Position numbers and translations under genes: made by a program. From Carcharhinus amblyrhynchos (lineage: Eukaryota), in contig OZ336872.1 of NCBI GenBank assembly GCA_965287045.1, positions 119,350,001-119,414,000 of the forward strand: 64,000 nt of DNA, written 5' to 3'. How positions within the stretch are numbered: position 1 is the stretch's first letter; each line of letters begins with the position of its first letter. Shown in pieces: positions 1 to 64,000 of this stretch. The notes beneath the pieces are model-generated. The model was not told the DNA's origin. It made no database searches and saw nothing but the letters and a program-made list of their open reading frames with translations.

Positions 1-240
1 TCCATCTGTCTGTAGGACCTTGCTGGGTATCAATTGGCTCCTTTGTTTGCCCATTATAGAGTTGAAATGCAGATCACATATGATTTATCTAAACGGCAGA
101 GCAAGCTCGAAGGATTGAATGGTCAACATCTGCTTCTAATGTTCCTGACAGTCTTTACACTCCAAAAATACTGAATCAGTTGTCCAATGCATTGGATTTA
201 CCTGGGGATGTGAAAGGCACTTTGTAAATGTACTTTCCTT
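1..240 (+). mobile_element. Decayed 3' part of a Deu-SINE/L2-tailed repeat with a nested CR1 3'UTR fragment (~69-146)
   Basis: Resembles the tail of the element at 2570-3012; 'gcagagcaagctcgaaggattgaatgg...gcttctaatgttcct' resembles the CR1 3'UTR at 6860-6957. Confidence 0.45.
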
Positions 241-318
241 CTAACAAAAGAGACAACAGAGTTTTCAAATGCAAATAGCTTTCCTGCTAGTGACATTAAG
301 TTATCAGAATTGGGTAAT

Positions 319-625
319 CATAGAATCCTTACAGCGTAGAAAGAGGCCATTTGGCCCATCGGGTCAGCACTGACCACAATCCCACCTAAGCCCTATCCCC
401 ATAACCCCACGTATTTAACCTGCTAATGCCCCTGACACTAAGGGACAATTTAGCATGGTCAATTGACCTAACCAGTACACCTTTGGACCGTGGGTGGAAA
501 CTGGAGCACCCAGAGAAAAACCACGTAGTTATGGGGAGAACGTGCAAACTCCACACAGACAGTGACCCGAGTCTGGAATTGAACAAGGCTCGCTGGTGCT
601 GTGAGCCAGCAGTGCTAATCACTGA
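319..625 (-). mobile_element. HE1-type V-SINE (CR1/HER1 tail)
   Basis: Reverse complement of tRNA head, V-domain (GGTTTCCTCCCACAGTCCAAAG...GGCCATGCTAAATT) and ...GGATTCTATGA tail. Confidence 0.9.
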
Positions 626-1257
626 GGTAAGGCAAATCTGTGTAAGCTGAGGTGAGGCAAAAAAATGACCAGTCTGTTCCCAATTATTGTGATGCTTCAA
701 TGTCAGTGATTGAGCAAGTGGATAAGAAACCTAAAATAGAGATAGTCAGTTCCGAACCAAAACATCTGGAGCTACCAAGGAAAATAAATCTGCCATTTAC
801 CCAACCGACAGTTGAGAAGATGGAAGACCTTTCCTTGTAATCCAATCCATCGGTAGAGTAGGGCAGTAGACCATTCCGTTGTACCCAGTTCTAGCTTAGC
901 ATTTGCTAAACATTTGCTGCCAATATTATAAATATTTTTTGATCAACTGCTGAATTATCAGTGCTGCTTCATAGAATACCTACATTCCAAAGTATCTATT
1001 TCAAGAATCCATTGAATGGCAAAAGAACAGGAAGGACCATCTTCTTGTTTGCAAAGAATATTGGCCACATTTCTATGCTGACGAGTTAATTTTATTGTCT
1101 TGTACTAACAGTCCTTTAACTGATCTGCAATGGAAGATGTTTAAGTTACGATACCTCTCTAACATTTGGTTATGGTGAATATTTTATCCAGCAATATATC
1201 GATGCAGAGACTTCATTTATTACAAACTGCTGTTACAAATTACAATTAGAGACCTTG

Positions 1258-1690
1258 CCCGGAATTTTATCGCCTTGCCCGTCCCTCACAGAACAGAAAT
1301 CTCCGTTGGCCTGGGGTGGGATTTTACAATCTTGCCCGAGCAAAGTCATAAAATCCCATCCTTTGGGTGGGATTTTTTGGCCCTGCTTGCCCCAAAATCA
1401 AAATACCCTGCCCGAGGTCAAAGGACCTTTGCATGGTCCACCCAGTGAAGCAGTTGAGGCTACCTCACTGAATGTTTTTAAAGCAAGGATAGATACATTT
1501 TTGAACAGTAAAGGAATTAAGGGTTATGATAGACGGGTGGGTAAGTGGAGATGAGTCCACAAAAAGATCTGCCATGATCTTATTGAACGGTGGAGCAGGC
1601 TCGAGGGGTCAGATGGCCTACTCCTGCTCCTCGTTCTTATGCATTCCATCCACTACAATTCCCATGGCGGTGGGACAGGAAAATTCCCCC
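1258..1690. mobile_element. Cluster of MITE-like elements; the copy at 1365-1690 is interrupted by a CR1 fragment
   Basis: GGGTGGGATTTT...AAAATTCCCCCC termini and internal 'cccgaggtcaa.ggacct' shared with 4570, 42092, 44403, 59267. Confidence 0.65.
1441..1641 (+). mobile_element. CR1 LINE 3' fragment nested in MITE
   Basis: Encodes ...EAVEATSLNVFKARIDTFLNSKGIKGY followed by CR1 3'UTR ending TTCTTATG. Confidence 0.9.
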
Positions 1691-2569
1691 CCTCCCCTTC
1701 AGTGTCGGTTTTGTATTAGCCAATCTCCTGTATTGTATGTGCGTATTTTTAAATTAATTATCCATTCATGAGTGGATTAAAGAATGGGGGATTGATACAT
1801 GATATCACCACAATTCTTCCGAAACCAATGAACTAACTGAAAAATGTTGACCAACTCAATGAGCTTGATGACAGATTATTGCTGTTGTGCAATGATCTCA
1901 CTAGCCAGTGATTGCACTAACTCAATGAGTTTATTGATTGATGATGACATCAACTCAATGTTTCACTGACTAGTGATCACACCAATTCAATGGTTTCAGT
2001 TAACCAGTACCATGCACTAACCTAACAATCCATTCTGGTCTGCTATAGTGAATCACTGTGTTTTTAATAAACTGTCAAAGTTGACATCAGGAATACATTC
2101 AGAATCCAGGGTGTTGCAAGTCAAAATACTGATATCAGCTTGACATTTGCAGCAAAACTGGCAGACTTCAATTATACTGCTGATTGCGCCTCACTTCATA
2201 TTGATCTCATCCAGAAACGAACTCTGAGCTTGGGTGTTTTCATACATGCAGAGAGCTCACTCACTGCTTGGTTAAGTTTCAATGTAATAAGAGGGAACAT
2301 TATGTTCGCAGCATTCAAATCTCTTAATAACTTAGAAAAAAGCCGTAAACTTCAAACAGAAAGTTCCCAGGCCCATTCTTTTGTTTAAAAGTATTTGTGA
2401 AATATAGGCCGGGATTCTCCCAAAAAAGTTTGAAGTGTCGAATTTGCTGGAAAACAGGGGTAAATCGTGCTGGTTTTACAATGGGAGTTCACACTAGAAC
2501 CTCCCCCAGAGCTCTGACTCAGGAGAACTGGCCCCAGACCTCTGATTAGGCTAGAGGTACAGCACACCC

Positions 2570-3012
2570 AAAAAAGAACACTTGCACTTAGATAGCTCCC
2601 TTCCTCACCACCGGATGCCTCAAAGCACTTTGCAGCCAATGAAATACACTTTGAAGGGTGATCACTGTTGCAACATAGGAAATATGACAGCAATTTTGCA
2701 CATAGCGAACTCCCACACACAGCAATGTGATAGTGACCAGATAACTCTGTTTTTGTGATGTTGATTGAGGGATGCAATACCAGGGACATCGACCCTGTCC
2801 TTCTTCGAAACAGTGCCATAGGATCTTTTACACCAACCTAAGCAAGCAGATGGAGCCTCATATCTTATTCAAGAAAGAGTACCTCTGACAGTGCAGTGCT
2901 CCCTCAGTGCTGCATTCAAATGTCAGTTTCGATTTCTGTGCTCAAGTCTTGGAGTAGGAACCGAATCCTAGAACTTTATGACTCAGAAATGAAAATGCTT
3001 CCAACTGAACAT
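2570..3012 (-). mobile_element. Deu-SINE (SacSINE1/AmnSINE-like) relic
   Basis: Contains rc of 'gcagcactgagggagcactgcactgtcagaggt' core, tRNA-like head near 3010 and L2-like tail; homologues at 14080, 27760, 41660, 49500. Confidence 0.75.
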
Positions 3013-4569
3013 AGAACTGCTGAAAGATGGAGGTAGTGGTTCAAGTCTCCTGCTTTCATTCATTTGGGAGTTGTATTGGAGATCTGAATCCCAAATGATC
3101 CTTCCCCTATTGCATCAAAGCACATCCACAACCATTTTCCTTGATGATAAAAATATTGAAATGGCACGCTGTGGAACACCCTCTGCATGAAAAGGACTGT
3201 GCCACGTGGAAAATCAGAAAAATTCCTTCGCTCTCTATCCAACAGAAACATTTCCTCTTTATGATAATGACACATTAAATTTGACAGCCATTTATCCCGA
3301 CGTAACGTGGTCCCTAGTAAGAGCAATGAGCGTTACTGAAATCCCCAAAGGGAACTCAAAACATATGTTCATGTTGCAGACCTGGCAGAGTTGACTGAGG
3401 AATCCTCCTTTTTCTTTTCCTCATTTCTAAAGAACTAGGCTGCGGTCCAATTCAGGAGCCGTGAAGGCAGGCCACCTCTCAGTGTTGGTTAAGAGCATCA
3501 AGTGAAGAGAATAAAGGCGATCTTTGTTTAAAAGAACATGACTCTATTGGAACGGACCGCTCCTAATTGAACTGCCTCTACTTTCAATGGACAATGGCTA
3601 CAGATGCATCACTTGATGTGTCAACAGCTGTCTCTCAGAGGTTATGCTATCAATTTGCCTTTTGTTGCTGTCGATGATGTGAACTAAGCGACAGCATTGT
3701 CATTGATATACCTTTTTTAAAGTGCCACACATTTCATTCTTTATCATCATCACTTCTCACTTCAAGGATCATCCACGGTTCCCTGTGAGTCACTGCAGTA
3801 TCCCACACTATAGGATCTCATCTAATATTCTATATGCAGACTTTCCAGACACTTGTTTCCACTTTTGAGTTTTTCCATTAGATTTCTGTGGTACTTTGTG
3901 CAGTACTGTCTAGCTGTTTGAAAGACGTTATGTAACAGTAGTGTTTATTAGTGTACTGGCCTTAAGCCCTCGCTTCATGCCTGGGCCAGATTTATCCACT
4001 CCTGGCAGAATGCCTGGGTGATCTTTTGGGGCTTTACACTACGAATAGGTTTTAAAAATTTGAACTAAAAATTCACATATATATGTACAAGACAGAAAGA
4101 GCCCACATAACATGAAGGCTGAGAAGTAGACAGAGGGCTTTAATGTTTCACTCACTTTCATTGTACTACTGGTTAACTTGAGGCATATAAAATAGTTCAT
4201 AGAAATGTGACATTCTCTATCAAAAGCAACCAATAAAACTTGTCAAAAAGTGGTTCTTGTTCTCTCAAGCACTGCTTTGCATGTGACTGAATGTCAGGAA
4301 ATTAAACTAGACTGTGGCTCTCTCCTTCACTCATTTCTCAAAATACAAATCTTGAGAACTTCAAGCAAAATTAAACATGACCTGACTAATTTTAAACGGA
4401 GAAGCATAATACTTAGATTCCTGTATTCACCATTTAAATTCATTTTGTGAGAATTTGGCAACGCGTCTAGGTCTGGGATACTGGTGAGAAAAAGTGGCAA
4501 CTTGAATAGGTCATTCTTGTCCCTATACAGCTATATTCTCCCTTTAAAGCTCTCAATCTTCTCCTCTTT

Positions 4570-4695
4570 GGGCGGGATTTTCCAGCCACACTCGCCTCAA
4601 GACCGAAAAATCCCACCCGAGGTCAACAGACCTTAGTCTGGTCCACCCCTGCCTGTTAGGATTCCTGTGGCGGGCAGGACGGCAAGTTCCACCCC
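4570..4695 (+). mobile_element. MITE-like ~125-bp element
   Basis: Imperfect TIRs GGGCGGGATTTTCC / GGCAAGTTCCACCC; >=10 copies in window. Confidence 0.7.
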
Positions 4696-4914
4696 TTGTC
4701 TCAGTAGCTGCTGCGTCATTAACTACAAGGTACAACTGGTATCAACGATCATCAACAACTGTTGTAAGTTTGAAAACAGCTGGTAACTGTGTGTATGAGA
4801 CATGATTCCAAGTTCTAATCCTAAAAGGTTCATCAAGAAAAGTTCCTTCCACACCATCTGAAATCAGCATTGCTTGTACACAGGCCAGTGACGTGCGTTG
4901 GAGCTTGCAATCAC

Positions 4915-5243
4915 CGAATCATAGAATACTTCAGTGCAAAAGAGGCCTTTTGGCCCATTAAATCTGCATGAAGTGTCCTGACTTACCCACCTAATCTCAC
5001 TTGCCAGCACTCAGCCCATAGCCTTGAATGTTATGACGTGCCAATACTCATCCAGTTACTTTTTAAAGGATGTGAGGCATCCCGTCTCCACCACCCTCCC
5101 AGGCAGTGCATTCCAGGCCATCACCACCCTCTGAGTGAAGAAGTTTATCCTCAAATCCCTCCTAAACTTCCCACCCCTCACTCTCAACTTGTGTCCCCTC
5201 GTAAGTAACTAAGGCGAACAGCTGTTCCCCACCCACCCTGTGC
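4915..5243 (-). mobile_element. CR1/HER1-like LINE 3' fragment
   Basis: rc encodes FTQRVV..WNALPG motif followed by 3'UTR; homologous to 14978-15432. Confidence 0.85.
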
Positions 5244-5367
5244 AATATTGTCGAAGGAGTGGCAACTGCCCAAGAGGAGTAACAACTTAACTATTTCCTG
5301 TTATAACTACTTACAGAGAGTGGGAATGATGCTACCAATTGCTTTGACTCTAAATTCTCAAACCCAG

Positions 5368-5695
5368 ATGGCATGGTAGCACAGTGGTTAGCACTGCTGC
5401 TTCACAGCTCCAGGGACCTGGGTTCGATTCTTGGCTTGGGTCACTGTCTGTGTGGAGTTTGCACATTCTCCTCGTGCCTGCGTGGGTTTCCTCTGGGTGC
5501 TCAGGGTTCCTCCCACAGTCCAAAGATGCGCAGGTTAGGTTGATTGGCCATGCTAAATTGACCGTAGATGCATAGGTTAGAGAGGTTTAGTGGGTAAAAT
5601 ATGTAGTGATTGGGGGTGGGGCCTAGGTGAGATTGTGGTTGATGTAGACTTGATGGGCCGAAGGGCTTCTCTCTGTACTGTAGGGTTCCTATGAT
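5368..5695 (+). mobile_element. HE1-type V-SINE
   Basis: A box TAGCACAGTGG, B box GGTTCGATTC, V-domain, CR1-like tail GGGCCGAAGGGC...CTATGA. Confidence 0.92.
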
Positions 5696-5930
5696 CTGTG
5701 AGAGCCCGTACACAGCTCCCTGATTTTTGCATGTCAGTCCAATTCACATGACCCGTTGAAAACTTACCACTTAAAGGGGCTTGCTTGTACAGAAGATAAT
5801 ACTGTACATAATGTGTCACTGATTTCTAATGAGGTTGTCTGTGATTTATACTGTCCCGCACACTTCTTTCTGCTGGTGATCCATTTTCCTGTCTCTCAGG
5901 GAATGAATACTTGCATTTTGTTGGGGTTGA

Positions 5931-6857
5931 GTGCCCCAGGGGTCGGTGCTGGGGCCTCAGCTTTTTACCATTTATATAGATGATCTGGAGGAGGGAACCG
6001 AGTGCAGGGTGTCGAAATTTGCTGATGACACCAAGATTGGGGGAACGGCAAATTGTGCGGAGGGTGTGGAGAGTCTGCGGAAGGATCTAGATAGGCTGGG
6101 CGAATGGGCCAGGAAATGGCAAATGGAATTTAATGTTGGCAAGTGTGAGGTGGTCCACTTTGGTAGGAAGAATGGTAGGAAGGACTATTACTTACGTGGC
6201 GAAAAACTGCAGCAGGCAACGGTGCAGAGGGACCTCGGGGTCCTTGTGCATGAGTCGCAAAAACCCAGCTTGCAGGTGCAGCAGGTGGTCAGGAAGGCGA
6301 ATGGGATGCTGGCCTTCATAGCGAGGGGGATTGAATATAAAAGTAGGGAGGTCTTGCTGCGGCTGTATAGGGCATTGGTGAGGCCGCAGCTGGAGTACTG
6401 TGTGCAGTTTTGGGCGCCACACCTGCGCAAAGATATTTTGGCCTTGGAGGGAGTGCAGAGGAGGTTTACTAGGCTGATACCGGAGTTGAGGGGGTTGAGC
6501 TATGAGGAGAGGCTGAATAAACTAGGCTTGTACTCGTTGGAGTTTAGAAGAATGAGGGGAGATCTCATTGAGACGTATAAGATGATGAATGGGATGGATA
6601 GGATAGAGGTGGAGAGACTCTTCCTGCTCAAAAAAGACAGTAGGACTAGGGGGCACAGCCTCAAGATAAAGGGGGGGCGGTTTAGAACGGAGTTGAGGAG
6701 GAACTTCTTCACTCAAAGGGTGGTGAATCTCTGGAATTCTCTGCCCGTTGAAGTGGTGCAGGCTGCCTCGCTAAATATTTTTAAGATGCGGGTTGATGGG
6801 TTTTTGATAAGAGAGGGGATTAAGGGTTATGGGGAGAGGGCGGGAATGTGGAACTGA
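5931..6857 (+). pseudogene. CR1 ORF2 reverse transcriptase fragment (5'-truncated, no true start)
   Basis: PQGSVLGP, SKFADDTK, WQMEFNVGKC, RDLGV, LVRPQLEYCVQFWAP, FFTQRVVNLWNSLP motifs. Confidence 0.95.
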
Positions 6858-6957
6858 GCCACGACAGATCAGCCATGATCTTATTGAATGGCGGGGCAGG
6901 CTCGAAGGGCTAGATGGCCTACTCCTGCTCCTATTTCTTATGTTCTTATGTTCTTAT
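5931..6957 (+). mobile_element. Young 5'-truncated CR1-clade LINE
   Basis: Uninterrupted ORF2 C-terminal half, 3'UTR and (TTCTTATG)n tail; near-identical to 18542-19567. Confidence 0.97.
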
Positions 6958-7021
6958 TTGGGCATTTTCTGCAACATGGAAATCAGGCACAATTTTGTGA
7001 AAAGCAATGGCACTGGAGAAT

Positions 7022-7346
7022 GAATCATAGAAAATCATAAAATCCTTATAGTACAGAAGGAGGCCATTTGGCCCATTGGCCCATCAGACCCACACTGACA
7101 ACAATCTCACCCAGGCCCTATCCCTGTAGCCCCATGCATTTATCCTGCAATCACCCCGACACTAAGCAGCAATCTTTATATGGCCAATCAAACTAACCCG
7201 CACATCTTTGGACTGTGGGAGGAAACCCACACAGACACAGGGCGAATGTGCAAACTTCACACGGACAGTGACCTAAGACTGGAATTGAACCCGGGTCCTT
7301 GATGCAGTGAGGCAGCAGTGCTAACCACTGTGCTGCCATGCTGCCC
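7022..7346 (-). mobile_element. HE1-type V-SINE
   Basis: Full head, V-domain and CR1 tail on minus strand. Confidence 0.9.
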
Positions 7347-9624
7347 TACAAGCAAGAAACACTGATGGTATACATAAGCACACATGTCTGTGCCACATGT
7401 GATAATCCAAACCATACACAAATACACTTTCACTCATATTAGCTTGCACAAAATGCCACCTCCCCTGCATTATATATAGCCACAAACGCCGACAGCCTCA
7501 AACAGTGCCAAGAGAAGAATACCATCCAAACACAGGTAGACACTTTCGTCCATAAAATCTTACAATGGCAATGCTGGCACTTTGAAAGAGTTGTCAAGTT
7601 AGTCCCACTCTCCTGCTGTTTCTCTTTAGGCCTTCAATATTTTTTCCTTTTCCAGTTTATGTGCATTTACCCACCCTGTCAATTTTTTTTGCCATATTTA
7701 CCATCTTCACAAGTGCCATCTGAACAAAGGGAAACAGATGTTTCATGTTCTGATTGGCACAGCCCAGGCTGGCATCGTTATGTTTGGCTTGCTTCTGGGC
7801 AGGTTTGGTTAGACTTGGCTTGAACTGCAAATGAAATATTAAAAGATGAATGTGGTCTGGCTGCCAGTGTAATGTGACATGTGTTCGGTGCATGAGGAGT
7901 ATTCCAGTATATTCTCGAGATTATATGTGTGAGATTGCAGGCTCAGGTATAGTTCTGTCAAGATAATACCCACAAAATTGACATTCAGAACAAAAGGAGA
8001 AAAATAGAAAAATTTCAAACAGCATAGTCATGGACATTAATATCCATTTTTAATAATCCTTATTCTAACTGGTGCAATGCTTGAATTTCACAATTTCATA
8101 TTCAGTTAATGAGGGTGAACATGGTGACACAGTGGGCCAAATGGCCTCTTTTTGCACTGTGGGGATTCTATGATTTTAAGTTAATAAATATAAAGATGGG
8201 AATAAGAAAACATCAACTCATCTATTTTGTCTATTTAAATCAAGATAAAAAAATGTACAAGATGATACTTGTTCTTGGCACCAATTGTATATTGAATTAA
8301 AGCTTCATAATATCAAGAGTTTGAGATAGGAGAGGGTTGGGTTTTATCTCATTTACTTACTTTATCATCTTGCACCATTTTTTTTAGCCAGATTCATTTT
8401 TATTAAACTATTTTCATTCACTTGCCCTTTCCCTTTTCCATTAATCATGCCTAGACAATAGGGGCTGGACTTTGATTATTAAAAATAGCAGGTGAGACTC
8501 TGATGTGAAAACCCTACTCCCATTTCTGACAAATCCCATTTTTCCAAGCGGAGGAAGGGGGCTGGGCATAACTCACACAAGCAGAAAACACGAACTCAGC
8601 TGTGCCACTGGGGCTGGTCGCAAAATGAAGGAATAGATGAAAATGCTCTTGAACGGTGGGTGAGATCTTTTCAAATGGCATGATCTGAAATATTTAAAAA
8701 CCCTGCTTTTTAAACATGAAAGAAAACAGGCGAAGCTGTCAGTGAGAATAAAAAACCCTCTGCTGGACTGCTTTGATTGGCAGGCAACCTGCTGTGGGTT
8801 AGGAAGAAGCATTCCCATTTGATCATGCAGTTTCAGTAGAGGTTTTTGTTGACATTTCCTAAGGGCTTATTATGAATGCTTGGCTGGGTTTCAAAGCTAT
8901 AAAATTCTCAGCAAGGGGTTCTTAAATTTAGTTTGATTGGAAGTTGAAATAGGTTATTAAAGGAGTAATTGTCTTTGATGTGGGGTCTGAATCAAAGTTT
9001 GTTTTTATTAGCGATTAACCTTCTGAGGACATTTAAAGCTGTTAATGGAGATTTTCTTCACTCTGGAGTGTCTATGACTGTGACGTGTATTAGATAATTA
9101 ATTTTATTTTGTCTCCACATGGTTCCAGGGATCTGCCAATGGGTAATACTGGGGAGTGGCCATGGACATGGCATGAGGGGGCAAGGTATCAGGGGGCATG
9201 GGAACACAAGCTGGTGAGAGAATAGAGGGGTGAAGCCTGGAGGGCCTATTAGTTATGTAGACAAGTGGGACAAAGCCCTTGAGATCCCAGATGGGCCTTC
9301 TAACCAGCTCACCTCAGCACACAGGAGGTAAACATGAGCAGCCTAAGGATGACTATTGGATATTCCCTGGCTACTGTAGAAAAACTCCATGCAGACCAAT
9401 TGTCGTCCACTGTCCTATTGGCTAGTATATGAAAACTATAGATGTAAGAGAAATAGTTGATGAAACAATTTGAACAAGTGAAAAAGGGTGTCTCAACTGG
9501 ACATTTTTGGTTGGAATTATGTAGCGTACATAAGTGAAATAAATGAACTGTATAATATATTTTCCTGATTAAACCATTGCAGCTGGTGACTGTAGGAACT
9601 TTCTGTTTCAAAATTTGCATATTT

Positions 9625-9920
9625 CATAGAATCCCTAAGCGCAGAAAGAGGTTATTTGGCCCATTGAATCTGCACCAACTATAATACCCCCCAGGCCCTA
9701 TCCCCGTAGCCCCACATATTTACCTAATGCCCCTAACACTAAGGGACAATTTAGCATGGCCAATCAACCTAACCTTTGGACTGTGGGAGGAAACCAGAGC
9801 ACACGGAGGAAGCCCACGTAGATATGGGGGAAATGTGCAAAGTCCACACTGACAGTCACCCGATGCTGGAATTGAACCCGGATCCCTGGCGCTGTGAGGC
9901 AGCAGTGCTAACCACTGTAC
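9625..9920 (-). mobile_element. HE1-type V-SINE
   Basis: Head, V-domain and CR1 tail; its 5' part and flank are duplicated in inverted orientation at 12555-12808. Confidence 0.9.
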
Positions 9921-11559
9921 TAAGCATTTAAAGAATTAAACCATATGACATGATTGAATCTTCATTTTTTTAGAAGTGATAATGTGCCAAGTGATTATTG
10001 TCAAAAGGCTCCAGTAATTTTGCCTTTTGGCACATGATCCTGAATTCAGGCCAACCTGCCAGCCTTACACAAATTAAGTTATATGCAGGATTATTTAATG
10101 TCCCTCACACAAAATTGTCAAGTTATATACAGGAATTGATGACTGTTGAGAATCTTAATAATATTTGCACAATGTATTATCATTGATAATCAACTTTAAC
10201 TTCGACATTGATGGAAATATGAGTGGGAAATGCTTTCATCTGATTCAAACCACGACATAATGTCAAAATTACCAAAAGAATCAGAACGCACCAAAATATG
10301 TTATAAAAAGCTGTAGTTACAAATCTCATATTCCCTTAAAAAGTGTTGCTTTGAAACTCTGGTGTAGTGTCCCAGCCGTTTCCAGCTAGTTTGATGCAGA
10401 AGTGTTGTCCAATTTGAAATGAACTATACTGACCACTTGCACACACAGTGACCTTTAAAACCTGACCACCATATTCCAATCTCACTCAACCATGTTACAT
10501 GCGATGTGGGACTACAAGGATAAGATCCTTTCACAAAAGCTAAGTTAACGGGAAGGAATTGCTGAGCAAGTCCGAGTGTTAGGAAACACAGTGATATTTT
10601 CACTGCAAAATAGCATAAGAACTGTAACAAAACTCCATAGCAATTCTGAGTTGAGCTCAAGTATAATACGCTCTCAGTAAGAAAAGGGACCTATCTGTTA
10701 TCAATCTTCCAAGTGCTAGAGGAAATGGAGGATGCTGACCTGAAACCCACTCCCTTGGGTCAGTGCATGCTGGGAAGGAAAACAGGCTACAGAGCAGACA
10801 ATTTTCAGCTTGGCTGCATTCACTTTCTCTACGAGGTCTCATGAAAACAAACTGACATAACAAAGGACGCAAAATTAATGACCCGTGCTCTTTGTCAATT
10901 GACTCCGAGTACCAGCAGCCAATTCACCTTAATTTTTTTTTACTTTTGTAAACTTTCAACATGTCCTCTGGCATCTGGCTGAGGCTCTCGACATCAGACT
11001 CTTCAAAGAGCTCAGTTGTAGCCCTTTTTTTCTGTAATTTGTTAATATAGCGTAATTATGCTTCCATAACAACAAACAAACAAGTAGTTTGGGGTCAGCG
11101 TTAAGCTATTAGCTGAAACATTTAAGATAGGAGCTAATTAAAATCACCTCCCCAGTGTAGTCTTGTACTTCATAGGGAGGACTAATCAATAACAACTGTC
11201 AACTTATTCTTTCTGTTTAAAGACTCGCATGAAGAACATGTCTCAGAACTTCAGGTCACATCAAAGGGAGATTTAATCAAAATCTCAAGTCGCATTGCGC
11301 TTAGTAAAATAATTTAAAAACTCCAGCTCCTGAAGCGCTATATGTTCTTTAATTTGTTTTGCCTACATGACTTGTCATCCCAAATTTCCTGGAATAAATC
11401 CATAAATATTCAAAATTTGCTGCTCTAATCTGCTTGAGTCTGTGGAGCCCCCGCACAATGCAATATTCAAGGGCCTAATCTCTGCAGCCAGCTTTCAAAA
11501 CGGCAGACAGAGGGCTGGGGGAAATATATAGAATTACACATTTTGAATTAAGAAACAGA

Positions 11560-11686
11560 GCAGAATTTACTCATCCCGCCTGCCACGGGAATCGTGGCTG
11601 GCGGGATATGAACCATACAAAGGTCTGTTGACCTCAGGCAGAATTTTCCGGCCTTGGGGGTGAGTGTGGCTGGAAAATCCCACCCA
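11560..11686 (-). mobile_element. MITE-like element
   Basis: Reverse complement of the 4570 family, ends GGAAAATCCCACCC. Confidence 0.7.
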
Positions 11687-11719
11687 GAATCTTGAACATG
11701 GGGGAAGAAATGGGGGGGG

Positions 11720-12027
11720 ACATTGGCACAGTGGTTAGCACTGCTGCCTCACTGTGCCAGGGACACAAGATCGATTCCCTGCTTGGGTCACTGCATGTGT
11801 GGAGTCTGCATGTTCTCCCCGTGTCTGCGTGGGTTTCCTCCGGGTGCTCCAGTTTCTTCCCACAGTCTGAAAGACGTGCTGGTTAGATGCATTGTCTGTG
11901 CTAAATTCTCTCTCAGTGTACTCAAACAGATGCCAGAATGTGGGACAAGGGAATTTTAATAGTAACTTCATTGCAGTGTTAATGTAAGCCAACTTGTGAT
12001 ACTAATAAATAAATTTAAACTTTAAAC
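11720..12027 (+). mobile_element. V-SINE, type-B tail
   Basis: HE1-like head and V-domain, but tail ...GTAACTTCATTGCAGTGTTAATGTAAGCC...AATAAATAAA(T)TTAAAC. Confidence 0.88.
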
Positions 12028-12454
12028 ATTTCACTGACAGACGTTAAATAAATCTTTATACCATCCAAATTATTGGGCAGTTCTGGTGAGGCAGTGTCAA
12101 CAACTGTAAAGAAAATGGGATCCAATCTCACCAAGGGTCATGGTGAGTAACCTTTCAGGTTCCAGCATAAAACATGTTATCATAAGTCTATCTCTTGATA
12201 AAGGCCATCACTGCACTGGTTGACCTCCTGAACACTTCCTTCTGAATTGTCTCAGACTTGTATTTGTTCATTTGAGGTGGTGGAGGGACTTTGGAACCCA
12301 TGGCCTCACTGGACTGTGCACCTTTGGTATAAAAGCTGTAATTTAAATGCTAATCATGAACACGAGTGAAAATATATTGCAGTGGACATTTGATAACACC
12401 GTACTTTCCTCCTGATTAACTATTAAACCCCTTCCACAAAGTGCTTAAAGTTAA

Positions 12455-12550
12455 TGATGAAGGAGCAGTGCTCTGAAAGCTTGGGCTTGTGCTACCAAAT
12501 AAACCTGTTGGATGTTAACCTGGTGTTGTGAGACTTCTTACTGTGTTTAC
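12455..12550 (+). mobile_element. Penelope-like pLTR fragment with decayed hammerhead core
   Basis: TGATGA-A-GGAGC-AGT-GCTCT-GAAAGCTT followed by CAAATAAACCTGTTGGA..TAACCTGGTGTTGT...CTGTGTTTAC, homologous to 19625-19719. Confidence 0.8.
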
Positions 12551-12554
12551 TTCA

Positions 12555-12808
12555 CAGGTTGGCTCCGAATTCAGGATTATGTGCCAACAGACAAGATTAC
12601 TGGAGCCTTTTGACAATAATCACTTGGCATGTTATCAGTTCTAAAAAATGGTTAAGGTTCAATCTCGTTACACAGTTTAATTCTTCAAGTGGTTAGCACA
12701 GTGTTAGCACTGCTGTCTCACAGTGCCAGGGATCCAGGTTCAATTCAGCCTCAGTTCACTGTCTATGTGAAGTTTCCACGTTCTCCCTGTGTATGCTTGG
12801 GTTGCCTC
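12555..12808. repeat. Inverted duplicate of ~9805-10058 (non-SINE flank plus SINE 5' half)
   Basis: 34-bp exact rc match 12596-12629 vs 9985-10018; alignment continues through the flank into the SINE head. Confidence 0.9.
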
Positions 12809-12998
12809 TTATCACAAGTAATTTTATCTCCACTGCGGACACTTATTTTATACTCTCAGGATTTAAATAAAATGGCCTGAGGGAGGAATCTTCTCAGCCT
12901 CCTAAGGATGAGCTTGAAGGTGGAGCTTGGAAAACATTCGAGACATAAGTGTCAGGTCAGAAGGATAATGCATTCCCACCTCCAGGTGATCTTCAGGT

Positions 12999-13325
12999 GG
13001 GCAGCACAATGGCACAGTGGTTAGCACTGCTGCCTCACAGTGCCAGGGACCCAGGTTTAATTCTGCCTGTGGATGACTGCCTGTGTGGAATTTGCACGTT
13101 CTCTCTGTGTTTGCATGGGTTTCTTCTGGGTGCTCCGGTTTCCTCCCACAGTCCAAAGATGTGCAGGATTGACCATGCTAAATTTCTCCTTAGTGTCCAA
13201 AGATGTGTAGGGTAGGTGGATAAGTGGGGTAAATGTGTGGGATTATAAGGATAGGGTAGAGGGGGAGAGTGGGTGCAAACTCAATTGACCAAAGGGCCTC
13301 CTTCTGCACTGCAAGGATTCTATGC
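12999..13325 (+). mobile_element. HE1-type V-SINE
   Basis: Full head, V-domain, CR1 tail. Confidence 0.9.
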
Positions 13326-13814
13326 AGTTTTCTGCTCCTGCCCCATGATGCGGGAATGAACACTAATATTGCAGTAAATTTTAGGTTTTAAATTTATGAT
13401 CCACTGAGAGGCTCATCCAATATTTAATGATATCAATTCCAGATTGCGTGGAACATCAGTACATTGTGCCAATGGACCATTTAAACTGTCACAAGGCATA
13501 ATTAGAACGAGCTTAACATTTTTATAATAATTTCCACAAAAACGTTTTGCAGCTTTTGATAATTCATGTAAATAGAAATAAACAGCTGCTGCCTAATTTA
13601 GCTGTTGATAACTACTATAAACACACCATTACATTCAGTTTCGTAAATATATCAACATTTTTTCAGCTCATTATTCCTTCAACTGTAACAGAAGCATGAG
13701 TGGAAAATGATTCGCCATTTTAGAAAAAATGAACTTTGCTGAAACTTGAATTTGTGACTGTCATTCCTCACAGTGGATACTGGACTGCTGATCATTCCTT
13801 AAATCCATTGAGCA

Positions 13815-13998
13815 TCATAGAATCGTAGAATCACTGTAGTGCAGGAGGCCATTCAGCCCATCAGGTCGACACCACCTCTTATCCAGGTTAACCCCATAAC
13901 CCCACATATTTATCCCACTAATCCCTTGAATCTATATATCTTGGGGCACTAAGGGGCAAGTTAGCATGACAAATCAACCTAACATATGCATCTTTGGT
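13815..13998 (-). mobile_element. HE1 3' half
   Basis: CATAGAATC tail repeats and rc of V-domain end. Confidence 0.8.
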
Positions 13999-14079
13999 CA
14001 AATACAAATTTCCTGAATTATGTATGAAATGAATGATGACAAAACTCCAATTCACCTGGGAAGGCTCCTGCTAAATACT

Positions 14080-14410
14080 GTCAGCTTGGCTCAGTTGGCA
14101 GCCTCTCAACCCTAAGTTGTGGGTTCAAAACCCATTCCAGGAAATGAGCGCATCATTTATGTTAACACTTTGTTGCAGCTCTGAGAGAGTGCTACGTTGT
14201 CAGATCTGCCAGCCTTCAGCCAGGCCAGTAAGTTGAGTATTCCATTATTAGTTCAGGCAAATATTAAAGATCAAATGACAGTAGTTGCTAGTAGCTGTCC
14301 CAGTGCCTCAGCCAGTATTCCTCCTGCAATCAACATTACTAAAAAATACAATTTTTTGTTGATCTCATTGCTGTGTGTCACATTTGTTCGGTGGAAAATT
14401 AATTGTATTT
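14080..14410 (+). mobile_element. Deu-SINE relic
   Basis: TGGCTCAGTTGG A box, GGGTTCAAAACC B box, decayed Deu core. Confidence 0.6.
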
Positions 14411-14451
14411 TCGATTCTATAAAACTCATTGCATTTCTAATTTTAAAATGT

Positions 14452-14680
14452 ATTTATTAGTGTTGCAAGTAGGCTTGCATTAACACTGCAATGAAGTTAC
14501 TATGAAAATCCCCTTGTCTCCATCATCTGGTGCCTGTTCGGGTACGCTGAAGGAGAATTTAGCATGGCCAGTGCACCTAACCAGCAGGCCTTGGGAGGAA
14601 ACTGGAGCATCTGGAGGAAACACACGTGGACACAGAGAGAATGTACAGACTCCACACAGTGGCCCAAGCTGTGCCACCTT
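14452..14680 (-). mobile_element. V-SINE, type-B tail (internally deleted)
   Basis: rc of type-B tail and V-domain. Confidence 0.85.
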
Positions 14681-14977
14681 GTGCAGCAAGAATTTTTATA
14701 TATTTTGAATGCCATGACAAAGAACTATAGAATTATAAATCTTCCTTCTTTCTCTTCCGTAACAATACCCATCTCCATCTCTGCCTAAGCCCATGTACTG
14801 CTGGAATGTTCTGTTACCTTCAGACTTCACTGTTTGAATGTTCACCTGGTAAGTCTGTCACCTTCCATCCTTCCTTAACTTGACCCAAACTCAAATCTGC
14901 TGCCCCTCTCCTAATCCGCATCAAGTCCCACTAGGTCATAACTCCATTGTTCACTGTGCTACATAGGCTCCCGGTTT

Positions 14978-15432
14978 AGAATCATAAAATCATACAGTGC
15001 AAAAAAGGCCCTTCAGCTCATTGAGTCTGCACTGACACCCCAGAATCACTTGACCTCCCACCTATTCCCATTTACCAGCACTTGGCCCATAGCCTTGAAT
15101 GCTATTATGTGTCAAGTGCACATACAAGTACATTTTAAAAGATATGAGGCAACCCGCCTCCCAAGCATTCCAGACTGTCACCAGGTAAAAAGATTTTTCC
15201 TCACAACCCCTGTAAATCTCCTGCCCCTCACCTTGAACCTATGTCCGCTTGTGACTGACCCTTCAACTAAGAGGAACAGCTGCTATCATCCAGCCTGTCC
15301 ATGCCCCTCATAATCTTGTACACCTCAAACAGTTTGCCCCTCAGTTTTCTCTGCTCCAGCAAAAATAAACCAAGCCTATCTAATCTCTCTTCATAACTTA
15401 ACTGTTCCATCCCAGGCAGCATCCTGGTGAAA
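14978..15432 (-). mobile_element. CR1/HER1-like 3' fragment
   Basis: ORF track: FTRMLPGMEQLSYEERLDRLGLFLLEQRKLRG. Confidence 0.9.
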
Positions 15433-15612
15433 ACTGGGACCTTAAACTTAAAAGTCTCATTTCTCATGTTCAAATCCCTCCATGGCATCATCCCTCCCTA
15501 TCTCTGTAACCGTGCAGTCCTCGACAACTTGAACTCTTGCCTCTTACAAATTCCCCATTCCCTTTGCTTACCTTGATGGCTGTAGTTTCAGTTGCCAAGA
15601 TCCTAAGCACTG

Positions 15613-15780
15613 CATAGAACATAGAACATAGAACATTACAGCGCAGAACAGGCCCTTCGGCCCACGATGTTGCGCCGACCAGTTTTTTAAAAAAAAAACA
15701 CTGACCCACTAATCTAAACCAATCCCTTTTCGTCCATAAACCTATCCACCTATTCCTATCCCTATCCTAAACCTATCCCT
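15613..15780 (-). mobile_element. Short young CR1 3' end with repetitive 5' junction
   Basis: (CATAGAA)3 tail, CpG-retaining 3'UTR matching 20290-20401. Confidence 0.85.
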
Positions 15781-16049
15781 ATTCCCTTCTCAAACCATTC
15801 TGCCTCACCAGCTCTTTCTTCTCCTTTAATACGCTCCTTACAAGCTGCCAAACTTGGTTCACCTGCCATAATATCACTTTCTTTGGCCAATATCCATTTT
15901 TGTTTGATTACACCTCGTGAAAAGCTTGGTATATTTCCCTACATTAAGGATGCTATGTACAGTGAAAGTTTACAATTTATTCATTACATCCATACATAAT
16001 TTTGGGGGTTCTGGAACCAAGCTGAATGGTAAAATTAAATAACATATTC

Positions 16050-16416
16050 AGGGTGGCACAATGGTTAGCACTGCTGCTTCACTGAACCAGGGACCTGGGT
16101 TCGATTCCCAGCTTGGATCACTGTCTGTATGGAGTCTCACGTTCTCCCAGTATCTGCCTGGATTTCCTCCGTGCGCTCCAGTTTCCTCCCACAATCCAAA
16201 AGATGTGTTGGTTAGGTGCATTGGCCATACGAAATTCTCCGTCAATGTACTTGAACAGATGCCAGAGTGTGGCGACTAGGGGATTTTTGCAGTAATGTCA
16301 TTGCAGTGTTAATGTAAGCCTGCCTCATTTTTTATTTATTAGTCACACTAGGCTTACAATCACACTGTAATAAAGTTGCTGTGAAAATCCTTTGTGACAC
16401 TAATAAATAAACTTAA
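16050..16416 (+). mobile_element. V-SINE, type-B tail, with inverted tail fragment inserted at ~16327-16390
   Basis: Tail split between ...GTAAGCCTGCCTC and TTGTGACACTAATAAA by an rc tail copy. Confidence 0.85.
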
Positions 16417-18182
16417 AAAGATTTTAATTTTATAGTGTTAAAATATTAAAATGTAAACAAACCCTGAGTTTAATGTTAATAATGGAAGCCAGGGATTTAT
16501 TTTAACTGACCGCCCCACTTGTCAATCCTCCTCACCAAAAGTCATACATCTTTATTTCTGCTGGCTTTATTAATTTCGCTCGAGCCTTGACAAGCTGTTC
16601 TCATTGTTCCTGCTAACCCACCAGAGGAAATATGTTGGCATGCTAGCAAGTATCCTTGGCTCCCCTAAATTGTTTGCAAATAGTTTCATTGTTCGTGTTT
16701 AAATCTCTGGAAATGGCAGCAACTCACTGGAAGCTGCCCAGTGAGCCTACATCTGCCCACATGGCACATACAGGAGAGTAAGCTTCATCGACTGCTGTCT
16801 GTTGAGATTGTCTAAATGATCTTGCGTAAGTGCACCAGGACATATTAAACCAATTCACTCTTATCATTAGATTGCGTTTTTTTTTAACCCCTCCCTCTCC
16901 TTCTCCCCATACATTTAATGATATGTAATGAAGTATCGCGTAAGTTAATGATTATAGTAAATCAATTTACATAGTCACATAGCTTCTCGTGATCATGTTA
17001 CATCGCAACACAGTACAACCTCCAGAAGAGAACAACTCAAGGACAATAAGAAAGAAGTATTTATGAAAGACGCGTTAGCATTATTTCACAATATTCCCTT
17101 ATTGATCTCTGGTTTGAAGATCTCTTCGGGCATGACTTCTACCAAAGGAGGCACACTTTCACTTAACACATTTGATGTTCTGAGAGTGGTTCATAAAAAT
17201 CAATGATTTATTTTGTTTTCTTTCTGCAGCGGACAGAGTACAGTTTCTGAAGTCAATCTTAGAACCATATACTCTGCCTCCATTCCAAGAAAATTATTTC
17301 AAGATAATATTTTCTTAAAAATCACATTCTGGGAAACATAGATTGATTTGTACCTTTCATGACCCTTTTATTGTTGAAATTGGGTACACAGGAGGCCTTT
17401 CCCAACAGGTTATTACATTTAGGTGATGTGGTGATACAATCAATACGCATGGATGCCAAATTTAGTAAGGACCAAATTTAGGGGATAGTTGCTGAACTTG
17501 AACATTAATGTAAAGCAGGTGACATGACAGCCCCTTTTCCTCTTTCATAATTTGCATTGCCAATTAAGTTAGTAGAAATAAAGTTTGGGAAAGGTGTAAC
17601 ATACCAGCTTAGTGGTTTAAAAAAAAGGCGGCATGGACAAGTTGGGCTGAAGGGCTTCTATGACTCATTGACTCTAACTCTTATTCACTAGCGTATAATA
17701 AAATATTCTGATTTTTTCCTTTCAGATCCAACAGTCCCACATTGTACTTCATCTGCCATTGATTTGTCTGCGCACTTAAGCCAGAATTTTACGCTACCCC
17801 ACCATGGGGTGTTTAAGCAGGGTGGGGGGAGGGGCGGAGTGTGAAATTGAAGGGATGGGGTTCCTTCAGGGCTCCTGCCCACCCAGACCACCCATGTCCC
17901 AGTTGAGGCCTTAAGAGGTCAACCTTTAGGCTGGTGAGAAGATTGAACCTCCATGGGGGATGGGGTGGAGGGTGTGGGGGGACTCCAAACACAACTAAGT
18001 TCCATCTTGGGCAGGACGGTGGAGGGAGGGTGCCTTCATTGGAAGACCCCTGCCAAAACTGGGTGCCACCCCATCACCAAGGTCCAGTGGCCTCTGGATT
18101 TCCCTCACTCCCAGTCTCCTCCTCAAGACCCTGATTGCCCTTCTCATTCCCCTCCAGGCTTGCATAATGTTCCCTGCCCTGG

Positions 18183-18195
18183 GACTCCTTGAACT
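18183..18195 (+). repeat. Left target-site duplication (13 bp)
   Basis: GACTCCTTGAACT, identical at 19750-19762. Confidence 0.92.
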
Positions 18196-18253
18196 CAGTA
18201 AAAAGTCTGACAACACCAGGTTTTAGTCCAACCGATTTATTTGATAGTAAACG

Positions 18254-18287
18254 CACAAGCTTTCGAGGTTTCCCTCTTCGTCAGGTG
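18254..18287 (-). ncRNA. Minimal type-I hammerhead ribozyme (PLE-type)
   Basis: CAC-CUGACGA-A-GAGG(GAAA)CCUC-GAAA-GCUU-GUG: stem I CAC/GUG, intact core, stem II with GAAA tetraloop, palindromic AAGCUU in place of stem III. Confidence 0.75.
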
Positions 18288-18337
18288 AATGGAGAGTTCT
18301 GGCCTCGGACAGGCATATAAAGCACAGACAGTTTGAT

Positions 18338-19567
18338 CAAGAGGAGAGCCGGTGGATGTGGTCTTTCTGGATTTTTCAGAAGGCGTTTGACAAGGTACCT
18401 CACAAGAGGTTATTGCAGAAGGTCAGGGGACATGGAGTTGGGGGTAGGGTGTTAGCGTGGATAGAGGATTGGTTGTCAAATAGGAGGCAGAGAGTGGGGG
18501 TCAATGGGTGCTATTTGGATTGGTGGTTGGTGACTAGTGGGGTGCCCCAGGGGTTGGTGCTGGGGCCTCAGCTATTTACCATTTATATAGATGATCTGGA
18601 GGAGGGAACCGAGTGCAGGGTGTCGAAATTTGCTGATGACACCAAGACTGGGGGAAAGGCAAATTGTGCGGAGGGTGTGGAGAGTCTGCAGAAGGATCTA
18701 GATAGGCTGGGCGAATGGGCCAGGAAATGGCAAATGGAATTTAATGTTGGCAAGTGTGAGGTGGTCCACTTTGGTAGGAAGAATGGTAGGAAGGACTATT
18801 ACTTACGTGGCGAAAACCTGCAGCAGGCGACGGTGCAGAGGGACCTCGGGGTCCTTGTGCATGAGTCGCAAAAACCCAGCTTGCAGGTGCAGCAGGTGGT
18901 CAGGAAGGCGAATGGGATGCTGGCCTTCATAGCGAGGGGGATTGAATATAAAAGTAGGGAGGTCTTGCTGCAGCTGTATAGGGCATTGGTGAGGCCGCAG
19001 CTGGAGTACTGTGTGCAGTTTTGGGCGCCGCATCTGCGCAAGGATATTTTGGCCCTGGAGGGAGTGCAGAGGAGGTTTACTAGGCTGATACCGGAGTTGA
19101 GGGGATTGAGCTATGAGGAGAGGCTGAATAAACTAGGCTTGTACTCGTTAGAGTTTAGAAGAATGAGGGGAGATCTCATTGAGACGTATAAGATGATGAA
19201 TGGGATGGATAGGATAGAGGTGGAGAGACTCTTCCCGCTCAGAAAAGACAGTAGGACTAGGGGGCACAGCCTCAAGATAAAGGGGAGGCGGTTTAGAACG
19301 GAGTTGAGGAGGAACTTCTTCACTCAAAGGGTGGTGAATCTCTGGAATTCTCTGCCCGTTGAAGTGGTGGAGGCTGCCTCGCTAAATATTTTTAAGACGC
19401 GGGTTGATGGGTTTTTGATAAGAGAGGGGATTAAGGGTTATGGGGAGAGGGCGGGAAAGTGGAACTGAGCCACGACAGATCAGCCATGATCTTATTGAAT
19501 GGCGGGGCAGGCTCGAAGGGCTAGATGGCCTACTCCTGCTCTTATTTCTTATGTTCTTATGTTCTTA
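18338..19567 (+). mobile_element. Young 5'-truncated CR1-clade LINE
   Basis: Starts at ...RGEPVDVVFLDF/QKAFDKVPH (1-bp frameshift near 18372-18376), FADD motif, (TTCTTATG)n tail. Confidence 0.97.
18356..19468 (+). pseudogene. CR1 ORF2 RT fragment, 370-aa ORF
   Basis: QKAFDKVPH, PQGLVLGP, KFADDTK; N-terminal MWSFWIF arises from a frameshift that removes the motif-A Asp. Confidence 0.93.
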
Positions 19568-19620
19568 TCTCTAATCTGTCTGTGCTTTATATGCTCTGTC
19601 CGAGGCCAGAACTCTCCATT

Positions 19621-19654
19621 CACCTGACGAAGAGGGAAACCTTGAAAGCTTGTG
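19621..19654 (+). ncRNA. Minimal type-I hammerhead ribozyme (PLE-type), second copy
   Basis: CAC-CUGACGA-A-GAGG(GAAA)CCUU-GAAA-GCUU-GUG; one C>T turns the core-proximal G-C pair of stem II into G-U. Confidence 0.72.
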
Positions 19655-19749
19655 CGTTTACTATCAAATAAATCGGTTGGACTAAAACCTGGTGTTGTCA
19701 GACTTTTTACTGTGTTTACCCCAGTCCAACGCCAGCACATCCACATCAT

Positions 19750-19762
19750 GACTCCTTGAACT
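19750..19762 (+). repeat. Right target-site duplication (13 bp)
   Basis: GACTCCTTGAACT. Confidence 0.92.
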
Positions 19763-20054
19763 ATCAGGACCTCTGATTCCTGGACTGGAGGTGAAATTCT
19801 CCCAAGCCCCACCAGCAGCTCGATGGCAGGCATAGTAGGAGAATATGCTGGGATGTTCAAACATAGATTTGATGCTGGTGTGAATCCACAGCAAGATCTT
19901 CCCCCTATGGTAGGTTAGAAAACTCACCAGGAGACAGCATGAACCTCAGTTACACCTTGTTAATGGGATGCAGATGAAGACCTAGTTCCCTACTCCAGAT
20001 CCTTCACAATACCAGTGGGAAAAGACTCTGACATGAAACACATTTGGTACATCA

Positions 20055-20401
20055 CTGAGGCATACAAGATGATCAGAGGGTTAGATAGGGTGGATAGTGA
20101 GAGCCTTTTTCCTCGTATGGTGACAGCTAACATGAGGGGACATAGCTTTAAATTAAGGGGTGGTAATTATAGGACGGATGTCAGAGGTAGGTTCTTTACT
20201 CAGAGGGTAGTAAGGGCGTGGAATGCCCTGCCTGCAGCAGTTGTGGACTCGCCAACTTTAAGGGCATTCAAATGGTCAGTGGATAGGCATATGGACAACA
20301 TTGGAATAGTTTAGATTAGAGGGTCATTAGATTGGTTCCACTGGTCAGCGCAACATTGAGGGCCGAAGGGCCTGTACTGCGCTGTAATGTTCTATGTTCT
20401 A
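20055..20401 (+). mobile_element. CR1/HER1-like 3' fragment
   Basis: EAYKMIRGLDRVD...RGHSFKL...FFTQRVVRAWNALP and TTCTATG tail. Confidence 0.9.
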
Positions 20402-21109
20402 TCATGGTGGGCAAATGTCAAGACTCATCTGAACAATGCCTGGGGCTGCCTCCGGACTTCAGGATGGAGTTACCCTCAACCTGCACTCTAGAACACCACA
20501 ACACTGGGTCTGGGGAGCATCTGCAGTGGACGTTCCAGATCTGGTGTCCTGGAGCAGGTCCTGTTTCCAGCCTCAGAATGTTTCTGGAAATCCATTCTCA
20601 TTCCCAGGAGGTCCATCTCTCCAGAGTGTTCCCAGAGATCGATCTTCATTTTCAGGAGGTCCACCTTCAACCTTCAATAGTGGATCAGTGATTTTGGGCA
20701 ACTTTTCGATATGGCCTTCCAGACACAATGGTGGGCTAGGCGCTTGTCCCATCACTGAATAAAGCGTAATTAATGAGGTTGGGGCCAGAAGATGTGGCAT
20801 ATTTTTCCACCGGTTATTGCTGTGGAAAACACGCCCTGTCCCTGCCTCCGCCATGGCACTCAGTCTCTGAAGTCTTCTGGAACTTTTTTTTTGTTGACTG
20901 GCTGCTCTCTAAACCACCACTTTCCACCAGTGTGAGAGGCAGATGGCCTCGCCTGCAGCCAATCAACACCCATTGAGGCGTAACTTGGCTACGGGGCAGT
21001 CAAAGTTGGCAGGGATGTGGGGATGTGTTTCTTGCCAACTCTTTGGTTGGCGGGAAATGAGACCCTCCCATCTGAGGAATTCAGGCCTTAGTCTGTATTC
21101 CGTTGTAAC

Positions 21110-21590
21110 TTCCTGCTCCCATCTACAGAACTCATTGTGCCTCTTAACTTAGTGTCATCTGAATGCTTAGATATACAATTCATCCAACTAATTAATACAT
21201 CTTGTGAAAAGCTGAGGCCCCAGAGATCCCTGACTTGTTGCATCCTGTCAATCAGAGAACGTGTCCTTTATGCCATCTCTCTGTCTCCCACCATCAAACC
21301 AATTATTGACCCATATTCTGAATGAGTTCCAATTTCATGCGCTTGTATTCCTACTAATAATATTTTGTATGGAATCGTATTAAATGCCTTCTGGAAATCC
21401 ATATTGGCAGACTCCTATCCATCATGTTAGTATTCTTCTAAAAAAATTATTGAATGAGATTAATCAGGCACAAGCTACCATCCACTGTTCCATGTTTATT
21501 CTCACAGATAAGCCAGTACTTACCCAAGTACTAGCCATGACCCTAACCTTAATGCAGTCACTCTAGTCCCAGCAACTTCACAGAATTGCA
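21110..21590 (-). mobile_element. Highly decayed CR1 RT-region fragment
   Basis: rc resembles DFQKAF (aaatgccttctggaaatcc) and ADDTKL (aacttagtgtcatctg) coding segments. Confidence 0.6.
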
Positions 21591-24500
21591 TAAAATGTTT
21601 CAGGAGTACGTACACTCTTTTTATTTTACTGGAGCTCTGAGCACAGTCTGCAGGGCTTGCTCCTAGTTCAGAACCACAGACATGGTGCTGCTTAGTTGGA
21701 TTCGATTCTGTAGCTACTGGTCGTAATCCAGTAGCCACACTATAAACAGAGCCTGTGGTACTTCACACAGAATCATGGCCATAGGAGGAAGTGAAGCATC
21801 TGAAGACTGATTCAACCCAGTATGTTTTCAATGTGACATTGATGGTACCCTTCTTTTCCCTTCTAGCTGCCTGCCACACAGTGTCACCCTCTCCAGCAAC
21901 CTTTTCAATGTTGTTTTCCCTTAACACATGTACAAGACCCTGATCTTATACACAATGTGAAAACTTTATACAATATGCATTACTGTTCAGCGAATCTTAT
22001 ACCATATTTGGTTTTAGTCTGTTTTAATATGTTATTCCCACAGCAAATATCCAAATGTTCAGGTTGTCTGATGATTTATTACAAAACTCTGACATACGGA
22101 GCATAATTTTGTGGTTTGAAGATGAGTGTAGAAATCATAAACCAGAGTTTTGCACTACTGTTGGAAAAAACTTTTTTTTAACTTTTCAAAAGGGTTACAG
22201 GGAGGACAGTCAGGATTATGTTCACTTCATCCCACAATCTGAGTTGCAAGTATGCCAGGCATGTATGTGTGTGAATCCCTCTCTGCCACTCATAGTTTAC
22301 CACAGACTGTACCTGGAAACTGTGAGAGCCGCAATAAAGTTCCTTTGGGAATCCGATCTTACTCCTTAACTTCAGAGTAATTGGGAATATCATGCATTCG
22401 TTAACAGGCTATGCATGCGATGCCAGATGCCAGTAGATGGCAGTTGTAACCAGTTTCCAAGCATCTACATAATTGAAACTAGGACTCATTCACAACTTGA
22501 TTGTAAATGAGAGAAAAGTAAACCCCGTTATCACTCAGGTACTGGCAAAGAAAGTCAGATTTTAATAGCTCAGTGTTGGTCAGTAAATCAGTCCAATGAG
22601 AATTTCTGATATAAAATCGTCAGCACTTCAGAAGTTCTCAACAGTATGACTGCATGTGAGTTAGCTTCTAAAGATTTGTGTGTCTATCCTAACCTATTGT
22701 ATGGAATGTGATTGAGCCATCTATGGCTTCCTTCTAGAAGTGCTGAGATTCTATTGCAAGCTAATTTTATATCTGTTTCATCCAAGTTGTAAGTGGGTCC
22801 TTAAAAGCCAGAGCCTATGCATACCCCTGGGTCATGGAGTGACACAAAAATCTGCCTTCTGATGTAAGTTAGAAGACAAGACTTGGGCGTAACGTACATG
22901 CATTAACACAATGGACACCAGACTGGCTGAGACTCTTAAAAAGTCAAACAGAGTTCATTATCTCCCCTCGTTTAATATTTAACCAATATCAACGCTTTGA
23001 AAAGTGTTATCTAGAATACCATTCCTGCAGAGACCAGTATCTTTGTCTTCTTCTGACACGAGATATCTTTTACTCACAAATACTGTTGAATAGCTGTTTG
23101 ACAAGCTCTGGTGGAGTGGCAGAGCAAATAACCCAAAAGCATTCTTTACAACTCTTGTATCAGTCTTTTAAAGCAGACAATCTACTTACTCAGCATATGA
23201 GTGTACAAAAACAAATGGAAAAGACTGGATAAACAAATGATATATATTTTTTCAGTTATGCTACTTCTACAAAAAGAATGGAATGAATCAAAAAGGGCAG
23301 CTAGAGATAGATGAAAAGCAACTATCGACCAACCTGATACAGAAAGCAAACAGATTTTGTTTAACTACTAATTCTAAAACACTGCTTCAGAGTGAATCAT
23401 GCTTTTCTCAAAAGATTTGTACGCATATGACCAATTTGTCAGGTACCTTTCACAATAGACTATGCCAATTTTAGAACATTACATAGGAGTGTCTATCTCA
23501 AGGACAGCACTTTTTTTTAACTTTGCTAACCTAGCAGCCATGTTCTCTGTGACATCAGTCAATGTTTTTTACTGATTGATTGGCATATAAAAATACTGAC
23601 GGGAACCACAAATTGATTCTTAGGTCTCTCTTAATGATCCAGGTCGAAATCAGTGTCTGATAAGCAGAACTTTGTGCTTTATTTATAAATGTAATTTTAA
23701 GCTCTAGATTTGCTTTCTTGTTAAATTACCAATAAAGTATCTCATGGCTTTCCATTCTGAGGGTAGCTTTTGTACAGATAGCACAGTGGTTTACCTGGTT
23801 AATTTAGTATAGGTGTTGGTTTTGCTCTCAACCTCAGCCAGAATCCACATTAGAACCATATTAAATGCAGCTGAACTGCTTAAGTGTCCGGATGTGTCTG
23901 GAGAAAGCAGTACCACACCAGACCTGTGGAATCATCTATCAGTTTTCTGGCCTGACCTCCGTAGCAGTAAAACACCTCCCCCTCCCGCTGTAACATCAAG
24001 CATCCAATGCAGTGTCCCCTTAACCCAAAGCCATTAGATTTCACCGGGCCATGATGCCAGATGGTTTTGGACTTATTGAGTGTCGGTGGTATCATTCTGA
24101 TGGAGGTCACACGGGGGACACAAACACATGGATAACAACATTTTATTGGGAGAATAAAGCAGATTTTCAGATTGATGTGATTGTTCTCAAGGGAATTGAT
24201 TTCCACTGTGGGGGGTTTTATATGATAGCTGTTATTAATTCCGTAAGAAAATTGAAGCACATTGGTCACTACTTGAATGCCTGACTGCTGTTGGAGCTGA
24301 ATTAATTACATTTTAGTAATTTTCAATTGCCTTAACTGATTAACTTAGTCCTATCAGTAGAAATGACTCACGTAAAATGAGTGGCTAAATGCTATCTGGT
24401 TGGGTCCACAAATTGTAGAGGTACCAGCAGCTATGCAGTTTACTGTACATACACCAATTAAACAATTTTCCTTTGAAGAGACACTAAAGTCTCGTAGGAA

Positions 24501-24764
24501 ATGTTTCTACTAAGTTGTGTGGTGTACAAATGCATAGAAGTTGGGAATGCCCACTATAGGGAACAAGTAGGTCGAGAACAAGTAACATTCCATTTAAGAT
24601 TTGTGCATGGGCAACCGACCATCAATCTTAAAGAAACGGCACAATGAAACAAGGTGGGTGCGGATGGCAAACAGAAGTTAAGGGAGAACATTGTTGGTCA
24701 GATACCACACTGCAAAATTCAGGTACAACTGGTGTATTCAGCAATGCAGCAACATTGCTGCATC

Positions 24765-25110
24765 ATGGAATCACAGAAACCCTACAGTGCAGAAGGACAT
24801 CATTTGGCCCATCGAGTCTACACTGACTGTCAGGTACAGCATCTCAACCAGGTCCCATTCCCATAACCGCACGTATTTACCCCACTAATCCCCCCAACCC
24901 AAACATCTCTGATCACTAAGGGGCAATTTAGCATGGTCAATCCACCTAACCTGCACATCTTTGGAGCGTGGGAGGAAACCGGAGCAACCAGAAGAAACCC
25001 ATGCAGACATGAGGAGAATGTGCAAACTCCACACAGACAGTGACCCAAGCTAGGAATCAAACCCGGGTCCCTGGCGCTATGAGGCAGCAGTGCTAACCAC
25101 AGTACCACCC
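24765..25110 (-). mobile_element. HE1-type V-SINE
   Basis: Full-length on minus strand. Confidence 0.9.
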
Positions 25111-25544
25111 TCTGACCTACCTTAAAAGCAATATTTATTTCAATATTAAGAAAATAAAATACATCCCAAACTGAACAATTGAAATGTGAATGATGGTGAA
25201 ATTTGATGGCAGCATATGAGGTAAAACATTTCCGAGACAAAGCAAACTCCAAATACTTCCCTCAAAACAGCAATGTCACTGAGAGTTATTTTTGAAGGAC
25301 AGAAGACATACATTACAAAACCTAAGGATATATATAATATAAAATATATGAAGAACAATAAAGAATTATAACAAAAAAATGCAGAGTGAGATGCAGCAGC
25401 TAAATTCAGCCATCATAAGATGTTGTACTTGTACTCATTGATAGATAGATCTTCTTGTTGTCTCAACAATAAAAAAGGGATTCAATTGTCAGTGCCAAGC
25501 TACTGCAGCCCTTACTTATTGGAGGAGGTGGTAAACAGATCAAA

Positions 25545-25835
25545 TAAAGTTTACTTATTAGTATCACAAGTTGACTTACATTAACACTGCAATGAAGTTA
25601 CTGTGAAAATCCCCTAGTCACTACACTCCCACACCTTTTCGGGTACACTGAGAGAGAATTTAGTATAGCCAATCCACCTAACCTCTTTGGAATGTGAGAG
25701 GAAACCAGAGCACTCAGAGTGAACCCACGCAGTCATGGAGAGAACATGCAGATTCCGCACAGACTCAAGCCGGGAAATTATCCCAGGACCCTGCCGCTGA
25801 GAGGCAGCAGCGCTAACCACTGTGCCACCATGCGA
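25545..25835 (-). mobile_element. V-SINE, type-B tail
   Basis: rc of head, V-domain and type-B tail. Confidence 0.88.
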
Positions 25836-26820
25836 CCCTGATGAATGCTAAAAGGGACAATGAACTTCAACTCTAATTGAAAGAGAAGGTTTTAATGCTC
25901 CACTCTTTAGAGGTACAGAGCCTTGGGTAGAAAGAACCTAAGAACTTCTTCACGTTTACTCAAAAAAAGTTCCAGATTAGTTATAGGGGATATCTTCTCC
26001 AATCAGGCATTTGGACATGGGACTACTGAAAACTTTCTGTTTCAAAGAATGGTCCCCATAGCAATTAGGAGATCCCTGACATAAGGTTGGATCACCCGGA
26101 ACTGCGAGACTGAGACAGAAAGGTGACTTAAGACAGAAGACCATTTTAAAGGAGAAAAAAGAACCATTGCCAAAATGTCATCATAGCCTTGAGCTATTGA
26201 AGGTTTGTTGGTAACATACAATGCAACAGACCTCCTATGGTCAGTCAGAGTGTTTGAAATAACAAGGCCAACAAGTAAGATATTCTTCCATTTTAAGACT
26301 GAGCGCTGCGGTGGGGGGGTGGGGTGGTTGAAAATGTGAAGCTTTTCTCACCGCAGCTGCTGGCAGGAAACCACACCAAATCTTCCAGCCCTTACCTCAT
26401 TATTGTGCCCCCAGCTGTTTTATGCTGTATTGCAGGCCTGGATGGCATGTAGTTTGCCGGTCTATCTGGGGGCCACATTGAAAAGGAATGCAACATCACT
26501 GACCCACTATTGAAGAAAGAAGGTATATCCCCTGAAAATGGAGATGGATCCCTGAGAGCTCTCTGAGCCACAAGATGGACCTTGTGGGACCTTGTGGACC
26601 AAGGTGGATCTTGTGGGATTCTTTGTATGGTTTGCTTCAGTCGAGAGATTTCATTTTAAGATATTTCTGCCTATGTAACTAACTATGCTAATCTTTAAAG
26701 CTAACTTGGCCACATTTTAAACTCAGTTGGGAATTCTGGGATGATCTTAGAAATTGACTGCACTCTTTGCAAACTCAGTGTTAGCAGGAATGACTTCTTC
26801 ATAAAGTTTTTCAATGCAAA

Positions 26821-26990
26821 GGGTCAGTGCACCTAACCAGCAAGTCTTTCAGAATTTGGGAAGAAAGCGGAGCACCCGGAAGAAACCCACACAGACATGG
26901 GACGAACGTGCAAACTCCACACAGACAGTGATCCAATCCGGGAATCGTACCAGACTCCTGGCACTGTGAGGCAGCAGTGCTAACTATCAG
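26821..26990 (-). mobile_element. V-SINE 5' part (type-B-like, 3'-truncated)
   Basis: Head and V-domain with CTGAAAGAC..GCTGGTTAGGTGCA, as in type-B copies. Confidence 0.8.
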
Positions 26991-27759
26991 TACAGGGTCT
27001 GGCGGTGGAATCAGTCCCCAATCTCTCTCTCTCTTCACTTCTGTAGTATTAATTTTAAGTTTTAATCAATAAAGAAAATTGTTTCTAAAATTGTGTCAAG
27101 TGCTGCCAACTTCTATTCTAAAGAATGAATGGACCCTACATTCATTAGGGTCCATTCTGAGGCTAGAAGAGGGACCTCCTATCTGGAAGGTACACCTGCA
27201 GATGCTTCCCTGACCCAGTGCCATGGTGTTCCAGGGTCTGCAGCTGCGGGCGACCTCCATCCTGAACTCCGGAGCAAACCCCAGGCATTGTTCAGATGAT
27301 CCTCAACATCTCCTCGCCATATTATTCCACATGAGTTTCATGCCGACGTATTTTCCTACCGACATCATGGTGAATCTGGCATCGACAGTCAGGCCTTCAT
27401 CTGCATCCTATTAATGGGATAAAATTAGGTTCACGCCAGTCTCTGGCAGGCTTTCCATCGTGGCAGGCACCAGCGGAAGATCCCACTGCAAATCCGCACT
27501 GGCGTGAAATCAATCTCTGGACCTCCTGTCATATTCTCACCCCATCCTCACCATCGAACTAGCAGGCGGGGGTTTGGAAGTATTCCACCCACAATATAAT
27601 ATTATCAGAGTTATTGCACTGACTAAATATGTGAAATTGTTTGTACTGGTGGTATGACAATCAAGTTTACATGACTGAATTTGGCTATGAAAACCATTAT
27701 TTTTCTAAAATATTCAACCATTTAATTTTGAAATTAAAATGTGCAAGGAGGCAAATAGA

Positions 27760-28260
27760 GCAGCAAATATATGCACAGCAAGGTTCCGTAAACAGTGGCA
27801 CGCCCCATTTATTTTTGGTAGCACTGACTGAGGTGTAAGTATTGACTCAGACATTAGGAGTTCATCACAGCTCTGCCTTTAATTGGGCCACAAGCTCTTG
27901 GATGTCCACCTCAGCAGGCAAGCAGGGTGTCAGTTCAACATGTCATCTCAAAATATCTTATCAGCGGAACACTGGTTCACTAATGTCCTTTAGGGAAGGT
28001 AATCTGCCCTCCTTACCTGGTCTGGCCTACATGTGACTCCAGAGCCACAGCAATGATTCCTGGCTGTCCTCGGGCAACTAGGGATGGGCAGTAAATGCTG
28101 GCCAGCCAGCGATGCCCATGCCCCACAAATGAATTAAAAAAACTCTCCACAATACAGCTCTGTCAGTTGGAAGTGGCAGCCTGGATTACATCCTTGAAAT
28201 TTGCATTTGAGGCTTGAATCTAACAACCCTCGTGACTTAGAATGCTATTGCTGACTGCTA
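27760..28260 (-). mobile_element. Deu-SINE relic with nested 3' half of a tRNA-derived SINE (27968-28142, +)
   Basis: Flanks match 2570-3012; insert matches rc of 54445-54620. Confidence 0.6.
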
Positions 28261-29744
28261 ACAGTATCTGAATTCCTGAATTTGATTAATGTTGTGTGAT
28301 CTAATACCAGCCAACAGCCGTATCAATGGGGACATTTTATATGGGGGAGGTGACATTTTAACAATATCTCTTTGTATTGCATGTATTTCTCCACGCAATA
28401 GAGGAGAAAGATGCAAGTTCAATAGTTCTTGCAAACCTGAGAGAAATCAACATGTCATAGCGTATACACAGATAAGTTTTAGCTAACATTGCAAAGTCAT
28501 TGTGAATCAGTAATCAACTTTGGAGACAGTGGACTTTAAGATCAACAAATTAAATATTGATATTAACTATTAAATGTTTAAATATCATGTTCAATAGATG
28601 CCCTTCTCCAAGTGGACAGCTCCAACTGACAAGTGTTGTCAAGGTTACATTGAGTACGTTCTATGCACTTTATATGACACGCAATCTGATTTTCCATTTT
28701 CCTTTATAATCTTTATTAGTGAGGTAAATAATCTGAGTTATCTCAAGAGAGTGTTGCAATGAAGGGTGTATATTATGATGAAATATCATGGTGAGAAATC
28801 CTGGACATATCAGAGGTTATTATAAGGAATGACCTTGAATAAAGCGTTGTACTAAATGGGCAGGATTTTCACCGCGGTGGGATGATTCAGGAGTTCTTTA
28901 AAATGCCAGCCAGAGCCAAATTCCCGGATTCCTGGGTTTCCAATTTTGAGGAGTGCCTTATAAGGGTGTGGGCTGGTTCAGGTCACAAGCCAACATCCTG
29001 CACTCCTGACCTGGCTGGTCCCATTGCAGGGGTAGGTATATCCTAGTCCTCCACTGTTCTTATGGAGTTAGGCCAGCTTTTCAAAGAGACTTCTCAGGGT
29101 TGTGAGCCATCATCTGCATGAGGGGTCCTTTTAAAAGGTAAGTTCAAAAGCTCCTCCTCATGCCCACTCTGCCATTTCCATGGTATACTTTTCCTAAACA
29201 TTCCCTATGGCCCCTCATTCCTTTCATGCTTGAGGGCTAAGCTATAGCTCCCAAACAGCCCCTATATCCTCTCACACCCCAAACACCAAGCAACGCACCC
29301 CATCCATCCTTCTTTAGCTCCTCATGCCTCCTATGTTAAGCTAGTCCCCCAAAATATTCCCTATGTGTCACTCTTGTGCATCTTCCTCCACCAAGCAATG
29401 GCATTTTCATGCCCATTCACCCACTGTACACTTTTTAGAAGCAATGAATTCTATAGTGACAGAAGGATGTACAAAAAAACTTTTAAAAAAGTAATTCTTT
29501 GGTAACTTTCCATTTCCTTACAAAATAAATATTTTCAGTCCAGCCCAATGCTGATTTCAATCATCCAGACACTTTAAGTATCAATAATGAAGCATTTAAA
29601 ACCTCATTATTGTATGTAAATAAACAAGGTAAAACTGAAGATTTTAATATTTTTCCTAAAGTGCAGTGCCCAGAATCAACAGAGATACGAGGTGGGGCCA
29701 CACTTGCTCTATAAAGATTTAACATCACTTCTACCTGTTAGTTT

Positions 29745-30022
29745 TTAAAGCTTTGTTATTAGTATTACAAGTAGGTTTACGTTAACACTGCAATGAAGTT
29801 ACCGTGAAAATCCCCTTATCGTCACACTCTGGCGCCAGTTTGGGTACACTGAGGGAGAATTTAGCATGGCCAATGCACCTCACCAACACATCTTTCGGAC
29901 TGTGGGAGCAAACCAGAACAGACACAAGGAGAAAGTGCAAACTCCGCACAGACAGTGGCCTAAGCCAGAATTGAACCAAGGTCCTAACGCTATAAGGCAG
30001 CAATGCTAACCACTGTGCCACC
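29745..30022 (-). mobile_element. V-SINE, type-B tail
   Basis: rc of head, V-domain and type-B tail. Confidence 0.88.
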
Positions 30023-31074
30023 AACGTCATAGGTCCCAAGTGCTTTTTCAATAGCCTTCTCAAATTGTCCTGTCACCTTCAAAAATTTATGCTCATGCAC
30101 CTCAGATTTCTCTGCATTTGCACCCTCTTTAAAATGGTAATACAATCAAAATAAATGAAATCCACCAAAATTGAAGGTGAAATAACAAGTGATAGAAGCA
30201 AAATCAACAGGAGACAATCAGAATATGGAGATAAACCACTCACTCACTGGCATGTCATTGCTCCAGCATTCAGGAACTCTGCAACCCAAATCAACTTGAT
30301 GGCTGTTTTTGGTGATCTACCTCTGCCCATCCTTCACAGATTTCCCTTTGTTATTTCTCAGTTCACGGGAAAGCACAAACATCAGTGGTAATGTTTGTTT
30401 CCCCTTTCCTTGCACACAAGATTCATTCATCACTGATGCTAACCAATGATGTCCATTGATCTCTCTATTTTCTGAAAGTCTGCCGCACTTCTCACTGGGA
30501 AAGAGATCTGTGGGCTTTTAAAATTCACACTTATATTGTGCCACTGGCAACCAGCCACTTTCACATTATCACCAAGTATTTAATGGAATTGTTTCAGACT
30601 TTAACGGTCTCATCAACAGAAATAGGTAGGTTCAGAAGAAAGGAAGAGAATGAATGGAGGCAACTCTGTAAGAGATTTGTCACTGTCTTATCAGTGCTAT
30701 TAGATTGTTGAAACATACAGAGGAAATCAATAGAGAGTTTACAGCACATCAAAATGGTTTTTCTTAACTTTAAAAGTTAACAATTAGATTAATTTAGTAT
30801 TGTTTTATGTGCTGTAATGGATTGATTGCACTGGGCTATGAGCAATTTAATTTAATTTCTCCTCACTACCAGCCCCCAACACATGAACATCCCAGTAGGA
30901 TTAAATCTGAAGTCAATTTGCTTCCGAATTTAGTTCATTTACCATCAACCTCACTCCTCACTGGCAGGACAAATCACAATGAAGAATCGTGGTGCGAATA
31001 CATGTGAAGAGAGAAATCTGACTGGCTAGCAAAAACATTCAAACCTGGTGTACTGACACTTAATTGTTCAGACA

Positions 31075-31222
31075 TGTCCAAAAGACGAGTTGGTTAGGTG
31101 CATTGGCCATGCTAAATTCTCCCTCCGTGTACCCGAATAGGCACTAGTGGTGATTAAAGGATTTTTACAGTAACCTTATTGCAGTGTTGATGTAAACCTA
31201 CCTGTGACACTAATAAATAAAC
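31075..31222 (+). mobile_element. V-SINE type-B 3' half
   Basis: V-domain end plus tail ending GTGACACTAATAAATAAAC. Confidence 0.85.
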
Positions 31223-31719
31223 TAGTAACGTACTGGGAGTAGAAGTGGTTTTCATATGGATGAAATGAATTGGAACACTATGCAAGAACATTAGGATTAT
31301 TTTTGCTTCCCATTGTAGTATCTGAGGAAATTAGCGGAGAATCTCTGAGATGTCATAATATGACCAAGCATTTGTTCTTCCTATTAACCCATGACTAGGG
31401 GAGTTGTGTAGGAACATGATCTGGTAAAAATGCAGCAAGTGCCCAAAGCCCAACATTCAAAGACGCGCAGGCTGGACTTTCCACACTCCACTGTGGCATG
31501 TTTTCTGCTGGCAGAGGCAGCTTACCATTGGCCACCAGCGGGATCTTCTGGTCCTGCCAATGTCTATGGCATTTTACATAGCTCGCCCATCCTACTGCTG
31601 GGGAACCCACTGCAGAGGGAATCAGCTTCAGCAGGTCTGGAAGATCTCACCAGTGGGAAGGACTGGAAAATCCCACCCTCAATGTTTGAACTGAGGATGG
31701 TAAATCAGCACAGAGATAA

Positions 31720-32150
31720 AACAGAACATCAGGCAGAGTGGCAGCAGAACCCCCTCCTTCCCTCTCATTGATCTCAAGCAGAGTGGCAGTGGATCACCCC
31801 CTTCCCCCTCACTGAACTCAGGCAGAATGGCAGTGGACCCTCCCTTCCCCCCCACTGATCTCAGACAGAGTGGCAGCAGACCTCAGCTTCCCTCTCACTG
31901 AACTCAGGCAGAATGGCAGTGCACCCCCCCCGCCCCGGCTTTCCCCTCACTGATCTCAGGCAGAGTGGCAATGGACTCCCCCCTTCCTCCTCACTGATCA
32001 TAGGCAGAGTGGCAGCAGACCCCCCATTCCCTCACATTGATCTTAGGCAGAATGGCAACAGGACCCCTCTTCCCCCTCACTGATCTCAGACAGCCTGGCA
32101 GCAGACAGCCTCCTTGCCCCCCTCTCCTCACCAATCTCAAGCAGAGAGTT
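31720..32150. repeat. Minisatellite, ~42-44-bp unit, ~10 copies
   Basis: Unit ~CTCACTGATCTCAGGCAGAGTGGCAGTGGACCCCCCTTCCC, head-to-tail with no unique spacers. Confidence 0.92.
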
Positions 32151-33749
32151 GTCGGACGCTCAGCACCTACCTCCTCACTAACTGGAGCACCCGAATTCGA
32201 CTTTCTGCAGCATGTCTGTTTTGCACCAAATCTGGATGGGTGAACACAGTGGTAAAGGGGGAAGTACCAGTAAGGTACTTAGTAGTCAATTTAGTAGTGT
32301 AGTCAATTTAAACTTATGCAATTGGTTGTCATGTCTGTTTCAGGCGCGGTCCTGATTGCAGCCATTTTAAGGTCTTAAGGTCTTGGCCATATTAAATAGT
32401 CCCTCAATGCCCAAGATTAGGCGGATTAGCCATCAATAATGCTTGGGATTAGGACGGGGAGTTGGACCTAGCTAGGATGTCTTTTGGAGGGTCAGTGTAG
32501 GCTTGATCGGCTGAATGGCCTCTTTTGCACTGTAGGGATTCTATGATTAGCAATTTGTGTCTTTTGATTACTATGCGAAAGGATACTCTTATATTTTAAT
32601 ACCTTAGCAATATGTCCCCAACTACAGTACATGAAGGAAAACTAAAAAGGAAAACACCAATGATTGCAGGCCCAATACGCTCATCCTTTCTTCAATAAGC
32701 AAACCCCACATCCCAGGAATCAACCAAGTGAACCTTCGCTAAACTTTTTCCAATACATGTATGTCCCTCCTTAAATGAAGTGGCCCAAACTGTACACAAT
32801 ACTCTAAGCCTACTCTCTCAAATGCCCTATGCAACTGTAGCGTGACTTTCCCACTTCTATACTCAATCCCTCTCGCAATTGTTAATGGTATGTTAATTAT
32901 ATTGTTAAGATACACAACTGAAGGACATTGTTTAATTAAGCACTTAAAGCACTTGTAAAGAAAGACTGGAGTCTGTGATGTATTGAATAAAGCATCTGAC
33001 CATGGATCAGAAGCTGATAACTTCCATTCATACTTGGCTCACAGTTTTAAACAAACGTTGCTCCTTTAAGAGATGGTTATTTGTTAATTAGTTTCTATGT
33101 TTAACTATTGTGCTGAAAAAAATATAAAGAGAGACTTCTGGGAAACGGGATTGATAGGGAGAAAGCAGACATGTAATGCTTTGAATAAATCCATTATCAA
33201 GAAAAGCATTAGTATCTGGTTTCAGAATTCACCAACTGTCTTGAAACTGATATAATAGCAATAAAGACCAACTTTCTGTTTACCTTCTAGCATTGCCATG
33301 CTAACTTTTTGTGATTCATATAAAAGGACATCCTGGATACCTCTGTAATGAAGCGTTCTGTAGTCTCTCTCCATTTAATATTCTATTCCTCCTACCTAAG
33401 TGAAAGGTCTCACCTCTCACATGATACTCCATCCTCCATTTTTTTGTCCCCTCACTTAGCCTGTCTATATCTATTTGCACTCTTTGTATCCTCCTCACAA
33501 CTTGCCTTCCTATCTATGTTTGTGCTTTCAGAAAATTAGGCTACAATACGGTAAATTCTTTAGATCATAAATAATTGAAATCCCAACACTGATCCCTGTG
33601 GAACTCCAACGGTTAGAGTTTGCTGTCTTGAAAATAAGCCATTAATCCTGACTCTCTGTTTCCTGTTTATTATCCAGTCCTCCAGCCATGCTAATAAATC
33701 GTACCAGTACCATAAACTCTGATCTTGTGTCGTAACTTTTTATGCAGCA

Positions 33750-34066
33750 TCTCACCAAGGCCCTTTGACAGCATGTTCCAGACCTATGACCTCTACCATC
33801 TAGAAGGATGTGGGCTACAGATGCATGGGGAAACCATCACCTGCAAGTTCCCCTCCAAGCCACATATATCCTGACTTGGAAATTTTTCCTTATTTCTTCA
33901 CTGTTGTTGGGTCAGAATCCCACAACTTGATTCCTAACAGCATTGTGGGTGATCATTCACCAGGTATGAGGGCAACTCACCACTATCTTCTCAAGTGCAA
34001 TTAGGGCTGGATAATAAATGCTGGCCTAGCTAGCAGCATCCATGTCCTATGAACGAATGGAAAAAC
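33750..34066 (+). mobile_element. 3' end of a second CR1-like lineage
   Basis: Tail GCAATTAGGG..AATAAATGCTGGCC..GAATG shared with SINEs at 27968, 54445, 59812. Confidence 0.65.
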
Positions 34067-34121
34067 GAATTACAAATGCCTTTTGGAAATCGAGACACTG
34101 GTTACTTTATCCCTGCACATT

Positions 34122-34413
34122 AAAGTTAAAGTTTATTTATTAGTGTCACAAGTAGGGTTACATTAACATTGCTATGAGGTTTCTGTAAAAATCCCATAAT
34201 CGCCACATTCCGGCGCTTGTTCAGGTACACGGAAGGAGAATTTAGCATGGCCAGTTCATCTACAGAGACTGTGGGAGGAAAGCAGAGCACCTGGAGGAAA
34301 CCCACACAGATACGGGAGAATGTGCAAACTCCACACAGTCAACCAAGCCAGGAATCTAAGCTGGGTCCCTGGTACTGTGAGGCAGCAGTGCTAACCACTG
34401 TACCACCGTACCA
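34122..34413 (-). mobile_element. V-SINE, type-B tail
   Basis: rc of head and type-B tail. Confidence 0.87.
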
Positions 34414-34780
34414 CCCATTAAATCTTCAAAGAACTCTAACAAGTTTTCTCAAACACAATTTTCTTTTCACAAAACCATGTTGACTTTGCTTGATAATATT
34501 GTGATCCTCTGAATAATCTGCTACTAAATCGTTAATAAAGGATTCTAGCATTTTTCCACTGACAGATGTTCGGCAAACTGGTTTTGTACTTTTCTGTCCC
34601 CCTTCTTTCCTGATCAGAGGTTTGTGGTTTTTCAATCCAATTCAGAACCTAGAAAATTTTGGAAGTTTATGGCAAATAAATTCACTACCTTTGCAACCAT
34701 TTATTTTAAGACTTTACGATGTAAGCCATCAGGTCAGCCTTAAGTCCCATTATTTTTCACCAGTGATGATGATTATTTTA

Positions 34781-35196
34781 AGGGTGGCATGGTGGCACAG
34801 TGGTTAGCATTGCTGCCTCATAGGCCAGGGATCCAGGTTCGATTCCGGGCTTAGGCACTGTCTATGCGGAGCCTGCATGTTCATTCTATAGTTGCGTGGG
34901 TTTCCCCCGGGTGCTCTGGTTTCCTCCCACAGACTGAAAGACATGTTGGTTACGTGCATTGGCCATGCTAAATTCTCCCTTAGTGTACCCGAGCTGGTGC
35001 TGGAGTGTGACGACTAGGAGATTTTCACAGTAACTACATTGCAGTGTTAATGTAAGCCTACTTTGTTAGGTGCATTGACCTGAACAAATGTCAGAGTGTG
35101 GCAGCCAGAGGAATTTCACAGTAACTTTATTGCATGTAAGCCTTACTTGTGACTAATAAATAAACTTTTAAAAAAATTTTGTGACACTAATAAATG
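34781..35196 (+). mobile_element. V-SINE, type-B tail, with a second 5'-truncated copy nested in the tail (~35064-35178)
   Basis: Tail split between GTAAGCCTACTT and TTGTGACACTAATAAA. Confidence 0.87.
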
Positions 35197-35666
35197 TATT
35201 TTAAGAAGTTCCTCCCTCTCATTCTCTTGCTTTGCAACTAATTCATGGGATGCTTTTGCTGTGAAGATGCGTATAAAATACTTGTTCAAAATGTCTGCCA
35301 TTTCCTTAATTCCCATTATGAACTCTCCAGTCTCACTCCTTATGTGACCAGTGTTCACTTCAGCTGTTCTTTTTTTTATATACTTGGAGAAGCTTTTACC
35401 ATCTGTTTTTATATTTCTTGCTTGTATTTTTCTGCACACTCCAATTACTATTATATCTCTATTATTTTTGTATTTTTTCTTTGTTGATTTCTAAAATGAT
35501 CCCAATCTTCTGGACGTAGGGAGATGGGTGAAGGGGTAAGATAAGGGCAGGTGGAAAGCAGAAAGAGAAATAAAAGTGAAATAAGGAATGGGAAATAGAA
35601 TTGTGAATATTTTAATATACTTAAGTAGATATCTAGGATTTTCATTGTGTACCTTGGAAATTTAGG

Positions 35667-35785
35667 GGAGAATTTGCCCATCCAGCCCGAGATGACAATC
35701 GTCACAGATGAGGAGCGGGCCATGCAAAGGTCCGTTGACCTCGAGTGGGATTTTGGGGTGAGGGCAGCCAGAAAATCCCACCCAT
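35667..35785 (-). mobile_element. MITE-like element
   Basis: GGGGAGAATTTGCC...GAAAATCCCACCC. Confidence 0.65.
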
Positions 35786-35877
35786 TATGCTTTTCCAAAA
35801 TATTCTTCTATTGCAGTTTCATTGTGCGCTGTTACATTTTTAAAAAAATAAATCCAGGATAGGGACATTAATGGAAA

Positions 35878-36158
35878 GTGGTTAGCACTGCTGCCTCACA
35901 GCATCAGGGACGCAGGTTCAATTAAGGCCTCAGCTGACTGTCTGTGTGGAGTTTGCACATTCTCCCTGTGTCTGCATGGGTTTCCTCCAGGTGCTCTGGG
36001 TTTCCTCCCACAGTCCAAAGATGTGTGGGGTAGGTTGATTGGCCGTGCAGAATAAATAAATGGGGTTGTGGGGATAGGGTCTGGATGGGATTGTTGTCAC
36101 TGCAGGCTCAATGGGCCAAATGGCCTCTTTTGCACTGTAGGGATTCTGTTCTATTCTA
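35878..36158 (+). mobile_element. HE1-type V-SINE
   Basis: Head, V-domain, CR1 tail. Confidence 0.9.
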
Positions 36159-37339
36159 GGATTTAAATTTCCATTCTTTTAAGTACTAACAGTAGTTTGT
36201 GCTTTTTCCCCTATGGTCTAACTTGCTCTTGCACTATTTATTCTCTTATTAAAACACAATGATTTATAGTGATAGCCACCTTTGGTAATGCACTGACATT
36301 ATAATGTCTTGTATTTAAACATGGTGTAATGTTTTGCAAGATATTACCGTAGGACAATTAAGAAATTGTAACCAGTTTATCGAGATGATAAAATGGCCTC
36401 AATGGAGAAATTATGAAAATAATTACTTAAAACAAAAAGTAATACTTCTTCAGCTTTATTGTTTTCCTGCCAGTTTTGCCCTGCTCTCCTGAAAGCATTA
36501 AACACATGCCTGGGCTTCCATGTGGTCTTGAGTGCTTTGCCCAGATAACAGGTCGTGTGTGTCAATGATTATCTCTGGGTGGCACCGTAGTGAAACCTAT
36601 TCCTGTTCATCAATGAAGGAGTACAAGCAGAGCTTGAGCAACAGTGATCAGAAATGGGGAAACCTCATCAAGTTCTCCATCCAAGGGTATTGAGTCAATT
36701 ATAACATGTCTACTGTCACCCTTGACTGAGATTAGTAAACTCAGCACAGAACAAGGTTTGAACAGGGGAATTTCAGGCTATATACCCCTTGACTACTTAC
36801 TGACTGGTTCAGCTGAGTCTTCAGGGAAGCTGTTTTCTTGGTATTTTCATATAAATTGGTGAACCGCCTTCATCGTTTCGCAGAGATAAAGATTTTATTT
36901 ATCAAATCTAAGTTGTGCCGCGTGTAGGTAATTTGCATACAGTATGTGGGTTCTCATCAAGTCTCTGTCAGGAACTAGGCCAGAGTCCTGCTGTAATGGA
37001 CCTTGCAAGAATGGGAGGGAGAATGCAGCCTCCGAGCACATGAAAACTTGTAATTGTAAAATAAATGTTCTGGATGCTCCTGATACGCCCACCCTTCTGA
37101 AAGCAGTTATACAGATTCCGCTGCAAACAGGCCTCTGGGATCCTCACTTCCACTCAGAATAGGCCTTCCTGATGACCAATGTCAAAAGAGAGCCTTGTCT
37201 GCTCCAATTTCACCAGAAAAACTAGTGGAAAGCACCATGTAGTCTATAGATTAAGAACAGCACAAATTTGCCAGCTATGTCTCATCCACTTGCTCGATGT
37301 GATGGAAGGAGCATACACAAGACAGATTTGAAATGAGCC

Positions 37340-37650
37340 ATGGAATTGCCATAGGGCAGAAGGAGGCCATTGGGCTGATCAAGCCTGCATCAACGACAAT
37401 CTCAACTAGGCCTTATCCCCATAATCCCATGTATTTACCCTGCTAATCCTTCTGACCCTAAGGGGCAATTTAGCATGGCCAATCAACCTAACCTGCACAT
37501 CTTTGGACTATGGGAGGAAACCAGAGCACCCAGAGGAAACCACGCAGGCATGGGGGGCAATGTGCAAACTCCACACAGAAGTGACCCGAAGCTGGAACTG
37601 AACCCACGTCCCTGGTGCTGTGAGGCAGATGTGCTCGCCATCATGTCGCC
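37340..37650 (-). mobile_element. HE1-type V-SINE
   Basis: Full-length on minus strand. Confidence 0.88.
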
Positions 37651-37699
37651 CGTGCTTTGGTTCCTGCAGTACAATAGTGACTACACTTAAAAAGCTCTG

Positions 37700-37965
37700 C
37701 AGGAAACCCACGAGGAGAATGTGCAAACTCATAGAAACATAGAAAATAGAAGCAGGAGAGGGCCATTCAGCTCTTTAAATCTGTTCAGCCATGATCGTTT
37801 TGATCATGGCTGAACATCAAAAACAATATCCTAATCCTGCCTTACTTCCATATTTCTTGAACCCTTTAGCTTCCAGAGCTATATCTGACTCCACACAGAC
37901 AGTCACCCAAGGCTGGAATTGAACCCAAGTCCCTGGTGTGTGAGGCAGCGCTAACCACCATGTCG
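37700..37965 (-). mobile_element. V-SINE 5' half interrupted by CR1 3' fragment (37731-37887)
   Basis: SINE sequence GTGCAAACTC|CACACAGAC split, with ACTC duplicated around the CR1 tail insert. Confidence 0.82.
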
Positions 37966-39774
37966 TCAGTGATAGTGAGTGAACGCGCTTTCAAAAGAAG
38001 TGAACTCCAGCATTTACAGAGTTAAAATCCTCATTTGGTTGCACTGTGTTTGGAAGAAAGCACAAGTTGTGCAGTAATGGCCAGCAGTGGCTCATCTTAC
38101 AGCAGCTACAGATATAAACCCGTGACAAATGTCAATGCATTTCACACGTGAAGCAAAAGGACTCTCACTTGAAGGAAAATATCCCTTTTCTGGAGGTGTA
38201 TTAATCATTCACATATCCATGTGCTCCCATAAGTTCCCAGTAATATGTGATCAGGTGGGCATTTCTTGCTCAAATATTTCAAGAGTTAGTTGCAATAAAT
38301 CCAAAACATGAGGACTGATGAAGGCAAACTTTCTTGTGGATCTTCAACTTTAAGAGATATGTTTGGGGTGGTTTTTGAAGGTATATTGTGGATAAATTGT
38401 GTTTTATGTTGTTTGATTGAAATACTGAAAGTCCTTGTCCTATAACCCTGCATGATTACCAGTCCATCTGGTTAAATAATCACGTTATCCTAATGTGTTG
38501 CCCACCTACCCTCTTCCCCCAAGTACTTAACAGTAAATCTTAACAGTTCTTGTCCACAGTTTACACTAAATGCTCAATCTCAACACATAGGCTCCAGTTT
38601 CTATGAGCTGCTTGATCTCGGAAAGTATCGTGTTTCTCCCCGCCGCTTGATCCTTCCAACATCTCTTTCATGCTTGGTCGCTTTTACAAGGCGTAGTTTG
38701 CTGTGGTAACAGAGATTACAGGGAATCAAACAGGTAAGGCCTCAGGCAGTGTGGAGACGGACCAGGCCTAAATTGGACGCGCAGGGTTGCTGAATTATCC
38801 CCATTCGCTTCCTGAACCTCCAGTCACAACCGTGGCACAAATTGCCATGTAGTCTATCGCTCTGACAGTCAGTGCTATCCTGAGGCTATACATGATACAC
38901 ACCAAAATAATGTATTATATACTGAGTGATATTAACCTCAATAATTAAACTGTAAACATGATTGATAACCTTGCTTTCACCCATGATTTTCAAGATATTT
39001 ATTCGACAGTAAGAGCAGCTGGAGAAAATTTGCTGTGAAAGATTTTCTCCTTAAGGGGAAAAAAAAAGCTTCAGAGTTACATCTTTGACAATATGGACAG
39101 TACTGTGTAATTCCGTTTGGTATTTTTCTGTTTCACAGAATCATCTTGTGCTACTCTTGCTAATAACTCTTTAAAAAAAAACTCGCCGTTACCTTCCTTT
39201 CCTCTTTAACTTCTATTTTTAGATCTCCTTACATCTCAAATTGCTTGCTAACTGCAAAGGGGGCGAGAAGTGCAGCCTGCTTCGAGCCTCCGACAACCGT
39301 TCCTTTATAATTGGCTATTACAGATATAAGCCGCTTATGAAGAGGTGGTAGCTTACCCATTTATTTCCCCTCCCCCCAGAGTTGGATGATATCTTTGCTC
39401 TGCCAGTGAGCACCGCCCCCACCCCCACCATCACTACCACCACTGCCCTGTCCTGACTCAGATTGGAAACTCACCTTGTAGGGAAATTGCAAACTAGACC
39501 ATGCAGTCTGCTATCTCAAGGTGGAATGCGTGACCTCCAGTAGTGTGCTCACAGTACGTTGGTAAGAAATTTGTGATGTGATTGTATGGTAAGGATCACC
39601 ATTCGATCATGTGGATGCAGAGGAAAGGACAGGAAAAGGTTAACTTGCTCTTCCCTCAGCTTATTCGCATGGTTAATGCCACTGTGGGCAGAAAGTACGT
39701 CGCTGTATAATGCTTCCATCACACTACTCCTGATTGACAAGGATTTTCTCAAGAAACCTTTCAGTTTCTCAAAG

Positions 39775-40110
39775 AAACATAGAAACTAGAAGCAGGAATA
39801 GGCCATTCGAGCCTGCTCCACCATTCATTTTGATCATGGCTGATCATCAAATTCAACAGCCTGACTCCCCCAACACCCCACCGCCACCCCCCCCCCCCCC
39901 CCCCCACCACGTCCCTTGATCCCTTTTGCCCCAAGAGCTATATCTAATTCCTTCCTGAAATCAGACAACATTTCGTTCTCAACTTTTTTCTATGATAGTG
40001 AATTCCACCCATTTACCACCCTCTGGGTGAAGAAATTTCTCCTCACCTCAGTTCTAAAAGGTTTGCCTCTTGTCCTCAAACTATGACCCCTATTTCTGGA
40101 GTCCCCCTGG
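39775..40110 (-). mobile_element. CR1 3' fragment
   Basis: rc of ...FFTQRVVN..W.. and 3'UTR with CATAGAAAC tail. Confidence 0.88.
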
Positions 40111-40534
40111 GACTCTCAGAGGTTCTGAACGTGTAGATTTTGTAGGATATACAGTAGAGAAACAGGCCATTCAGCCCAACCAGCCTTTTCCAGCAGGAAA
40201 GTAAACTGGCAAAGTCAAGATTCCTCTTCAAAATCTAACTCAAGTCATTTGTTTTTGCTCAGTCAGTCATTCAAATGATACCTCTTTGGAGAAATGTAAT
40301 AAAATATCTGTCAGTCCTTTCTCTAAATCTTGGCAATTCACCCCTAGTTGAAGGCCAGGATTAGGACTGGTGCTGAAAGCTACATGATCTGCAGTTTAAT
40401 AAAGGAATGGTTCTTTTCATGTGTTAGTTTTCCTTTTAACAAGTGCAGTATTAAAACAAATCTCTATATCTATATACACATGTCCTGAAATTGCTCATGC
40501 TATGACCCTGACAAATAAAAGATAAAATCACCGT

Positions 40535-40745
40535 ACTACTGGATGACCATAGGCTGCTCTCCTTGTTAAGGGGGAAGAGCTGACTGGTGATGATTTAACC
40601 TGAGGATCACCACACCTCGGACGAGAGGCAAGGTAGTGAACGTTCATGAATAGTCTCGGCCAATACGGGAATTGAACCCAAGCTTTTGACATCACTCTGC
40701 ATCACCAACCAACTGCCCAGCCAACTGAGCAACACTGACCCCCTA
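40535..40745 (-). mobile_element. tRNA-derived SINE of a distinct family
   Basis: rc shows TGCTCAGTTGG A box, GGGTTCAATTCC B box and core GAGGTGTGGTGATCCTCAGGTTAAATCA. Confidence 0.7.
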
Positions 40746-41349
40746 CCCTGGCAAATATCCTGGGACCATGCTGGAGATCTTCACTGCTTTTCCTGTCGAA
40801 GTATCCGGGATGAACAAATGGCAGCTCTTTCTGAGCACGCATGCCACATCCCTGTATCCACCAAACACTGGAAAATGTAACCTTGGCTATCCAAGTCAGA
40901 AGGAATGTTGGTTTTCCCCCACTTCACCCCCCAGAAATATTCTGTTGCTGATTACTGGAAAAGAACTTTAGGGAAAAAAAAACTTGATCCCCTTTTAGGA
41001 TTCAGACTTAAATCACAGCCCAGATCCATAAGTGCAACATACTTCTGCCATTGAAGCAGTTATTGTTGCCTCTTCTCAGCATACAAGCTGCCAAGAAGCA
41101 TCCAGTGGTGCAAAGAGGCCAGGGAAATGGGTACATCCGCTCTTATCTGAAGTTGGAGGGACACCAACATTAGATTAGGACCCAGCATTTGTGAGTCACA
41201 GAAGCATTTAGGGTCCTTCCAGTACAGCTATGCTGGGACTACACCTACAGAACTGAGGATATTTAGTCCCACAGTGTCTAATGTATGTCTACGTGGCATG
41301 TACCACACTTCAGTGTCAACCCTTTCAATGCTGATTCTTTTATTCTGTT

Positions 41350-41653
41350 TCCATGAGTGCAAAAAGAGGCTATTCAGCTTATTGAGTCTGCACCAACAAC
41401 AATCTCATCCAGGCCCTATCCCCATAAACCCAACTATTTACTTTGTTAATCTTCCTGACACTAAGGGTCAATTCAGCATAACCAGTCTAATCCACACATA
41501 TTTGGACTGTGGGAGGAAACTGGAGAGCTGGAGCAAAACCACGCAGATCCAGGGAGAATGTGCAAACTCCACACAGTCACATGAGGCTGGAATTGAACCC
41601 AGGTCTCTGGCACCATGAGACAGCAGTACTAACCACAGCACCACTGTGCCACC
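41350..41653 (-). mobile_element. HE1-type V-SINE
   Basis: rc of head, V-domain and tail. Confidence 0.87.
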
Positions 41654-41659
41654 CGTGCT

Positions 41660-42030
41660 TCATTTCTTTCAGTACAACAGTAACTACTTACCAAGTTCCT
41701 TGTTGGCTGTAAAATCCATAGAAATGTCTCGGGGTTGTGAAAGATGTGATATAAAAGTTTCTTATTATCGTACAGCATGGTTTCACAAATTCAGTTTGGA
41801 TGGATTATCCAGGCGTTTTGCTAGGGTTAGTTCAGGGATAAATTGTTGTTATGACATTTTCACCTCCCAGGAATGCAATGGGATCTCTTACACCCACCTG
41901 AAAAAGCAGATGGCCTAACATCTTATCTGAAAGACACCCCCTCGGTACATACTGAAGAAGCAATGGTTTGGTCCCATAACCTTCTGACTCAAAACCAAAA
42001 GAGTTACACGTGAACCACTGGTTGACTGAA
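41660..42030 (-). mobile_element. Deu-SINE relic
   Basis: 'atgggatctcttacacccacctga...gcagatggcc...catcttatctgaaagac' matches 2815-2890. Confidence 0.55.
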
Positions 42031-42091
42031 TAAATGAAAATAATAAACAAAGAAAAGGGGGAAAAGGAAAGATAGAGGAGGGAGAGAAATA

Positions 42092-42219
42092 TGGATGGGA
42101 TTTTCCAGCTGCACTCACCCCAAGACCAGAAATTCCCGCCCGAGGTCAATGGACCTTTGCATGATCCTGTCCCGCCTGCGACAATTTCTGTGGTGTGCGG
42201 GATGGAAAAATTCCACCCA
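42092..42219 (+). mobile_element. MITE-like element
   Basis: GGATGGGATTTTCC...GGAAAAATTCCACCC. Confidence 0.72.
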
Positions 42220-42817
42220 TGGAAAATGAGAGTAAGAAAAGTGACCAAGGAAAATAATAGATATATTTCTCAAAATAGCTCAGTCTAAAAGTAGCTTTTT
42301 GGATCCATACTATGAGTTGACAAATAAATTACACTGCCACAAATGAAGTAATCGGGATAAATCTGATTTCTAAGGAGTTTATCTTAATCTGTTTCAGGAA
42401 AATCTCTAACTGCTTTCTACATTGCAATCAACCTCATTGACAACTAGTTCAGGCAGTCTGGTGTGAATAGCATTTGTTTTGTAAGGCCAGTTTGTGTTTT
42501 ATGTTCTAATTAATCAGTGCTGACACTGAGCCACATCCTGCCTCCTCCTTCATTAGTTTAATTACCTATTTATATGGATGAGGCTCTTTGCTCCATGCAT
42601 CTCATTAACGCATTAACATGTTTGCATAACAAACAGTTTTGCTATTGTTAGTGCACCACAAGGCACTTGTATTTAGGTGCCTGCGGTGGCATATTACATG
42701 TGTTATAATCAATTTAAATCACCTAATTTATTCTGTTATTTTTGCAATAAGTGTGTTTTATCTAAAGGAACACTGGTATTCGCACCCATTCCTTGGTTGA
42801 GGAGATCTGCATGTGCG

Positions 42818-42915
42818 TTCCAAAGAAGAGTTGAACTGGACTCGGGGTTAACTCTGTTTCTTGCTCCACAGTTGCTGCCAGACCTGCTGAGTTTTCTCAG
42901 CATGTTCTGTTTCTT
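42818..42915 (+). mobile_element. Decayed terminus of a second Penelope-like family
   Basis: CCAAAGAA-GAGT..ACTC hammerhead-like relic then CTCCACAG.TGCTGCCAGACCTGCTGAG; rc homologue at 55097-55196. Confidence 0.5.
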
Positions 42916-43854
42916 CTATCTTATCTATTCCCTTCATTATCTTATATGTTTCTATAAGATCTCCCTTCCATTCTTCTGAATTACAATGAGTGCAAAAGGA
43001 GGCCATTTGAACCATCGAGTCTGCACCGACTCACTGACAGATCATCCCACCCAGGCCCTATCCCCACAAGAGAGACAAATAAAATCCAAGCTGACAAGAT
43101 AAGGCATTGAATCCCATCTGACGTTTGGTCCTAGCTAAAAGGGCGCAAAGCAATACATCATTTTACTTGATGTAAACAAAATGTATTCCCAGCCTCTCTA
43201 CATTCTGGAATGTGAGAAAGACCCACAGAGCTTCCCCTTTAACAAGCCTTGACTGCGAGCATGTGGGCCTCTGCTTTCGTCTTGCTTCTCCCTACGGAAA
43301 ACTGGGGCTTGATTCCCTGTTGAGTCCCCATTCTGGAGGTTGGTCACATGAACTAACAGTCAGACATCACAATTACAATTGAACAACCCTCAACTTTGAA
43401 ATGATCTTTGTGTTAAGCTCATCGGGAGGGACTCCCTCCTCCCTGTGGTGTGGATATTTGTTGAGTTGCTGAATTGTGCTAACAAGATCTCCATTGCTCT
43501 CTTATTCCCGAGCATCTTGCGTATCAAGAGCCAGCCTCTTAGCAGAAATTCAGAAAATACCTGCAGTCCTGTCCTATCATTTCATACTTGGGCAAATCCA
43601 CTTTATTTTAGCTTCTAACTCTTAAAAATAATTTATTTTCCTCCCCATATCTTTTCTGTGAGAAATGGTGAAAGAATCTGGAATTGTGACAGGCAGTATT
43701 CCAGACTTTTGGCACCAATCAAAGGTGACAAGCCAACCATGTCCTAGAGACAACAGTCTACTACTTATTCAGGAGTTATCAAGAAGGGCTTTTAATACTT
43801 TACAAATGAAAATTATTAGATTGTCAAGCCTAACCAGAGTCCTTGCATCCACTT

Positions 43855-44118
43855 ATTTTAAAGTTTATTATTGTCACAGGTAGGCTTACATTGACACGGC
43901 ACTGAAGTTACAGTGAAAATTCCCTAGTCGCTACACTCCGGCGCCAGTTCAGATACACTGAGGGAGAATTTAGCATGGCCAGTGCTCCTACCCAGCATGT
44001 CTTCTGGATTGTGAGAAGAAACCAGAGCACCTAGAGGAAACTCACACAGACACGGAGAGAACATGCAAACTACACACAGACAGTGACTGAAGCCAGGAAT
44101 TGAACCCGGATCCCTGGA
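43855..44118 (-). mobile_element. V-SINE, type-B tail
   Basis: rc of V-domain and type-B tail. Confidence 0.87.
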
Positions 44119-44402
44119 ATACTTATAAACATGTCCGAACTGGAATGTTAGTTCTAGTCACACGTACAGAATATGGACTAAGTTCAAATCAACAATGGTT
44201 TTGCTTTAATCCAGATTTAAAGTGGCCAGCTACATTTTAAATGACACATGAACTTTCTGATTGTGAAGCTCCTTTTGCCATGGAAAGGTGGTGGTTAAGC
44301 ATGCTGTGGGGAGACCATGAAGAAGCAGGTGGAGTCCTGGGGACACGTTACATTCGGAGCACTTTACATAAGGAAAAGAACCTAAAAATCAAACAAAGAT
44401 AA

Positions 44403-44535
44403 TGGGCAGGATTTTATATTCTCACTCATCCCAAAACCATAAAATCCCACCTGAAGTCAACAGAGTTTTCCATTACTTGCCCCCCTCATCCACTCCAATT
44501 TCCCGTGGCGGGCAGGGCAGTAAAATTTCGGCCTA
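44403..44535 (+). mobile_element. MITE-like element
   Basis: GGGCAGGATTTTA...TAAAATTTCGGCC. Confidence 0.7.
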
Positions 44536-44719
44536 TATCCTCATTCTCTGTCTCTCTCTTTTGTATCTATTTTAAGACTATTGCTTAAGTTCTGTCCCTG
44601 TATGACGGTCTCATAATAGATAAAATTTTGACATGATTAAATATAATGGAAATCATCTTTTCAAAATTAAAAAAAAGTTACTTAGTATTTTGCAAAAAGT
44701 ATGCAATGCTCATATAAAT

Positions 44720-45013
44720 AGGCACAATGGTTAGCACTGCTGCCTCACAGTGCCAGGGACCTGGATTTGATTCTAGCCTTGGGTGACCATGTGGAGTTTT
44801 CACGTTCTCCCAGTGCCTGCGTGGGTTTCCTCTGGGTGCTTGGTTTCTTCCCACAGTCCAAAGATGTGTAGGTTAGATGGACTAACCATGATAATAGACA
44901 GGGTTATGGGAATAGGGTGGAACTGGGCCTGGGTAAGATGCTCTTTTGGTGAGTTGGTGCAGCCTTAATGGGCTGAATGGGCTCCTTCTGCACTGTAGTG
45001 ATTTGATGGATTC
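44720..45013 (+). mobile_element. HE1-type V-SINE
   Basis: Head, V-domain, CR1 tail. Confidence 0.88.
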
Positions 45014-46544
45014 TGTGAAATAAATTCCAAGGTGGTGATCTTCATTTGCATTAATATTACCAGCCCAGCTCAGAACAGAGTACAAATGTGGGAAGATTTT
45101 GACGTTGCTATGTCTATGAACGTATAAACTTATTCCACCCTCACGGACATAAGTACGACCTACAGTAGGAGAAGGTTTTATTGCTATGATGGAATTAAAC
45201 CACAGATAACAGAGATCAGAGCAGGTGCAACACTGTGAAAAAAGGTGCATTACATTGCACATAAATAAAAATAAAAGATAGCAGCTTCCTGGCAGCCAGC
45301 CAAAGTCAGAATGTCATGCTTTATCACTCTCTAATATTCTGCTCTGCATGATTAGTTTGGTATTGATACTGCCACTGTGAACACTGACTCTCTATTACTA
45401 AGAAAGACCTTTTGCTTTTCTTTCAGACAATCATTAACTGAGCACAGTGCTTATTACATTTACTGATTTGATTAACTATTACGTCACTTGAAGCCAGCAC
45501 TATTAAACAATCTTTATTGACGTTTAAATGGCTCAGGAGAAGCTCATTCCCTTGTAGAATGGACAACAAAAAGTTGAGATCAGAGAAGCAGGAAATGAAC
45601 TGTTCAGTGAGGTGCACAATTCCATTGATATAACATGAAGTACCCCCTATCTCTTTAACAGCAAAGGCTCCCTCAGTACCAATTCAATCCCTCTGCCAGC
45701 TACAGCTTTAATCCTGCAACTGGCTTCTTAACGCAGAAGTTTAATCTTTCTGGTTGCAGGTTTGTGGGAAGAATGATTTAGATTATTGCAACAAGTATTG
45801 AGGCGCAACACTTATTGCACTGAGAACTCTTTCAGATTTGTCACACTTAAACACGCAACATTGACAGACTGGTGGGTGGATGGCACAGTATGTTGCTGGA
45901 GGAATGTGCTGTGCCACATTGGGCAGCAGCATAGGTGCTCCCCCATGTGGTTGGCCCATGAAGCAGAGCTGTGTGCGGTATCAAAAGTCGAAGGAATGGT
46001 TTCCCCTGAGAAAAGGGTTTATGGTGGGGGTGGTGGGGAATGGAGGGTAACAGGAACCCACTCTTGGATCAGCGGCAGCATTAATAAGTGAATTGATTAT
46101 CCTTCCAGTTAGGGTGTTTGGGAGATGTCTGGTGCAGGAATAGAAATACCTGTGGATTGGAATGTGGGAAGGCAATATTACACCTATGAGATTTCCTTCC
46201 AAAGTTTCAGTTTATCAATTCGTAATCAGATTCATGGATCGGAAACTGTGTGATTGTTGCCTCGAGAATGAGACAATCATCAATTGGATTCAATCAATTT
46301 TTGGACAAGTACCAAAATAAATATTTCTCTTTTTTTCTCCTGCAATAAATAGATTGTAGAAATGACTATTGGTGATATTAGCTATGGGTACTCACACATT
46401 TTAAAATCATTCTTCTGTTCACTATTTGAACAGAGGTAATAACTAGTCAGCAATAGTTTCTACACTCCCTTGTTCTTCTCTGAGTTGGATCTCAGTGTCT
46501 TAGCAATCATGAAATTTGCAGCTTAAATGTACTGAAAATGATGT

Positions 46545-47703
46545 CTGGATCCACTACAATTCAACTGCCACCACGACAGGTCCACAGTAGATGCCTTCTT
46601 CCTGGCCCTACACTCAACCCTGGAATACCTAGACAACTAAGACACCTATGTCAGAGTCTTATTTATTGACTACAGCTCAGCTGTCAACATCATTATTTCT
46701 ACAAAACTCATCTTCAAACTCTGTGGCCTGGGGCTCAGCTCCTCCCTCTGCAACTGGATCCCAGACTTCCTAACCCACAGACCACAATCAGTAAGGATAG
46801 ACAACAACACCTCTTCCACAAACATCCTCAACACCGGTGCCCCATAAGGCTTTGTCCTCAGCTCCTTACTATACTGATGACACCACTGTAGTGGGTCGTA
46901 CCTCAAACAATGACAAGATGGAATACAGGAAAGAGATAGTAAATCTGGTGAACTGGTGCGACGATAATAACCTCTCCCTCAATATCAACAAAATGAAGGA
47001 CATAGTCATTGATTTCAGGAAGTGTTGTGGAGGAAGTGCCCTGTCTACATCAACAGGGATGAAGTGGAAATGGTCAAGAGCTTCAAGTTTCTCAGTGTCC
47101 AGAACACCAACAACCTCTCCTGGTCCCTCCACACCGAGGCTATAATCAAGAAAGCACACCAACACCTCTACTTTCTCAGAAGACTGAGGAAATTTGGCAT
47201 GTCAGCCACGACTCTCACTAACTTTTACAGCTGCACCATAGAAAGCATTCTTTCTGGTTGTACCACAGCTTGGTATGGCTCCTGCTCTGTCCAAGACTGC
47301 AAAAAACTACAAAGGATCGTGAACGAAGCCCAATCCATTACGCAAACCAACCTCCCTTCCACTGACTCTGTCTAAACTTCCTGCTGCCTTGGAAAAGCAG
47401 CCAACATAATCAAGGACCCGTGCACCCCGAACATTCTCTCTTCTACCTTTTTACATCAGGAAAAAGATACAGGTCTGAGGACATGTATCAACCGACTCAA
47501 GAACAGCTTTTTCCCTGCTGCCATCAGACTTTTGAATGGACCTACCTCGTATTAAAAGTGATCTTTCACTACACCCTGTAACACTACATTCAGCACCCTC
47601 TTTTTTCCTTTTCTATGTACAGTATGTACTGTCTGTATAGTGCACAAGAAACAATACTTTTCACTGTATATTAATAATGTAACAATAATTAATCAAATCA
47701 AAT
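46545..47703 (+). mobile_element. Rex1/Babar-clade LINE, 5'-truncated with frameshifts
   Basis: YTDDTTVVG..LVNWCDDNNLSLNINKMKDIVIDFRK; HLYFLRRLRKFGMS..FYSCTIESILSGC.TAWYG; (ATCAA)n tail. Confidence 0.92.
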
Positions 47704-47704
47704 G

Positions 47705-47945
47705 CCAGTTCTGCCCTATTTCTATAACCCTGTGCATTACCATGGCTAATCCACCTAACCTACTCATCTTAAGAAACTAAAGGGCAATTTAGCATGGCCA
47801 ATCCACCTAACCTGCACATCTTTGGACCATGGGAGGAAACCCACACAAACACTGGGAGAACTGGCAAACGCCACACAGTCACCCAGGGCTAGAATCGAAC
47901 CCAGGACCCTGGCACTGTGAGGCAGCAGTGCTAACCATTGTGCCA
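47705..47945 (-). mobile_element. HE1-type V-SINE (tail truncated at the Rex1 end)
   Basis: rc of head and V-domain. Confidence 0.85.
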
Positions 47946-48411
47946 ACTTATATGGGCATCGGATACTTGTTGCAAAATACTGAGTAGCTTTTCTTAATTT
48001 AGAGGTTCAACTAAACTTAATGTGAATAATCATAGGGGCAAACTCTCCCCTGAATCAGTACAATCAGGCACTGTAATAAATAGAATGTAATTGTTACTAT
48101 TTTCTTACCATTAAAACACTTTCCTTGATTGATGTGTGAGTATTTAAGACTGGTGCACTTATAAAAATACAGCTGAGAAAGAGTTGATCAACAAAACAAT
48201 AGCATTTCAAATAAGGATGTTCAGTTCACACTTTATTTTGAGATCAGGAAAAGTTATTTGAATGACTACATTGAATAATTTAATTGTTTCATTGGTGTAA
48301 TGAATGAGTTCCTCAGTGAATTAATATTTGTTTGACGTGAAAAATTTTTAACACTTGCTTGCTCACGCCTACATAAACATTAGGGCAACTTGAAGTGCCT
48401 TTTCAAACTCC

Positions 48412-48575
48412 TCGCACAGTCTGAAGGATATGCTGGTTAGGTGCGTTGACCATGCCAAATTTTCCCTCAGTGTATCTGAACAGATGCCAAGTGTGGTGAC
48501 TAGGTGATTTTCACAGTAAATTCATTGCAGTGTTAATGTAAGCCTACTTGTGACACGAATAAATAAACTTGAAAA
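48412..48575 (+). mobile_element. V-SINE type-B 3' half
   Basis: TTTTCACAGTAAATTCATTGCAGTGTTAATGTAAGCCTACTTGTGACACGAATAAATAAAC. Confidence 0.87.
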
Positions 48576-48596
48576 CTTTTCTAAAAATTGAAAACA

Positions 48597-49138
48597 ATGC
48601 CATACTCCAGCACACTCCCCATACCTCCTGACATCTTTAGAGTCCTTCTCATATATATTTAGTGATTTGACTTCCACAGCCTTCTGTGTTAGGGAATTCC
48701 ACAGGTTCACCAGCCTCTGAGTGAAGAAGTTGCTCCCCATCTCAGTCCTAAATGGACTACCTCACATCCTCTGACCCCTTGTCCTAGACCCTTCAGCTAG
48801 AAGAATCATCATCCCTGCATCTAGTTTGTCCAGCCCTGTCAGAACGTTATAATTTAGTTAGATCCCCTCTCACGCTTCTAAATTCCAGTGATACAGGCCT
48901 GGTCAATCCAATCTCTCCTCATATGACAATCATGCTATCTCAGGGGTCAGTCTGGTGCATCTTCACTGTACTCCCTCTGTGAAATTATACAATTTCTTCG
49001 ATATGGAGACTAAAGCCACACATCATACTTCAGGTGTTGTCTCACCAAGGCTTTGTACAGGTGCAGTAAAACATCCTTGCTCCTGCACTCAAATCCTCTT
49101 GCAATGAAGACCAACATGCCATTTGCCTTCCTAACTGC
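48597..49138 (-). mobile_element. CR1 ORF2 C-terminal fragment
   Basis: NFFTQRLVNLWNSLTQKAVE in ORF track; upstream KANGMLVFIARG on rc. Confidence 0.88.
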
Positions 49139-49243
49139 ATGAAGCACATGGTGTGCTGATTATTGCCTTTATACTTTGACTTGTAAAAGTTTGAGTCTCT
49201 TGCACAAACTATGCACACCAGAACAGGTGAAGGACTGTCTTAC

Positions 49244-49324
49244 CTGTACAGGTAGATATCAAGGTCACTGGAATGTTTAATCTGTGCAGCATTGAGCGTT
49301 AATGCTTTCACTAGCCTCCTCCTT
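49244..49324 (-). other. Candidate 81-bp internal exon of an unidentified minus-strand transcript
   Basis: Acceptor TTCTGTTTTCAG, donor CAG|GTAAGA, length divisible by 3, one open frame RRRLVKALTLNAAQIKHSSDLDIYLY; no recognised homology. Confidence 0.3.
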
Positions 49325-49499
49325 CTGAAAACAGAAGCTAATCTCAACAACTGTTTAATAATCTCTCTGACACGTACACACATTCCTCTTCAGTAATCAG
49401 ACATATCAAAGGTGGGAATGATTACATAGACCTTATCAGTGTCAGATATGTGTAGAGACAGTCCTCATTTCATTCTCATTGACACTCAATTGTTTAAAT

Positions 49500-50440
49500 A
49501 CAGTGGGGGTGCTCCACAGCTTATTTCTGATTCAGAAGGCTTCGGGTTCAGGTTCCACCACAGCACTTAAGCACAGAAATCAAACTGAAACTCCAGTGCA
49601 GTGCTGAGGAAGTGCTACATTGCTAGGGATGCCATCTTTCAGATGAGAAAGGGTGGTGGGTGAGTGGAATCACTCAGAGGATGGTGGGTGAGTGGAATCA
49701 GCTGCCGTCGGTGGTGGCAGAGGCGAACTCGTTAGGATCTTTTAAAAGACTTCTGGATGAGTACATGGGATTTAATAGGATTGAGGGTTATAGGTAGGCC
49801 TAGTAGGTAGGGATATGATCAGCGCAACTTGTGGGCCGAAGGGCTTGTTTGTGCTGTAGTTTTTCTATGTTCTATGAGGGATTAAATCGGGCCCCGTCAG
49901 CTCCTCAAGATGAAAATGGAGACATTTATCGCTTCATCAACATAATTGAAATAGATCATCTGGTAATTATTATGTTGCTGCTTGTGGGGACTTGCCATGT
50001 GTGAGGCGATGTTTCTGTGTTTCTGACAGAACCACATTGGCTATCAAGCAAAGAACAAAGAACAAAGAAAATTATATTAGAGGAACAGGCCCTTCAGCCC
50101 TCCAAGCCTGCACTGACCATGCTGCCCGTCTGAACGAAAACCCCCGACCCTTCCAAGCACCATATCCCTCTATTCCCATCCTATTCGTGTATTTGTCAAG
50201 ACACTGCTTAAAAGTCACTATCATATCCGCTTCCACTACCTCCCCCGGCAGTGAGTTTCAGACAGCCACCACTCTCTTTGTAAAAAACCTGCTTTGTACA
50301 TCTCCTTTAAACCATGCCCCTCACATCTGAAACCTGTGCCCCCTAGTAATTGACTCTTCCACCCTGGGAAAAAGCTTCTGACTATCCACTCTGGGAAATC
50401 CTGTAATTGTGAAAAGTACGATAGAGATGCAACTTTTTCT
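49500..50440 (+). mobile_element. Deu-SINE relic split by CR1 fragments 49672-49876 (+) and 50050-50395 (-)
   Basis: Core CTCCAGTGCAGTGCTGAGGAAGTGCTACATTGCTAGGGATGCCATCTTTCAGATGAG; inserts carry CR1 C-terminal and 3'UTR sequence. Confidence 0.7.
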
Positions 50441-50701
50441 TACTTCATATAAACACAAAAGACATCCTGGACCTGCTTTTAAATTATATCAGATGGTAGA
50501 AATAATAATATTGTATTCTATACAATAGAACTATCCATAGGCTGACAATATATATGCCAAACCTTTCTCAGCACTGACTGTGTACTAAGCTGGCTTATCC
50601 CAATAGGACAGTGGCAGAATATAACAGAACTGTCCTAATTTTAACAGCATTGCCTGTCTACTGACAGGGTATAACACTAACATCGAGCAGTGACTCTGTA
50701 T

Positions 50702-51066
50702 TTGGTGGCACAGTGGTTCGCACTGCTGCTTCACAGCACCAGGGACCCAGGTTCAATTCTGGCCTCGGGTAACTGCCTGTGTGGAGTTGCGCATTCTCCT
50801 CATGTCTGTATGGATTTCCTTGGGGTGCTCCAGTTTCTTCCCACAGTCCATGGATGTGCAGATTTGGTAGATTGGCCATGCTAAGTGTCCCAAGATGTGT
50901 AGGTTAGTGGGGTAAATACTTGGGATTATAGGGAACAGATCTAGGCGGGATTGCCCCTTAGTGTCAGGGGGATTATGTGGGGTTACAAAGATAGGCCCTG
51001 GGTGGAATTGTTATTGGTGCAGATTGATGGGCTGAATAGCCTCCTTCTGCACATAGGGATTCTATG
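50702..51066 (+). mobile_element. HE1-type V-SINE with partly duplicated 3' region
   Basis: Head, V-domain, CR1 tail. Confidence 0.87.
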
Positions 51067-51296
51067 AGTCTCTCTGACAGGCTGTTCCTGTACTGCCTGA
51101 ACACAATAGACAGTGTTGTCCCAATGCTATATAAAAATGCTGCCGTGCAATTAATCCTATATGTAGCAGACCTTCAGTCCAATAATTTTCTGTATACAAC
51201 AGAACAACTGTGCTAATGCTGACTGTGTTTCCAACTGTTCCAATGTATACAACAGAGCCCAATGTCCCAGTACCAACTGTACAAGGCATAATGGAT

Positions 51297-51411
51297 TGGG
51301 ATTTTCCGGCTGCGTTCACCTCGAAGCTGGAAAATCCTGCCCAACATCAACGGACTTTCGCATGTTCTGCTCCTCGCTCGCTACAATTCCCGTGGTGGGA
51401 AAATTCACCCC
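51297..51411 (+). mobile_element. MITE-like element
   Basis: GGGATTTTCCGGC...GGAAAATTCACCCC. Confidence 0.7.
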
Positions 51412-52959
51412 AATGTCCCAGTACCAGCTACATATATCAGACTCCATTGTTCCAGTGCTGACTCTATATACTGAGATTTAGTTGCAATATGAACTTGTTA
51501 ATAACAAGAGTAGTTGCCGCAATAATAACTGTGTATGAAGCTATATCCATGCTGACACAGGACTGGCTGCCTAACACTAACTGAATATGTAACTGGACAA
51601 ATTCCCTTGCTGCTAATTATATATAACAGACTGACTACCTGGAAATTTACTGTATATTTAATGTTCTATTATTAATATGAACATGCAAAAAATGGACAAA
51701 ATGATCAATTGGCCCATTAAGCCACAATTCAGCCCACAAGCAGGATCTAACCCCAAATCATACAATCTCTTGGGAGAGGCAAAGGAAGAGACAAAAACTT
51801 GAGACCAATTTAGCAGAGAAAACTCTGGCAACTTTCTCTGCAACTGGTGAAAGTAATGAAGCAAAATCCAAGGAACAGCAGCAGCTAATATCAAGAACTG
51901 CAGCTACCGCTCACTCAGTTTCCACAATGTGAGATGTCCCAAATCTGCCGGCATTTCTGTTTGTGTGCACCTGTTTCTATTCACTCTAACCGGTCACATA
52001 TGACAGGATTACACTCTGTTTTGTAAAGGACAGTCTCTCTGTAAGGACAATCACCACCATCAAAATCTGTTTCCTAACTCAATGTGACTGCCCGTCAGAA
52101 GGAGAATGATTCATTGTGCTCTGCTGAAATGAAAAGAGTGATGGTATTCCAGCCATGTGGATTAAATAGTTCAGGCAAGCACTGTAACTCTGCTCAAAAT
52201 GGAAAGGCAGGGGATTTCAATTTGGCATTCAAATTCAAGAAGTTTCCCTTTCAGTATAGCAAGATAAAAATATTGGAAGTCGAAGATTTTAATTTGAGTG
52301 CCATTTTCAGCAATGGGCGCCTCCCCTGACACAAAAGCAAAACAGCCTTGGAAAAAAAATGTGTATATTATTCTTGGCTGTGACCCCTGATTAGTCCAGA
52401 CATTGCAATGAAATCATTGCTATGATAGGTCCTCTGATAGATGGTCACCTGTACCCCCTGGCTGCTCTGCCATTGCGGAGAGTTTGTTGAACCTCCACTT
52501 GCTGGGTGCCGCGATCCCACATCTTGTGCCTGATTTATGTTTCCTTCTGCGATCCCAAACGGAAGCAGTGTGAGGCTCCCTGGCTGTCATGAAAAGCAGC
52601 CAGGAACAAGGAAGCTGGTTTTTCTTTGAATGGAGCTGACTAACAAAAAAAACCACAGCAGCACAAACATTCAGGCCCGGCAGTGCATACTCAGGGAAGA
52701 GTTATCAGGTTTAGTAACTCTGCAGACACCAACACCCTGCCCCGGAGTTTAAGAAAATATCAGATCAGCAGAATTAGCTTTTTACGTTCACAGCTTTGGA
52801 AATCACATTCCAATTCCATATACATTCATCTTTTTATTCGATGCTGAAGGATTTTTTTATTAATGAATAGATAAGTTCTCAAAAATTCTTTACATAGAGT
52901 GGTGCATGAAATTCGGAATTCTTTGTCAAAAAAAGTTCTGAATTTTTTAAAAAAATAGG

Positions 52960-53250
52960 AAGCTAAATCGTCCTTGGGAGGGGGTGGATTTTCCGACCAC
53001 ATTCACCCCAAATCCGGAAAATCCCAAACAGACCTTTGCATGATCCGCTCCTGCCCGCTATAATTCCCATGGCCGTTAGGATGAGAAAACTCCCCCCATA
53101 GTGTCCAAAGATGTGTAGGTTAGATGGTCTAGCTATGGGAAATGTGCAGGTTTACCGGGATGGAGTGGGGTGGGGCCTGGGTAAGATGCTCATTTGGAGA
53201 CTTGATGGGCTGAATGGCCTCCTTCTGCACTGTAGGGATTCTATGATTCT
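52960..53250 (+). mobile_element. HE1 3' half with MITE-like element (~52980-53097) inserted
   Basis: HE1 motif GCTAAAT.GTCCTT|AGTGTCCAAAGATG split by GGGTGGATTTTCC...GAAAACTCCCCC. Confidence 0.75.
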
Positions 53251-54444
53251 TTAGGGTACGTTTTTCTGAGTTGTTTTGCCATTTTCATTTCCACATTGTT
53301 TGCATGCGTCAGAGTTGCCACCATCATCACTTTTGGCGGACCAATGGAATTGTGCTGCAGGGAGTTTTGTCTGCAACTTCATAAGTTGGCTTGGGAGATT
53401 CTTAGATCAGCATACAGTAAGTGAGTCGCAATCCTATTGCCGTGGAACTTTGGGCGAAGAATCCTGGAAATCCATCAGATGGGAGTGAAGGGCTTTGGTC
53501 CCTGTGTGTGACACAGGATTAAATGTTTTCTTCAAAGGGTGAAGAACGCTTGGGAAGAAAATCATTGCAGCAACTGAATATAACGTGCAGAGATAAAAGA
53601 AGATGTGAAAATGCAATGTAGAATTTCAAGATTGAAAGGATACCAGAAAATTTATTTTTAAATGCATTTAGTTGTGAGACTGCAGCTAAGAAGAAAGCAT
53701 TGAGGGGGCAAGATTTCAAGAGCTTAGAGGAAAATATGGCAGAGATTTTCTATGGAGTTTAAGGAAAGGGTCAGGGGACTAGATTTAGGGGCCTCTGCTC
53801 AGCTTCAAATCATAAAATCCTAGAATAATCAAATTATGCAGCACAGAGGAAGCTATTTGGCATATCATGCCTGCACCAACTTTCTGAAGTAGTTATCCAA
53901 CTAATCCCCTACTCTTTTTCCATAGTCCTGCAATATTTTCCCTTCAATTTACACAGCTTTTTTTTTCATTTTTAATCGTTTATTTTTATTAAGCAAGTTA
54001 CTTCAGCTAGGAATGCACAATGCTTGGTACAGTTGTTCTATTCGGTTTTACAGAAACAAAAACCTTTGAGGGAACCTATTTCCAGCTTTAGCATTGATTT
54101 CTATGGGAAACCATGATTCACTTAAAATTGTTTCACTTAAAGTTGCAATTTTTGGGAATGCAACTGCAAATGTAGATTTATTGTAGTAGTTACTTGAAAG
54201 AAAGGAATGTTAATGGATGGGGCAGGAGAGTGGCACCAGATTAGGTCATTCAAATAAAGAAAAACATCAGCACTGAATGAATGGGTAAGGTAGTTGTTTG
54301 TAGAGTCCAGTAATTATGCAATGTCATATTAGCAAATGACTGCTTATCGAAGATATATTGAAATAAGTTGCCAGCCCTGGTTGAGTGAGAGCAATATTGT
54401 AATCTGAGTTTATGGATTCAAACCTGACTACAAAGATTTGAGCT

Positions 54445-54800
54445 TTTTTTCACTCGTTCGAGGGACATAGGCATCACTGGTGGGCCAGCATTTATTGCCC
54501 ATCCCTAGTTGCTCTTAGAGGGCAATTGAGAATCAACCACATTGCCGTGGCTCTAGAGTCCAGGCCAGACTGGGTAAGGATGGCAGATTTCCTTCCCTAA
54601 AGGATATTAGTGAACCCAGATGGGTTTTTTTGACAATCCACAATGGTTTCATGGTCATCAGTAGATTCTTAATTCCAGATACTTTTTATTGAATTCAAAT
54701 TCCACCATCTGCTGTGGCGGGTTTCGAACCTAGGTCCCCAGAACACTAGCTGAGTTTCTGGATTAATAGTCTAGTGATAATACCACCAGGCCATCGCCTC
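54445..54800 (-). mobile_element. tRNA-derived SINE with CR1-like tail
   Basis: rc: TGGCCTGGTGG A box, GGTTCGAAACC B box, CTTTAGGGAAGGAAATCTGCC core, tail GGGCAATAAATGCTGGCC; nested in a Deu-SINE relic (~54370-55090). Confidence 0.8.
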
Positions 54801-55096
54801 CCCTCTTGATCTTGACGAACAATTTCTGCAGTAATGAGGGGAAGCCGGGAATCGAACCTGGGTTGAATATTAAACCAAAAGTTTGCTTACTTTTTTGGGT
54901 TGATGTACAAGGTTCAGTGGTACTATTCAAAAGCAAGGTAAAGGATTTCTCCTGATGCTGGCCAACATTTAGCTCTCCATGGTACCAGATTATCCAGTCA
55001 TGAGTTTCATTGTTATCTGTGGGGTCCTAGTGTATGCAAATCCCATTGTGTGCAAATTGGCTGTTAATTTTCCCTCACTGACTACATTTCAAATGT

Positions 55097-55196
55097 TAAA
55101 GCAAATTACTGCATATGCTGGAAATCTGAAATACAAAAAGAAAATGCTGGAAGAAAACAGCAGGACTTGGCGTCATGTGGAGAGAACCAGGGTTAA
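55097..55196 (-). mobile_element. Terminus of second Penelope-like family
   Basis: rc homologous to 42845-42915. Confidence 0.5.
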
Positions 55197-55321
55197 AGGC
55201 CCAAATTCTCCGGCCTCACACGCCCCATCGCCGCTCAGAATTTGGCATTCAGCCAAATCTCTGCTCCCTGCAGGGGAATTGGAGAATCCCAGCTGCGGAC
55301 AAGGTCGGGGAATCCAGCCCA
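55197..55321. mobile_element. MITE-like element (related subfamily)
   Basis: GGCCCAAATTCTCC...GGGGAATCCAGCCC termini with internal GGAGAATCCC. Confidence 0.6.
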
Positions 55322-55371
55322 ATATTCTGGATCCAAAATGACCCTTCTGCAAAACACTTCAATTGGCTGTT

Positions 55372-55660
55372 CATAGAATCCCTATAGTACATAAAAAGGC
55401 CATTTGGCCCACTGAGTCTGGACCAAGCACAACCCCACTCAGGCCCTATTCCCGTAGCCCTCATTTACCTTACAAATCCCCCTGACATCAGGGTCAATTT
55501 AGCACGGCCAATTAACCTAACCCACACATCTTTGGACTGTGAGAGGAAACCCATGCAGATATGGGAAAAAGTGCAAACTCCACACAGAGAGTGACCCGAG
55601 GCCAGAATTGAACCCGGTCCCTGGCGCTGTGAGGCAGCAGAGCTAACCACTGTGCCACCC
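55372..55660 (-). mobile_element. HE1-type V-SINE
   Basis: Full-length on minus strand. Confidence 0.9.
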
Positions 55661-55994
55661 TAAATGTGTTCTTGGGACATCTTGAGGTCATGAAAAACAC
55701 TGGTAAATCAAAATTATTCTTCCTATAATATTTTGTGGTTAGATATTATGTTGTAATGGCATCACAACAAATTTAAGACAATCAGTTAACCTCATCATTT
55801 ATGCTTGCTAGCTAGATGTGATATACAGTTACCGGACCCTTTATCCAGCATCCCAAACTCCAGAAGGATCCAAAAACTCTATAGTTGAAACTGGTGCTCA
55901 GGGCAACGATTTGAATAAAGCCCTTTTATTCCTAAACAAAAAAGAAAATGCTGCAAAACTGTCAGAGATCAAATTGGACTGTTCCCAAGCTCAA

Positions 55995-56890
55995 TGCTAT
56001 GTTTGATCTTGAGATGAGCTCCTGATCATATAGCTGCACCATCACTAAGACTTAATATTTCTACCTTCATAACATTGTCCAACTTCTCATCTGCCTGAGC
56101 TCATTTGTTGCTCAAATCCTCTACGCACTCCAATGCTGGTCTTCAACGCTTTCCACATGAAAATCTGAGGTCATCCAAAACTCCATGTCTGAACTTGTGA
56201 GACTTGTTCCTCTGTCCTCGCTGACCTAAATTGTCTCCTTATCCAGCAACATCTTGATTTGAAAATCCTTGTCCTGATTTTCAAATCTCTCCACTGCCTT
56301 GCCCCTTCCTGTCTTTGTGATGGTCTTCAGCCCTATAACCCTCCAAAGGCGACACAATGGCTCAGTGATTAGCATTGCTGCCTTGCAGCGCCAGGGACCC
56401 AGGTTCGATTCCCGGCTTCGGTAATTGTCTGCACAGCATTTGCACATTTTCCCTGTGTCTGTGTGGGTTTCCTCCAGGTGCTCTGACTTCCTCCCACTGC
56501 CCAAGATATGAGGGTTAGATTGATTGATCATGGTAAATTGACCCTTAGTGTCGGGGGATTAGCAGAGTAAATACATGGGGTTACAGAGTTAGGACTGGGT
56601 GGGATTGTAGTTGGTGCAGGCTCAATGGGCTGAATGTCCTCCTACTGCACTGTAGAAATTCCATGATATCTGCACTCTTCTGCATCTTGAGTAGCTCCAA
56701 TTTTAATCACTCCAACATTGGCAGCAGTATCCTCGACTAAGCTCTGAAATACCCTTTCAAAAATTCTTTGCCAAATGATTGTCTTCATTTGGGACACTCC
56801 AGATGGGATTTTCCAACATGTTCCAACATTCATAAAAGCACCATGGGAGGTTTTACTAGGTTATGTGTGCTATATAAATACAACTTGTTA
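55995..56890 (+). mobile_element. Decayed L2 3' region with nested HE1 (56348-56670, +)
   Basis: Homologous to 14740-15965; ends GTGCTATATAAATACAACTTGTT. Confidence 0.65.
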
Positions 56891-57642
56891 TTGTTGCATA
56901 TATTCTGGATTGCCCACTGGTTCCAGCACAGGTTAAGCAGTTGCTTCTCACTGAAATTCCCCCTGTCAAAATCAAGATGAAGTTCATTATTTTGGAGCAA
57001 TGCTTCCTGTAAAGACACTACTCCTTTGTTGGGTGTGGAAAGTTAGAAGCCATGGTTCACTTGCACAGTCATGGCTCTTAGATAATAATGAACTGCTATT
57101 TGCCGTGGCCATGGAAACCTAGGCCCTCCCAGCTCTGCTGATGGCATTTCTTCTTCTGTCAGTGACTCATATGACCTTTCTCTTATACTTTTAGTTGTGT
57201 TGACTTTAGATGAAAATTCTATACATATTCATCCATGACATTCATAGTTATTGGAACAAATGACTATGTCCTTGGCCACAGTTCCACGTTTCCCCTCGTA
57301 ACACATCCTTGAATCATCACCAAGCATGATTCATTGGGAACACAAAGAATTCACAGGATGCAATGAATCAGTTACAATGAAGCTGAGGGGTTTCCCCATG
57401 TCCTCCTGTCTTATAAATGTGTTGGTCTTCGAAAACCAGTCTTCGTGTGGGTTGAGATTGGAGGTAACTGTACTCACAAGGCAGGAGAAAGAGGAGCTTG
57501 TGTTAAAAAAATTCACAACATATGTCACTTTTTGCATATCATAATGTAGCTTTTGCATTTTTCAATCTGATATTGGTTAGGGTATGTCAATAAAGATACA
57601 CCCAACAGCCTTCTCCAATCACAACTTTGGACATTGGTTAAC

Positions 57643-57925
57643 AAAGTTAAAGTCAAATTATTAGTCACAAGTAGGCTAACATTAACACTGCAATGAAGTT
57701 ATTATGTAAATCCTCTAGTCGCCACACTTCGGCGCCTGTTCAGGTACACTGATGGACAATTTAGCATGGCCACTGCACCTAACCAGCACATCTTTCCAAC
57801 TGTGGGAGGAAACTCACACAGACACAGGGAAAACATGCAAACTCCACACAGACAGTCACCAAATCTGGGAATCGAACCCAGCTCACTGGCGCTGTGAGGC
57901 AGCGGTGCTAACCACTGAGTCACCT
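57643..57925 (-). mobile_element. V-SINE, type-B tail
   Basis: rc of head, V-domain and type-B tail. Confidence 0.88.
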
Positions 57926-59266
57926 CCACTTACTCTACACCTAATCTGTCTTCTGAATGATATCCTTTATATAAATAGCTGTTCTTGCTGCACAGACATC
58001 CCACTCCTCTGATATACAAGTATTCACTTCAGTAGGTTGTATTAGTATTTACAGCGTGCACATCCTACCAGCTTCTTGAAATGTTACCGCAGACCCACAA
58101 CAAGTAAGGTGAAACTTTCAAAGACTGTTCCCCTCCACCCCCCCCAACCCGTGTCAGAAGCTTGTCATGCGGTATATAATGTTTGTTCTGTCAGAAGTCT
58201 TCTAATATTGCCTCGGGAGATTAAAATGTTTGTCAGGCAAGTGATGAATGACTTTTGCATCATGTTACGATGAACCAAAACCACTAATTTGCACAAAGTG
58301 CACAGATCAAGGGTTCTTCAATAAAGAAGTCATTAGGAGAGTTTGCAGATCTCCATTTACAAAAGTCAGGACAAAATAAGGGAACAAAATGAGCCAACAA
58401 TAATGACAGTAAACTGACAGAGCTTATCATGTCAAGCAGTCTTCTGTTAAAAGCCAGACTGATTTTTTTCATAATTCCAACATACCTATTTGGCAGGCAG
58501 ACGTAGAAAAAGCAACACTGAAACTGTCATTTTTAATTATAGGATCCAAACATGATCATTTATCTTTGATTCTATCTGTAGCATTTAAAATGATTTATCA
58601 TTGCAAAGTGATTATTTTTATTGTGTCAGTCAGTTTTTAAAAAATGTAATTGTTCAGAGTGGTTGGCAGTTATTCCAGGCACTTAAAATGACACATAGAT
58701 ATTTAGACAATACATTTTTTTTTGCTTGTGGGTGTCTTCTTCACTTTGCAATTTCCCCCAAATCACAAACTTCAGAGGCAAAACCAGGTTGACATTAGAA
58801 AACTCAAACAATGTCCACCCGTCCCATTTATTTTCATTGCCTGCAGTTTTAAGTTGTTTATATTGGTGTAGTTGGTTGTTCGTAGCTCTCTGTCGATGGC
58901 TGTGCTACCCTGATGCTACTGGCAGTGTCACAGAACCAGACTGCACCATTATGTTTAAAACATGATAGCACCTTTTCTCTTTCAGATGCTGATCAATCTG
59001 TTGTACATTACGCGCAGCCGCTATTTTGTTCGACAGAGGAATATTTACAGCATCATTAAGGTGACAAGCAGGGTTGCCAATCCTCCAGGTTTGCTCTGGA
59101 GGCTCAAGGAGTTAAAGACTAATCTTCAGGACAATGCTGCAGGCAACGCAGGAGAAAAAGCATTTAGCCAGTAAAATAATTGTGTTTTTTTTTACTGCTC
59201 AAAAACTTGATATATGCAAAAGAAAATCTGAGATGGGGAAAAATGGTTGATTGTCCAAAAGTCATA

Positions 59267-59391
59267 GGGCAAGATTTTATGGCCTCACTCGACTGGAAAT
59301 TGTAAAATCCCGCTTGAGGTCAACAAACTTTCCACGGTCCGCCCCTTGCCTGCTCCGATTCCCGTGGCCGGTGGGACGGTAAATTCTGGCC
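59267..59391 (+). mobile_element. MITE-like element at the end of an HE1 tail fragment (59392-59538, -)
   Basis: GGGCAAGATTTTA...TAAATTCTGGCC flanked by ATA on both sides. Confidence 0.7.
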
Positions 59392-59811
59392 ATAGAATCA
59401 GAATCCTTACAGTATAGAAATAGGCCATTCGGCCCATCGAGCCTGCTCCAACATCATCCCCACCCAGGCTCTATCCCCATAAACCCACATATTTACTTTG
59501 CTAATTTACCATGATCATTCAACCTAACTCACACATCTGACTGGGCAATGAGCAGTCTAGCTGCTTTCTGATCGGCCACAGGGAGACCGCACAGTGCAAA
59601 GATGGACATGTTGGTCAACCAATGGCAACAGTATGAAGGCAGATCAGTTGGAGACAGAAAGTCATGCAATGTCACATTCAGGAATATAATGAACCAGAGA
59701 TGTCAACCCTACTTGCAGCCTAGAAAAGACACAAGCCTCTTATATACAGGTGTCACACTCTGAATACGTTCTTCCTTTTAGGGGAAAATAGATCAATTTT
59801 GATTTTTTAAA

Positions 59812-60125
59812 AATTCGTTCAGGGGTCGGCATTTATTGCCACCCCTAAGTGCCCTTGTTTAGAGTGTTGTTGAGAGTGCTGTGGCTCTACATTTACATGT
59901 AGGCCAGATCAAGTAAGCACTTCAGGTTTCCTTCCCTAAAGGACATTTGTGAACCAGATGGATTTTCTGACAATTGACAATGGTTTCATGGTCATCTTAA
60001 TTCCAGATATTTTTAATGGAATTCAAATTCTACCATCTGCTGTGGAGGGATTTGAACATGGGTCTCCAGAACATTAGTTGATTTTCTGGAATAATATTCG
60101 AGCGATAATGCAACTAGGCCATTGA
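59812..60125 (-). mobile_element. tRNA-derived SINE with CR1-like tail
   Basis: Homologous to 54445-54800 along its length. Confidence 0.8.
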
Positions 60126-61029
60126 CTATCGATTGAGACTCAAATTCTTTTTTAAGCTGCAGTGAAATTTCCCTTGAAACTTAGATTTAGTCATGGATTC
60201 CAAGATTCACAATTCCAGAGCTCCGGTGCTGAGATTATTAATCTTCTGTCTCAAGATTGAGATCTGAAAGCAATGTATCACAACCTATCTGAAATCTACA
60301 TGCCCCTAGTCCATTGTTCTATTTTGCAATTTCTTGAAGACTGAGATTTGAAAATAAGGTCTAAGAACTGAGTGCGAAACTGCCAGGGCTGCAGTTACAA
60401 AGCGTCCTACTTGAAATAGGGATTCAAACTTGGACTTTGTTGGTTGTGTGTCCTAAGTTCCAGTGCTGTGGCTACTGGGCAGCCACACATGTATTCCTTG
60501 CTTGGAAGTTAAAAAAAGTAACATAATGAAGTGTGCAGCATTTGGCAGATCGGGAAATAAACCACAGAGCAACTTCTGGCTTCTGTGAGTTCAATCTTGC
60601 CAAATCCCAGTTGTAATCAAACACCCTGTTCATAAGAACTACTTGTGAAAACAATGTACTTTAAATGGAAAAAGATTGTGTTTAGTTTGCTTTATGTGCA
60701 GGAAGAATTACAACCCTGTGACAGATCAAGTTCAAATGTTATCTGGCTGAGAACAGACTGCGAGATATAATAACCATTCCTGTAAACGCTGCCATCTTCA
60801 CCAGCTGCTGTGATTCCCCATACGTGTGCAGAAACAGACAGAATAGGAGGTCTTGATGAGCAAGCACATCAAGTGCGCTTAGACTACGGAAACACAGAAG
60901 CTGTCCAGATCTGCATCATTAAGTTCAATGCCTTTTATTGTATCATGTATTTCAAACTTTCAAACAGCATGCTGTCAAGCTCCATGCAGGATTTTGAATG
61001 TTTGAAAATCTAAAGCTCATTCTGGCAGA

Positions 61030-61533
61030 GACCTATAGATACACCATAGAAAGTACCCTTCCTGGATGTATCACAGCTTGGTATGGCTCCTGCTCTGACC
61101 ACGACCGCAAGAAACTGCAAAGTTTTGTGAACAAAGCCCAGCTCATCACTCAAACCAGCCTCCCATCCATTGACTCTGTCTACGCTTCCCGCTGCCTTGG
61201 AAAAGCAGCCAACATAATCAAAGGCCCCACACACCTTGGACATTCTCTCTTCCACTTTCTTCCATCAGCTAAAAAGATACAAAAGTCTGAGGTCACGTAC
61301 GAACTCAAGAACAGCTTCTTCCCTGCTGCCATCAGACTTTTGAATGGACCCACCTTAAATTAAGTTGATTTATCTCTACACCCTAGCTATGACTGTAACA
61401 CTATATTCTGCACCCTCTCCTTTCCTTCTCCCCGATGTATTCTATGAATGGTATGCTTAGTCTGTATAGCGTGCAAGAAACAATACTTTTCACTGTATGC
61501 CAATACATATGACAGAAATAAATCAAATCAAAG
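61030..61533 (+). mobile_element. Rex1/Babar LINE 3' fragment
   Basis: YRYTIESTLPGCITAWYGSC...KKLQ...LKNSFFPAAIRLLN; 3'UTR matches 47530-47703. Confidence 0.92.
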
Positions 61534-61619
61534 CAAAATAATCTGTCTATCAGATTGCTTAATAAAATCCAATGTTTGCTGTTTTTGGGCATCTGCTTCT
61601 CTTGTCCTTATAGCAAGTA

Positions 61620-62000
61620 GAGACCATGGGTTTGGAAGGTGTTAATGAAGAAGCCTTGGAGAGGTTTTGCAGTGCATCTTATAGGTGGAACACATGGCTG
61701 CCACTGAACACCAATGGTGGAGAAAGTGAATGTTTGTAAAAGGGTTGCCAATCAATCAGGCTGCTTTTTCCTGGAGGCTGTTGGGCTACTTAACTGTTGA
61801 TGTAGCTGCACTCATCCAGGCAAGTGGACAATATTCCATCACTCTCCCTGCTTGTGCTTTGTAGATGGTGGACAGGCTTTACAAAATCAGGAAGTGAGAT
61901 ACTTGTTGCAGAATTCCCAGCCTCTGACCTGCTCTTGTGGCCACAGTATTTACATGGCTGATCCAGTTCAATTTCTGGTCAATGATAACTCCGCCGGATG
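61620..62000 (-). mobile_element. Decayed CR1-like RT fragment
   Basis: rc resembles IDQKLNWISHVNTVATRAGQRLGIL...EYCPLAWMSA. Confidence 0.7.
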
Positions 62001-64000
62001 TGGATATCCCTAATGAGTTCCTCATCTTGAAGGAGATATAAACTAGAGGTAAGTTGAAGAAGCAAGGGGGAAAAGGGAAGAAAGATTTATATTCCTATAC
62101 CATACATTGACCATCAGCAGGTTGACAGTCTGGGAATGGTGCATAAGCAGAATAAATAAAAATGGACACTCCATTATGCATAGCATAGTATATTAGATAG
62201 AAAACTCTTGCCCAGAATGTATTCCACAAAGAATAGTAGATAATCCAGAGTGTGTAATATATAGAACAATAATGTTCCAATGCCTGTATGCAGAAGGCAA
62301 TCATTACCTTGCATATATCACTGACAGAAGAGTTGCTATCTAGAATATGCTAGAAAGAGTGAAGGGTCCAGAAAACATCATCAACGTCCAGTCTGAAATT
62401 CCAGTGATGTACCAACATAAATAGGCTATTGATCAAATTTTATGACCCTGTTTTGGAGCTGTTCAAAATTCCATTGGCTTCAGTGGGACAAGAAAATATT
62501 GCCGGTGTAAAATTCCACCCTATGTTACATCCATCAAAATCTAACTTCTATCCTTATACCACTGCATCCCAAATTGTTAACAGACAATTATGGAACTGAG
62601 GATCTATGAAGTGAAATTATACGCGGATCCATATGACTGAAAATGAAATGATGGGTATGTTTTTATTTTTGTAACACTGCATTTACATGTGGTAGCAAAC
62701 CTTATTGCGTAATGACTGTTCTACTGATAATAAATTCCATATGCACGCTTGCTTGCAATCCAGCATGCAAACAAATTGAACAAATGCTTATGAATCTTAT
62801 ACCTAAACGATATAATATGAAGAGACTAATGAGCACATCAATCATAATTGAGGTTTGTAATATAATGCAGATGAACAATTACAATTAAATTAAAAATTCA
62901 CCAACACTAGTACATGCCAGTAATACTAAAACCCTTGCTTGTATTTCTGTTTAACGAGGTTTCACTAACATGAACAGGCATCGATACAGCCACATCACCG
63001 GCTCTGTTTCAGGCATAATTTTCAATTCACAAACTCATACAATTCCGAGTGTTTGCAGGATGCCAGTTGGAGAGAAGGCTTCTGTTCTTACCCAAGAAGT
63101 CCCGTTTCACATCAATTTTGCTACTATGGGAGGATGTGGGAAAGGGGAGGGGAGCTCACTGAAATTTACCAAAACACTAACAGTGAAAGGCAAGCAAAAT
63201 TAATGATATACTAAATCATGGCCACTTGATATTGTTTTAGAATGCCACATCTCACCGCTCGCTCAGTTAGATCATCATTTTATATGACTTCCACTTGAAA
63301 ATTGCATGAAGCACCTGTAGGAATTGTCACAACCAAATGCATCATTCTTTCCAACGCTGCCACATTTTCTGCATGGTACAGTAACTCAAACTTAGTTCAG
63401 TTTATTTACCATTTTCCCTGAGGAAAGGGGACATGATGATAAGAGCAAGAATGCACTTATGGTGCACTGCTGGGGTTAAGTCCACAGCTCACTGTTCCCA
63501 TTTGCTTCATATATTATTACCCCTGATCATGCTGATGTAAAAATGCAGAGTGCACCCTTAAGACACCAGCTTCACGAAAGCATATTAAAAAATTTGGAAG
63601 CAGCATGACTGTATATATCAGAAGGGAATAGAATGGGCTGACATTAAAAAAAAGAGTTAATGTTCTTTCTATGCAATATCTGCTGGTTATAGTTTCAAAG
63701 TGACACTATGGAGAGCTGCTGAAAAGCAATCATGATGTGAGCGTTCGACCCTTTGGATAATGTACTTGTAACAATAGCAATCTAGTTGCATGTTTAATCC
63801 TATAGGAATTTCACAATGATATCTGTAATGGCAGAACAGGAGTCAGAGCCTCTTGATCAGGTTTTAAATAGATGGCGTCTGTACCCTTGACCCTTTAATC
63901 ACCAGTGCATGTCTAACACTAACACATGGTCTACCTGCACCAATTCCAGCTCTGTTCCACTGGGCCATCAGTAAATACTACAGCTATTGCATTTAATCTG

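What the first reader, a model, noticed from the sequence alone, without database searches (positions are those of the whole stretch)
18254..19654. Two minimal hammerhead ribozymes on opposite strands
Seen: CAC CUGACGA A GAGG GAAA CCUC GAAA GCUU GUG on the minus strand at 18254-18287, and the same with CCUU on the plus strand at 19621-19654. Core CUGANGA and GAAA are intact, stem II is closed by a GNRA loop, stem I is only 3 bp, and stem III is reduced to the palindrome AAGCUU with predicted cleavage after CUU. Known: PLE minimal type-I hammerheads have this form and are thought to cleave as dimers via the palindrome. Inference: transcripts from either strand, including a host pre-mRNA, would carry one ribozyme. 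The extra A after CUGACGA and the CUU triplet are non-canonical, so activity is uncertain.
Basis: partly seen in the sequence, partly recalled or inferred. Interest (0 to 1): 0.7.

Follow-up and report, generated by a model that had tools for sequence, protein, structure and literature searches.

The report
Penelope fold-back insertion split by LINE
The two ribozyme motifs are the standard tail-end feature of one mirror-image insertion of a very common jumping gene, which a second jumping gene likely split later, and in RNA they are predicted to be zipped shut against each other, so they likely cut nothing here: an ordinary leftover.

Summary
The motifs are real and at the stated places, but they are not two independent ribozymes. 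They lie in the two inverted arms (140 of 144 letters alike) of one 1,554-bp Penelope-like element (PLE) insertion, 18196-19749. It has a 37-nt one-sided tail and a 13-bp target duplication, and one public run holds the empty site. The genome has 1,799 exact copies of the motif and 41,728 looser ones. Longer relatives encode an 893-aa RT plus GIY-YIG protein with a Neptune-type linker. The 'extra A' is a published, conserved feature of PLE hammerheads (235 of 235 motifs here). The plus copy has lost the conserved G10.1-C11.1 pair, likely by CpG decay. A read-through RNA of either strand is predicted to bury its hammerhead in a duplex of about -260 kcal/mol, with no dimer partner in cis. The centre is a young CR1-type LINE 3' fragment, most likely a later insertion. 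An apparent excess of such inserts at the fold-back junction (6 of 9) did not replicate (2 of 40, 1.8 expected). The layout is published, and this scan noted the same thing before in other genomes. Ordinary; interest low.

The parts
18183..18195 (+). Left copy of the 13-bp target-site duplication GACTCCTTGAACT
   Evidence: the empty site with one copy is seen in run X8
18196..18334 (-). Inverted, tail-less, 5'-truncated pLTR arm of the PLE
   Evidence: 140 of 144 identical to the right arm; matches positions about 2847-2986 of the 3,024-bp unit from L137
18254..18287 (-). Minimal type-I hammerhead motif, family-typical sequence
   Evidence: 1,799 exact genomic copies
18335..18339 (+). 5-nt linker GATCA at the LINE 5' junction; may hold a 3-nt duplication (ATC) of the target
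   Evidence: sequence; LINE relatives read GGAT-AGAGG here (table 7). The duplication reading is inferred
18340..19566 (+). 5'-truncated CR1-type LINE: C-terminal RT frame still open, 3' UTR, intact (TATGTTCT)n tail
   Evidence: RVT_1 E=8.6e-19; 13 of 1,210 letters off the majority of close copies; the name CR1 is recalled from its motifs, no call names it
19567..19712 (+). Direct, 5'-truncated pLTR arm of the PLE
   Evidence: two differences from the majority of the closest copies, at 19575 and 19643
19621..19654 (+). Minimal type-I hammerhead motif with G10.1.U11.1 in place of G-C (C to T at CpG, 19643)
19713..19749 (+). 37-nt PLE 'tail', present on one arm only, running up to the start codon of the element's ORF
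   Evidence: in L137 this sequence continues into the 893-aa ORF
19750..19762 (+). Right copy of the target-site duplication; its first 3 letters also match the element's RNA

Best explanation
The two hammerhead motifs are the pLTR motif of one fold-back Penelope-like insertion bounded by a 13-bp target duplication, which was likely split later by a CR1-type LINE, and both motifs are predicted to be inactive at this locus. Shown: inverted arms, one-sided tail, duplication, empty site, family membership, LINE fragment. Inferred (integration): the PLE endonuclease cut the two target strands 13 nt apart; both ends primed reverse transcription on element RNA at two start sites 37 nt apart; both cDNAs stopped after 140-180 nt and were joined head to head. 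The template still held about 60-100 nt beyond the hammerhead cut site, so it was uncleaved or re-ligated there. Inferred (LINE): a young CR1 then inserted by its own priming at the AATCT site at or next to the junction, using the short match between its tail and the target. Inferred (RNA): the motif serves the parent element, where tandem units give two sense copies that can pair through AGCU; here any read-through RNA first makes the antisense arm and forms a 139-bp duplex.
For: Arms and duplication. Empty site in run X8: after 18195 the contig continues with 28 of 30 letters of window 19763-19792. Inverted arm in 22 of the 30 closest copies, 19 of those 22 with an 11-14-bp duplication. 59 of 85 unbiased loci are fold-backs, 58 of the 59 with one tailed and one tail-less arm. 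Parent ORF with RVT_1 and GIY-YIG, in tandem units. Layout published (PMC3846280, PMC8557442); both strands cut and extended, and two start sites bounding the tail (PMC11167929). The same LINE sits inside PLE arms with PLE sequence on both sides in 38 of 40 replicate cases; it clusters at tail-like sites (10 of 20 at unit positions 2752-2755; four loci at 2839-2841). Of 41 in-arm cases, 23 have a 2-9-nt duplication and 12 lose 5 nt or more, so a weak duplication here is normal. The LINE-arm junction was found once among 40 scored of 806 candidates. Folding: motif fully paired in the arm duplex, -264 and -260 kcal/mol.
Against: No allele with the PLE but without the LINE was seen, so the order of events at this locus is inferred. 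In the first search 6 of 9 LINE inserts lay within about 10 nt of the junction against 7.8% expected (p=1.5e-5; 5 of 8 without this locus, p=1.3e-4), and pooled 8 against 2.5 expected (p=0.004). Arm divergence (about 1% each) and LINE divergence (1.07%) are alike and do not order the two events. No cleavage assay or stranded RNA data. A transcript that starts inside the LINE fragment would carry an unpaired plus-strand motif.
Confidence: 0.85

Rival explanations
1. The LINE fragment was captured during PLE integration: the free 3' end of one PLE cDNA primed copying of a CR1 RNA from its tail, and the product was joined to the other arm, so the 1,554 bp went in as one event.
For: The LINE tail abuts the arm exactly, no PLE sequence continues on its 5' side, and the ages are alike. 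At least six other loci have the LINE at the junction with no clear PLE continuation or only about 10 nt of it (L152, L157, L160, L161, L227, L229). Pooled excess 8 against 2.5. pLTR-bounded capture of other DNA is described in rotifer PLEs (PMC3846280, passages).
Against: Two independent windows gave 2 of 40 at the junction, 1.8 expected. The first set contains the index locus and one locus from a site-targeted search. None of 59 unbiased fold-backs has more than 60 foreign letters at the junction. The tail abuts tailed and tail-less arms alike. The same site takes LINE insertions with PLE on both sides (L150, L164 with ATCT duplicated).
Confidence: 0.15
2. The motifs act here as ribozymes: transcripts of either strand, or a host pre-mRNA, are cut after pairing in trans with another family RNA.
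For: The minus copy has the family-typical sequence; tens of thousands of copies could supply partners; stem II covaries across subfamilies (41 of 44 Watson-Crick, 8 of 10,000 shuffles reach it); an anole PLE hammerhead cleaves when its protein is added (PMC11167929).
Against: The arm duplex outweighs the cleavage-type dimer by more than 240 kcal/mol, and that dimer (-14.1, -9.1) is less stable than the misfolded dimer (-19.9, -14.9) or two monomers. The plus copy has lost G10.1-C11.1. Covariation reflects selection on parent elements, not on this copy. PLE minimal hammerheads were inactive as monomers and weak as dimers, and no cut ends were seen in anole RNA-seq (PMC4209133, PMC11167929). 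No host exon found.
Confidence: 0.05
3. The fold-back arose by self-priming on an antisense template rather than by priming from both target strands.
For: Proposed for head-to-head PLE repeats in PMC3846280 (passages).
Against: The two arms stop at unrelated points and are joined with small overlaps or fillers; in vitro both target strands are cut and extended (PMC11167929). Not tested directly here.
Confidence: 0.2

Closest known systems
[quoted passage not shown]
   Same: Type I layout, no real helix III, palindromic 15.2-16.2, extra nucleotide between 9 and 10.1, G10.1-C11.1 (minus copy), thousands of dispersed copies, pairs on opposite strands already reported.
   Different: Helix II is 4 bp (7-8 bp in Schistosoma), contiguous helix I 3 bp; opposite-strand copies are 1.37 kb apart because of the LINE (100-700 bp in the paper); sharks are not named in the parts read.
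EN+ PLE insertions with an inverted 5'-truncated copy, one-sided 30-40-bp tail and TSD (PMC3846280; PMC8557442)
   Same: Head-to-head arms, 37-nt tail on one arm, target duplication.
   Different: Only pLTR stumps are left, no ORF; duplication 13 bp (8-10 bp in the rotifer examples); a LINE fragment fills the junction.
Neptune clade of PLEs (linker as defined in PMC8557442)
   Same: CX4CxxC linker between RT and GIY-YIG in the parent ORF.
   Different: No tree was built; Nematis has the same linker.
Poseidon element of Anolis (PAc; PMC11167929)
   Same: Tail, hammerhead in the pLTR, template that runs past the hammerhead cut site.
   Different: In PAc the ORF starts inside the hammerhead and RT starts 111-118 nt into the ORF; here the start codon lies about 97 nt after the cut site and the tail ends at it.

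Membership tests
PLE minimal type-I hammerhead | Core CUGANGA and GAAA with NUH cut site | tested here: met
   triplet CUU, H17 = U in 202 of 235 family motifs
PLE minimal type-I hammerhead | Extra nucleotide between 9 and 10.1 | tested here: met
   A in 235 of 235 motifs; feature listed in PMC4209133
PLE minimal type-I hammerhead | G10.1-C11.1 pair | tested here: inconclusive
   met in the minus copy, G.U in the plus copy; GC 179, GU 27 of 208 motifs
PLE minimal type-I hammerhead | Helix II kept by compensatory change | tested here: met
   pair 2 is A-U in 6 and G-C in 5 of 11 variants seen at least twice (variants ending in CpG-decayed T left out); shuffle 8 of 10,000, which ignores kinship; an earlier run on 7 variants gave 130 of 5,000
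PLE minimal type-I hammerhead | Palindrome at stem III | tested here: met
   AGCU, sequence; dimer fold can be drawn
PLE minimal type-I hammerhead | Self-cleavage as a dimer | not testable with these tools
   needs an assay
Rfam hammerhead families | Match to a covariance model | tested here: not met
   no hammerhead family among 6 matches at E up to 10
EN+ Penelope-like element | Single ORF with RT and C-terminal GIY-YIG in the parent element | tested here: met
   893-aa ORF in L137: RVT_1 E=5.3e-10, GIY-YIG E=4e-5, above cut-off; L137 is a sister subfamily, 91% alike in the arm; closer copies carry the EN half
EN+ Penelope-like element | Tandem units forming pLTRs; inverted truncated copy; one-sided 30-40-bp tail; TSD | tested here: met
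Neptune clade | CX2-5CxxC linker between RT and EN | tested here: met
   residues 755-763 of the L137 ORF
Neptune clade | Placement in the RT tree | not tested
   no tree built
CR1 clade LINE (centre) | Non-LTR RT, short 3' UTR ending in a microsatellite, 5' truncation | tested here: met
   the clade name is recalled, no tree built
Non-LTR retrozyme | Tandem non-coding repeats, each with a hammerhead in the same direction | tested here: not met
   arms are inverted and come from an ORF-bearing element; definition from bioRxiv 10.64898/2026.07.22.740005

The most novel reading that the evidence does not exclude
LINE reverse transcriptase patches the PLE integration intermediate: CR1 RNA is copied from the free end of a PLE cDNA and bridges the two arms, giving composite PLE-LINE-PLE units under one target duplication. 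This would show that the two arms are made separately and meet at an open break.
Probability: 0.15. Interest if true: 0.45.

Novelty: new member of a known kind. Interest (0 to 1): 0.12.

Why it matters
As a single locus, little: it is one of tens of thousands of dead PLE ends. The family has some use. It is young and abundant, a sister subfamily has an intact ORF in identical tandem units, and the regular tailed plus tail-less fold-backs with 11-15-bp duplications bear on how PLEs integrate, which is still open. Capture of LINE RNA at the junction would be a new handle on that step, but it did not replicate.

Tried and rejected
Rfam scan: no hammerhead match. Two independent ribozymes: rejected, one insertion. 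Amplifying composite: the LINE-arm junction matched in full only here among 40 scored candidates, and a pattern for that site found 2 other loci, each with its own structure. Junction hot spot for the LINE: suggested (17 matches, 15 loci; 3 were the PLE's own variant, 1 unclassified, 3 in the inverted arm and set aside as biased; 8 left plus L152), not replicated (the first 30 of 82 matches gave 25 loci, 5 of them not inside a PLE; 22 matches gave 20 loci). Dating by divergence: no order; arms may also be homogenised. Host gene: 111 of 152 stop-to-stop frames of 75 aa or more scanned against Pfam, only RT and ALKBH8_N passed a cut-off; short exons would be missed, so intron status is unknown. 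Luense et al. 2016 was not held and is cited only through a review. Paper searches: Penelope + shark + hammerhead ribozyme gave 1 review, seen as a listing only; CR1 + nested insertion + Penelope + palindrom + LINE gave 0; the search on cut-site triplets gave nothing used. Supplements were not opened and may list shark motifs.

Full report
Observation. Both motifs are present as described. The window comes from a 2.92-Gb genome; its repeats look shark-like (recalled, no call names the organism). The exact 34-mer occurs 1,799 times and a looser pattern 41,728 times, with reversed controls at 0. Rfam has no model that reaches it.

Anatomy. The motifs lie in inverted arms alike at 140 of 144 letters, 18196-18334 (minus) and 19567-19712 (plus). 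The right arm alone continues for 37 nt. A 13-bp duplication flanks the whole at 18183-18195 and 19750-19762. In public run X8 one contig (depth 12) follows the left flank to 18195 and goes on with 28 of 30 letters of window 19763-19792: this is the empty site. Runs X1, X4, X6 and X10 hold the filled left junction. Between the arms, 18340-19566 is the 3' end of a LINE with an open RT frame (RVT_1, E=8.6e-19) and an intact microsatellite tail; I call it CR1-type from recalled motifs.

Family. The 40 best-scored copies of the arm are 96-100% alike. Upstream of the arm, longer copies encode the C-terminal half of a PLE protein. A sister subfamily, 91% alike in the arm, has an 893-aa ORF in identical tandem 3,024-bp units (L137), with RVT_1, GIY-YIG and a CX4CxxC linker, which PMC8557442 (passages) gives for Neptune and Nematis. 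Of the 30 closest copies 22 have an inverted arm and 19 of these an 11-14-bp duplication. Of 85 loci covering the first 100 exact matches on contig C1, 59 are fold-backs, 22 single arms and 4 false pairings; 58 of the 59 scored as one tailed and one tail-less arm. This layout is published (PMC3846280 and PMC8557442, passages), and so are hammerhead pairs on opposite strands (PMC4209133, parts 1-2 of 4 read).

The ribozyme motif. The extra A is in 235 of 235 motifs harvested from all loci, the cut-site base is U in 202, A in 30, C in 2 and G in 1, and helix II pair 2 switches between A-U and G-C across subfamilies. PMC4209133 lists the extra nucleotide, G10.1-C11.1 and the palindrome as conserved, and reports no activity for a monomer and low activity for dimers. 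So the motif is under selection in the parent elements. At this locus the plus copy has G.U at 10.1-11.1, a C-to-T change at a CpG seen in 27 of 208 motifs, which fits neutral decay. On either strand the antisense arm is transcribed first. The predicted fold of the whole element pairs 34 of 34 (plus) and 33 of 34 (minus) motif bases with the other arm, and the duplex is -264 or -260 kcal/mol. The cleavage-type dimer scores -14.1 and -9.1, below the misfolded dimer. No host exon was found (111 of 152 frames scanned), so the pre-mRNA idea has no support, though short exons would be missed.

How it most likely arose. Shown in vitro for an anole PLE (PMC11167929, parts 1-2 of 4 read): both target strands are cut and extended, two RT start sites bound the tail, uncleaved RNA is the main template, and the hammerhead cuts only with protein. 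Inferred here: a staggered cut 13 nt apart, priming from both ends at start sites 37 nt apart, and joining of two short cDNAs. Both arms keep 60-100 nt beyond the cut site, so the template was uncut or re-ligated there.

The LINE in the middle. I tested later insertion against capture at integration. The same LINE lies inside PLE arms with PLE on both sides in L064, L068 and L150, and another LINE does in L096. It favours sites that resemble its tail: A follows the tail in 30 of 31 junctions, this locus included, 10 of 20 inserts in one window fall at unit positions 2752-2755, and four loci, this one included, share 2839-2841. Of 41 in-arm inserts 23 show a 2-9-nt duplication and 12 lose 5 nt or more, read from alignment ends. 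The first search put 6 of 9 inserts within about 10 nt of the junction against 7.8% expected; two further windows gave 2 of 20 and 0 of 20, against 1.8 expected in all. The pooled excess (8 against 2.5, p=0.004) rests on the window that raised the idea, and I cannot fully explain it. Later insertion is the better reading; capture stays open at about 0.15. The composite has not spread.

Comparison and verdict. It works like, and meets the testable features of, a PLE minimal hammerhead in a fold-back insertion of an endonuclease-bearing PLE, probably Neptune. It is not a retrozyme array (bioRxiv 10.64898/2026.07.22.740005: abstract and Results part 1 of 2 read). PMC6765202 was seen as passages; Luense et al. 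2016 was not seen. After my reading was fixed, a look-up showed eight earlier notes of this scan on the same kind of insertion in other genomes, one of them also split by CR1; a look-up near this place showed none. New member of a known kind; interest 0.12.

Noticed in passing
window 12448-12550 (+): Older, decayed pLTR remnant of a related PLE subfamily, 83% alike over 77 nt; its hammerhead core has lost C3.
   Followed up: partly
window about 19990-20402 (+): 3' fragment of a different, older LINE subfamily with its own tail, 240 bp right of the element.
   Followed up: no
window 5931-6857 (+): Another RT-bearing LINE frame (RVT_1); one search found a second young LINE copy in the window, 97.9% alike, probably this one.
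   Followed up: no
window, many places (families D1-D20): Abundant short repeats on both strands that look like tRNA-derived SINEs (recalled, not tested).
   Followed up: no
window 47013-47375 (+): ALKBH8_N match, E=5.9e-13; likely the end of a retroelement ORF (recalled), not checked.
   Followed up: no
L137:1646-7910: Tandem PLE units 100% identical to each other, with one intact 893-aa ORF: a possibly active sister subfamily.
   Followed up: partly
window 18195, run X4: The flank contig stops exactly at the end of the duplication while a short contig crosses into the element; this sample may hold both the filled and the empty allele. The empty branch was not listed.
   Followed up: partly
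L163 and L172 (L159): L163 holds only about 35-45 nt of LINE tail inside an arm; L159 holds about 420 nt of unrelated DNA joined to a LINE 3' end with a 4-nt duplication, perhaps a LINE-tailed non-autonomous element.
   Followed up: no
L059, L074, L086, L106, L108: Single tail-less arms flanked by short, partly repeated target copies: insertions from the second start site alone.
   Followed up: no
L164:512-1695: Arms 99.3% alike that share changes absent from most copies seen, around a LINE 8% off the young majority: another subfamily, or arm homogenisation.
   Followed up: no
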